Assembly: GCA_951406725.2 (NCBI GenBank)
Contig: OX597814.1
Location: forward strand, 8,680,001-8,744,000
Direction of reading: 5' to 3'
DNA: 64,000 nt
DNA from: Octopus vulgaris
Lineage: Eukaryota
Shown: piece after piece, positions 1-64,000 of the stretch
How positions within the stretch are numbered: the first letter of the stretch is position 1
Layout of the letters: every line of letters starts with the position of its first letter
The notes under the pieces: generated by a model
Told to the model about the DNA's origin: nothing
The model's database searches: none
What the model saw: the letters and a program-made list of their open reading frames with translations, nothing else
Program-made: the position numbers and the translations under genes

Positions 1-845
1 GAAACAATAGTTATGATAATAACAATAGTAGTGGTGGTGATGATAATGATGATAAAAATAATAATAATATGCTACAGCTGTTAATACTACAACTACTACT
101 ATTCTGATAGTACAGGAATCTGAGGCTCAAATACCACTACTACCACTACCCCACCTCTCCTACTGTTGCTGTTGCTGCCACCACTGCTGCTACTACACAT
201 AGATACAACAATAAAGGCAGTAATTGATAACAGTGATAGAAGCCTGAAGAAGACTGTCCAGCAAAGACAGCAACAACTAATACAAGAACATCAACAACAC
301 ATGAAGTAACTAAAAATTTATCACCCTCTCGGAACCTGTGGTTAGAGAACATAGCCTGGCTAGTGACAAAAAAACAACATTGGAAAAGAAAAAATTATCG
401 TGGCTACAGAAACAAGGACGAAGGCAACAATCTTAGTCCTCATCTGCTGAGCCTGTTCACCGAAAAAGACTACAAGTGAGTAAAGGACTCTCTGGAGAGT
501 TGTTCTGCGCGAGAGAAAGAGTAGTTACATCTCTTTTAAATTAGAACTAACATCGCTGAGGAAGGCCAGATCAAATAGCGTAATTTTCTATGCGGTTGTG
601 CATGTGAGCAGCACTGGAAATTGGTGTCACCCCTGCACTGCATAGGCCTGTGTAACCTCTGAGTCTGTTAATACAAAAATGACAAATAGTAAAAAAATAA
701 AAACAATAATATCAGTGATATCTGTGATGATAATTATAATAATGAAAGGAAGCAGGTGGAGTCTCCCCATGTCCTGATTAATGATACATCTAGTGATGAT
801 GTCACAATAAAACACTGGTAATTGCACAACCTGATAATTTCTACC

Positions 846-3691
846 TCATATGAGTGACAATGAAAAAACGAAATATTGTGAATGATGGTGGTAATGAAAC
901 TGAAGCCCTTGATGTTGACAGTGTTACACCCGCAGGCTCCGAGAATCTGGTCTGGCTCCAGCCTGTCGATATCCAGAAAGGGACCACCACACACGGAGTA
1001 GATGGAGCAAGCAAATTAATGCTGTGGTCATGGAGTGTTACTACCTGAGCAGCCAGGTAGATGAAAATGGTGCTCAAATTAGGGGTTATGGGATGAAGCT
1101 AGAGCAATAAGAAAAAATAGTTGATTCACAGAAGTAGAGCTCGAAGCTATCAAAAGGCGGGTCCTGGAAAATAGCAGCAGAAATAACGATGAGAATACAG
1201 TTCTTACTAATAAGTATAGTCTCATAGCACAGGAAAGGAGCAATGGTAGTTTACTTGATGAGAGACAAATAGATGATCTAAAAGAAGACAATAAAACTAA
1301 TGGCAGCATGACAGATGAACAAAAGGCAATCTATGCCAGAATAAAGGTAAGACTACAGGAGAACGATAACGACACTATTTACAACCTTAAAAATGTTGAT
1401 CGATGGAAATTGAACTAAGAAATGAAAAATGTGAATGAAATTCTGAAATACATCAGAACAAACAACATCACAGAAACAAATAATTTGATCAAGGCAGCAA
1501 GCATTGTTGCAGCAGAAAATGTGGGTATCAATATCATGACCAGAAAAAGAAACACAATGGGAGTGACAAAAGAAAAGATCCATGGTGGAAAAGAAGGATC
1601 CTGGCAGGGTTAGACATGCTCTCGAAGGAAATTTCTGTGTTAGACCGAAAAGAGAAAGGGGAGCTTAAAAGTGAACAAAAATAGAGGGCGCTGAAAAGGA
1701 AGTATAATATTGAAAGAAAGGGCCTGAAAGTAGTAGTGGAGGAATTGAAACAGCGCCTCATTGCCAAGAAAGCAAAGAGGGTAAGATACGACCAAAGAAT
1801 GAAGGGTTACCAACAGAATAGGTTATTCAGAGTAGATCAGAAGAGATTCTATAAAGAAATAAATGGAGAGTATACAGATGAAATGTTGATACCAGATAAC
1901 ATTGAAAGTGAAAGGTTTTGGAGTGACAGCTGGAGCAAAGACAAGGAGCACAAGAAGAATGCTGAATGGTTGGAAGAACTGAAACAAACAGTAGTCTGTC
2001 CAAAACAGGCAGAACTTGCCATTTCAGTTAGGGAAGAGAAGAAAATCAGCAAAAATATGAGCAACAGTAAGGCCCCGGGACCAGATGGAGTTTAAAGCTA
2101 CTGGAACAAAAGATTTGGTGAATGTCATGCACGAATAGCTGCCGACCAGAGTGGTTGACATTGGGTAGGACAGTGCTGTGCCTGAAAAACATTGAAGAAG
2201 GCAATATGGTAGACAATTACAGGCCGATATCCTGTTTGCCACTTATGTGGAAGTTATTGACTGGAATATTCACAGAGTCAATATACAAACACCTGGAAAA
2301 AAATGGAGTCCTGCCACATGAGCAGAAGGGTTGCAAGTATAAGTGCAGAGATATCAAGGATCAACTCCTGATAGATAAATCTGTACTCAGAGACTGCAAG
2401 AGGAGGAAAAGTAACTTAGCCATGTCATGGATCGATTATCATAAGGCATATGTTATGATTCCACATTCTTGGATTATGAAGTGTATGAGCCTATTTGGTA
2501 TTGCATCAAATGTAGAGCGATTTCTTGGAAAAAGTATGGGAAATTGGAGGACGGACCTGACAACATACGGAAGAAATTTAGGAACAGCAGAAATTAGGAG
2601 GGGAATCTTCCAAGGGGACTGCCTGTCCCCACTGATCTTTGTACTGTGCTTGATACCACTAACACTGGTTCTGAGGAAAGCAAAAGCTGGGTATGTATTC
2701 AAAAGCCGCCAACAAAAAGTCAACCATTTGTTATTCATGGTTGACCTCAAACTTTAAGGTAAAGATGAAGCCCAAGTCAATTCCCTTATTGAGAACAGTG
2801 AGTAAAAATTTTGAGAAGTACATGGAACAAATAGGGGCTGCAATAAGGGTGGAGCACTTGAATGCTGATATCAGAATGGAGTTCGGACTAAGAAAGTGTG
2901 GTGTGTTAGTCATGAAGAGAGGCAAAATCAAATGTATGGACAGGCTTGCGATACTGTCAGGGGAGGTTATGAAGCAGATAGAAGAGACGGGCTATAAGTA
3001 CTTGGGGATTTGGGAAATGGATAAATTGATGGAGAAAGAAATGACAGAAAAATTTAAGGTGGAGTACTTATGCAGACTGAGTCTGATCCTTAAGTTGAAA
3101 TTAATGGACAGAACAAGATTGAAGCTATCAACACCTGGGCAGTTTCACTCCTTATATATTGAGCAGAGGTAATCACATGGACAGTAGGTGAGCTAAACAG
3201 CTTAGAAAGAATGACAAGGAAGTTGCTATCTAGATATGGGACACTCCACCCAAAAAGTAACACAGATAGACGGTATGTACCAAGAAAAAGAGGGGGAAGA
3301 GGACTTATTGGTTGCGGACACAGCATTAGAGCAGAGAAAGCAACATAGCATGGTATGTAAAAAATGTCACAGAACCGCTATTATAAGAAGTAAGAAGGTC
3401 AGGCTTGTGTAGGATGAAAGGTTGTAAAGATAAAGCACTATACAAGAAATTGAAAATGAATCAAACTGAAAATAGGTAAAGAAAAGAATGCATGGTCAAT
3501 TTCATAGGGATGTTGAAGATAAGACAGGCAGAGAGAAAAGGAGGCTGTGGATGACTAAAAGTAATTTAAAACCGGAAACGGATGCTCTAATCTGTGCTGC
3601 TCAAGAGCAAGCACTAAGGACAAACTACATAAAATACAGAATAGACAACACATCAGAAAGTGATAAGTGCAGAATCTGTGGACAAAATGGC
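846..3691 (+). mobile_element. Decayed Dong/R4-like (RLE-type) non-LTR retrotransposon, family A, 3'-truncated
   Basis: ORF pieces [78 protein letters not shown]; several stops and frameshifts; ends at (AAT)n before the endonuclease. Confidence 0.85.
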
Positions 3692-3729
<38 letters not shown>

Positions 3730-3734
<5 letters not shown>

Positions 3735-6177
3735 TCTTTATTGGCTACCAAGGCCAAATACAAAACATAAAGGATGATTCAGACAAGGGATAGTAGGGTT
3801 AAATGTCTAAATAGCAAAACAAAACAAAAATTAACAAGGAGATTAAACCAACAATGTTCTTCCCCAATAGGGAGGAGTTCCACCGAGGAGTGAGCAAAGG
3901 AACATCACACCCTTTGAACCCCCTAACACCAAAGGCACCTCATGTAGGCACCCCTCTTCTCCTTATTCCATCTGGCCTTCATGCATACACCAGCTGCTTC
4001 AAGGACAGTTTCCAAGTACTGATGGTCAACCCTATTGAAAGCTTTCAATTGATCCAAATTGATCAGGGCCCCTCCCATGCCAGATTCTTTACCAACCTTC
4101 TCTATGATGTATTGCATGAGGTAGAGGTTGTCATGGATAGATCTGTTGGGAATAGTGCAAGGCTGCACATTACCCACCAATCTGTCAATGACAAGTGTCA
4201 ACTTCTTTGCTAAAACCTTGGTCAAAATTTTGAAATCTGCATTTAATAGAGTTACAGTCCTAAAGTTATCAACAATGTCACCCTTGTTTGGATCCTTTCT
4301 CAGTAGTACCACTACACCTCAGCTCACAGACCTGTGTATTCTTACATTCTGCTGCCAGTTGCGGTAGACACCCTACAAAAGCTCACCAAACAAGTCTGGA
4401 ATATAAAGCTTGAAGGGCAAACCATCCAATCCCAGAGACTTCTCCCTCATGCAACTAGCCAATGCATCACATATATTCTTCAGCTGTAATTGGCATTTTG
4501 CAGAACTCAACCTTCCTGGATGAAAGCCATTGCAGAGCATCAAGGGGGAAGTGAAGTTCACCTGCACCTCCAGACTACCACATATCCCATACAGTTCAGC
4601 AAAGTGCCACTGAAATTCTGCACAAATCTGCTCGTACTCATGTAGCATGTACTTGTCTGCCCTCCTCCCCCGGAATTTAACAATTTACACCTTGGCCACT
4701 CAGTGCCATCAAACGGCTTTCACTCCCTTCTCTTTTAGAACACATGCCCTAGCTCTCACAATGCAACCTTTATGCTTGGTGTTGAAGAATTGGTTCAGAA
4801 CCAATCTCGCTGCCAGCACATCGGTCACTATGCCTCTACTGAGTGCCTCTTCCAATATCCTAACTAGATCTCCCTCTACTCTAGTCTTCTCTATCACTAG
4901 TTCTCTGCTAAATTTTACAACTTCTACAGTAACCTCCCATTTTAAGGCTACCCACCATCGGTTGTTGACAACTGCACCTGTCAACTTTCGATGGACCAAC
5001 CTGCTAAGTCAGTATCTGAAAGCTTAATGTGCTGGGAAGGACGTATTCTGCTTCCAGTATCCGGGACCCTGCCTATGAAGCTTATCTAGGTCAACCATAC
5101 AGATCACAAATTTGTGATCTGTGTAGCTGATGAGTTCAAATTGTGGACAGCCTATGCTATCCCTATCTGCTGGCCTACAAAATATCCTATCTAGGTAAGA
5201 TCTGGATGATCCAACACTGTTTATCTATGTCCACACTGGAGCAATCAGAAAATCCAGTCTGAACCTGTCAATCCGTTGGAAACAACTGAGTAGATTTGCA
5301 AAGCTTGTGCACCCACTTTCCTATCCATTAGCCATACCTAGTACACACATGCATCCAAGATGGTGTTCCAGTCGCACACTAACACTAATGAGTGAGACAA
5401 CCCTAGAAAAACTTCAAAAGATTTGAAGAAATTCGGCTGTCCCGATCCAGAAATTCAGCAGTCCCGATATACAGTGACCAGTCTGAAAGCACTGTCTCAA
5501 TTACCGAATTGCCTTCCAGGTCCAGGAAGACCAACTGTATCTCAAGATCCAGGCCTTTCCTGAACAACACCCACCCACTATTCCTGGTTGACTAAGAGAT
5601 GCAAAGATCTCAAAATAGTCAAAAATGGGTACTAAGATGACTTCACCACAAACATTTATGCAACCTACTCTTAGCACCGCCATATTGGCCTAAAAGAAAG
5701 GAAAGAAAGATGAGGAGTGTTACTTAACCTCCTGGTGCTGTTGGAGATCACGTGGTCCCACCCCTATTTCTTTGTTGGTCTGCTTTGGGAACCCTTATAG
5801 AATCCTTGTATTGGCATTTACTTGAAAGAACCCTACATCGTCTAGAAGGGCATCCCTAATTGTTTGGAAAGTGTCCAAATCCATCCTCACCATCATTAAG
5901 TCTTTTGGCACATGGCATGCGTCAGTCCAAGAAGATTCTCCCCCCCCCGTACCTTTTCCAATGACTCCCCTTTGTGATAAGATGGCCATCAATTCTTTGC
6001 TGGCCCTCCTTACTAACACAAAGTGAGCTGCCTGTGTCAACTTTTTTTTGCTGTTCTTGTTGCATTTGTGGTGTAAGTTTGCTTTTGGGAATTTTTTCCT
6101 GTCTGCAGTGGAGTTTGTGGTGCTTTAGTTGATGATTGTGATGCTGCATGAGTTGTCTGGCTGTCTGCGTTTGTTGT

Positions 6178-6210
<33 letters not shown>

Positions 6211-7860
6211 TAGTTCCTTTGCTATCTTGTTTTGGTGCAGGGTAAGATGTCTTGCCTCTGTGACTTCTTTTCGGTTGTTTTTCTAATTTACTCTGATCCC
6301 TGTCCTCATCACCTTTCATTGAGGTAGAACCAGAGTCTGTTGCAACCTCCTCTGCTCTCCTGTGCAAGTGAATTCGTGTTTGTATGTGTATCTTTTTCTG
6401 CATGCTTGTTTGTGAGGGGTGGGGTTGTTGAGGTTGGTTGCAAGGTGTTGCTTTTCATGGTTAACCTCTCCGATGGGTTTCCTGCTGGTGCCCTCGTTAC
6501 ACCTGCCACCGCCACCACCACCATTGTTGCTATTTTTGCTGCTTTTCCTGTTGTTGTCTTTTGTTTTCCCAGCCTTAGTCAACGGAGGTCCCCACATCCC
6601 TGTAACGTTTTGATGAGGGCAGCATGCTTGTAGGTGTGTTACATCACCACAAGCAAAGCAATGAGTCATACTGCCCTCAGTGATCAAATGTAATTTCGTC
6701 CCGTCTTTGAGGCAGACATGGTCTCGGATGCTCTCCAAGACTTGTGGTTTTATATGGATTAGCAATTCCAAATCCATCCCAAACCTGTCTTTTCTTTGCA
6801 TCCGTTGAACTTTAAGGAGGAAGATGTTGCTGCTCTCCACAATCACACATCTCAACCACCTCCAGATGTTGATACCTGGTGTTACTGTGGGGATTCAAAC
6901 TTTTATTGTTTGTGGTACCCATGTAGGGCAGGCACATTATAAGCTGGTCAGTTTTACCGGGTCCCAATGAATACTTCATGGCCAGCTCTTCTGTTTTAAA
7001 AAGAACAGAGATGGTACCAAAACTCTGGGCCCTTCTTGATTGATCTCAGTACCATCTCCACTTGAAGAAGGTGGGAGGGTTGTTCTGCACTCCGAGTCTG
7101 TACTGAGACACACTTATACTTCACTATTCTCTTCTCAGTTTCTACCTCTACTTTGGCTGGGATTGCAAGGTTAGCCCAGGTTCTTTCTCTTTTGATGAGC
7201 TTGTGCACCAGGGTTAACATCTGTTTTTTTGTTGGAGGTGTCTATCTCATAGTACTTTTGTTGGCATTTCGCAGCTGCTGCAAAGGTCCTTGTTCTGCTC
7301 TCACAGTTGATGGTGGTGATGGAATCGTTCATGCTGTTACTGCTATTGTTACTCCTAAATACAAACATCTCTCTGTTGCTCGTGTTGGCGTTGGTATTGG
7401 TTGGGTTCTCGTTGATGTTTTTGTTGTTGTTTTTCTGTTATGCTTCTCTGCTCTGTGTTGTTGGAGTTGTTAATTTCTGTGTTGATATCAGCAATCATTT
7501 CATTTCCCACATTATTCCTGTTTGGGGAGTTGGCAGTTACATTTTCATTATCTATTCGACTATCGAGTGAATGTGTGTTCTCCATTGTGTCGCTTTCCTC
7601 TGTTGTGATACTTCTTTATTCTTGCGAATACTTTTATCGCTATCCATAGAGTCTGTGGTGCTTTTGGATTTGTTATCAATTTTGTTCCTGAAATTGCTTC
7701 TTGTGTCAGTGAAAATTGGATTTTCGTGATGTTTCCTGCTGTCACAAACTGGTTTGTTTTGCATTAGAAAGTTACACCCCTCCAAATCATTTTTCATTTG
7801 CAAACGTATAAAAATTTCATAAATGCTAATATTTGGGCACAAAGCCCCAATGTTATTCAA
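3730..7860 (-). mobile_element. Decayed Tx1/L1-clade LINE (ORF1 with zinc knuckle, ORF2 APE endonuclease plus internally deleted RT)
   Basis: ORF1 CFACGDVTH...C; ORF2 start LRVGCINV; SLGLDGLP, NFRTVTLLNADFKIL, LDQLKAFNRVDH; minus-strand AATAAA followed by a (TAT)n tail near 3730. Confidence 0.8.
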
Positions 7861-7990
7861 TATTTTTTTTTGGGGGGGGGGGAAAGACTATTGTCTTATG
7901 CTCCCTTTTAAACAATAATATAAAAGAAGACAGTAATTTTGATAACAAAAATACCTGTCAAGCTTCTAGCATTCCATCTGGTGGTAGTAG

Positions 7991-8022
<32 letters not shown>

Positions 8023-8027
<5 letters not shown>

Positions 8028-8352
8028 TTGTCAATCTACTTCATTTTGGTTAATATATAAAGGATTGAGGTAACTCCTCTTGAATATATAGTCAAAATTA
8101 AAAGAAGAATGCCATTGTTATCTAGTGAACGATATTTTGACATCTCATGTGTCTTCAACTGGTTCAGGAGGAGTTACCTCAATCCTTTATATATTAACCA
8201 AAATGAAGTAGATAAACAAATTTACTTTTTGAAGCAGTTGAAGACACACGAGATGTCAAAATATCGTTCACTAGATAACAATGGCACTCTTCTTTTAATT
8301 TTGACTCTATATCTTCAGGAGGAATTACCTCAATCCGTTATATATTAACCAA
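8023..8352. repeat. Nested inverted-repeat (fold-back) cassette between (TAA)n tracts
   Basis: ~8045-8166 is the reverse complement of ~8230-8352; the spacer ~8163-8224 is the reverse complement of ~8023-8084. Confidence 0.8.
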
Positions 8353-8353
8353 G

Positions 8354-8396
<43 letters not shown>

Positions 8397-8397
<1 letters not shown>

Positions 8398-9895
8398 CAG
8401 AGCTCAATGCTAAAAACAAGATAATAGGTATTAACACTTTAGCCGTCCCAGTTATAAATTACAGCTACAATATCCTTAACTGGACATTAGATGAACTAAC
8501 CAAAATAGATAGGAAAACAAGAAAAATAATGACAGTATCTAGGATGCACTATCCAACATCTGACATAGAAAGGCTATATATATATATACAACATATAGAA
8601 GGTAGTAGAGGCCTTATACAGCTAGAAAACTACTATAAAATAATCACCATAGGACTGCAAAAATACCTACTTCAGAAGCAAAGAAAACTGATACAAATAG
8701 TGGCAAAACACGAGCAAAACAAAAAAATTGTTCTCAGTATTTAAGGAAGCTGACAAAAAAAAACAAGAAATCACACTACCTAAAAAATATGAAGGAAAAG
8801 AAGAAGAAGAAGAAGAAGAAGAAGAAGAAGAAGAAGAAGAAGAAAGAGGAGGAGAAGAAGAAAACGAAGAAGAAGACGAAGAAGAAGACGAAGAAGAAGA
8901 AGAAGAAGAAGAAGAAGAAGAAGAAGAAGAAGAAGAAGAAGAAGAAGAAGAAGAAGAAACAACAACAAAAGCTATAAAACAAATGAAATCCAAACTAAAA
9001 CTAGAACAGCAACGCACCATGATAAAACGATGGCAAGAAAAGCCCCTTCATGGCAAATACCGGGCTAAACTAAATGCAAAAGAAATAGACAGAGAAAAAT
9101 CCCAGCAATGGTTGAGAAGCTCAGGACTAAAAGCAGATCCTGAAGGATTTTTGATTGCAGCACAAAACCAAAGCCTCCTCGCCAGAAATTACCAAAAACA
9201 TATAATGAAAAGAAACATAACAAGTAACTGCAGAATATGTGGAGATGGACAAGAAACAATAAATCATATTATCTCTGACTGCCCAGTCCTGACTGAGAAG
9301 GAATATATTCACAGACTCGATAGAGTTGGGACCTACATATACTGGAAGCTCTGCCAACACTATGGAATACCAACAGAAAAAAGATGGTATAAGCACACAC
9401 CAGAAAAGGTCACAGAACAGGAGAAAGCAACCGTACTCTGGGATATGCCAATACACACAGATAGAGAAATTAAGGCTAACAGGCCAGATACAGTTGTCAG
9501 AGTTCATGAAGAAAAAAATGCTTTCTAATTGATGTATCAATACCAGCAGATGACAACATTTGTCTAAAACAAATGGAGAAACTTTCAAAACACAAAGGCC
9601 TGGAAATAGAGGTAACTCGAATGTGGAATCTAAAGACAGAAACAATCCCTATCATAATAGGAGCATTAGGTATGATAAAAAAATATTCAGACAAATACAT
9701 AACAAAAACACCAGGACTTACAAACACATATAACATACAGAAAATTGCACTACTAGGCACTGCCCACATCCAATGTAAAACACTTTCCATACAGTAACCA
9801 TAAGAGCATCACAACAATTCACAGCACATACCCAAGGCACACAGAGCTGCGCTCGGTAGTGAAGTGAAAGCACGCTATAAAAATAAAACTACTGA
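8397..9895 (+). mobile_element. 5'-truncated Dong/R4-like LINE, family B, with in-frame (GAA)n expansion
   Basis: PLHGKY, AAQNQSL, CRICG..ETINHIISDC (CCHC), RPD..LID-type RLE endonuclease; flanked by (TAA)n on both sides. Confidence 0.9.
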
Positions 9896-9939
9896 ATAAT
9901 AATAATAATAATTATTATTATTATAACAATAATAATAAA

Positions 9940-12900
9940 CAACAGAAATGAATGGACTGGTACCCTACGAAAATGATGACCATCAAAATAAAGGGCCAGA
10001 TGTTGTTCCTCAAGTCCCACAAATAAAACTCTAAAAGGCATAAATGGACACATGAGGAATATATTTCAATCATACATGCTTATTATACAGCAGTGCTCTA
10101 CCCAAAGAATGAAAACACAACATATACATATAAAATCTGGAAGAAAAATAACCTAAATAAAGACTTGGATACAGCAATGAACCCTAATAAACTAGCTAAC
10201 ATACGAAGATATATTCTCAATGCAAAAAAAAAAAATATCAGAAATAGAACATTTAAAAGAAAAAATACACCAGGAAAATGTAGATAGAAGCCACACAACA
10301 ATGCCAAATAATATAAACACTGAAACAGTAAAACACGAAGATAAACGTAACATTTCCAACAAAAACGATGTAAACAAAAAACAACATAACCAGACCGTAG
10401 GGATGTATAATAATGTACAAAAAACACCAATTCAGAACACCAAAGACAAACATATGAATGAGAAGGAAGGCAAAACAAATCTAAAACCTGAAAACAATGA
10501 AGTGGAACCTAATGATTATGATACTATAAAAATGAGAATAATCAAAGAACTGAAAACCACAGATCACAGAATGGACCACCAACCATACCTCCCAAAAATC
10601 AAAATAGACAATAAAACAGCATCAATAATATATAGCATAAACCTAGCCGTCACGGAACTAATAGTCACTGAAACAAAAAGCGATATCACTGAGCTAAATG
10701 ACTTAGTATATGCAGTAGCCACTGCAGCCACAAGAGAAGCTGGATACTCACTCAAACCCATCCAAACAGGAGTACCACCACCCAAACAAACCCTGTGGAT
10801 AAATAACATCCCAAAAAATTTTTTAAATGAGAAAAGATCTGTCGATTCTTAATGAAATTAGTAGACAATCAACACTAATAAGCAACAAGAAGGAAACAAA
10901 AATACTCCGCAAATACAACATTACAGAAAAAGGTTTACCTGAGGTAAAAGAAAAGCTAAAGTAAGATATCCTTGCCAAAGCACAAAGGATCCGCCGGTAT
11001 GAGAAACGCCAACGTTTCTTTGAACAAAACAAACACAAAATCCAACCACAAAAAATTCTACCAAGAACTTGGCAAAAATAAAATAAACGTCACTGCATCA
11101 CCAATAGCAGAAGAAGTGGAAGAATTTTGGAAAGAAATAAGGTCGGTGAATGAACAACCTCAGAAAAGGACTATTAAAACAACTGAGCAACTCTGGACCC
11201 CTATAACAACTGAAGAGGTCACCCAGGCACTGCAAAGACTAACCAACATGAAGGCACCTGGGCATGACAAGATCCCCAACTTCTGGTTAAAATATCTGAC
11301 AGGAATACACAAAAAGCTGGCTGAAAACTTTAACAACATACTGGCAGAGCCACAGACAATGTCTGAATGGCTCACGGAAGGGAAAACTATCTTAATTCTC
11401 AAATCTGATGACACGGCAAAACCACAAGACTACGGACCTATAACCTGTCTGCTACAATGTACAAAAACCTTTACTGCAGTAATATCGCAGAGATTGAACA
11501 AGCATCTGGAACAAAACAACCTGTTTCCAGAAAAGCAGAAGTGATGCTGCAAGGGCTCATATGGCTGCAAAGATCAATTAATGATCAATAAAGCCATGAC
11601 TGAAGACAGCCGCAGAAAGAAGAAAGGCCTCGGTATGGCCTCGATCGACTACCGAAAGGCTTTTAATAGCATTCTCCGCACGTGGATCCTCGAAACACTA
11701 GCCATGAACAAGGTAGCACCAATAATTATAAAATACATAAGACACTCTATGAATAAATGGCAAACAGTGCTACAGCTACAAACAAAAGAGGGACTCATTG
11801 GAAACCAAAGCAATCCCCTTTAGAAGAGGAATATTCCAGGGAGACACGCTCTCTCCACTCCTTTTCTGCTTAGCACTTACACCTCTATCTGATATGCTAA
11901 ATAGAACTGGATGCAGATACAAATGTTACGGCAAAACGATCAGCCACCTTTTATATGTGGATGACCTAAAATTATATGCTACAAATGATAAACAGCTGGA
12001 AACACTACTACAGACAGTACATGGATTTACCAAAGAAATAGATATGAAATTTGGATAAGAAATATGCGCCAAAGTAACCTTGAAAAGAGGAAAACTAGTT
12101 AAGAGTAGTAAAATCACACTAGATAAAACCAATGAAATAAAAGAATTAGACCAAAGCCAAACTTACAAATACTTAGGAATCCATGAACTAGATAAGACAC
12201 AACACACACAAATGAAAGAGAAAATAGAGAAAGAATACTATAGACGAGTTAGATCAATACTAAAAGCAGAGCTCAATGCTAAAAACAAGATAATAGGTAT
12301 CAACACTTTAGCTGTCCCAGTTATAAGTTACAGCTACAATATCCTTAACTGGATGCTAAATGAACTAACCAAAATAGATAGGAAAACAAGAAAAATAATG
12401 ACAGGATCTAGGATGCACCACCCAACATCTGACATAGAAAGGCTATATATACAACGTATAGAAGGTGGTAGAGGCCTTATACAGCTGGAAAACTATTATA
12501 AAATAACCACCATAGGAGTGCAAAAATACCTACTTCAGAAGCAAGGAAAACTGATACAAATAGCCGCAAATCACAAGAAAAATAAAAAACTGTTCTCAGT
12601 ATTTAAGGAAGCTGACAAATATTAACAAGAAATCATACTACCTAACAAATATGAAGAAGAAGAAACAACAAAAGGTGTAAAACAAATGAAATCCAAACTA
12701 AACCTAGAACAATAACGGACCATGATAAAACGATGGTAAGAAAAGCCCCTTCATGACAAATACTGGACTAAACTAAATGCAAAAGAAATAGACAAAGAAA
12801 ATTCCCAGCAATGGTTGAGAAGCTCAGAACCCAAAGCAGAGACTGAAGGATTTTTAATTGCAGCACAAGACCAAAGTCTCCTCGCCAGAAATTACCAAAA

Positions 12901-13586
12901 ACATGTAATGAAAAGAAACATAACAAGTAACTGCAGAATATGTGGTGATGGATAAGAAACAATAAATTATATTATCTCTGGCTAAGAAGGAATATATTCA
13001 CAGATGCGACAGAGTTGGGACCCACATACACTGGAAGCTATGCAAACACAATAGAATAACAACAGAAAAAAGATGGTATAAGCCACGCTAGAAATGGTCA
13101 CAGAAAAGGAGAAAGTAACCATACTCTGGGATATGCCAATACACACAGATAGAGAAATTAAGGCCAACAGACCAGATATAGTTGTCAGAGATCATGAAGA
13201 AGAAAAACGCTTTCTAATTGATTTATCAATACCGGCTGATGACAACGTGTCTCTAAAAGAGATGGAGAAACTTTCAAACTACAAAGATCTAGAAATAGAG
13301 GTAACTCGAATGTGGAGTCTAAAAACAGAAACAATTCCTATCATAGTAGGTGCATTAGGCATGATAAAAAAATATTCAGACAAATACATAACAAAAATAC
13401 CAGGACTTACAAACACATATAACATACAGAAAATTGCACTACTAGGCACTGCACACATCCTACGCAAAACACTTTCAATACGGTATCCATCAGAGCATCA
13501 CAACAAACCACAGCACATACCCAAGGCACACAGAGCTGTGCTCGGTAGTGAAGTGAAAGCACGCTATAAAAATAAAACTACTGAAT
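9940..13586 (+). mobile_element. Near full-length decayed Dong/R4-like LINE, family B
   Basis: KAPGHDKI, GIFQGDTLSPLLF, LYVDDLKL, YKYLG, RPDIVV..LID..K RLE; same 3' UTR as 8397-9895; (TAA)n tail. Confidence 0.9.
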
Positions 13587-13609
13587 AATAATAATAAAAA
13601 TAAACTTTT

Positions 13610-13692
<83 letters not shown>

Positions 13693-14842
13693 AAGAAGAA
13701 GAAGAAGAACACTCAGAAAGAGTGAACTTCCACCAAGACAACACCAAGGTCCTCTTAACGATTAGCCAGAGATGATTTCTAAAATGAGAATATCTCAAAT
13801 AAACTCAACTGCTCTCACAAACAAGAATATAAAAAATGAAACCAACCACTCTCTAAAATTAAGTAAAAAAACTGGAAAAATAGTCCAGAATCCTTGTCTG
13901 GTACCGGATTGATTCCAGTGGTAGTCATGGAATGTGAAGGTAGGTGTGCAGGCCGTGTTTGTAATGTTGTATGTGTGTGTGCCTTCAGAAGTGGGAACAG
14001 GGACAGCTTTCTCTATGAAGGCATTTTTTTTAGTTTATCCACTGATATAGTGTCTCTAATGACCATTAAGATCTATAGTAAAAAATTTATCCATATGAGA
14101 AAGAAAATGGAAAGGAATTCCATACAGTGCTGTTAACGGAGGTTTAACAACAACATTGAGCACAAAAATGTGAGTCCAAGGAGTAAAGTTTCCTTCAAGG
14201 CAGACCTAGAAATGCAATTGTCAAGTAGGTAAGAGGTTTTAAGCAAGAGTGATATATTCAAAATTGGTAAAACTAAAAACTTGTCAAGAATAAATTAAAT
14301 TTATTATTGTTACTGAATATGTTAGTGTTATTTAATTTCTGAATGGTTTTGCTGCCATTTGTTTATGTAGTTTGATTGCTTTATCCATCAGTTTCGTGTA
14401 AAATTAATAAGAGAGACACAAAGATAAACCTCTGGAAACAGCAATGCTGCCATAACTTATGTGGAACCCATGAGCATACTTTCAAGGGAGATAATCAGAG
14501 AAAGACTTGAAAGTCAATATAAGATCGTAATACTTCATGTAAGGTAAATATAACACACCACCCAGAATCTTTATCTGGTACTGGATCAATCTCAAAATCT
14601 AATCAATTTATGCCAGTTACAAGACTAAACATCTCTGAAAGTTTCATCTCAATCCATTCAGCGGTTCTTCAGATATCCTGTCCATGGTCAAACAAACAAA
14701 CAAACAAACATGACTGAAAATAATACCTCTGCCTTCGCTAAGGTGGAGGTAATAATAACAGTAGCAATAACAATAATAATAATCAGTGATGTTTAATAGA
14801 GAAGACACCATAATATTCAATATCAACAAACAAATTGTTTAC

Positions 14843-14897
14843 CTTTTGAATGAACTCCTTCATTTACTGGTTTATTTAGGAGATATTCCTCAAATTT
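14843..14897 (-). CDS. Macro-PARP-like gene exon: end of macrodomain 2 (KFEEYLLNKPVNEGVHSK); gene continues left
   Basis: ttttacag|AAA...AAAG|gtaaac; phase 0 start matches the upstream exon ending DTEIVK. Confidence 0.6.
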
Positions 14898-16205
14898 CTG
14901 TAAAAATCAAAACCATGATTATCATTTTTGTTTAATTTTTTGCTTTTTTTTAAAGAGAAGAGATTTAATTTAACAAAAGACAAACAAAATATTTGAAATA
15001 TTTAATGATTTCTTTCTAATCAGTAATAAGGAAATGAGGAAAATTACTTTGTCACTCAGATCAAAGATATTCCATCCACGACCTTCCAGTCTACTGGGAG
15101 ACATGGTATTATAGTGGTTGTGGCAGAAGAACCTTCCACTGTGACCACTGATGTGGTGTTAGTGAAGTTAAACATGTGGCAATGGTGTCTTCATGTAGCT
15201 GAAGTTGTATTGTTTCTTCTCTCCACTCACCATTCTGATTAAAACTGCTGAGTCTTGTGTTTGCTGTTGAAATGTCTATCAAGAATGTTGAAGTTGAGGT
15301 TCTTTGGTGCATCTTGTGTACCCAAGAATATTTGAGGAACAAAAGCAGAGAACAAGGTAATTATTTTCATATTGTAAGCAAGAAGGAGAAGGAGGAGGTC
15401 CAACAATTAGGATCATGGTCATTCATAAGAGAGATGACAAAGGAAAAGAGAAAAGATTCAAAAAGAAAGAACTTCACAAACAGTTCTACAGTGGACAGGA
15501 ATTTCCCCAATTTCTTCATTCAATACCAAAAGGACATAAAGAATGCCTTTCGGTATTAACACTGCTTCTGTTGCTATTAATTATCTTTAATAAGCCTTCA
15601 GGCTATTTGTGACATCACTGTCTATATATCGTTGACGGAGATTTGGCTGTTATGCTGCTACAGAGCGTCTGTCACTGATGAAACTGAGCAGAGCGAAAAT
15701 ACATGATCTGGCAGTTCTGGTGCCTGTAGCAGATGATTGTCGTCTACCAACAATGTAAATATGAGTGCTTTTATGGACAGTGCGTCCATATGAGAGGTCC
15801 TCTCAAGGTAAATAAGGCAGTATTTGGTGTGCTAACACAACATCCACATTTAGTTGGATATAAAGATTGCCTTTAGGTATTAATACTGCTTCTGTTGCTA
15901 TTACTTTTAATTACCTTGATTTAGGTTCAGTCTCAAGTGTCTTTAACTACAGCTATAGGCCAAACAAAGCCATGGTAGGCAGAAAATGAGAGAAGCCTGT
16001 CATACATATGTGTTTGTGTCTCCTTGCCTTTACATTATGTGTTAGCTGTAAACGAGTGTCCCTGTTATGCAAGCAGTGTCCTTTGTTTCTAATATTTTGT
16101 GATGTTCTATAAAAGGAGGAAATGCAGTTTTTGGTTAGGCACAGCATTCCCCAGGTCCAACTGCCACTGCTATGAAAATTTTCATAGCATTTTTTCCGCT
16201 GGCAG

Positions 16206-16266
16206 GATAACTGAAGAGATGGTGGTGTGGATTTCCACCCCAGCATCCAAAACTCAGAGTTTTATC
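16206..16266 (+). ncRNA. Degenerate type I hammerhead ribozyme motif (Penelope-type)
   Basis: GATAA-CTGAAGA-GATG..CATC-C(A)AAA-CTCAGAG-TT-TTATC; stem I GATAA/TTATC; GAAA changed to AAAA, consistent with CpG decay. Confidence 0.5.
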
Positions 16267-16304
16267 ATGGCTACCAAATTATTGTCACATATTAGTTATA
16301 TATA

Positions 16305-16351
<47 letters not shown>

Positions 16352-16355
<4 letters not shown>

Positions 16356-19300
16356 ATCATCACTTATTTCTCTAATTTTGTCACAGATTGGCTGACCGAA
16401 AATTATGTTACCAAAAATCCCAAAAGAATAATTTTCTTCCTCGTGTTTGGCCCCCACTCACTTGGCCTCACTCTGTCTCTCCCTCTCTCTGTTTCATTTA
16501 TCACTTGCATGACCAATACTTGCCCCTCCTCCTCCATCAACACTACCACCCTATATAATCTAGTGCATGTACTCGGATTCCCCTACTCGATTTTTAAAAA
16601 CTCCCCCGAAAGAATACAAATACAAATCCAGAAGATGCACTTGCGGTATGCCCACACTCCCACCCACCCACTTGTACCTGACGTTCCTATCCTCTGTCAT
16701 CCTTTGGATGTCTCCCATGAACACTTCTAAAGGATTAACGGCATCCCCACACTTACCTGGTGGTGCATAAAAATGATGGTGTAGTGTATGCAGGTTGAAC
16801 TGAAGGCTATTGTTTGTTTATGAATTCTGCCAAATGTGAGCTTTCTTTTCAGGTACATGACGCTGTCCCTCATCCTAGGGTCTCATGGGCCCACACCTCC
16901 CATACCCTCAGAGTTGGCACACTCAAAGTAGGTCTGGTGAGATGTGTCAATATGTGCTGCCTCCAAGAAGTAAAGTGGAAAGGAGGTCCCACTAGGTTCC
17001 TCACAGGCAAAGAACACAGGTACAAGATTTTCTGGACCGGGAACACTGATGGGGTTGATAGCGTGGGTATGCTTCTTGCAGAGAAATGGGTAGATAAGGT
17101 AATCGAGGTAGTCAGAGTATGTGACAGAATATTTAAGATTAGATTAGCGCTTAATCATGGGTTAGCAACCATTATCTCGGCACATGCCCCTTAGTTGGGA
17201 CTATGTGATGGACAGAAAGACCGATTCTATGACACCCTCTTGCAGACTACCTTGTTGACAAATGACGGGGACCTTCTCTTTTTGGCTGGTGACTTCAATG
17301 GGCATGTTGAACAACATGCAGGAGGCTTCCATGGCGTACATGGAGGCTATGGTTTTGGTTCCCGCAATGAGGAGGAAACCAGGCTGCTGGAGTTCTGCGA
17401 TGCAAATGATCTTATGGCTTGCAATACTAACTAGATCACCTAGTCACCTACCATTCTGGTAGGTGCACTACCCAAATTGACTACATCCTAACCAGAAAAA
17501 AGTAAGATGGCTGCATATAAATGCCAAAATCATCCCAGGCAAAGAATGTACCCCACAACATAGACTAGGAGTTAACAACTTCAGGATCAGGGCTAAATGG
17601 ATGCCCAAAAGATGACTAGCAAAGAGAAGGGTTTGAAAGCTTAAAGATCCTGCAAATAGACAGAGATTTAGAGACATATTACTCGAAGCCTTTGATGAAA
17701 TAGAAGGGGATACAGTATCACATGATGTGGAAGACAAATGGAGGTTTCTACAGAACAACCTGCTGAGGGCGACTGACCAGATCTATGGATGGTACAAAGT
17801 CCCCTATCGATCCAAGGTAACATGGTAGTTGAACAATGTTGTTGACAGGACCATCAAGGAAAAGAAACAGGTATGGAAGGATTGGGAGAACAGTGGCAGC
17901 AGGGAAAAGTATCAGACTGCCAGAAGGGAAGCTATGAGACAGGTTTACTTAGCCAGAGGGGAATCAGATAAGAAAAAATTTGCCAATGTTCTGCGCCATG
18001 AGGACCAAAGACCTGAGGTATTTCGTGTTGCAAGACAGTGTTTGAGAGAGAATTGTGATGTCACAGGAGAGACATGTGTCCACATGGATGATTGTTCACT
18101 TGCACAAGATGAGGCTGCAAAGAGAGAGGTTTGGAGACGCCACTATGAAAGGTTGCCGAATGTCGACCCAACTGAGGGACCAGCAATCCGAGTTGACAAT
18201 ATCTTGGTAGATACAGCAATTAAGAGTATGAAGACAGGGAAAGCCCCCGGACCATCAGGAATCATCACAGAAATGCTTAAAATAATTGGTGATGTCAGAT
18301 GTAGCCTAGTCACCCATATAGTCAATCAGGTGATACATGAAGGAGTCATACCAAATGACTGGTGTAGCAGCACTATAGTCAACTGATACAAAGGTAAAGG
18401 TAACGCATTAGATACAAATAATTACAGAGGTATCAAGTTGTTAGATCAGGTAATGAAGGTCAGAGAGAGGGTCATAGCCCAACTAATTAGGGAGAGAGTC
18501 AGTTTAAATGAGATGCAGTTTGGGTTCATGCCAAGTAAGGCAGCTGCAGGAGAAATACCTAGCCAAAGATAAACCTCTGTACCTGACTTTCATTGACATA
18601 GAGAAAGCCTTTGATAGGGTTCCCTCGATCCCTTATCTGGTGGTCAATGAGGAAACAATGAGGAATGCTTAGTGAGAGCTGTGCAAGCCATGTACACGGA
18701 CAATGTCAGTAAGGTGAGGGTTGGCAATGAGTACAGTGAAGAATTCCGAGTAGAGGTAGGGATCCACCAAGGTTCAGCCCTCAGCCCCCTCCTATTTATC
18801 ATAGACCTCTGGGCAATAACAGAGGCAATTCAAGACTGGATGCCCTTGGGAGCTCCTCTATGCTGATGACCTTGCTCTAATTAGAGGAGAAGTTTCAAGT
18901 ATGGAAGCAAGGATTAGAATCGAAGGGCCTTAGAGTCAACTTGGCTAAAACCAAAGTCCTGATAAGTAGGAAGGCAGACAAACCACAAAACCCTTCAGGT
19001 AGATGGTCCTGCTTGATCTGTAGAAAAGGTGTAGGTAGAAACTCTATAAGATGTACCCAATGTAAGCTATGGACACATAAGAGGTGCACCAATATCAAAG
19101 GAAGGCTAACTGGGAAGATAGTTTTTGTATGTGGCAGATGCTCAAGAGCAATAAACTCTGAAAATGCGGAGAGAGCAACTTCTGCCACATTCCAGGGAGA
19201 AAAACTAGAAATAGTTGATAGCTTCTGTTACCTAGGTGACCAAGTCAGTAGCGGGGAGAAGGTGTGCTGAAAGTGTAGCTGCTAGAATAAGAATAGCTTG

Positions 19301-19706
19301 GGCAAAATTCAGAGAGCTCTTACCTCTGCTGGTGACAAAGGGCCTATCGCTCAGAGTAAAAGGTAGACTGTATGACACATGTGTACAAACAGCCATGCTA
19401 CATGGCAGTGAAACATGGGCCGTGACTGCTGAGGACATGTGTAAGCTTGCCAGGAATGAAGCAAGTATGCTCCATTGGATGTGTAATGTCAGTGTGCATA
19501 CTTGACAGAGTGTGAGTACCTTGAGAGAAAAGTTGGATCTAAGAAGCATCAGATGTGGTGTGCAAGAGAGATGACTGTGCTGGTACGGTCATGTGGTGAG
19601 AATAGATGAGTATAGCTGTGTGAAAAAGTGTCATACCCAAGCAGTTGAGGGAAACTGTGGAAGAGGTAGACCCAGGAAGACCTGGGATGAGGTAGTCAAG
19701 CACGAT
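16352..19706 (+). mobile_element. Decayed RTE-clade LINE copy 1, with ~500 bp upstream segment shared with copy 2
   Basis: APE motifs CLQEVKW, AGDFNGHV; RT KAPGPSG, HQGSALSPLLF, YADD region, DSFCYLG, GSETW; PHD-like insert. Confidence 0.9.
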
Positions 19707-19719
19707 GATTATATGTATA

Positions 19720-21490
19720 TATACTATGTTTAGATATGATAAAGATAGTAAATCTACAACACTCGCCAACCACATACATCATCTCAAAAATACAGATATA
19801 CCCTATACTCTATCATGGTCCATATACCATATACTCTATCATGCACTCAGGACTTCCCTACCGAGGTCAACACTCAACCTGCAAACCTTGCCTGAAGGAG
19901 GCACTTCACATCTTAAAACGCAAACTCTCCAGCACTGCTAAATAAACATAATGAGGCACTAAGCACATGCAACCACTGCTTTTTTCACATTCAAATTTTA
20001 CCACAAATCCAAATGCCTAAATATAATCTACATTCTAACTCCTAACCCCTATCTTATTCCTCACTCATTCTTGAATATAACAACCATCTAATTATAATTG
20101 TATGTGCATCCATCCATATGTGCATGTATGAGTGAGTGTATGTGTATATGTATGTATGTGTGAATGAATGTATGTATGCAAGGTATATATAACTTTATAT
20201 ATAAGGGCGATAATACATGCAGATACACATATATGTGGGTGCGCATGTGTGCATATACATACAAGTAAGAGTTGTGTGTGTAGATATTGATATCTATAAA
20301 CATGTGTATAAATATATATATATACATGTCTGATATATACATGTGTATACATCTTCACATATATATTTTCTTATATTGCTAATCACTGAAGTGCTAAACC
20401 ATGTAAATTCCTTAATTCTTCATACTACTAACCCCATCTTACACTGAGACTCCACCACTACACATTTGTCACTCCTTTACCTCTTAGCCCCACACCCCCA
20501 ATTCCTTCTAACTTTTTACACTCTAATACCTTTCTCTCTCCATCACCCTTTATCTCCCCACTCCTACTTTCAAATTATTTCCACTGACCCCTAACTGGTA
20601 CACTGTCCCTTATCTATATCTTTGTTTTTCTTTTCTCTTATTTTCTTCTTTCCTTTATTCCTCACTTCCTGTTTTTTTATTTTATTATTTCATTATTTTC
20701 TTCTTACTTTCTTCTTTTTTCCCTTCTTTTTCTTTCCTTATTCTTCTCTTCCTGTTTTCAATTTGACCTTATGAAAAGGATCCCTATTTTTAGGTCACAT
20801 TAAATAAAACCCTTGATTCAATAACACTGTGTATAAACTCTATACTTGGAATGACCAATTTTAAATACTATTGGATTTTACTCATAAGGTATTGGAATCT
20901 TATATATATATGGAGGCGCATGGCTCAGTGGTTAGAGCGTCGAGCTTACGATCGTGAGGTTGTGAGCTCGAATCCCGGACCGGGCTGCGTGTTGTGTTCT
21001 TGAGCAAGACACTTTATTTCACGTTGCTCCAGTTCACTCAGCTGTAGAAATGAGTTGCGACGTCACTGGTGCCAAGCTGTATCGACCTTTGTCTTTCCCT
21101 TGGATAACACTGGTGGCGTGGAGAGGGGAGGCCGGTATGCATGGGCGACTACTGGTCTTCCATAAAACAACCTTGCCCAGACTTGTGCCTCAGAGGGTAA
21201 CTCTCTAGGTGCAAACCCATGGTCACTCATGACCGAAGGGGGTCTTTTTATATATATATATATATACCATTCAGCCTAAAAAATGGATCTACACATACAA
21301 TTTCCCTATGCATCTCACATCTATTTTCTTTCCTCCACCTCTATTTTGTATCCTATCTAAATTAATTATTACTTAACCATCCTCTCACACTGTCTCCAAT
21401 GAAGGCATATAATAAATATCCTGGAAACAGCTGTAAGACCTATTTATAAATGTTCTAAAATCTACACAGCCTTGGTTTCTTATCTCATTA
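19720..21490 (+). mobile_element. Penelope-like 3' remnant (endonuclease C-terminus and pLTR with degenerate hammerhead at ~21392-21439), interrupted by a SINE
   Basis: STTLANHIHHLK..YTLSWSI..CKPCLKEAL; gtct-ccaatga..ggaaacagctgta-agac resembles the hammerhead at 30976. Confidence 0.5.
20912..21249 (+). mobile_element. tRNA-derived CORE-type SINE inserted in (TA)n
   Basis: A box TGGCTCAGTGG, B-box-like GAGCTCGAATCCC, CORE-like TGTGTTCTTGAGCAAGACACTT; a related 3' fragment lies at ~40381-40445. Confidence 0.85.
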
Positions 21491-21521
21491 GGAAAAAAAA
21501 ATTTTTCATATATATATAATA

Positions 21522-21560
<39 letters not shown>

Positions 21561-21561
<1 letters not shown>

Positions 21562-21672
21562 AGTGAGATTTTTAAAAGAAGTAACTTCTTACAGTATTGG
21601 AAGAATACAAATCTTTATTCTTTCTCATGCTTTCTCTCTCTTTTATACATACATACATACATATATATATAA

Positions 21673-21742
<70 letters not shown>

Positions 21743-21805
21743 ATAAAAATTTGTAGTTCTTCTTCCAATACTGTAAGAAGTTACTTCTTTTAAAAAATCT
21801 CACTC
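21561..21805. repeat. MITE-like fold-back with ~65-bp inverted arms around microsatellites
   Basis: gagtgagatttttaaaagaagtaacttcttacagtattggaagaa... pairs with ...ttcttccaatactgtaagaagttacttcttttaaaaaatctcactc. Confidence 0.75.
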
Positions 21806-22982
21806 ACTTTCTCTCTCTCTCCCCTTCTCTCTCTGTCTGTCTGTCTGTCACTGTTTTTACCTCTAGCTCGTCCCTATACACAATCAACCTAGACAACTCA
21901 CAGGCACTGTCCACCTTGGTTTCCTTCATTCAATCGTTTCAGAAAACTAGTTGAATGATTATTTCTCTCTCCGTCATTTTTTCCATATTCTTCACCAGTT
22001 TCATGAATTAAAGTCCCTCTTTAAAGACATCCCAAGATGGCAATGTGCTTCTGTGAAAGTAGACTCTATTCAAAAACTAATATGCATTTTCATGTCTCAA
22101 ATGTTTCTTCTATTTCAATATTGGTTTACGTTCATCATTATCACCACCACCACCACCAACACCACCATCATCATCATCATCGTTTGACATTTGTTGTCCA
22201 TGCTTGTATGGGTTGAATAGCTTGACTGGGGCTGGCAAGCTGTAAGGCTGCACCAGACTTCAGTCTGATTTGCCATGGTGTATATGGATGGATGCCCTTC
22301 CTAATGCCCACCACTCCAAGAATGGTAAGCATTAGGTATCTACCATGACTGATTTTGCATGGATTGCTGGGTAATTTTTGCCTCCATGAGACCCAATGCT
22401 AGAAAGGCACACTCTACATGCCAGTTCAGTAACACCGGCATCAGCCATGTCTATGATTTGACTTGGTTTGATGGGTCTTCTCAAGCACAGCATCTCACCG
22501 AAGGTCTCAGGGACTAGTCCTTGGCTATCACAGCCCATGTTTCATGCCGGTAAATTTGCAACGTTTATATAAATTTAGCATTAGAATTCTTCAAGTTGTA
22601 TAAAAATAGTTATTGTCTGCATCATTCGAAAGAGAAATAAATTATGCATAAGGTGTAAAAGATAAGAATAATTTGTATGGTGTTAGTAACAAAATATTTT
22701 GTAAGGAATAGAACTATTATCATCGGTCTTAAATTTATTTTCGCTAGTGTAAGAGCTGAAGAAAACCAAGCTAACCTACGAGTATGACAGTTAAGATCAC
22801 AAAACACATCAAAGATTCCAATATTACTGAACAATTCTAAGACATCAATAAAGGATCCCATATTTTATTATTTTTTAAAAATTTTATTCCATATTTTATT
22901 TCATCGGGGAATTATTTGGGGGGTAGGGGTAAATTCCAAGAATATCAACATAAAACAATGAACAACAAAAACATCAACCAAC

Positions 22983-23207
22983 CTTTACTATTTCTGTGTC
23001 TTGAGGATAAACCATGAAGTAAACGTCTTTGATCTGGCTTGAATTTAGATCTGAGTAGTTTTTCACTGCTTCAGACATTGTTCTGGGAAGTTTTTCAATG
23101 GGATATTTCATTTCAGCCCCTAATATAGGAAATGCAAGGCTTTTTGCTCCCATTCTCTCAGCAGTGTATAGACAAATGTTTATTATTTGAGTCAAGTTTG
23201 CCAGAAT
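22983..23207 (-). CDS. Macro-PARP-like gene exon: macrodomain 2 C-terminal half
   Basis: ttttag|ATT...AAG|gttggt, 225 nt, phase 0-0; ..AERMGAKSLAFPILG..IKDVYFMVYPQD. Confidence 0.85.
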
Positions 23208-23786
23208 CTAAAAAAAATAATTGTTTAGTAATTGATAATGAACATTTTATTAAATTATTTTCTTATAACAGGAAGAAACCATTTAGTTGTAATAGATATA
23301 TTCTCCCCTCACAACTGTCATTCCTATCACTCTTTAGTCCTGCAAGGGACAAGGCAACCTCACTCATGTTGCTGCTACAATAAAACAGACCCAATCCACC
23401 ATGTTAAATGGTTGTTGAATGAAGAGAGACAATGCAGACCCAAGCGGAGTCTTTAGTGTTGTTGAGGACATGACAACCTCTCTAGTGCTCGTGCCATGAC
23501 AGAGAAAAACTCACCAATACAGAGAGTAAAACAGAGAAATATGTTTTAATATAGTCTTATTTGTCAGTCACATAACTGTTGTTAGGCCATGAGGCTTTTC
23601 CCCTTCTATTTATATATAAAAGTGTCCTGTTCATCGATATCTTCTGCTTCCTTCCAATGATAACTTGGAAGAACAAATATTTAACAGGATGCTGACATTT
23701 GCTTTATGATTCTCACACAACATGCATAAGGTTCTCTTCAAACATTAACTGCTTCAATAAATCAATATCATTTGATTGATACTTAC

Positions 23787-24014
23787 TGAATCAGAGGAAT
23801 TTTCATTCCATTTAGGTAATACCAGATGAAATACATTCTCACAGTTGAGGTTATATCCTTTAGTGATGGCTATTGTAGATGTAGAAATACCTTGAGGATA
23901 TTTCTGGTTACATTCATCTTGTATCTCTGAACCAGCAGCAAAGAGAATATATTTGGAGATAGAACCATTGTTAAGCTGGAGTTCTTTATTGGTGCTGTTA
24001 ACGATGACATCAAC
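23787..24014 (-). CDS. Macro-PARP-like gene exon: macrodomain 2 core (absent from the ORF track)
   Basis: ttttgtag|GTT...TCA|gtaagt, 228 nt, phase 0-0; VDVIVNSTNKELQLNNGSISKYILFAAGSEIQDEC..TKGYNLNCENVFHLVLPKW. Confidence 0.9.
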
Positions 24015-24305
24015 CTACAAAAGTAATTAATGGTAAACAACTAAGGAACATTCCATGGAGAGAAGAGAGATACATTGTTGCAGTTGATATTGTTGTTAAG
24101 AAAGGCTCTACAGAATGGCTGTAGTAAGTTTGAGGTTGTTAAAGTTAGCAAAAGATATACTCAAGATATCAGATGTGAAGGAAATAAAATGTTTGAGTTT
24201 GATTGAGAAAATGTTTTAATTAACTGTAATGATTCCTCATTTGGAATAACAATTAAATGAAATAACAATTAAATATAAATATGTTACGTGAATCTATTTA
24301 CTCAC

Positions 24306-24442
24306 AGATGCATTAGAAATTGAATCAATCATTAGGTTTATTTTAATGCCAGGATTTACTCCGGATGCCACATTAGTTCTGGGTGTCACAGAAGAGGGTT
24401 CCTGTCTTGGACCAGGAATGGATGAGCTTGATGTTGTGGTTT
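24306..24442 (-). CDS. Macro-PARP-like gene exon: inter-macro linker and first strand of macrodomain 2
   Basis: ttttcag|AA...TCT|gtgagt, 137 nt, phase 1-0; ..GIKINLMIDSISNAS joins VDVIVNS. Confidence 0.8.
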
Positions 24443-24495
24443 CTGAAAATAAACAAATATCAGTGTGTGTGTGTGTGTGTGTATAGACACACACA

Positions 24496-24546
<51 letters not shown>

Positions 24547-24550
24547 ATAC

Positions 24551-24712
24551 CAACATCATTATTACCCCCCATCATGATATATTTAGAAATTGAATCAGTC
24601 ATTAGGTTTATTTCAATGCCATCATTTTCTCCGGATGCCACATTAGTTCTGGGTGTCATAGGGGCTGCTTTCTGTTGTGGACCAAGAAGGGATGGGTTTA
24701 ATGATGTGGTTT
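24551..24712 (-). CDS. Tandem-duplicated copy of the linker exon (candidate extra or cassette exon)
   Basis: Same acceptor tgtttattttcag|AAACCACA; open frame; original donor lost; candidate phase-1 donor G|gtatga at 24550. Confidence 0.4.
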
Positions 24713-26707
24713 CTGAAAATAAACAATTAAACATTCTTCTCTCTCTCTCAAAAGAACTACTTTATTCCATATAAATAGTAATGATATTCCTTTCTGAAAA
24801 TATGATTTAGCAAGAGAATACATGCTAACTTGTAGTCATTTCCCCACCAACTTTTATATAACGACAAGGCTATATAACGCTATTTCTATCTGTTTCTTCC
24901 ACCACATGGAATTAAAAATACATTGAAGAACATACTTGAAACTTTCAGAGTCTGAAAACAGTGAAACTGGTTAGTAAAATGTGATCTTCCACCTCTTATG
25001 AAATGTTTTTGCTTAAAACATTTATTAAAACAGGCTTCAGATGGTGTAGATTCCAGTAAGTTGGGAATTTGATGTGAAAAAAATGTTTTTGAGGGAGTGG
25101 AGAGAGGAGTTTCAGAAAATTCACATAAACTCAAATTCGTTTCCTCATAACTTTTGGGAAAATGGTTATTTTTAAATGAAAATTTCCACAAATACCTTTC
25201 AAGGTGTGTATATTAAGATAATAATAGAATTAAATATGAAAATAAAAATTGCAGACATAAATACGGATCTATGTCTGATATCAGTTTTGAAACATTTTTT
25301 TTTACAACAAATTCCAATAGAATTGGAATTTATACCATCTGAAGCATATTTAAAGAAAATTTCATTAAATAAGTATGCTTTTCTTTAAATTTTAAGGAAA
25401 AGAAATCTTTGTGACACACAAGTATAGGAATGATGTAGGTAATGCTCTGGATAGTTGCTGAATATCATTGCACATGTGTGACCAGAATTCCATAATAAAC
25501 ATGTAGTCTTTAAAATAGACGTGTTGAGTGTTGAAGTATAAAGATGTGTTTTTACTCCTTTCCACTGGTCAGCAGTAAGCTTCACAGCTACAAACGAAAT
25601 TGACCATCACTAATATTTCTATATATTTGAAACTACGCATTTCCCAACTCTTTAACTACAGATTGTTATTTTCATGAATTTCAAACGACCAAATAAGCAA
25701 AACTACACACTCCTATGAGAGAGCATTTATTCATATATACTCCCCGTCAACACCTGATAACTAAAGGATCACCCACACATTAAAAATAAGAAACAACAAA
25801 AAAAAAAAAGAAAGAAAGATAAAATGACTGCAAGTTCATAATTCAAATACAATCACAAATCTCTCAGTATTACAGCAAAAATTCTGTACAATCTATTCTA
25901 CATACTTCTCCCTAAAAAAAAAAACTAAATAAAAATAATCAACAAAACAAACGAACAAAATAAAATTTAGTAAAATATATCCACCGGAATGACTAGCCAT
26001 CAAAAATTTTTAAAAATAAAACTGGCATGATAATGAAATCGACGTTCTTATAAACACATGGCATTGCCTTACCCAAACGGAAAATATAGGTGCTTCATGT
26101 CTGAACAAAATTGCTAGACGGACAATTCACCTTTTGCAAACTCAATCTGAACAGCAGATACAAAATAAATTAAAGCAAATCGAAGTTGCTTTTAAATTAA
26201 TCGATAAACACTTCGATAAACTGAGATGTGTTTTCTCTTCAAACGCATCACCAGCGCAACAACAACAACAACCTCAGGGGCAACAACAGCTACAACAACA
26301 ACAGAATGAACCATTCCTTGATTCATCTACAATGGCGGATTTGTTAAACGAAATGATTGACTCCCCCAGTCACCAGGGTCTTACAGCAGGAAGCACCATC
26401 CCTTCCTTTCACTGCCCCAGTAGCTCAATCACCATCACTGCCAACATCATCTCTTCTGCCTACTACTAGTACTACAAACACTATCAAATCAAAAACATCT
26501 TTGTCTACCGCTATCTCATGGAATCCACCTTCTCAATCATCATCACTGTCAACATCTCTTATGCCTACTACTACCACTATTGCTACCTCAAGGAATCTAC
26601 CTCCTATTACTAGTACAAGAACTCTACCTCCCACAGGTCACAAAGGTCACCAAAACCTCAACAAGCCACTTTTTACTAGTTTTTCAAACTCATATATATA
26701 TATATAT

Positions 26708-29700
26708 CATCATCATCGTTTAACATCCGCTTTCCATGCTAGCATGTGTTGGACGATTTTGACTGAGGGCTGGTGAACCAGATGGCTGCACCAGGCTTCA
26801 ATCTTGATTTGGCAGAGTTTCTACAGCTGGATGCCCTTCCTAATACCAACCACTCCGAGAGTGTAGTGGGTGCTTTTACGTGCCAGTCAGGCAGTACTGA
26901 CAATAACCTCACTCGAATCTTTTTATACATGCTGCCTTTTACGTGCCACCAGCACGGAGGCCAGTTAGCCACTCTGGCAACGATCACGCTTAGATTGTGC
27001 TCTTGGCACCCTACTAGCATAGGGCTAATACAGCGATGCTGGTAGCGATCACACTCGAATGGTGCCTTTTATGTGTCACTGGCACAGAAGCCGGTTAGCC
27101 GCTCTGTCAACGATCACACTCGTATGGTGCTCTTTGCACCCCACTAGTAAGGATGCCAGTCATTGAATTTGATTTTGATTTTGATTGCTCTTGCCTCAAC
27201 AGGTCTTCACAAGCTGAGTTTAGTGTCCAAAGAAGGAAAAGCTACACATAAGTGGACTGGTTACGCCCCTGGCATAGGCCACGAGGTTATGGTCTCATTT
27301 GGCTTGCTGGGTCTTCTCAAGCATGGCATATTTCCAAAGGTCTCGGTCACTAGTCATTTCCTTGGTGAGACCTAATGTTCGAAAATCGTGCTTCACCACC
27401 TCATCCCAGGTCTTCCTGGGTCTATCTCTTCCACAGGTTCCCTCAACCACTAGGGTGTGGCACTTTCTCACACAGCTATCCACATCCATTCTCACCTCAT
27501 GACCATACCAGCGCAGTCGCCTCTCTTGCACACTACATCTAATGCTTCTTAGGTCCACCCTTTTTCTCAAGGCACTAACACTCTGTTGTATATGCGCACT
27601 GACATTACACATCCAACGGAGCATGCTGGCTTCATTCCTGGCAAGCTTACACATGCCCTCAGCAGTTACGGCCCATGTTTCACTGCCATGTAGCATGGCT
27701 GTTTGTACACATGTGTCATACAGTCTACCTTTTACTCTGAGCGATAGGCCCTTTGTCACCAGTAGAGGTAAGAGCTCTCTGAATTTTGCCCAAGCTATTC
27801 TTATTCTAGCAGCTACACTTTCAGCACACCTTCCCCCGCTACTGACTTGGTCACCTAGGTAACAGAAGCTATCAACTATTTCTAGTTTTTCTCCCTGAAA
27901 TGTGGTGGAAGTTGTTCTCTACACATTTTCAGTGTTTATTGCTCCTGAGCATCTGCCACATACAAAAACTATCTTCCCAGTTAGCCTTCCTTTGACATTG
28001 CTGCACCTCTTATGTGTCCATAGCTTACACTTGGTACATCTTATGGAGTCTCTACCTACACCTTTTCTACAGATCGAGCGGGACCATCTACCTGAAGGGT
28101 TTTGTGGTTTGTCTGCCTTCCTACTTATCAGGACTTTGGTTTTAGCCAAGTTGACTCTAAGGCCCTTCGATTCTAATCCTTGCTTCCACACCAGAAACTT
28201 CTCTTCTAATTAGAGCAAGGTCATCATCATAGAGGAGCTCTCAAGGGCATCCAGTCTTGAATTGCCTCTGTTATTGCCCAGAGGACTATGATAAATAGGA
28301 GGGGGCTGAGGACTGAGCCTTGGTGGACCCCTACCTCTCCCTAGAATTCTTCACTGTACTCATTGCCAACCCTCACCTTACTGACATTGTCCGTGTACAT
28401 GGCTTGCACAGCTCTCACTAAGCATTCCTCATTGACCACCAGATAAGGGATCGGGGGACCCTGTCAAAGGCTTTCTCTATGTCAATGAAAGCCAGGTACA
28501 GAGGTTTATCTTTGGCTAGGTATTTCTCCTGCAGCTGTCTTACCAGAAATATAGCATCAGTGGTGCTTTTCCCTGGCACGAACCCAAACTGCATCTCACC
28601 TAAGCTGACTCTCTTCCTAATTAGTTGGGGCAATGACGCTCTCCATGACCTTCATTGCCTGATTCAAGAACTTGGTACCTCTGTAATTATTTGTATCTGA
28701 AGCGTCACCTTTACCTTTGTAGCAGTTGACTATAGTGCTGCTACACCAGTCATTTGGTATTACTCCTTTGTGTATCACCTGGTTAACTATACAGGTGACA
28801 AGGCTACAGCCGACACCACCAGATATTTTGAGCATCTCTGCAGTGACTCCTAATGGGCCAGGGGCTTTCCCTGTCAATTCGGATAACTGTTCCCTCTGTT
28901 GGGTCGCCATTCGTCAGACTCTCTTTCTCCCATTCATTGTCTTTATTCAGCAACCTTTCATAGTGGCATCTCCAAACCTCTCTCTTTGCAGCCTCATCAT
29001 GTGCAAGTGAGCCACCATCCATGCGAACACATTTCTCTCCTACCACATCACAATTCTCTCTCACACACTGTCTTGCAACACGAAATACCTCAAGCCTTTG
29101 GTCCACACGGCAGAGAACATTGGCAAATTTTTTCTTATCTGCTTCCCCTCTGGCTAAATACACCTGCCTCCTAGCTTCCCTTCTGGCAGTCTGATACAAT
29201 TCCCTGCTTCCACCGTTCTACCAGTCCTTCCAAGCTTGTTTCCTTTGTCTAATAGCCCTGTCTACAACATTGTTCAACCACCACATTATTTTGGGTCGAG
29301 AGGGGACTTTGCACCATCCATAGATCTGGTCAGTCGCCCTCAACAGGTTGTTCTGTAGAAACCTCCATTTGTCTTCCACATCATTTGATGCTGTATCCCC
29401 TTCTATTTAATCAAAGGCTTCAAGTAAATCTCTGTCCATTTGCAGGATCTTTAACCTTCCAGACCTTTCTCCTCCATGCTGGTCGTCTTCTGGGCATCCA
29501 TTTAGCCCTGATCCTGAAGTCACTAACTACTAGTCTATGTTGTGGGGTACATTCTTTGCCTGGGAAGGTATTGACATTTATAAGCAGCCATCTTTCCCTT
29601 TTTCTGGCGAGGATGTAGTCAATTTGACTAGTGTGTTTGCAAAACTGGTAGGTGACTAGGTAACTGGCGGGTTTCCTGAAGTTAGTATTTCAAACCATAA

Positions 29701-30897
29701 GATCATTTGCATCGCAGAACTCCAGCAGCCTGGTTTCCTCCTCATTGCGGGAACCAAAACCATAGCCTCCATGTACGCCATGGAAGCCTCCTGCATGTTG
29801 TTCAACATGCCCATTGAAGTCACCAGCCAAAAAGAGAAGGTCCCCGTCATTTGTCAACAAGGTAGTCTGCAAGAGGGTGTCATAGAATCGGTCTTTCTGT
29901 CCATCACGTAGTCCCAACAAAGGGGCATGTGCCGAGATAATGGTTGCTAACCCATGATTAAGCACTAATCTAATCTTAAATATTGTCACATACTCTGACT
30001 ACCTCGATTACCTTATCTACCCATTTCTCTGCAAGAAGCATACCCACGCCCGCAACCCCATCAGTGTTCCCGGTCCAGAAAATCTTGTACCTGTGTTCTT
30101 TGCCTGTGAGGAACCTAGTGGGACCTCCTTTCCACTTTACTTCTTGGAGGCAGCACAAATTGACACAAATCTGTACAAGCATCTCAACAATCTCACCAGA
30201 CATACCTTTCAGTGTGCCGATGCTGAGAGTGCCAACCCTAAGGGTGTGCGAGGTGTGGTCCCATGAGACCCTGGGACAGGAGACAGCAGTATCATGTACC
30301 TGAAATAAAGCTGGCATTTGCAGAATTCATAAACAAACAATAACCTTCAGTTCAACCTCCATACACTACACTATCAAATTTTTGCACTATATGATCACTA
30401 CCTTATATAGTAGGGGTGGGGATGGTGTAAAGCCTTTAGAAGTGTTTATGGGAGACAAACAAAGGATGAGAGAGGATAGGAACTTCCGATACAGGTGGCG
30501 GGGTTGGGAGGGTGGACATGCCATGAACTAGCCAATTTAAATGAGAGCATCTTCTGGATATGTATTCTTTCAGCAGAGGTATTAAAAATCGAGTAGGGGA
30601 ATCTGAGTGCATGCTCTAGTTTATATAGGGTGGTGGTGGGGTGGAGGAGGAAGTCTTGGTGAAGTGAGTGATAATCGAGAGAGAGAGAGAGAGAGACAGA
30701 GTGAGGCAGAGAGAGAGAAGGGGTGCCAGAGTCAAGGTGGTCAGAACACGAGGGAGAAAAATATTCTTTTGGGATTTTGGGTAACATAATTTAATGAAAC
30801 AGCAAATGTTGATAATAGTAAAATAGAATTGAAAAATCTGTGAGTTTTCGGTCAGCCCATCTAAGACAAAATTAGAAAAATAAGTGACTGAGTGATA
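26708..30897 (-). mobile_element. Decayed RTE-clade LINE copy 2 with 3' UTR and (ATG)n tail; inverted partner of 16352-19706
   Basis: Same APE, RT and PHD motifs; 3' UTR with imperfect tandem repeats; shared upstream segment. Confidence 0.9.
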
Positions 30898-30975
30898 AAC
30901 TTATATATATATTAGACTGAATGAGATAACAAAGCGAAGGGTTTGAGGATTTTTCTGGACATTTATACAGAAATA

Positions 30976-31023
30976 GTCCTACAGCTGTTTCTGGGATATT
31001 ATGAATATCCCTTCATCAGAGAC
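30976..31023 (-). ncRNA. Minimal type I hammerhead ribozyme motif with intact core
   Basis: Minus strand GTCT-CTGATGA-AGGGATATT-CAT-AATATCCCA-GAAA-CAGCTG-TA-GGAC; palindromic stem III as in Penelope-type minimal hammerheads. Confidence 0.7.
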
Positions 31024-31118
31024 ACTGTGAGAAAATATTTGTGTTCAGATTACAATGGAAAAGGAGGTGATAGGGAATATAGAGGGAAATAAGAGAATGA
31101 AAGTAGAAATAAGATATA

Positions 31119-33385
31119 CTAGTAGTATAGCCCGGCATTGCCTGGGATTAAGTTAGGATTATTAAGTTAATCAAGTGCTTTGTTTCAAACCAAACTAAGT
31201 AACACTGACATCAAATTTGAGTGAAATCCATTGAAATTGGTAAATGTTTGACAATTTGATTGGGAAATCCCATAAAGAATCGGTCTATCGATTTTTCCAC
31301 TCATCAATTATTTTATTTTCTTGAAGAACTTAAAGCATTCAAAGATCCCATGAGTCTTAAGTGATGCTGGCATCAAGTTTGAACAAAATACGTCAAAACT
31401 GGTAAAAGTTATGGTTGAAAAAGGGGTGTAGCCAATTTTAGTGGGAAATCCTATAAGGAATCAGTTTATCAATTTTTCATCTTAATTGAATGGAAAACCC
31501 CATAAGAAATCAGTTTATTGATCTTTCATCCCAAATAGGACTTAACCGAACACAACACTACTGATTAAATAAAATCTATATTTATACTTTTAAGTTGGTT
31601 TTCACACCCAACCCACTTCTGCAGAATCAGTGTCACGACGGGAACATATGGGTTGGGAGTTTGACCAGCAGAAGTAATCAGGTTGCACATGCTGGCCCCC
31701 TTTGGACCCCCCCCCCCCCCATCATCTAACCCCACTTGGCCCATGGGTTGGGAGCCTTTCTGGCAAAGAAAATAGAATGGCCAAAAAGGCTCCCAATTCT
31801 CTGTGTCTAAGCCTTAACCTAAGCCTTAGTTAACCTAACATAAGCCTCAAAACCAAACATATCATTGCTGATTCAAAAACATCTATATTTATACTTTAAA
31901 GTTGGTTTTTCACACCCAACCCAGTTCTGCAAAATCAGTGTCATGGCGAGAATGCATGGGTTGGGAGTTTGACCAGCAGAGGTGATCAGGTAGCACATGC
32001 CAGCCCTTTCAATCCCCCCACCACATCATCTAACCACTCTTTTGGCCCATAGGTTTGGAACCTTTCTGGCACGGAAAAATAGAATGCCCAAAGGAGCTCC
32101 CGATCCTCTGTGTCAGAAGAGGTTATGTTCTGATCACAACTAAGCCTTAACCTAAGCTTAAGCTAAGCTAGTGAAAGAGGGCTCAGGAGCCTCTAAAAGG
32201 CAGCAACTAATCCTGACCTAGTCCTAACTCTTCCCAGGGGCACTACCAGTCAAGGCTGCATTGAAGATATACATTGGAGAAGGTTGCTTCAGAGATCTGC
32301 ATTGGAGAAGGTTGCATTGAAGGTTTGCATTGGAGATCTACACACCAGGAACTGCAATCTGCAGAAGTTTAATGGCATGTCTGACCCCAAGGGATAAAGA
32401 TGCATCCTTGAAAACATTTCCCCCCTCCCACATCCTATAACAATCGTGGCCTTAAAAAAGGGAGGCGACAGGGACTTGACTACCAAGCGGGTCCCGTTGC
32501 ACTGTTTAGGTGGATAAAGTGTGTACTCTTTATCCCATTTGAGTTGTTGCTTTGAGGTGTTCCACTCATTGGATAGCAGGTTTTTTTTTGAGAGGTGGGA
32601 TTAAAGCAGTGATTTATTTCTGGTATCATTATATCATCGAATATTTTATGGCAGGTGATAAGTTTCAGCGAGGGCTATCTTTTGTTTTGAGTCACAGAGT
32701 TGTCAATGATCTATCAGCTGTTCAGGTACAGCATTCGGTAAATTCCATAAAAATTTTTTTATTTGTTTTTTGAACTAGAAATGTACATTTCGTTTGATGT
32801 CAGTATAAAGTGAAAGAGAGAGAAAATGATGGGGTCATGTGTATATGTTGATGGTGGGGTGCAAGATAAAAAGTGTGTGTGTGGGAGAGAGAGAGAGAGT
32901 GACAGCATATATTTTTAAAATTTATTTTTCCTCACATCTTTTTTAAGTGAGTGATTGACTGAAAGAGAGAGAGTGTGTGTGATAGTGTAATGCCCCTCTC
33001 TCTCTCTCTCTTTCTCAGTCAAACACACACTAAAAATAGATGCAAGAAAAAGTAAATAAACAAAATTTACGCTCTCTCTCTCTCTCACACACACACATCA
33101 ACACCAACACACACCTTCTCTTCACCATTGCTAACTCATGTTAGCAAACTTACAGATTTCACTGATGTTCAAAATTGGTAAAAGTTATGGTTGAAAATTG
33201 ATTTTTACCATAATCTGCAGATGCCTCAGGAAAAATAATTTGACAAAAGCACAGCCATGGTTTTGACCAATGTCTTCCTAAAATTGGAGTGACATGCATG
33301 CTAATTTGTGGACGTGCATAAATTACATTCACATACACACACACACACACATACACACACATCCTGCCTTTTATAGATATAAAGA
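31119..33385 (-). mobile_element. Non-autonomous Helitron (internal deletion derivative)
   Basis: Minus strand A|TCTTTATATC start; 3' hairpin CCCAGGCAATGCCGGG then CTAG|T; helicase remnant CNGTRLVVKSL..RLQF at ~32350-32510; internal ~300-bp direct repeat. Confidence 0.85.
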
Positions 33386-33474
33386 TGTTGCAGTTCCACT
33401 ATTTGAGAAAAATGGTGTATAGAAATGGTAAAAAAGTTTCCTGTAATGGTAAGTTCCAATGTGTGTGTGTGTGT

Positions 33475-33547
<73 letters not shown>

Positions 33548-33927
33548 TACCCTTGACTTCACATCATGTGATTGTTGTAATTGAACATCATCGTCATAAA
33601 AGCAATGTCGTTTACTGCCATTCTTCCTCGAGAAAACACACTTTGTCATGGGGAAATGTTACGTTTGCATGAAAACAGGTGAGTGTTAGCAACAGGAAAG
33701 GCATTCGGCCATAGAAAACCTACATAAACAAATTCCATCTAAATGATGCAAGCATGGGAAAGTCGATGTTAAAATATCCCCACCCCCACCACTGCTGCAG
33801 ATCAAAAGAGAAAAAAAAGTCATTAAAAAGAATTGCAATAAATTTAACTTTTTAGAGAAACTGAAAAGTCATTCACTTATTGAAAATGCCTTTTTTTGTA
33901 TTGAACAATTTATAACTTCGTACTAAA

Positions 33928-34827
33928 CGAGAGGGTACCCAAAAGAAACCAGAATTTGCAATATTATTTCATTTACTTAGTTTTACATGTTTACATGTTT
34001 GTCACCTTCAAAGTATTCTCTATTTCAGGCAATGCATTGGTCCAGGTGTGTTTTCCACTATTCAAAGCAGTGCTGGAATACTTGCAAAATGATGCCTTTT
34101 AACACCTCCATTGTTTTTTTTCCTTCACCTTTCCACATCTGTAAATTCCATAGCACCAGCTTTCATCACTAGTGATGATCTTTGAAAAATGGCCCAGATC
34201 ATCTTCCAACTTTTCATTCAGTTCAAGACATGCATTCGGTCATGACTGTTTTTGATCTTCCATGAGCAAGTGAGGCACAAATTTTGCGACAACTCTTTTT
34301 ATTTGCAATTCTTTATTCAAAATTCGTTGCCAGGAGATCCAGGACAGACCAGTCATATCAGCAAGTTTGTCAATTGTTCAGTGATGGTCCTAAAGGTTCA
34401 GTCCATGAATTTTCATAATGTTTTCATTCATTCAGAAGGTCGATGGTCGTCCTGAATGAGGTGGTCTTCAAGCAACAAGTGACAATTCCTAAAGTGTGGA
34501 AACCATTTGCATACTTGTGTTTTGCTCATGGCAGCTTCGTTGTAAGATGTTTGAGACTTGGCAACTGTTTCACCGCTTTCCCAGTAGAAAATAGAATTTC
34601 ATGGAAGCATGCTATTCCTTTATTTCAGCCATCACAAAAATTGATGAACAGGGGAGAAGCACTGCATAATAAAGATGTACCATGTAGCAATACAACTTCA
34701 ATCGACAATGCTGGTTGGCAGACTGATGGCTGAGGGTCGCATCAAGCGGCTTCTAGTGGCAGAAGCCTGAACTACAATGAGTTTGACGTACAAAGAATGT
34801 TTCAGGTTACTTTTGGGTAACCCTTTG
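33928..34827 (-). mobile_element. Internally deleted mariner-type transposon
   Basis: Imperfect TIRs gagggtacccaaaagaaacc / ggttacttttgggtaaccct; minus-strand C-terminus WKTHLDQCIA..EYFEGDK. Confidence 0.75.
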
Positions 34828-35010
34828 TATGAGCAATAGTCAAGTTTGCATCGTATCAGATAAATGATCATAATTAACCCTTGTTATTTTTGCAAGACAG
34901 GATGCACAGAGTGAGACAAGAGTATTTTACCAACAGCAATAAATTATCATTATTATTGTTACTATTATTGTTGTTGTTGTTGTTATTGATGATGCTTTGG
35001 CTGGACCTGT

Positions 35011-38000
35011 TTATTGAGCTCTCTGTAAGTGGGTATTAATTGTTGTGTTTCGTGAATTTTGATCACTGTTTTGTTTGCTGAACCTTTTTTGGTGTACAGA
35101 AGGGGTTCTTTTGTTAAAAGTTCCCCCTTTAGGGGCAAATTTTAAACGTTTGGTCCTTTTTTTACCAAAAAGAAAATTGTGTTTGTTCTTCATTTTCACG
35201 AAAAGCAATATGGAGTCTATCATGGAGGGGAGTGTTTCTGGCTGTTGTAATAGCCAGTACACTGTTGATATCCTCTCTTCACAGCACTAGCAGGAACAGC
35301 AGTACCAACACCACCAGCACCACCACCATCAACAACAAAAACCAAGAATTCACCAAGATCTCCACTACCATGAACACAGATAACACAGAAAAGAAAGAAA
35401 AATCAACGACTACAAGCAAACCAGACAAACGTGGTTTCACATCAGCCACTGAACAAACAAAATAAAAAAATGAATTTTACTTTAGATGAGATAAAAGATG
35501 CAAAGGAGCTGTTAAGGAGGGATGGGAACAATGTCCTCCTTAACATCCCACAGAATTTAATAGGAGAGACAAACAAAAAGACCATAACTTATAAAGTTTT
35601 GAACATAAAAAAGAAACTAGTTGAACAGGCCACTCAACAACAGTTGGAGGTCATTCTAAAGCCTATATGAAAACAAAAGACCTATGTGACATAAGGAAGA
35701 TACTTCGGCACCATGGAAAGGCATTTTGCAACAGAAGAAGAAGCAAAACAGCATTCCACAGGTCAGGGGTTGGGGCTCCTTGTTCAAATTGAACAAGAGG
35801 CCTTAAATTCAATCCCTGACTCAATAAACCTATCTGACAGATTCAGACTACATGTGGCTGTGGAGGGCAGAAGGCCTAGATGCTATTTCTGTGGTGATCA
35901 AGACCACCCCAGGCTCACCTACCCTAAAGAAAAAAAGCTGAGGCGACTAGCCCTTTTGCCAACACCAGCACCAGGGAACCTCCAGTATAGCAGCAGCAAC
36001 AACAACAGCAGATACAGTGGCAGCAGGAACTAGTGGTCGCCACATCACCAACACCATCACCATCACCACCACCCAACGTTGCCTCCAGTCATTGCCAGGG
36101 CACCACGAATACGAAAAACAAAGATACCAGCCAAGCAGTAGCAACAAATGAACCCCAACAAAACCAAGATCCAGAGAAAATCCCCCTTCCCAACCCAAAC
36201 ATCTCAGACTGTTTCAGTACTGAAGTCGAGAGGTAGGGGTGGCACACAGTCCACACCCATCACTCCAAGAAAAGAAAGAAAAAGACAAAAGAGAAGGTAG
36301 AAGAAAAAAGGGGGAGGCGCAAAGAAGAGGAACTTCCCAACAGCAGCATCATACACACACACAACAACCACCATAAAACTCACCCAAAACACATACACCA
36401 AATTGAAATGAAACTTCTCCAAAGTTGTTGGGGCTTTTCAAAAGACCCTCACAAGAAGACTTTTTAAAAACTTCGTAGAAGCCCCCACACCAATGACCAA
36501 GGGGGCCACCCTACCAGACAACAATGGTTAGTAGAGCTTTTCTCCAACCTAAATATTTATTTTTAGCATGTTGATGCTCAGGATAGGTTGCATAAATCTC
36601 AGGGGCCTCATGTTGTCTTGGAAACAAGATCACCTTTTAAATGATCTGAAGTCCTTTAGTGTTGATGTAGCAGCCATTAGTGAAATCAGACTATCCAACT
36701 TGTGGGGACCCATCAGCCTTTCTGGTGGATACGAGGTTTTTCTATCTCCATGTCGGCCAGGAGGGGGAAGTGGTGGTACAGTGGTACTTTTCCAGAAAGG
36801 TCTAGATTTGAAAATAAAGACAGACTTCCTGGATCCAGAAGGTAAGTTGGTGGGCGTAGATGTGAACAGCAGTGACAGCAGTACCTTCAGACTGGTGGCC
36901 GTCTATGCTCCGACAGGGGCAGGGCGGTCTGATTACTTCAAGCATCTGGACGTCTTCCAGGGCAAGTCGCAGACTTTAGTATTAGTAGGGGATTGGAATG
37001 CTGTTTTAGATGGACGTTTTGATTGCATGGGTCTATCTGATAGGAGAGGTATGTGCAAAAGCCTCAAAAACCTGCTCGCATGTTTTCAGTTTTCTGACAG
37101 GTACCGACTGGATTACCTGAATGTGCCAATGTGGGCTTGGGCAAATCACATCAGGTCATCTAGATCATATCTAGATAGAGTATTCAGTAGGCCAGCAGAT
37201 AAGGATAGTGTAGTTTGTCCATAATTTCACTTAGTTGGCTACACAGACCACAAACTCATGATCTGTATGGTTGACCTAGATAGGCTTTGTAGACAGGGTC
37301 ACGGTTACTGGAAGCTAAACATCATTACCAGCATGTCAAGCTTACAGAGACTGGATTAGCATTTTAGTTAAGAGGTCATTGATAGGCAAAATTTTCAACA
37401 ACTGGTAGTTTGCTCTTAAAAGGGCAATTAGAGTAGAACCGATTGGGTTTAGCAAGGCTTTAGCAGTATAGAGAAATAAAATAGAGGGAGATTTAGTTAG
37501 AGAGTTAGATGAGGCACTTAAGACAGGCATCTCAACAGACATGTTGGCAGTGATGTTGGCCCTCAACCAAATTTTCGATGCCAAACATGAAGGCTGCATT
37601 ATTAGAGCTAAGGCACATTCACTGAGTGGGGAGAACATGAAAGCCACTCAAGATGCCTGAGTGACAGAGACAAAACATGGCAACAAAGCAACCATTCAGT
37701 TATTGGTGGACCAGAATGGGCACGAGGTGTTCAAACTGAAACAGATGTATGTAGATTTCAGCAGCGTTTTGTTCAACTGTTCAGGATGAATAGTAGGACA
37801 GATAACAAGGTAGACCTCGGTGTCTACCTGGACAGCCTGCTGCAACTCTTGGCAAGTGAGGCAGAGTACTGCAAAAGGCCAATAACAACTACAGAGATAC
37901 AGGAAGCAATGAAGAGCTGCATTAGAGGCAGATCACCAGGTTTGGATAGTCTGTCGACGAGTTTTATATTTTGATGCCAGACTTGTTTACGGGCCTCTTA

Positions 38001-39508
38001 GCAGACGTCTACTGCAACTGGAAGCATAATGGGAGAATTCCCACTTATATCTGTTGAGGGGCAGTGGCACTGTGGAGAAAGAACTCAAACAAAGGGAACA
38101 CTATAGAAAATTTCAGGACTATCACTCTGCTCAATGCAGAGTTGAAGATTTTGGCCAAGGTGTTAGCCAAGCTGGTTTATGCTTATCATAGACAAGCTGG
38201 TTGGCAAGGTGCAAACATGTGCCATCCCAACCAGGACCATTCCCGACAACCTCCACCTCATGTGCTACATAACAGAGAGAGTGGGTAATGAAGCTAGCAT
38301 GGGTGGGGCTCTGATCAAATTAGATCAATCTAAAGCCTTGAATAGGGTTGACCATCAATACTTAGCAGCTGTCCTCAAGGCAACCGGGTTCGGTATGGTT
38401 TTCCGTGAATGGATCGCTGCTTTGTACAGCAACATCTACTCAGTTGTTCAGGTGAATGGTTACCTGTCAGAGCCATTCAGTATCTTGCACTTAGTCCGTC
38501 AAGGGTACCCTCTCCCCCCACTTCTGTATGTACTGACTCTGGAGCCACTATTGCAGAAGTTGGAGGCTTTGAGAGGTGTGCCATGTGATCTAGGATGTGG
38601 GAGAAATGTGTCTGCTTATCCTGATGATGTCACCATCATAGCATTGAGCCACACTAAAAGAATATGAAACAGTGACAGAAGCAAAAATTAAAGTCAGTGG
38701 GCTTACAATGCGGTATGATGTCCAACAGTGTTGTGGGTCACTGAACAGACAGCCCAATTAAATTGCTTGGGGTCTGGTTTGGTCAAGACCTCCAGGTGGA
38801 GAAAAACTGGGATGAGGTGACAAGAAGGGTAGCCAATCTCACCCAGAAATGGACTGAGAGGAAACTGTCCATGAAAGGTCAAGCCAAGGTGGCAAAAGCA
38901 TACATTGCATCTGTCATCTATTACCACTTGACCGTTGTCCTTTGCCCCATTTGCTTGTTGACTTGTGGGTTTATGTCAAACATATGACATGGATCCAGCT
39001 ATCAGCTGAATCCACAGTGAAGATTGCCCCGTCTCCCTCCTCTGGCAAGGAGTGGCAGGCAGTTTTTATTTGTCTGGTGACTGTAGCAAAAGAGGTACTG
39101 TGATGTACTTGTCTGAAAGGGCTAAAGTCAGACACTTTCCACTTTGGCCAAGCCCTCATCAACTTCTTCAAGTTTCACTTGAAGAGGAAAGTGAGAGTGG
39201 AGAGAGAAGTGATGCCTTCTGGCAAGTTTGTTGTAAGGTGGGTGAATGTTGGAAGAATGGCCAGTGTGAAAGGACTAATTCTGAGTATACACCTGTGAAA
39301 AAATTAAAGGCACTTGTGGCTTTTGTGGGTTTTTCCACAAGGACCTTTAAAGCACCTCCCTTTTGGAAGTTTTCTTTAGTTTAACTTTTTAATGTTATAT
39401 ATATTGTTTACACAATGAAAACCCTTTGTCTCGTCTTGTATTGTCTTTTATGTTCTGTCATGTCATTTTATGTTGTTTTATGTAAGCCCTTGTGGCTAAT
39501 AAAAGAAT
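35011..39508 (+). mobile_element. Decayed Tx1/L1-clade LINE
   Basis: ORF1 knuckle-like RCYFCGDQDH; APE 36568-37224 (IGCINLRG, VYAP, GDWN, SYLDR); RT NFRTITLLN, RQGYPLPPLLY, AYPDD; AATAAA near 39500. Confidence 0.85.
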
Positions 39509-40050
39509 GCATCATCATCATCATCATCCTTGTTTTCACATCCATTATTCCCTGCTTGCATGGGTCAGATTAGTTTATTGAGGCAGACTTTCTATAGCTG
39601 GATGCTCTTCCTGATGCTGACCCTCACCTGTTTCCAAGCAAGGTAATATTTCCCCCTGGCCAGACATGGTTTCCACAGAAGAAAGGAAACAAACAACCTC
39701 ACTTGTATGCTGGGGATGCTCGTTTACAGCCATCACATGATGTCAAGACAAGAGTACAAACACACACAGTACATATATGAGGGGCCCTTGTATCAGTTTC
39801 CATCTCCCAAACCAGTTGACAAGGCTTTGGTCGGCTCAGGGCCATACTAGAAGATATTTGCTTGAGTTGCCTTACATTGGGAATTAACATGGTTAGAAAT
39901 GAATCTTTTTAACCACAAATCCATGGCTGTGCCCATAAACCAATAACAGGAATCAGATAAAAGTTGACTGAAGGAGGAAAAATCTTAATTAACACCTGAA
40001 ATAAATCATTTAAGTTTTCACTAAAATATCAAACAAACAACAAGTCCTAC

Positions 40051-40230
40051 CTCTGCTTTTACTGATTCCAAACACCGTTTCTAGATGATGCCTAAAAGCT
40101 CTGATTACTTCCTTCCGTATATCAATCAAACAAATATGTTTTATTTTAGAATCTGAGTGAGTATCAAGATATTCCTTTATAGCTGTTACTGTACAATTGG
40201 TTCCTTCTTCTATGGGTATACCATAAATAC
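40051..40230 (-). CDS. Macro-PARP-like gene exon: macrodomain 1 C-terminus
   Basis: ttacag|GT...AGAG|gtagga, 180 nt, phase 1-1; completes AIST-G-IYGIP..IKHICLID. Confidence 0.85.
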
Positions 40231-40544
40231 CTGTAATAAATAAAGTATACAACACATTTAATCCAACAAATGTTCTTACTCAAAATATATATAATTAACC
40301 TGTGATATAATTTCAGTAATTTATCAGCTGCAATGCCAAGAAACAATACAATTCCATCATTTAGAAGATCCTTTTATAAACAGGGGGAAACTTTCTAGGT
40401 GCAATACCATGGCCATTGATGACCGAGGTGGGGTGGGGGGTCTTTACCCCCATTAATATACAATGGTATTTAACAAGATCTAACTTTGTTTCTCTGTCTA
40501 TCTCTTGTTAAACACATTTCTTTTCTCCGTTGTTTGCTCAGTTA

Positions 40545-40608
<64 letters not shown>

Positions 40609-40614
40609 TTATCC

Positions 40615-41905
40615 TTACAATATCCTTAACTGGACACGAAATGAACTGACCAAAATAGACAGGAAAACAAGAAAAATAATGACAGGATCTAGGATGCATC
40701 ACCCAAAATCTGACATAGAAAGACTAGACTATATATACAACGTATAGAAGGTGGTAGAGGCCTTATACATCTGGAAAACTACTATAAAATAACCACCATA
40801 GGACTGCAAAAATATCTACTTCAGAAGGAAGGAAAACTGATCCAGATAGCAGCAAAACACGAGCAAAACAAAAAACTGTTCTCAGTATTTAAGGAAGCTG
40901 ACAAATACAAACAAGAAATCATACCACCTAATAAACATGAAGAAGAAGAAGAAGAAGAAGATGAAGAGACAACAAAAGCTATAAAAAAAATGAAATCCAC
41001 ACTAAAAATAGAACAGCAACGAACCATGATAAAACGATGGCAAGAAAAGCCCCTTCATGGTAAATACTGGACTAAACTAAACGCAAAAGAAATAGACAAA
41101 GAAAAATCCCAGCAATGGTTGAGAAGCTCAGGACTCAAAGCAGAAACAGAGGGATTTTTAATTGCAGCACAAGACCAAAGCCTCCCCACCAGAAATTACC
41201 AAAAACATGTAATGAAAAGAAATATTACAAGTAACTGCAGAATATGTGGAGATGGACAAGAAACAATAAATCATATTATCTCTAGCTGCCCAGTCCTGGC
41301 TAAGAAGGAATATATTCACAGACATGACAGAGTTGGAACTTACATACATTGGAAGCTATGCCAACATTATGGAATAACAACAGAAAAAAGATGGTATAGG
41401 CACACACCAGAAAAGGTCACAGAAAACGAGAAAGCAACCATACTCTGGGATATGCCGATACACACAGATAGAGAAATTAAGGCCAACAGACCAGATATAG
41501 TTGTCAGAGATCATGAAGAAAAAAATGCTTTCTAATTGATGTATCAGTACCGGCAGATGACAACGTGTCTCTAAAAGAAATGGAGAAACTCTCAAAATAC
41601 AAAGACCTGGAAATAGAGGTAACTAGAATGTGGAATCTGAAAACAGAAACAATTCCTATCATAGTATCATTAGGCATGATAAAAAAATATTCAGACAAAT
41701 ACATAACAAAAACACCAGGACTTACAAACACATATAACATACAGAAAATTGCACTACTAGGCACTGCACACATCCTACGCAGAACACTTTCCATACAATA
41801 ACCATCAGAGCATCACAACAAGTCACAGCACATACCCAAGGCACACAGAGCTGCGCTCGGTAGTGAAGTGAAAGCACGCTATAAAAATAAAAATAAAACT
41901 ACTGA
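40615..41905 (+). mobile_element. 5'-truncated Dong/R4-like LINE, family B
   Basis: CRICG..ETINHIISSC, RHD, RPD; (TAA)n on both sides. Confidence 0.9.
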
Positions 41906-41945
41906 ATAATAATAATGATAATAATAATAATAATAATAATGATAA

Positions 41946-44346
41946 TAAAGTTCTACCAAGAACTTGGCAAAAATAAAATAGAAATCACTGCAGCACGAAC
42001 GGCAGAAGAAGTGGAAGAATTCTGGAGAGAAATATGGTCGGCGAACGAACAACCAAAAAAAAGAAGTATCAAAATAACAAACTCGGCATCTGAACAACTT
42101 TGGACCCCCATAACAACTGAAGAGGTCACCCAGGCACTGCAAAGACTAAGCAACTGGAAGGCACATGGGCATCACAAGATCCCCAACTTCTGGTTGAAAT
42201 ATCTAACAGGAATGCACAAAAAATGGCTGAAAACTTTAACAAGATACTAGCAGAGCCAGAGACAATGCCTGAATGGCTCACGAAGGGGAAAACCATCTTA
42301 ATTCCCAAATCAAATGAGACAGCAAAACCACAAGACTACAGACCAATAACCTGTCTCCCTACAATGTACAAGGCATTTACTGCAGTGATATCGCAAAGGC
42401 TGGACAAGCACCTGGACGAAAACAAACTGTTCCCAGAAGAGCAGAAAGGATGCCGCAAAGGCTCATATGGCTGTAAAGATCAACTAATGATTAATAAAGC
42501 CGTAACTGAAGACAGCCACAGAAAGAAGAAAGGCCTCAGTATGGCCTGGATCGACTACAAAAAGGCGTTTGATAGTATCCCCCACACATGGATCCTCGAA
42601 ACACTAGCCATTAACAAAGTAGCACCAACAATTATAAAATTCATAGGGCACTCTATGAATAAATGGCAAACAGTGCTACAGCTCCAAACAAAAGAGGGAC
42701 TCATTGGAAACCAAAGCCATCCCCTTTAGAAGAGGAATATTCCAGGGAGACACGCTCTCTCCACTCCTTTTCTGCTTGGCACTGTCACCTCTATCTGATA
42801 TGCTAAATAGAACTGGATGCGATATAAATGTTACGGCAAAACGATCAGCCACCTTTTATATATGGATGACCTAAAACTATACGCTGCAAATGACAAACAG
42901 CTGGAAACACTATTAAAGACAGTTCATGGATTTACCAAAGAAACAGATATGAAATTTGGATTAGAAAAATGCGCCAAAGTAACCATGAAAAGAGAAAAAC
43001 TAGTTAAGAGTAGCAACATCACACTAGATAAAACCAATGAAATAAAAGAATTAGACCAAAGCCAAACTTACAAATACTTAGGAATCCATGAACTAGATAA
43101 GACACAACACACACAAATGAAAGAGAAAATAAAAAAGAATATTATAGACGAGTTAGATCAATACTAAAAACAGAGCTCAATGCTAAAAACAAGATAATAG
43201 GTATTAACACTTTAGCTGTCCCAGTTATAAGTTACAGCTACAATATTCTTAACTGGACACTAAATGAACTTACCAAAATAGATAGGAAAACAAGAAAAAT
43301 AACGACAGGATCTAGGATGCATCACCCAAAATCTGACAAGGAAGCTGACAAATGCAAACAAGAAATCATACCACCTAATAAATATGAAAAAGAAGAAGAA
43401 GAAGAAGATGAAGAAACAACAAAAACTATAAAACAAATGAAATTCAAACTAAAAATAGAACAGCAACGAACCATGATAAAACGATTGCAAGAAAAGCCCC
43501 TTCATGGTAAATACTGGACTAAACTAAACGCAAAAGAAATAGACAAAGAAAAATCCCAGCAATGGTTGAGAAGCTTAGGACTCAAAGCAGAGACAGAGGG
43601 ATTTTTAATTGCAGCACAAGACCAAAGCCTCCCCACCAGAAATTACCAAAAACATGTAATGAAAAGAAATATAACAAGTAACTGCGGAATATGTGGAGAT
43701 GGACAAGAAACAATAAATCATATTATCTCTAGCTGCCCAGTCCTGGCTAAGAAGGAATATATTCACAGACATGACAGAGTTGGAACCTACATACATTGGA
43801 AGCTATGCCAACATTATGGAATAACAACAGAAAAAAGATGCTATAGGCACACACCAGAAAAGGTCACAGAAAACGAGAAAGCAACCATACTCTGGGATAT
43901 GCCAATACACACAGATAGAGAAATTAAGGCCAACAGACCAGATATAGTTGTCAGAGATCATGAAGAAAAAAATGCTTTCTAATTGATGTATCAATATCGG
44001 CAGATGACAACGTGTCTCTAAAAGAAATGGAGAAACTCTCAAAATACAAAGACCTGGAAATAGAGGTAACCAGAATGTGGAATCTAAAAACAGAAACAAT
44101 TCCTATCATAGTAGGTGAATTAGGCATGATAAAAAATATTCAGACAAATACATAACAAAAACACCAGGACTTACAAACACATATAACATACAGAAAATTG
44201 CACTACTAGGCACTGCACACATCCTACGCAGAACACTTTCCATACAATAACCATCAGAGCATCACAACAAGTCACAGCACATACCCAAGGCACACAGAGC
44301 TGCGCTCAGTAGTGAAGTGAAAGCACGCTATAAAAATAAAACTACG

Positions 44347-44348
<2 letters not shown>
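41946..44348 (+). mobile_element. 5'-truncated Dong/R4-like LINE, family B (RT, CCHC, RLE; internal deletion at ~43335)
   Basis: DYRPITCL, WIDYKKAFD, LYMDDLKL, YKYLG; same 3' UTR and (TAA)n tail. Confidence 0.9.
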
Positions 44349-44378
<30 letters not shown>

Positions 44379-44379
44379 T

Positions 44380-44836
44380 TGATATGACTGTCCCAATTGA
44401 TATAAATGTATCTGTCAAGACCTATCAAAAACTGAGCAAATATAAAGATCTTGAAATAGAAATCAGCAAAATGTGGAACCTGAAGGCTAAAACAATACCT
44501 GTTGTTATAGGTGCCCTGAGAATGATAGCAAAAGGGGCTGATTGCTACCTAACTCAGATACAAGGAAACCCAAAAATGGCAGAAATTCAAAAATGGTGCT
44601 CATGGGAACTGCTCATATCCTATGCGAAATACTTTCTGTGTAATCTCAAGTTTTAAAACAAACATAATTTTCGTATGGTTTTTTAGACATTCACTAGTAC
44701 AACACTAAGTACAAAACCAAATATATGGCACCCTAGGCATAACACCAACATGAACTTCCAACTTGTTGTCTCTTGAGGTCCCTGGGTGAGACTTGGAGCC
44801 GACTTGTACAAATGTGAAGCAAAAGTCAAACATAGA
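44380..44836 (+). mobile_element. Short 3' fragment of a third Dong/R4-like family
   Basis: IDMTVP..KLSKYKDLEIE..IPVVIGAL; different 3' UTR; (TAA)n on both sides. Confidence 0.75.
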
Positions 44837-45503
44837 ATAATAATAATAATAATAATAATGATAATAATCATCGTTTTAATGTTTCCTTTTCCATGCTTCA
44901 GGTGGAATTGGTTGAGGCAAATTTTCTATGTCTAAGTGACATTCCTATCACCTACCCCCACACCAAGGAAGCTAATATTGCCCATGGCCAGACATGTCTT
45001 CATTGTAGACTGGAAACGGATGACACTGCTTGTATGATGGTGATCCTTGTTTACAAATGTCATGTGCTTAAAAGATAAAAAGATACTGACACGGTCACAC
45101 ACACACTAACATGCATGTATATGTACAAACATATACATATATATGTGCATATACATACATATACATATATGTATGTATGTATATATTAATTTTATTCTGA
45201 TATAGGATAAAATTTTTTCAAAAGAAATTCCATCAAGTGTCCAGCATATTAAAGTACTTTTAAGGTGAAAATTATAAACAATTATAAATAATGGCATAAG
45301 GAAAATCATTCTATGCCAATAGGCTAAGAAATAGACTTTAAATCATCAATCACCACATACAATATACATCACTATAAAATAAACATTGTGCTGAATTGAG
45401 TCAGCACAATGTGTATTTTATATGCATATGTGTGTGTGTGTGTGGTGATTGATGATTTAAATCTATTAGCATATTGACTTTTTTTCCTTATGCCCTTATA
45501 ATT

Positions 45504-45546
<43 letters not shown>

Positions 45547-45829
45547 CACACACACAATGTGCATGCCACTTTAAAAGCACTAGTGTTGGTGCCATATGAA
45601 AAGCCTCCGATATACTTCGTGGAGTGGTGGCCATTAGGAAGGGCACATAGACATAGAAAGCAAACCAAAACAGACAATGGAGGCTGGTGCAGCCCCTGGC
45701 CTTACCAGTTTTCAGTCAAACTGTCCAACCCATGCCAGCATAGAAAATGTGTTTTAAATAATGATGATGATGATGATGATGATGATGTGGGTATGGACAG
45801 TATTTATTTCCAGGGTGACTGTTTCAGAA

Positions 45830-46880
45830 AGAAATAAAACAATGTTTTTATTAGCAAAGTAACTAGTTGTAAAACCTCAAGAAGCAATAGAAAGTAGCTG
45901 ATATTCTGATGCTGCACCAATGACCAGCTGGTGAAAGATCTGCCTAGTGTTAAACTAGTAGTAACATGGAGCGGCCACTTTAATGTGGCAATGAACTTCA
46001 GTGTTTCTATTTTTGGAGATATATTCATCAAATTTGGGTCAGTTTGTCTTCATGACATGTTCTGTTGATTTCAAATGATGAACCTGCCTTTGATCTCAAT
46101 GACTGCCTCCAAGCAACCTCAGATCTGGTCGCAGGACTTTGTCACTATCTCCCAAGCTGTAGCATCTTGCTGCAACACATACAGCATCCCTGCAGCTAAC
46201 TGGTTAATCCATAGCTTCCCTGCTTTGCTCAGAACACGGATGTAGCCGTCAGTGTTCAGCCTGAGGCTCTCAGGGAAGAAGTAGGGTGGCACGATATCAC
46301 CTTCACTGCTAATAACACCAAAGTCCATGACTGCTGCTGGAAATGTCTTCTGCATTCCTCTTGGATGAGACAGTAAGTCACCTCTTGTTCTGGGAGTTGG
46401 TCTTCAGGTCTTGGCAGAAATTCTCTTCTCATCAGAGAAGCACCACAACATGTCTCACTCCAGCAGCTGTTTCAACTTGTTGATCAACTTCTTGGTGTGT
46501 TTCAGTCACTTTCCCTGAATTGTCTTTGACAGAAATTGTCCCTTCTTCATCTTGTATGAAAAGTAGTGAATATTCTTCAGCAGCACCAGCCTGATGATCT
46601 TTTCATTCACACCTTTCTACCATGTAACGGCACTGATTCAACTGCTGGGATCATTGTTGATGATCTCCTAAATTCCAGCATTCTGGAATTATGGGTTTTA
46701 CTCACTGCTGTCACCTCATAGTTGAATCCTGTATCTTCCAGCACCTTTCTGACATTCTCCACCATCCTTCTACTGACGTTGAGGATGTCTGAAATCTTGT
46801 TTGTCTTTCTATCATGGATTCCAAGCAGAACTCCTTGCCTCCTCCACAAATGGGGGTGGTTCAAAATTTTCCATAGTCAA
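45830..46880 (-). mobile_element. Decayed Tc1/mariner-superfamily transposase, probably DD37D/maT-like
   Basis: Minus-strand WCFSDE, VMDFGVISSEG..P.FF...N...Y, YVLQQD; ends not resolved. Confidence 0.7.
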
Positions 46881-47321
46881 TTATTTGGCAAAAAATAAAT
46901 TTAAAAATGGTTACTGTATTTTTAAAAGAAAACGACTGACAATGAAAGCCAAACAACATATATGTGAAATTAACAGTCAAAAACTGCAAACAAATACTGT
47001 TCAAAATTTGTATATATATATATAAATATAATACATATATAATACTGTGGTGTGATGGTGAAGGAGTGTGACGGAATGGGGGGGAGCGGAAGTGGGGCTT
47101 GCAGGTCTTGCAGGGCGCATGCGCCGGCGGAAGCGGAAGTGACAGACAGAACGCACGTGCGGCATTGACCAGTTGCGCCAGACACGACGAAGACACTGAG
47201 AAGACACGACGCTAGCGAGTTGGCTAAAGGCGATCCGAGTTCATCCCCGGCCAGGTAAGACCCAATTACATTTCCATTCCTTTCCTTGTTCTGCTGTACT
47301 CTTTTCACCATCCATACTACA

Positions 47322-47333
47322 AGCTATTTCGGC
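47322..47333 (+). promoter_or_regulatory. Atypical primer-binding site AGCTATTTCGGC, complementary to tRNA-Phe nt 1-12
   Basis: Abuts the 5' LTR end; no TGG; reverse complement GCCGAAATAGCT equals the 5' end of metazoan tRNA-Phe(GAA) as recalled. Confidence 0.7.
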
Positions 47334-47373
47334 AAATAATCACTCGGTTTCGTAAAAATAAAAATAGAAAATT

Positions 47374-50300
47374 ATGCAGAGTACTATGATTTCACGCGAG
47401 CCTATAACACCGTTTTGCAGCGACACCGATGTGGTCGCTTGGTTGAAGAGGGTAAAATTGGTGGCGAAGCTACACGGTATAGCTGACCTGGCTAGTTTTA
47501 TGCCGTTGTATTTGGATGGCCCGGCGTTGGCGTTATATCTAGAGATGGAGGAGACGGACCAACTCAGTGCAGATAAAGTGGAGATCCGACTTATGGAGGC
47601 CTTCGCGGAAGGAATGTTTGAAGCGTACGCTCGGCTGGGTAGAATGAGGTGGACCGGACAACAGGTGGACGTGTTCGCCGGTGAGCTTAGAAGGTTGGCT
47701 AAACTGGCGGGATATGAGGGAGAGTCACTAGAACGGACGGTTAGGTTAGCGTTCGTGACCGGCTTTCCCGACATTATGTCGGTCGAGCTACAGAAGCTCC
47801 CGAACGTGCGTTCGATGCCGATGGCTGATATCATATCGTGGGCACGTGTACTGGTTTCGTGCAGCAGGTTGACGTCGGTAGCAGCGACTGTAATGTTGAA
47901 AAGTGGCCCAGCTAGGAGCAACAGAGAGGGGCTGGGGAAAGAACGCGTGCGATCGTTCAAAGGACAGTGTTTCCGGTGCCAAGGCCCACACATGGTCCAT
48001 GACTGCGCGTCGCCCAAGCCTGAGGTGATTTGCTACCGGTGTCGAGAGCCGGGGCATGTAGCCAGCAAGTGTCTGTGGGGAAACGGACCGCGGGAGACTA
48101 CTGCGCGTTTATCATCGTTACCTGTGGTCAACATTCTGGTGAAGGGGAAGATGTCGTGAGCCCTGGTGGACACGGGCTGTACGACGACCCTGATGACCAC
48201 AGAAGTGGCAGAGATGTGGAGTGGAGGAAGCAGTGTTAGGGCAGTTGACGGAAGAGAAGTTCACTGTGAAGGGGTTACGGATGCGCAGATTGTGGTGCAG
48301 GGACTGCAGCTGACGTTGCGAGCGATTGTGGTCGGTCACTTGGTGGACGAGATCGACGTGGGGATGGGGATGGATGCAATCACCCGTTTGGGAGGTGTCA
48401 CCGTCAACAAGGCTGGCGTAACGTTTGGGTTAGCGGGGAAGCCGTGTAGGGCGAGACCACGCACCGACGACAACCGTGAGGAAAAGGATGCGGTGCACAC
48501 CATTGAAGACCAGGATTTTCGGGCTGTCTTTGATGGCAAGAGGTGGACAGTGGAGTGGCACTGGAAGGGAGAGCCCCCAATGTTAAAGAACAAAGTGGGC
48601 TGCTATCAGCATACTCTAAAAGGAGATGCCAGAAGTGAGTTCGAGGGGGAGGTGGAGCGGTGGATTAAGGAGGGCATACTGATCCCCTGGGAAAAAGAAG
48701 AGAGCGGAGTCCTGCCACTGATGGCGGTGATACAGCCCACAAAGCGTAAGGTCAGGCTAGTGCTCGACTTCCGAGAGCTGAATGACCACGTGTCGTGTCA
48801 TACAGGCGGTGAGGCCACGGATGTCTGTGGAGACACCTTGCGAGAGTGGAGGCAGACGGCGGGGGCCTCCACGATTGTCGATTTAAAGTCAGCATACCTT
48901 CAGGTGCATGTGGCTGAGAAACTATGGAAGTACCAGCTCGTCAGGTATAGGGGCCGGACGTCCTGTCTGACCAGGTTGGGATTCGGGCTGAATTCAGCGC
49001 CGAAGATTATGGCAACAATTCTCAAGGCCATCCTGGGGAAGGTGGACAGAGTAAAAAGGGCCACCAATTCATACATCGACGACATTCTGGTGGATGAAAC
49101 CGTGATTCCAGCAACGGAGGTCATAGGCCACCTGAAGAGTTTTGGACTGATCGCCAAGCCGCCAGAGGCTATGGAGGGAGGTGCTGCACTGGGCCTCAAG
49201 CTATGGAGAGACAAGACCGGCGCCTTGGTGTTCCGGCGAGGGAATGAGGTCCCTGAACTGGGCGCCAGCATGAGTAGACGGGAACTGTTCTCTGTGTGTG
49301 GGAAGCTGGTGGGACACTACCTGATTGCAGGCTGGCTCCGGACAGCATGTAGCTTCATCAAGAGATGAGCCGAAGGAGTGAAGTGGAATGATAAAGTGGG
49401 GGAGAGGACAATCGACATGATGCAGGAAGTCCTGGTCAGAGTAGGAGCAGAGGACCCGGTGAGGGGCAGCTGGTATGTTCCCAAATCAAAGAGCGGGATC
49501 GTATGGTGTGACGCCAGTAGCATCGCAATAGGGGTCGTCTTGGAAGTGGGAGGTGTCACGGTGGAAGATGCAGCCTGGCTCAGGAAGATGGATGACTGCA
49601 ATCACATCAACGTGGCGGAGTTGGAAGCCGTGCTGAAGGGGGTGAACCTAGCCTTGAAGTGGGGGTTGCACACCATAGAAATCAGGACTGATTCAGCCAC
49701 TGTACTTGGTTGGGCGACAGCAGTCATCACCGATGAGCGGAGGGTGCGGACCAAAGGGGTTGCAGAGATGCTGGTAAAGCGTCGATTAGGAATACTGCGT
49801 GAACTAACCACTGAGTTCAATCTGAAGCTGAGCGTGATCTTTGTGCCTTCCGAGAAGAACAGGGCAGACGTCCTGACCAGGGTAAAGCGAGCCTGGTTGC
49901 AGGTGCCAGAGGATGCGAAGCAGGATGTAGCTGCAGTATGCCATCTGAGCGACTCGGAGTTACGGAGACTGCACACCATGCATCACATGGGTGTGGACAG
50001 GACATTGTTCCTAGCCAGAAAAGTCGACTCCGATGTAACAAGACAGAGCGTGCGGAGAGTGGTTAGCAGTTGTGACAGGTGCCAGTCCAACGACCCTGCT
50101 CCGGTCGTGCATGAAGCGGGAAGTATTCCAGTGGACCAGGACTAGAGACGACTGGCGGTGGACATAACACACTACCGGTAGGGGACATACCTCTCAATGG
50201 TTGACTGCGGACCGGGGCGGTTCGCCATATGGAGGGAGATGAAGTCGGGAACCGCAGAAGAAATTGTGAAAGTGTTGAATGAGATATTCCTGGAACGAGG

Positions 50301-50958
50301 CCCCGTGGATGAACTGCTTCTGGACAACGGCACTGCATTTCGCTCGGATGTGCTGAGAGAAATGCTTGATGAGTGGAAGGTCAACCGCTTCTTCAGGGCG
50401 ACATACCGGCCAAGTGGAAACAGGGTGGTGGAAAGGCATCATCGTACCATCAAGGCCATGGCAGAGAGGGGTCACATTTCACCAGTCGAGGCCGTGTTTT
50501 GGTACAATATGTCGCCCAGATCAGGACAGGCTGAGGAGTCGGTACCACACAGGGCAATATTCAGGTACGAGTGGAGGCATCCGTGTACTACATCAATGCG
50601 ACCCGAGGCAGAGGAAGAGCACGCCTTCGTGCAGGTCGGGGAGGAAGTCTGGGTAAAACCCCCAAACGCACGGTGTACATCGCAATGGGGAAAGGGGACA
50701 ATAACCTCCGTAAATTCAAAGAATAACATCTCGGTCGATGGTATGCCACGCCACGTTTTGGACATACGGAGGATTGTCCATGCCCCAGAGGATGGGACAA
50801 GCAACAGTGGGCAAGACGAAAACAACAGACAGGATGACGAGGTCGGCAGCAACACACCAGAAACAAGTCCTAGGGTCACTCTGCGACCACAGAGGGAGCG
50901 GCACCCTCCTCCCTGGTTGGCTGATTATGAAACCAGTTTCAGGTGCGGGAGCGAGTGA
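47374..50958 (+). pseudogene. Single-frame gag-pol with three in-frame stops
   Basis: Two CCHC knuckles, LVDTG protease, DLKSAY and YIDD RT, CDAS..ELEA..TDS..NRAD RNase H, HHCC and D,D,E integrase; stops at 48157, 49366 and 50143 all in one frame. Confidence 0.92.
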
Positions 50959-51291
50959 GGAAGCCGGTTCAGTGATCTATAGATCAGGGGGGCGTATGGT
51001 GTGATGGTGAAGGAGTGTGACGGAATGGGGGGAGCGGAAGTGGGGCTTGCAGGTCTTGCAGGGCGCATGTGCCGGCGGAAGCGGAAGTGACAGACAGAAC
51101 GCACGTGCGGCATTGACCAGTTGCGCCAGACACGACGAAGACACAGAGAAGACACGACGCTAGCGAGTTGGCTAAAGGCGATCCGAGTTCATCCCCGGCC
51201 AGGTAAGACCCAATTACATTTCCATTCCTTTCCTTGTTCTGCTGTACTCTTTTCACCATCCATACTACAAATACAAATACAAATATATATA

Positions 51292-51458
51292 TATCTGTAG
51301 AAGTAATATGTGACAATTATTCGGTAGCCAAGATAAAACTCCGAGTTTCGGATACCGAGGTGGAAATCCATGCCACCATCTCTTCGGTTATCCGGCCATC
51401 CGAAACTCAGAGTTTTATCTTGGCTACCGAATAATTGTCACATATTACTTTTACAGAT
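51292..51458. repeat. Fold-back cassette with ~62-bp arms containing a hammerhead-like motif (51332-51392, minus)
   Basis: Arms tatctgtagaagtaat...gtttcggat / atccgaaac...ttttacagata; minus strand GATAA-CCGAAGA-GAT..ATC-CGAAA-CTCGGAG-TT-TTATC; same family as 16206. Confidence 0.75.
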
Positions 51459-51554
51459 AATTTCCTCTATTTACATAATATCGAGATCTCTTTCTTTCTT
51501 TTGTTATCTTACCGTTTTTATCAATAATATATATATATAAATATAATACATATA

Positions 51555-53692
51555 TCATCATCATCATCATCATCATCGTTTAACGTCCGCTTTCCAAGCT
51601 AGCATGGGTTAGATGGTTTGACTGTGGGCTGGCGAACCAGATGGCTGCACCAGGCTCCAGTCTTGAACTGGCAGAGTTGCTACAGCTGGATGCCCTTCCT
51701 AATGCCAACCACTCTGAGAGTGTAGTGGGTGCTTTTATGTGCTGCTGATACAGGGACCAGTCAGGTGGTACTGGCAACGACCTCGCACGAATTTTTTTTT
51801 TTTTTACACATGCCAACAACAAAGGTGCCAGTAAGGTGATGCTGGTAATGATCCTGCTCGAATGGTGCCTCTTACATGCCACTGGCACGGAAGTCAATTA
51901 GTCGCTCTGGGAATGATCACGCTCAGATGGTGCTCTTAGCACCCTACTAGCATGACCAACAAGTAGCAGTAAGGCGAAGTTGGTAATGATCACACTCGAA
52001 TGGTGCCTTTTATGTGCCACTGGTATGGAAACCAGTTAGCCGCTCTGTCAACAATCACACTCGTATGGTGCTTGTGCCCATCATCAAATTTCACTTTGAT
52101 TTTGATTTCGATTTCACTTGCCTCAACAGGATTTCACGAGCTGAGTTTAGTGTCCAAAGAAGGAAAGGGTATGCACAAGTGGGTTGGTTACACCCCTAAC
52201 ATAGACCACAAAGTTATGGTCTCATTTGGCTTGCCGGGTCTTTTCAAACACAGCATATTTCCAGAGGTCTCGGTCACTAGTCATTTCCTTGGTAAGTCCG
52301 AAAGTTCAAAGGTCGTGCTTCACCACTTCATCCCAGGTCTTCCTGGATCTACCTCTTCCACAGGTTCCCTCAACTGCTAGGGTGTAGCACTTTCTCACAC
52401 AGCTATCCACATCCATTCTCGTCACATGACCATACCAGCACAGTCGCCTCTCTTGCACACCACATCTAATGCTTCTTAGGTCCAACTTTTCTCTCGAGGT
52501 ACTTACACCCTGTTGAGTATGCACACTGACATTACACATCCATCGAATCATACTGGCTTCATTCCTTGCGAGCTTACACATGTTCTCAGCAGTCACAGCC
52601 CATGTTTCACTACCATGTAGCATGGCTGTTCATAAACATGCGTCATACAGTCTATCTTTTACTCTGAGTGAGAGGCCCTTTGTCACCAAGCTATTCTTAT
52701 TCTAGCAGCTACACTTTCAGAGCACCCTCCCCCGCTACCGACTTGGTCACCTAGGTAACAGAAGCTATCGACTACTTCTAGTTTTTCTCCCTGAAATGTG
52801 GCGGAAGCTGTTCTCTGTGCATTGTCAGTGTTTATTGCACCCGAGCATCTGCCACATACAAAAACTATCTTCCTAGTTAGCCTTCCTTTGACATTGCTGC
52901 ACATCTTATGTGTCCATAGCTTATACTTGGTGCATCTTATAGAGTTTCTACCTACGCCTTTTCTACAGATCAAACAGGGCCATCTACCTGAAGGCGTTTG
53001 TGGTTTGCCTGCCTTACAACTTATTAGGACTTTGGTTTTAGCCAAGTTGATTCTAAGGCCCTTCGATTCGAATCCTTGTTTCCACACTTGAAACTTCTTC
53101 TCTAATTCTGATAGTGACTCGACTCAGTAATTAGAGCAAGGTCATCAGCATAGAGGAGCTCCCAGGGGCATCTTGTCTTAAATTCCTCCATTATTGCCTG
53201 GAGGACAATGATAAATAGGAGGGGGCTGAGGACTGAACCTTGGTGGACCCCAACCTCTACCCTGAATTCTTCAGTATACTCGTTGCCAACCCTCACCTTA
53301 CTGGCAGCAACCCTGTACATGGCTTGCACGGCTCTCACTAAACATTCATCTATCCCTAGTTTCCTCACTGACTACCAGATCAGGGATCGGGGGATCCTAT
53401 CAAAGGCTTTCTCCATGTCAACGAAAGCAAGGTACAGGAGCTTATCTTTGGCCAGGTATTTCTCTTGCAGCTGTCTTACCAGAAATATAGCATCAGTGGT
53501 GCTTTTCCCTTGCACGAAACCAAACTGCATCTCATCCAAACTGACACTCTCCCTAATTAGTTGTGCTATGACCCTCTCCGTGACCTTCATTACCTGATCC
53601 AACAGCTTGTACCTCTGTAAATATTTGTATCTAAAGCATCACCTTTACCTTTGTAGCAGTTGACTATTATGCTGCTACACCAGTTATTGGGT
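51555..53692 (-). mobile_element. 5'-truncated RTE-clade LINE copy 3
   Basis: QFGF, DMEKAFD, HQGSVLSPLLF, LYADDL, PHD-like insert, 3' UTR and (ATG)n tail. Confidence 0.9.
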
Positions 53693-53781
53693 AAATAAGA
53701 AAATGGAGAAACAAATTTAGTTTGTTCATCAACTTATGGATATTATAATGTTAGATTATTTATTCATTTTACAAATGAGAA

Positions 53782-54388
53782 CATCAAAAGCATACAAAAA
53801 TATTATATAAATCAATAGATAAGATAGTAATACAAATACAGATTTTAAAAGTCATATTATAAATTATTGAAATCCATAAACTACTTTTTACAGCTGTTTC
53901 AGCCTATGGTCAAAAGTGAATCTAATTTTCATTGCCTATAGATGTCAACATATTAGGGTTGTAGGCATTAAAAAAAAATTAATACTTATATGTCAAAAGA
54001 ACCATAGGCCTCGTCAGAGGTTATAATTAACTTTAAAAATATAATAATAATATTAAAATACTTGTTTTGTTTATTTGTATATATTAAGTAATACGTGCAG
54101 CATGTTTAGTATATGAAATATTATTATTATATTTTTAAAGTTAATTATAACCTCTGACGAGGCCTATGGTTCTTTTGACATATAAGTATTAATTTTTTTT
54201 TAATGCCTACAACCCTAATATGTTGACATCTATAGGCAATGAAAATTAGATTCACTTTTGACCATAGGCTGAAACAGCTGTAAGAAGTAGTTTATGGATT
54301 TCAATAATTTATAATATGACTTTTAAAATCTGTATTTGTATTACTATCTTATCTATTGATTTATATAATATTTTGTATACTTTTGATG
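53782..54388. repeat. Near-perfect palindrome (~270-bp arms, ~60-bp spacer) carrying hammerhead-like motifs; Penelope pLTR-derived
   Basis: 53782-54054 is the reverse complement of 54117-54388 with very few differences; CTGACGA-GGCCTATGGT...ACCATAGGCT-GAAA-CAGCTG-TA at 54154-54282. Confidence 0.9.
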
Positions 54389-54389
54389 G

Positions 54390-56410
54390 GTTGTATTTGC
54401 ATGTTTGTGTGTATATCACACAAACGCATGTTTGTGTGAGTGTGTCTTGTAATTATCGAGGCAGTGTGTAGGTGTGTGCATGTACATGTTTATATATGTG
54501 TGTGTGTGTGAGAGTGTTGGTTGTGATTGCTAGAATCATATTGCATATCTATATGTGTATGTGTTTTTTCTTGGAATGTGTAAGTTTGTGCTCAAGCATA
54601 TGTTTGAGCATGTGTTTGTGTATGTTTGTGTGGGTAGTTTGCATTGTATTTGTGTGTGTTTGTTGTGGATGTGTACCTGGGGGGTATGTTTGAATATGTT
54701 GAGTTGTGGTCTGTATATTTACCTTATTTATTCGTATTTTGTCAGTGGTGTTATCTGGGCAATGGTACAGTGGTAAAACTAGGAATTTGGGTGACTTGTT
54801 TTGTGCACAGAGACCTAAGTGGTATCTGTCTTGTGGTGGGGCCCCTCAACTGTTCGCAGTAGACTGTCATCCTATCTCTGAGGGTAAGACTAGTCTGCCC
54901 TAACTCTGGACTCTACAGGCTCCTCAAAATCCACAAGAGCAAAATAATTACTGAAGCTTGCAAAAATTCCATCTCAACCTGCATCACTGTATTACACACC
55001 ACTGATCTCAAACTGAGACCAATTGTGGCAGGTCCAAACTGTGAAACACACAGATTAAGAAACATCATTGATTTACTCTTAAAACAAATACTTAAACACA
55101 TACCAAGTATTGTAAGAGATGACCTGAACCTCCTTAAGTTTATCCTCCAAAACAACTTTTTAAATTTCAATAACACCTTCAAGCAGGTATCAGGGACTGC
55201 AATGGGTACTAAAGTTGCCCCAACTTATACCAATCTGGTGATGGCCTACCATTAGTTACAAATCTATGAACAATCCAAATCAAAATATGGCCCGTATTTT
55301 TACAAATACCTGTTGGAGAACTGGAAACGCTACTTGGATGACTGCCTCATCCTATGGTCTCAAACATTCGATCAGCCCAATGAATTAAAAAATTTAATCA
55401 ACAGTGTCAACAACCATATCCAATTTACAATGGAATGTGGTCAAGACCAACTTCCATTTCTAGACATTCTTATTATAAAAACAGGCACCAACATTGAAAC
55501 CGATATCCACTACAAGCCTACTGATTTAAAAAAATACCTCCTGTTCACCTCCAATCACCCAAACCACACAAAGATAAACATCCCCTTCAATCAAGCGAGA
55601 AGAATTTGTACAACTGTCTCAAATTATAGAATGCAAAATAAAAGACTGCAAGAACTAAGGGTAATTCTTCTCAAAAGACAGTACCAAATGGAATAGAGTG
55701 GGCCAAGACAATCGATATCCAAGACTTACGAAAGCCGAAACACACTCAAGGTACATTAAATAGTCTTCCATATCCCTCAACACACAATCCAAGAAATACA
55801 GAAGCTTACACGATTATATACAAGAACAACCCACTACTGAGTTGAGATCCACGTCTAAAAAATACTAGAAACTCATAAAATAATAAAAAGCAAGAGAACC
55901 CAAATCCCTAAAAAACTCACACACCAATGCAAAATTACCCAACACCCACCATCTAAAAATGTGGTCGCTCTAACTGCCTGACTTGCATTCACTTCATTGA
56001 AGGAACAATATACAAATTCCAGGCAGGACGCACTTGTGTCATAAAAAATAACTTCAAACGCACATCAAAAAATTTACTTTATGCCATTAGGTGTGAAGGG
56101 TGTCACAAAGACAACATAGGCAGACTGGTCTTACACTGAGAGATAGGATGAGAGTCCACTGCCAACAATTGAGGGTCCCCACCACAAGACAGACACCACT
56201 TAAATCTATGTGCAAAAAACAAGTCACCCAAATTCCTAGTTTCCCTACTGAACAGCACCACTGACAAAACATGAATAAATAAGGAAAATATACTTATTCA
56301 AAAATACAGACTACAACTGAATATATTCGAACATACCCCCAGGTACACATCTACAACAAAAACACACAGAAACACAAACACAAATACAATGCAAACCTCC
56401 CCCACACATG
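54390..56410 (+). mobile_element. Decayed Penelope-like element (RT and GIY-YIG remnant) with inverted 3' copy upstream
   Basis: LRPIVAGP, GTAMGTKVAP, WKRYLDD, LPFLD, YKPTD, LYAIRC; ~54650-54900 is an inverted copy of ~56118-56400. Confidence 0.85.
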
Positions 56411-57240
56411 CACAAAAAGTGCTGTCTTAAATTTCTGATTTACATAAGTATTTTATTTCCTTATCTGTGAAGAAGTCTGGGTATTGGTCAATTAATGTTC
56501 TGTCTTTCTTATAGTAGTTTTGGTTGGTTAGATATTCCAATATTTTGTCTTTGTAATCGTCCCTCTCTATAATCACTATCACCCCATCCTTATTGGCATC
56601 TTCGAGGATGATTCAATTGGCATTCTTCAGTTAGTGTTAGTGAAGCTTTCTTTGCTTCTTAACAAATGTTCTGTTTGCATTTACAGGCTCTGAGAGTGAA
56701 TTTGGAAATTTGCGTCTATATATGTATATAAATGTTTGTCACTCCCCAACCCTGTAAGGGGTGAAGTAAGATTTATTTCTAAATGCTGACTCATCATTTA
56801 TATTCTTAATGGGGACGAAATTTGCACCCTCATATGCTAACCTCATTATGGATTTCTTACAAGGAAAACTATACAAGTAAGTAGAAAAGGCGTTTGACCA
56901 AAATTTCAAGAAAGATACCTTTGAAACATGGAGCCCCTTCCTCGATGACTGCTTCATTTTTAGGATAGATCAAATAATGATCTATGAATATTTAATAACA
57001 TCCTCAACATTCTTCAGCCATCTATCAAATTCAAAACAGAAACCAACTATAATGACTTACCAATCCCAGTTATTCACATAAAAATATGCAACTCCACAGT
57101 AACAACATATATTTTAGAACGGAAAAAGAATCAGTCACACATTAATGCTTGAACTTCTACTTTTGTTGTCCTTCACACATCAAATGGAACATGCCATACA
57201 GTTTGGCAGGACATATCTGTACAATGGTTGTTTACGAAAA
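56410..57240. mobile_element. Further Penelope-like RT fragments in both orientations
   Basis: Plus-strand MGTKFAPSYANL and FLDDCFI; minus-strand N-terminal-like piece at ~56420-56700. Confidence 0.55.
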
Positions 57241-57602
57241 ATTCTCACCAAAGCTAAATGCTTGAAAGAGAAGCAGAGACAATATGCATGCAACACTCTT
57301 TGAAATTCAACAAGTTATGACCACTGCTTTACATAATTAACTCATACAAGTTCTGCACCAAACTAACTTCCCCAGAAAATAAGGTTAGACAGAAATAATC
57401 AAACAGGAGTACTTGAATACTCAAGATTGACACTCTCCATACATATTATTTTCTATGGAATCAATGAACATTGGAGCAAGTGTATGCTTTCATTTGAAAT
57501 TGGACCTTTTGGATTTCATTCCTATTTGAAAGTAATTATGTTACTATAACCTTGGTCTGACCAAAGCCCTGTGAGTGGATTTGGTAGACAGAAACTGAAA
57601 CC

Positions 57603-59230
57603 TCTCGTGGATCAGGTGACGAAATTTGCAGAGAGAGTCATAGCCCAACTAATCTGGGAGATAATCTAGATGAGATGCAGTTTGGATTTGTGCCAGGGAG
57701 AAGCACCACTGATGCTATATTTCTGGTAAGACAGCTGCTGGAGAAATTCCTATCAAAGATAAGCCCCTGTACCTGGCTTTTGTTGACTTGGAGAAAGTCT
57801 TTGAGAGAGTGCCCAATCCCTTATCTGGTGGTCAACATAGCAACTAGGAATAGACAAGTGGTTGGTGAGAGCTGTACGAGCCTTGTACAGGGATGCTACC
57901 AGTAAGGTGAGGTTGGGCAACGAGTAGAGCGAAGAATTCAGGATGCAAGTAGGGGTTCACCAAGGATCGGTGCTCATTCCTCTCTTGTTCATCATAGTTC
58001 CCCAGGCAATAACAAAGGAATTCAAGACAAGCTGCCCCTGGGAGCTCCTCTATGCTGATGACCTTGCTGTTATAGCTGAATCACTACCTGCACTAGAGAG
58101 GAAGGTCCCCCCGGTATGGAAGCAAGGTCTAGAATCAAAGAGCCTTAGAGTTAACCTAGCAAAAAGCAAAGTCATAGTAAATAGGAAGGCAGACAAATCA
58201 CAAATCCCTTCAGGTAGATGTCCCTGCTCAGTCTGTAGAAAAGGTGTAGGTAGAAACTTCACAAGATGCACCCAGTGCAAGCTTTGGATACACAAAAGGT
58301 GCAGCAACATCAAAGGAATGTTAACAGAGAAACTATCCTTTGTATGTAGGAGTTTTACAGGCGTAATAAATGCTGAATATGTGTGGAAAATAGACTTCGT
58401 CGACTGCCAGGTAGTCAACAGAAAGAGGTAGTAGATAGCTTCTGGTATCTAGGTAACCAGGTCAGTAGTGGAGGTGGTTGTTCCAAGAGCATTGCTGTGA
58501 GAATAAGATTAGTTTGGGCAAAGTTCAGAGAGCTGGAACCCCTGCTGGCAACAAAGGGCTTCTCTCTCAGAGTGAAAGGCAGATTGTTTGCTGCCTGTGT
58601 GTGAATATCAATGCAGCATGGCAGTGAAACATGGGCTATAACAGCTGAGGACATGTGTAGGCTTGAGAGAAATGAAGCCAGTGTGATTTTCGAAACTTGA
58701 ACTTCACAGAAGCAATGACTATAGACCAAGACCTTTGACGATGTGCACTGCTTAAGAGGACTCAAGTCAAGTGCACCCATACTGGTGGCACAAAAGAAAA
58801 TCAACCTTGAATATTGGGCCTCACAGAGACAAAGTGGTTGAGTTCCTTTCGAGTGTTGGGCCTCACAGAATCAAGTTGGCTGAGTTCCTTTTGAGCATTG
58901 GTCCCATGGCGGCAAAGTGGCTGAGTTACTTTCGAGTTTTGGGCTTCACGGAGGCAATGACCAAGACCTCTGACATTACGTCATTCTTGAGAAGACCCAT
59001 CAAACGGAGCACAATCACAGTCATGGCAGATACTGGTGTCATGCAAATGGCACCTGTGCCAGCAGCACGTAAAAGCACCCATTACACTCTTGGAGTGGTT
59101 GGCATTAGAAAGGGCATCCAGCCATAGAGAACCATGCCAAATCAGACTGGATCCTGACGCAACCTTCCAGCGTGTCACCTCCTCTAAAATCGCCCAACCC
59201 ATGCCAGCATGGACAACAGACGTTAAATGA
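57603..59230 (+). mobile_element. 5'-truncated, more diverged RTE-clade LINE copy 4
   Basis: QFGFVPGRSTTD, HQGS, LYADDL, PHD-like CSVC..CTQC..HKRC, DSFWYLG; 3' UTR fragment. Confidence 0.85.
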
Positions 59231-60396
59231 TAAAGATATATATATATATATATATGCATGTGTTTGTTCCCACTACTACTTGATAACTGGTGTTGGTGTG
59301 TTTATGTCCATGTAACTTAGTGGTTCAGCAAGAGAGACTGATAGAATAAGTACCATACTTTAAAACAATAAGTACTAAGATCACTTGAGTGCTACTGGTA
59401 CCATGTAGTCCAGTACAACCTGTTACATGGTCGGGTCTTCGGCTACTAAACTGGCAACCCCACCAAGCTTGCTTGGTGAGGCGGGTGTTTGTTGGACACC
59501 CTGCAGGACAAAACATAAGACCTGTCAAAGAACTACAGCGTAGTCAATGGCCATCCAACAACGTGTGTGTGGAGTGCTTTGTGTATGTGTGTCTGTGTGT
59601 GTGTGTATTGTATGTGTTGCATTTTTTTAAAAAACATTTTAAACTCTGTATATGGTGTATATATTGCATTTTAAACTCTGTGTGTGTATATAAAATGTAC
59701 ATATTTTATTGTCACTGCCCCTTGTCTCAGCCGAGGCATTGTATCCCAGAAGAAGCGGAAGAACCATTTGGTCAACGGCTCAAATGGAATTTCGTGATCA
59801 TTAGGACCCCGGTTTGGTTAATGACCAAGCAAAGGCGTATGAACTAGTCTACTTGTCATCGTCTATCAATGGGTGTGACTCCCTGATCTCACTTTGCTGC
59901 CTTGTAGATAGACTTTTTAGTCAAAGGCTCCAGGTGGGGGTCTCCTTAGCTAACCCCCTACTCCGGCCTAGGCAACCAGGTAGTATATGCCTACTGAAAA
60001 CCATGGATCCTTTTCTCTCTTTCACCTTGGTTTGGATGGCACAGGCAGGAGGGGCTCGTCAGCCATGGTTGGCAACCCTCCTAGGAGAGGATAACTCTGA
60101 CTTCAAACCTATGGCCTGAGGATCTCGCTGTCACTGTCCCAGCTCGCTAGGCCATGGTAGATGAACCTCGTGCTTAAAGGGTGGGGCCAGTCTGCACATA
60201 CTGCACTTCACCTTAAAACTCCCTAGCGTAGGCCAAAGGACACTAAGATTGATTCACTTGACTAAAAATTCTTCAAGGCAGTGCTGCTCCAGCATGGACA
60301 GAGAGTAGCGATGAAACAAACTGAAGATATTTGAATATTGTAATTCTTATTTCTATACCAAATAATTTGAACAGAATTAAAATGGTAAATTCTTAC

Positions 60397-60645
60397 CTGT
60401 ACTGATGGCAGGAATTGCAATTGATGTATAAGACTTTTCTTCAAGATCTGCCAAACAATTTCGAACAGCTCTTGAAAGGTAATCCATTTCCTGATCCCTT
60501 CCATTATTCCAAACGGGTCCAACAGCATGAATGATAGTCTTGCATTTGAGTTTACCAGCTTTAGTTGACACTACTTCTCCAGTTTTCAGTTCACTCTTTC
60601 TTTGTTTCATAATTTCATTGGATTCAGTTTGAATTTCAAACCCAC
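60397..60645 (-). CDS. Macro-PARP-like gene exon: macrodomain 1 core; gene begins right of the window
   Basis: ttgcag|GT...ACAG|gtaaga, 249 nt, phase 1-1; GGFEIQTES..TGEVVSTKAGKLKCKTIIHAVGP.W..SIAIPAISTG. Confidence 0.9.
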
Positions 60646-61882
60646 CTGCAAAGATATTTGCCTTCTTATGTTCCTGTTTAATACATGTTAATATATATCA
60701 ATAATATTAATATGCCACACCTGACACGTGTGTCACGCTTAAGAGAAAGAAATTGTTGAAAGAAGTTTTGTTGCTTAGATAAAAATTTTTAAGTAGGTCT
60801 CTTGTAATTTCTGGGAGAGATTTGAAACCACCACCTATGTGTTGTATTACTACTTCGCAATACCCATGTCTTCTGGGCTACAGAAGCAACAACGCTCTTA
60901 ATGAGAAAATTAAGATACTTAAATTTAATACTGGGTGTCACATAGGGGAGAGAGGAAGTGAGAGAGAAAGAGAGTGAAAAAGAGAGAGGGGAGAGAGAGA
61001 GATGACAGCATGAAGTTGTCTTTACAGAGTGGCTAATTATTTGAATTCCTTTCTACGATTAAACTGAAATTGACCCCTGTCTATTAAACACCCAAGCTCA
61101 TGCACACACATTTCTTTTAGGTCTTCTACCCATTTGAATTCGGCCATACACCAGATGACATGGTAAGTCTTATGTTCCAAGATTTAAATTTTGAATTTGT
61201 TTTAACCATAAAATTACACCTCAGCTAAAAAACATCTTTTGACTTTCACATACAAACTTTTCTTTCTCTTTCTATATTTTTTGTTAAGTTAGAATTTCTC
61301 TGTTTTAATCAGAATGTTTCTAATTTTTTTTTTTTTTGCTATCAAGTATGAGAGAGATTTGGCTGTTATTTCTAGCAAATTGAACAACCACACAGTTATT
61401 CAATTGGTTCATTTGTTGATGTATATAAGTAAACAAAAACTAAAATACACACACACACACACACATATCAATGTAAGTGTGTATCTGTGTGTGTGCGATA
61501 ATAAGTGTCGCGTGGTGGAAATAAACACAACTTTCTCTTCCTATATTTCTTGTTAAGTTAGAATTTCTCAGTTTTGGTCAGGATTTCGGAATTTTTTTTT
61601 CTTGTATCAAGCAATTGGCAAAAGCATTTTTAAAATAATTGAATTCATGGAGCCAAACAAAATCAAAAATTTTCATTCTATTTTTTCCCTTTACTTTTTA
61701 CTTTCCTACAATATAATTAATTACCGTATCCTAGGGAACGTATCCCTGCTTATTAGGCGAGTATTTCAGAAATATTTTCACCTTTTAAACAAAAACTGTC
61801 TAATACATTTAGATATGATTTTCAATTGAAACACTCAGAATCATTTTGGACATTCATTATTTTTTAAAAAAGTTTTAAAATA

Positions 61883-64000
61883 TGGATAATCACATGACGG
61901 ACACAGCACGAGAGCATTGGTGTAGAAGGGAAGAATGATTGCATGAGGGGCAGCAGGAGGAAATAAGGAATAAAATGACATGATGATGAGACAGAACAGA
62001 AACACAATAATTCAAGAGGAGAGGGAGTGTGTCCTACAGAATAGAAGGAAAGATATCAGCAAAGAAGAGAATAAATGAGCCAGGACCGAAGAGAAGTATA
62101 TTTTGAAAAAACGAGAGATAGAGATCAAAGGAATCGAGGACACGTGAGTGAAGAGCAAAGGCAGCTGTACTTAGAAAATATGAGAAAGAGAGTTCACGAC
62201 GGATGGGAAAAGATGAACGAAGATGAAAGGCAGAATTACATTCCACATATGAGAAACAGAGTTCAAGAAAGAAGGGAAAATATGGACGAAGTTGAAAGAC
62301 AGAATTACCTTCCAAATATGAGAAACAGAGTTCAAGAAAGAAGGGAAAATATGGACGGAGATTAAAGGCAGAATTACCTTCCAGATATGAAAAACAGAGT
62401 TCAAGAAAGAAGGGAAAATATGGACGAAGATGAAAGGCAGAATTACCTTCCACATATGAGAAACAGAGATCAAGAAAAAAGGGAAAATATGGACGAAGAT
62501 GAAAGGCAGAATTACATTCCACATATGAGAAACAGAGATCAAGAAAGAAGGGAAAATATGGACGGAGATTAAAGGCAGAATTACCTTCCAAATATGAAAA
62601 ACAGATCTCAAGAAAAAAGGGAAAATATGGACAAAGAGGAAACGCAGAATTACATTCCACATATGAGAAACAGAGATCAAGAAAAAAGGGAAAACATGGA
62701 CGGAGATTAAAGGCAGAATTACCTTCCACATATGAAAAACAGAGTTTAAGAAAAAAGGGAAAATATGGACAAAGAGGAAACGCAGAATTACCTTCCACAT
62801 ATGAGAAACAGAGCTCAAGAAAGAAGGGAAAATATGGACGGAGATTAAAGGCAGAATTACCTTCCAAATATAAAAAACAGAGTTCAAGAAAAAAGGGAAA
62901 ATATGGACGAAGATGAAAGGCAGAATTACATTCCACATATGAGAAACAGAGATCAAGAAAAAAGGGAAAATATGGACGAAGATGAAAGGCAGAATTCCCT
63001 TCCATATATGAAAAACAGAGTTCAAGATAAAAGGGAAAATATGGACGAAGATGAAAGGCAGAATTACATTCCACATATGAGAAACAGAGATCAAGAAAAA
63101 AGGGAAAATATGGACGAAGATGAAAGGCAGAATTACCTTCCAGATAGGAGAGTTTAAGACAGAAGGGAAGATATGGACGGAGATCAAAGGCAGAATTACC
63201 TTCCAGATATGAGAAACAGAATTTAAGACAGAAGGGAAAATATGGACGAAGATGAAAGGCAGATTTATCTTCCAGATAGGAGAGTTTAAGACAGAAGGGA
63301 AGATATGGACGGAGATCAAAGGCAGAATTACCTTCCAGATATGAGAAACAGAGTTTAAGACAGAAGGGAAAATATGGACGAAGATGAAAGGCAGATTTAT
63401 CTTCCAGATAGGAGAGTTTAAGACAGAAGGGAAGATATGGACGGAGATCAAAGGCAGAATTACCTTCCAGATATGAGAAACAGAGTTTAAGACAGAAGGG
63501 AAAATATGGACGAAGATGAAAGGCAGATTTATCTTCCAGATATGAGAAACAGAGTTCAAGAAAGAAGAGAAAACATGGACGGAGATTAAAGGCAGAATTA
63601 CCTTCCAAATATGAAAAATAGAGTTCAAGAAAAAAGGGAAAATATGGACAAACATGAAAGGCAGAATTACCTTCCAGATTTGAAAAACAGAGTTTAAGAA
63701 AGAAGGCAAAATATTGACGAAGATGTAAAGCGGATATATTTTATGACAGACAAAGCTGAAATAAGAAGATAGACTATATAGTAAAAGAACAACAAAATTC
63801 TCAATTATGATTGATGAGATGAATGTAGCATGCCCCATGTAGTATGCACATATATTTCCGCGCAAAGCATTCAACTGCTGCCATAAAGGCAAGGTTTCCT
63901 TGCCGAATCTACAAGAATACCCTGACGAGTTAAAACAAATTTTGAAGGAATGAACTTCAGACAGAAAATCAGAACCTATAACTCAATGTATTCAAGTGTC
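61883..64000 (+). mobile_element. 5' coding part of a decayed Helitron Rep/helicase gene; possible TC terminus at ~60698
   Basis: After the repeat array: CPM..NCCHKGKVSLP..FRQKIRTYNS, the usual Helitron N-terminal motif; contains stops. Confidence 0.7.
62143..63730 (+). repeat. 69-bp (23-codon) minisatellite, about 22 units, with 63+69 bp higher-order blocks
   Basis: Unit ATGGACGAAGATGAAAGGCAGAATTACCTTCCACATATGAGAAACAGAGTTCAAGAAAGAAGGGAAAAT = MDEDERQNYLPHMRNRVQERREN. Confidence 0.95.

Follow-up and report, generated by a model that had tools for sequence, protein, structure and literature searches.

A retrotransposon primer-binding position complementary to the first twelve nucleotides of a host tRNA

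The 5' long terminal repeat (LTR) of a retrotransposon from Octopus vulgaris was found to be followed by a site that exactly complements the 5' end, and not the 3' end, of the host tRNA-Phe(GAA). The element lies in a 64,000-nucleotide stretch of contig OX597814.1 (assembly GCA_951406725.2, positions 8,680,001 to 8,744,000 of the forward strand), which was analysed as a whole and is referred to here as the window. The feature is real and is conserved across a broad lineage of elements. Taken together, the sequence comparisons described below are best read as fragment priming of a new variety, in which a 5' tRNA fragment of 10–12 nt probably serves as the primer.

The features of the element are given in Table 1. 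Direct LTRs, a target-site duplication (TSD), a polypurine tract (PPT) and gag-pol with a DDE integrase identify it as an LTR retrotransposon. Alignment of the two LTRs revealed three substitutions and one indel. The original prediction had taken the near-identical LTRs and clean TSD as signs of recent transposition, and the recency was upheld, but pol is interrupted by stops at 49366, 50143 and 50179 and the 3' LTR begins with TA rather than TG. The window copy is thus a recent insertion, but a broken one. A splice-donor-like motif was located 39–74 nt upstream of the primer site in 26 of the 34 copies examined. Elsewhere, the window contains a tandem repeat with a 69-bp unit and long open frames on both strands (61975–63774), and a perfect inverted repeat with arms of 258 nt separated by 62 nt (53797–54374).

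Table 1. Features of the retrotransposon in the window (position 1 is the first nucleotide of the window).
Feature	Position	Strand	Basis
Left target-site duplication (5 bp, AATAC)	47041–47045	+	Identical 5-mer at 51270–51274
5' LTR, 276 nt, TG...CA	47046–47321	+	Aligned to 3' LTR; sister copies share boundaries
Splice-donor-like AGGTAAG, 3' part of LTR (putative)	47253–47259	+	Similar motif in other copies
Primer-binding position, exact complement of host tRNA-Phe(GAA) nt 1–12	47322–47333	+	tRNA genes, sister copies
Leader, short, A-rich, without TGG, unconserved	47334–47373	+	Comparison of copies
gag, two CCHC-like knuckles; stop in frame with pol at its end	47374–48159	+	zf-CCHC
pol: protease, RT, DUF7047, RNase H, HHCC/DDE integrase; broken by stops	48160–50958	+	Domain matches; intact homologues
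Polypurine tract, then 2-nt CG spacer	50986–50994	+	3' LTRs of other copies preceded likewise
3' LTR, 275 nt	50995–51269	+	Aligned to 5' LTR
Right target-site duplication (AATAC)	51270–51274	+	Matches left 5-mer

The sequence at 47322–47333 reads AGCTATTTCGGC and directly follows the LTR end ...CTACA at 47321, with no spacer, as had been described from the window alone. A 15-nt pattern representing the tRNA start gave 94 matches in the same genome compared to 0 for a control pattern. All 15 of the pattern loci that were fetched were tRNA-Phe(GAA) genes in which nt 1–12 exactly complement the site, confirming both the tRNA start, which had originally been given for metazoan tRNA-Phe(GAA), and its complementarity to the primer position. 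The following tRNA nucleotides, nt 13–15, mismatch the LTR end. When the site was compared with 20 distinct tRNA 5' ends recovered from the genome, an incomplete set, only tRNA-Phe gave 0 mismatches and the next best gave three. The duplex between the site and tRNA-Phe nt 1–12 had a calculated energy of -18.7 kcal/mol, compared to -10.7 kcal/mol for the best 14-mer of the LTR. About 45 of the tRNA-Phe start matches fell within one region (G000:C18:30147732-30157146) with a spacing of mostly 200 bp, which is probably a tandem tRNA-Phe array.

Other sources of a primer were sought in the LTR and leader. There is no TGG between the window LTR and the gag ATG, in agreement with the original prediction, and a hidden TGG site was rejected on account of this leader. 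A TGG within 20 nt of the LTR was found in only one of 34 copies, where it is created by a single mismatch inside the site itself. Self-priming was also rejected. Within the window 5' LTR no stretch of 5 nt or longer is an exact complement to the site, and all 14 elements compared had longest LTR runs, G-U pairs included, at the level of shuffled sequences, giving no self-primer above chance. The earlier statement that no LTR segment could self-prime was therefore correct, and no LTR segment that pairs better than chance emerged. Pairing of the template to the leader of a pre-tRNA was rejected because the base after the site varies. Primer-binding sites in two parts are known from Ty3, and an intact tRNA-Phe might in principle be merely anchored by nt 1–12 and start synthesis from its CCA end elsewhere, at a second site. 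Many LTRs of the family begin with TGTGGTG, in which TGGTG could pair with the last five bases of the tRNA. However, the TGGTG motif forms one arm of the inverted repeat at the LTR termini and is missing from L259, L260 and L262, and pairing between the leader and the 3' 18 nt of tRNA-Phe reaches only -8.5 kcal/mol. Nor would priming at the U3 edge be expected to copy the LTR by the standard scheme, and such a bipartite CCA site was rejected as extremely unlikely.

The conservation of the site was examined in other copies from the O. vulgaris genome. At 30 LTR loci, window included, the exact site followed the LTR in 25, and the other five were 3' LTRs followed by host DNA. Further copies were obtained from gag matches, of which 40 of 150 were fetched, picked for divergence. 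The 100 loci used for the site count represented 77 distinct copies, spanning families down to approximately 54% Gag identity. Conservation in sister copies had been put forward as a check on the original prediction, and the site was exact in 55 of the 77, with one mismatch in 16, two mismatches in 2 and three or more in 4. Among the copies with one mismatch, many differ by a transition at the CpG, which is what decay following insertion would produce. Conservation was calculated, with weighting by five identity bins, for the 73 copies that carry no more than two mismatches. It was 0.93–1.0 for the ACA that ends the LTR and for each of the 12 positions of the site, and 0.45 for the next base, the selection of copies inflating these values somewhat. 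The step in conservation falls exactly at the base facing G1 of the tRNA. The LTR end joined to the site occurred 279 times in the genome compared to 3 times for a control, and the distance from the site to the gag Met varied from about 19 to 65 nt. Contigs from four sequencing runs (organisms A–D), a type of data that carries no information on RNA starts, RNA ends or short RNAs, had no substitution within the site among the 40 rows listed. A variant tRNA-Phe start gave four matches in the O. vulgaris genome; these are mostly degenerate and so do not demonstrate that variants of the site derive from variants of the tRNA. Copies of the element were also seen as clusters or tandem arrangements at C18 ~83.97–84.00 Mb, C27 ~25.57–25.59 Mb and C28 8.66–10.58 Mb. 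The left flank is identical in several of the clustered copies, and the clusters include at least one internal LTR that is preceded by the PPT and followed by the site.

The DNA of relatives from other samples is scarce, and the primer position was therefore read from predicted genes whose called start lies ahead of the genuine gag Met, so that the position is included in their translation. From 317 gag-bearing proteins, 292 with an N-terminal profile match were retained, which gave 26 distinct read-through extensions. A strict site motif was present in five of the 26, compared to a mean of 0.003 in shuffled sequences. A wider Phe-like motif, defined after inspection of the data, was present in 18 of the 26 and in all three frames, compared to a shuffle mean of 0.05 and maximum of 2. 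When the extensions were assessed by hand, 14 of 21 protein clusters were compatible with the site, with a median Gag identity of 50% among the 14, which indicates that the motif is kept in relatives as well as in sister copies. The other seven clusters do not fit, several of them resembling true Gag N-termini; one of these, P0295 (QAIAA), fits a generic motif only.

Depending on frame, the read-through peptides were KLFR or KLSRP, QAISA or QAILA, and SYLG, each of which is compatible with 12–48 different 12-mers and thus fixes the DNA only in part. In frame 0 the residue before K was Y, H or N in eight of eight cases (background 0.17 each), as is required by an LTR ending in ACA, and in all eight the next Met lay 8 residues on (P0085, P0091, P0098, P0412, P0417, P0430, P0455 and P0497). 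The three SYLG clusters have I or R, and not T, before the site, which suggests that their LTR ends otherwise or is separated from the site by a short spacer. The planarian tRNA-Phe start in the accessible part of PMC7962491 is compatible with KLSRP and QAIAA, as are other variants, and the agreement is suggestive only.

Several sequence collections were also scanned for relatives. Three protein scans of viral contigs gave no relative, and the stretches of viral contigs (at least 120) returned by a scan with a 14-nt pattern were taken as chance. Two loci from a metagenome scan both proved to be an ordinary Gypsy element. A scan of genome contigs gave three loci, with the primer position present in L269 only and absent from L268 and L303 of the same bin; no further elements were found in 85 related bacterial genomes. 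The bacterial metagenome-assembled genome (MAG) in question holds at least three contigs of the lineage together with several ordinary Gypsy contigs (L268, L269, L303, L305-L312; G001), indicating that it is contaminated by eukaryotic repeats. A contig from an archaeal MAG, L270, encodes an RT, an RNase H and a Dam-like methylase in a DIRS-like arrangement. In the readable supplements of a mollusc LTR survey (PMC6238403) the motifs were absent, and the accessible text of that survey does not mention PBS or tRNA.

L269 is a collapsed element with an RT that is 46% identical, and phylogenetic analysis placed it on a long branch outside a core group of 31 rows (support 100/99). It carries AGCTATCCGGGC, starting 17 nt upstream of the gag ATG, which differs from the window site at three positions and is the exact complement of nt 1–12 of tRNA-Lys(UUU). 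The start of human tRNA-Lys3 as printed in the available text of PMC8715211 complements the L269 site exactly, and the supplement of PMC7962491, itself available in part, gives an identical start for planarian Lys-TTT. The site has one mismatch to the Lys tRNAs of the O. vulgaris genome, in which the Lys-type site gave 0 matches, and none of 30 tRNA matches from the bin that contains L269 fits it. Changing three of the seven acceptor positions gives 945 variants, of which few are tRNA starts, and it is therefore unlikely that the Lys match of L269 arose by chance. A switch of tRNA in so distant a relative adds support for 5'-end priming beyond the evidence considered originally, although it is represented by a single collapsed contig with an LTR end that is not fixed by a second LTR.

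The tRNA-Lys switch also bears on the possibility that the match to tRNA is incidental, and that the actual primer is a degenerate LTR self-primer or the 3' end of some other RNA that resembles tRNA-Phe nt 1–12. The 3' ends of other RNAs are candidates for such a primer, and a 9-nt G-U-rich stretch like the tRNA start was present in four of the 14 LTRs tested. However, 9-nt runs are at the level of chance, being reached by 28–30% of shuffles, and are absent from the window copy. One RNA cannot account for both a Phe-type and a Lys-type site, and the scarcity of tRNA starts among the acceptor variants likewise argues against coincidence, making this explanation very unlikely.

A similarly low probability was assigned to the site binding tRNA or its fragments for another purpose, such as packaging, translation control or silencing by 5' tRNA fragments, with priming by a route that is invisible in the sequence. 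Fragments from the 5' end of tRNAs are known regulators and the primer RNA itself is unobserved, both of which would be consistent with such a role. Against it, the site abuts the LTR end, where the primer must bind, and the element has no other primer site or self-primer. A target of silencing would also tend to be lost, and not retained across families at approximately 50% Gag identity.

Priming by a short 5' tRNA fragment depends on the creation of a 3'-OH where the duplex ends, since the 3' end of the tRNA itself is 60 nt away and unusable, and for this reason a cut like that of Tf1, made in trans, is favoured. The element RNA would invade both the acceptor stem and the D-stem, either in the whole tRNA or in its 5' half, leaving the tRNA from nt 13 onward unpaired with the LTR end and hanging as a flap. 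A cut at the end of the duplex would then free the 3'-OH, with the geometry of Tf1 but acting on a separate RNA. Plus-strand synthesis would subsequently run off at G1 of the tRNA, regenerating a site of exactly 12 nt, and such a run-off may explain the sharp edge of the site. Both tRNA-Phe and tRNA-Lys have A at position 9; in tRNAs G9 is usually methylated and could not pair. Because two nucleotides separate the PPT from the 3' LTR, a primer of 10 or 11 nt followed by a short spacer would also be possible. At the three positions that were counted, the acidic residues of RNase H are retained in 110–111 of 111 pol proteins; such conservation is expected in any LTR element and does not identify the enzyme that cuts. 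In Tf1, according to the available text of PMC7175516, the RNA duplex formed at the PBS is cut by RNase H between bases 11 and 12. About an even chance of being correct was given to the full mechanism, in which the RNase H of the element cuts in trans in the manner of Tf1.

The same 5' piece of tRNA might instead be made by a host nuclease, either as a ready fragment of 10–12 nt or as a longer tRF-5 or 5' half that is annealed and then trimmed. The whole of the sequence evidence fits this origin equally well. A longer fragment used as it stands would need a site that extends up to its 3' end, and nt 13–15 mismatch the LTR end. In addition, the ends left by stress nucleases often carry a cyclic phosphate and are unable to prime directly. 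Planarian tRF-5 of 18, 21 and 24 nt and halves of 25–35 nt are abundant according to the accessible part of PMC7962491, and Copia lineages are known to use half-tRNA priming (PMC6317226, available sections), but pairing at the site ends in the D-stem at nt 12, below the fragment sizes in the former, where reads of at least 18 nt were binned. On balance a host-made piece, although the strongest of the competing explanations, appears somewhat unlikely. Of the original proposal of priming by a 5' tRNA fragment of ~12 nt, the complementarity and conservation of the site are supported directly; from these we infer the priming itself and the choice between host cleavage and the RNase H of the element.

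The element had originally been called Gypsy. The order of the pol domains (PR-RT-RH-IN) is that of Ty3/Gypsy, an order shared with BEL/Pao, and although there was no direct match of a Pfam capsid in the window Gag, ESM Atlas look-alikes of the Gag homologue P0409 were Retrotrans_gag/Ty3_capsid at 0.92–0.94 with a TM of ~0.55. Domain order therefore fits the label, and the Gag look-alikes may also point to it. The label is nevertheless doubtful, because the lineage lacks the Gypsy RNase H signature and its RT-RNase H best matches a DIRS-like element. Gypsy RNase H (PF17917/PF17919) was not detected in the window, in any of three homologues or in any of 30 members of the RT region, many of which are too short, whereas ordinary Gypsy controls matched it in five of five cases with E-values of 1e-18 or better. 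The RNase H of the lineage matches PF00075/PF13456 instead. A lineage profile over RT-RNase H scored 86 bits against a DIRS-like protein compared to 24 bits against a Gypsy RT, a comparison that covered one DIRS-like and one Gypsy control, both found by similarity. The BEL/Pao markers Peptidase_A17, DUF1758/1759 and DUF5641 were absent from the window and homologues, and PF05380 appeared in one of the 30 RT-region members at E 0.06; by eye, the RNase H motifs resemble those of BEL. The best PDB matches of the lineage were retroviral integrases. A DIRS element, which would carry a tyrosine recombinase and neither a DDE integrase nor a TSD, was rejected on the basis of the HHCC/DDE integrase and the 5-bp TSD. 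The element is consequently filed as an LTR retrotransposon of unsettled superfamily, and the combination of DUF7047 between RT and RNase H, a DIRS-like RT-RNase H and a DDE integrase may represent a separate LTR lineage.

Among clusters at 50% identity the lineage has 254 representatives at E 1e-30 or better. Named relatives, identified from pol or gag proteins, come from Argonauta, Octopus, Petrolisthes, Oratosquilla, Amphibalanus, Trichuris and Trichinella, the closest named Gag being that of Octopus sinensis at 79%. The lineage is thus present in cephalopods, crustaceans and trichinellid nematodes, where it is known from proteins. That it is a separate, widespread animal LTR lineage with these domain characters and also primes from a 12-nt front piece of tRNA cut by its own RNase H has a little less than an even chance of being true.

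Priming by half-tRNAs is familiar from Drosophila copia and Ty5. In Ty1/Copia elements of this type (Osser, Bryco, Gymco-II and Bianca) a 5' tRNA fragment primes and not the CCA end, with the cut in the anticodon stem, and the available sections of PMC6317226 report this type only from Copia lineages. The site described here differs in that it matches nt 1–12, of Phe or Lys and not of Met or Ile, in elements with a non-Copia domain order. Tf1/Tf2, Tj1 and the Tf1/sushi group use an 11-nt primer from the 5' end of an RNA, released by RNase H at the end of the duplex (accessible parts of PMC7175516, PMC4600332 and PMC5341516). The likeness to this group is that a short 5' RNA end pairs with the PBS, the cut in the present case being a proposed one; the difference is that the 5' end is supplied in trans by a host tRNA, and that self-complementarity to the LTR is not above chance. 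Canonical 3'-CCA priming, for which the available text of PMC7773854 gives a PBS of 8–18 nt in retrotransposons, likewise relies on a host tRNA matched beside the 5' LTR, but the present site lacks TGG and matches the other end of the tRNA. No report of a PBS complementary to the first nucleotides of a tRNA was found by full-text search, with Repbase, GyDB and most subscription papers lying outside its scope; it is unlikely that the feature had already been noted in subscription papers, Repbase or GyDB.

A survey of plant elements distinguished three types of primer, whole tRNA, half tRNA and self-primer (PMC6317226, available sections). If the reading given here is correct, a site for tRNA nt 1–12 would be a fourth type, forming a bridge between Tf1 self-priming and tRNA priming. 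Self-priming and tRNA priming could then interconvert, as each would rely on the 5' end of an RNA and on cleavage where the duplex ends, and RNase H activity on a duplex of tRNA and element RNA would be predicted. Elements of this type would be recorded as having no PBS by annotation pipelines that seek only TGG or the 3' end of a tRNA. With relatives in three animal groups the lineage is widespread and not a local oddity, and fragment priming of this kind would provide a definite function for very short pieces from the 5' end of tRNAs.
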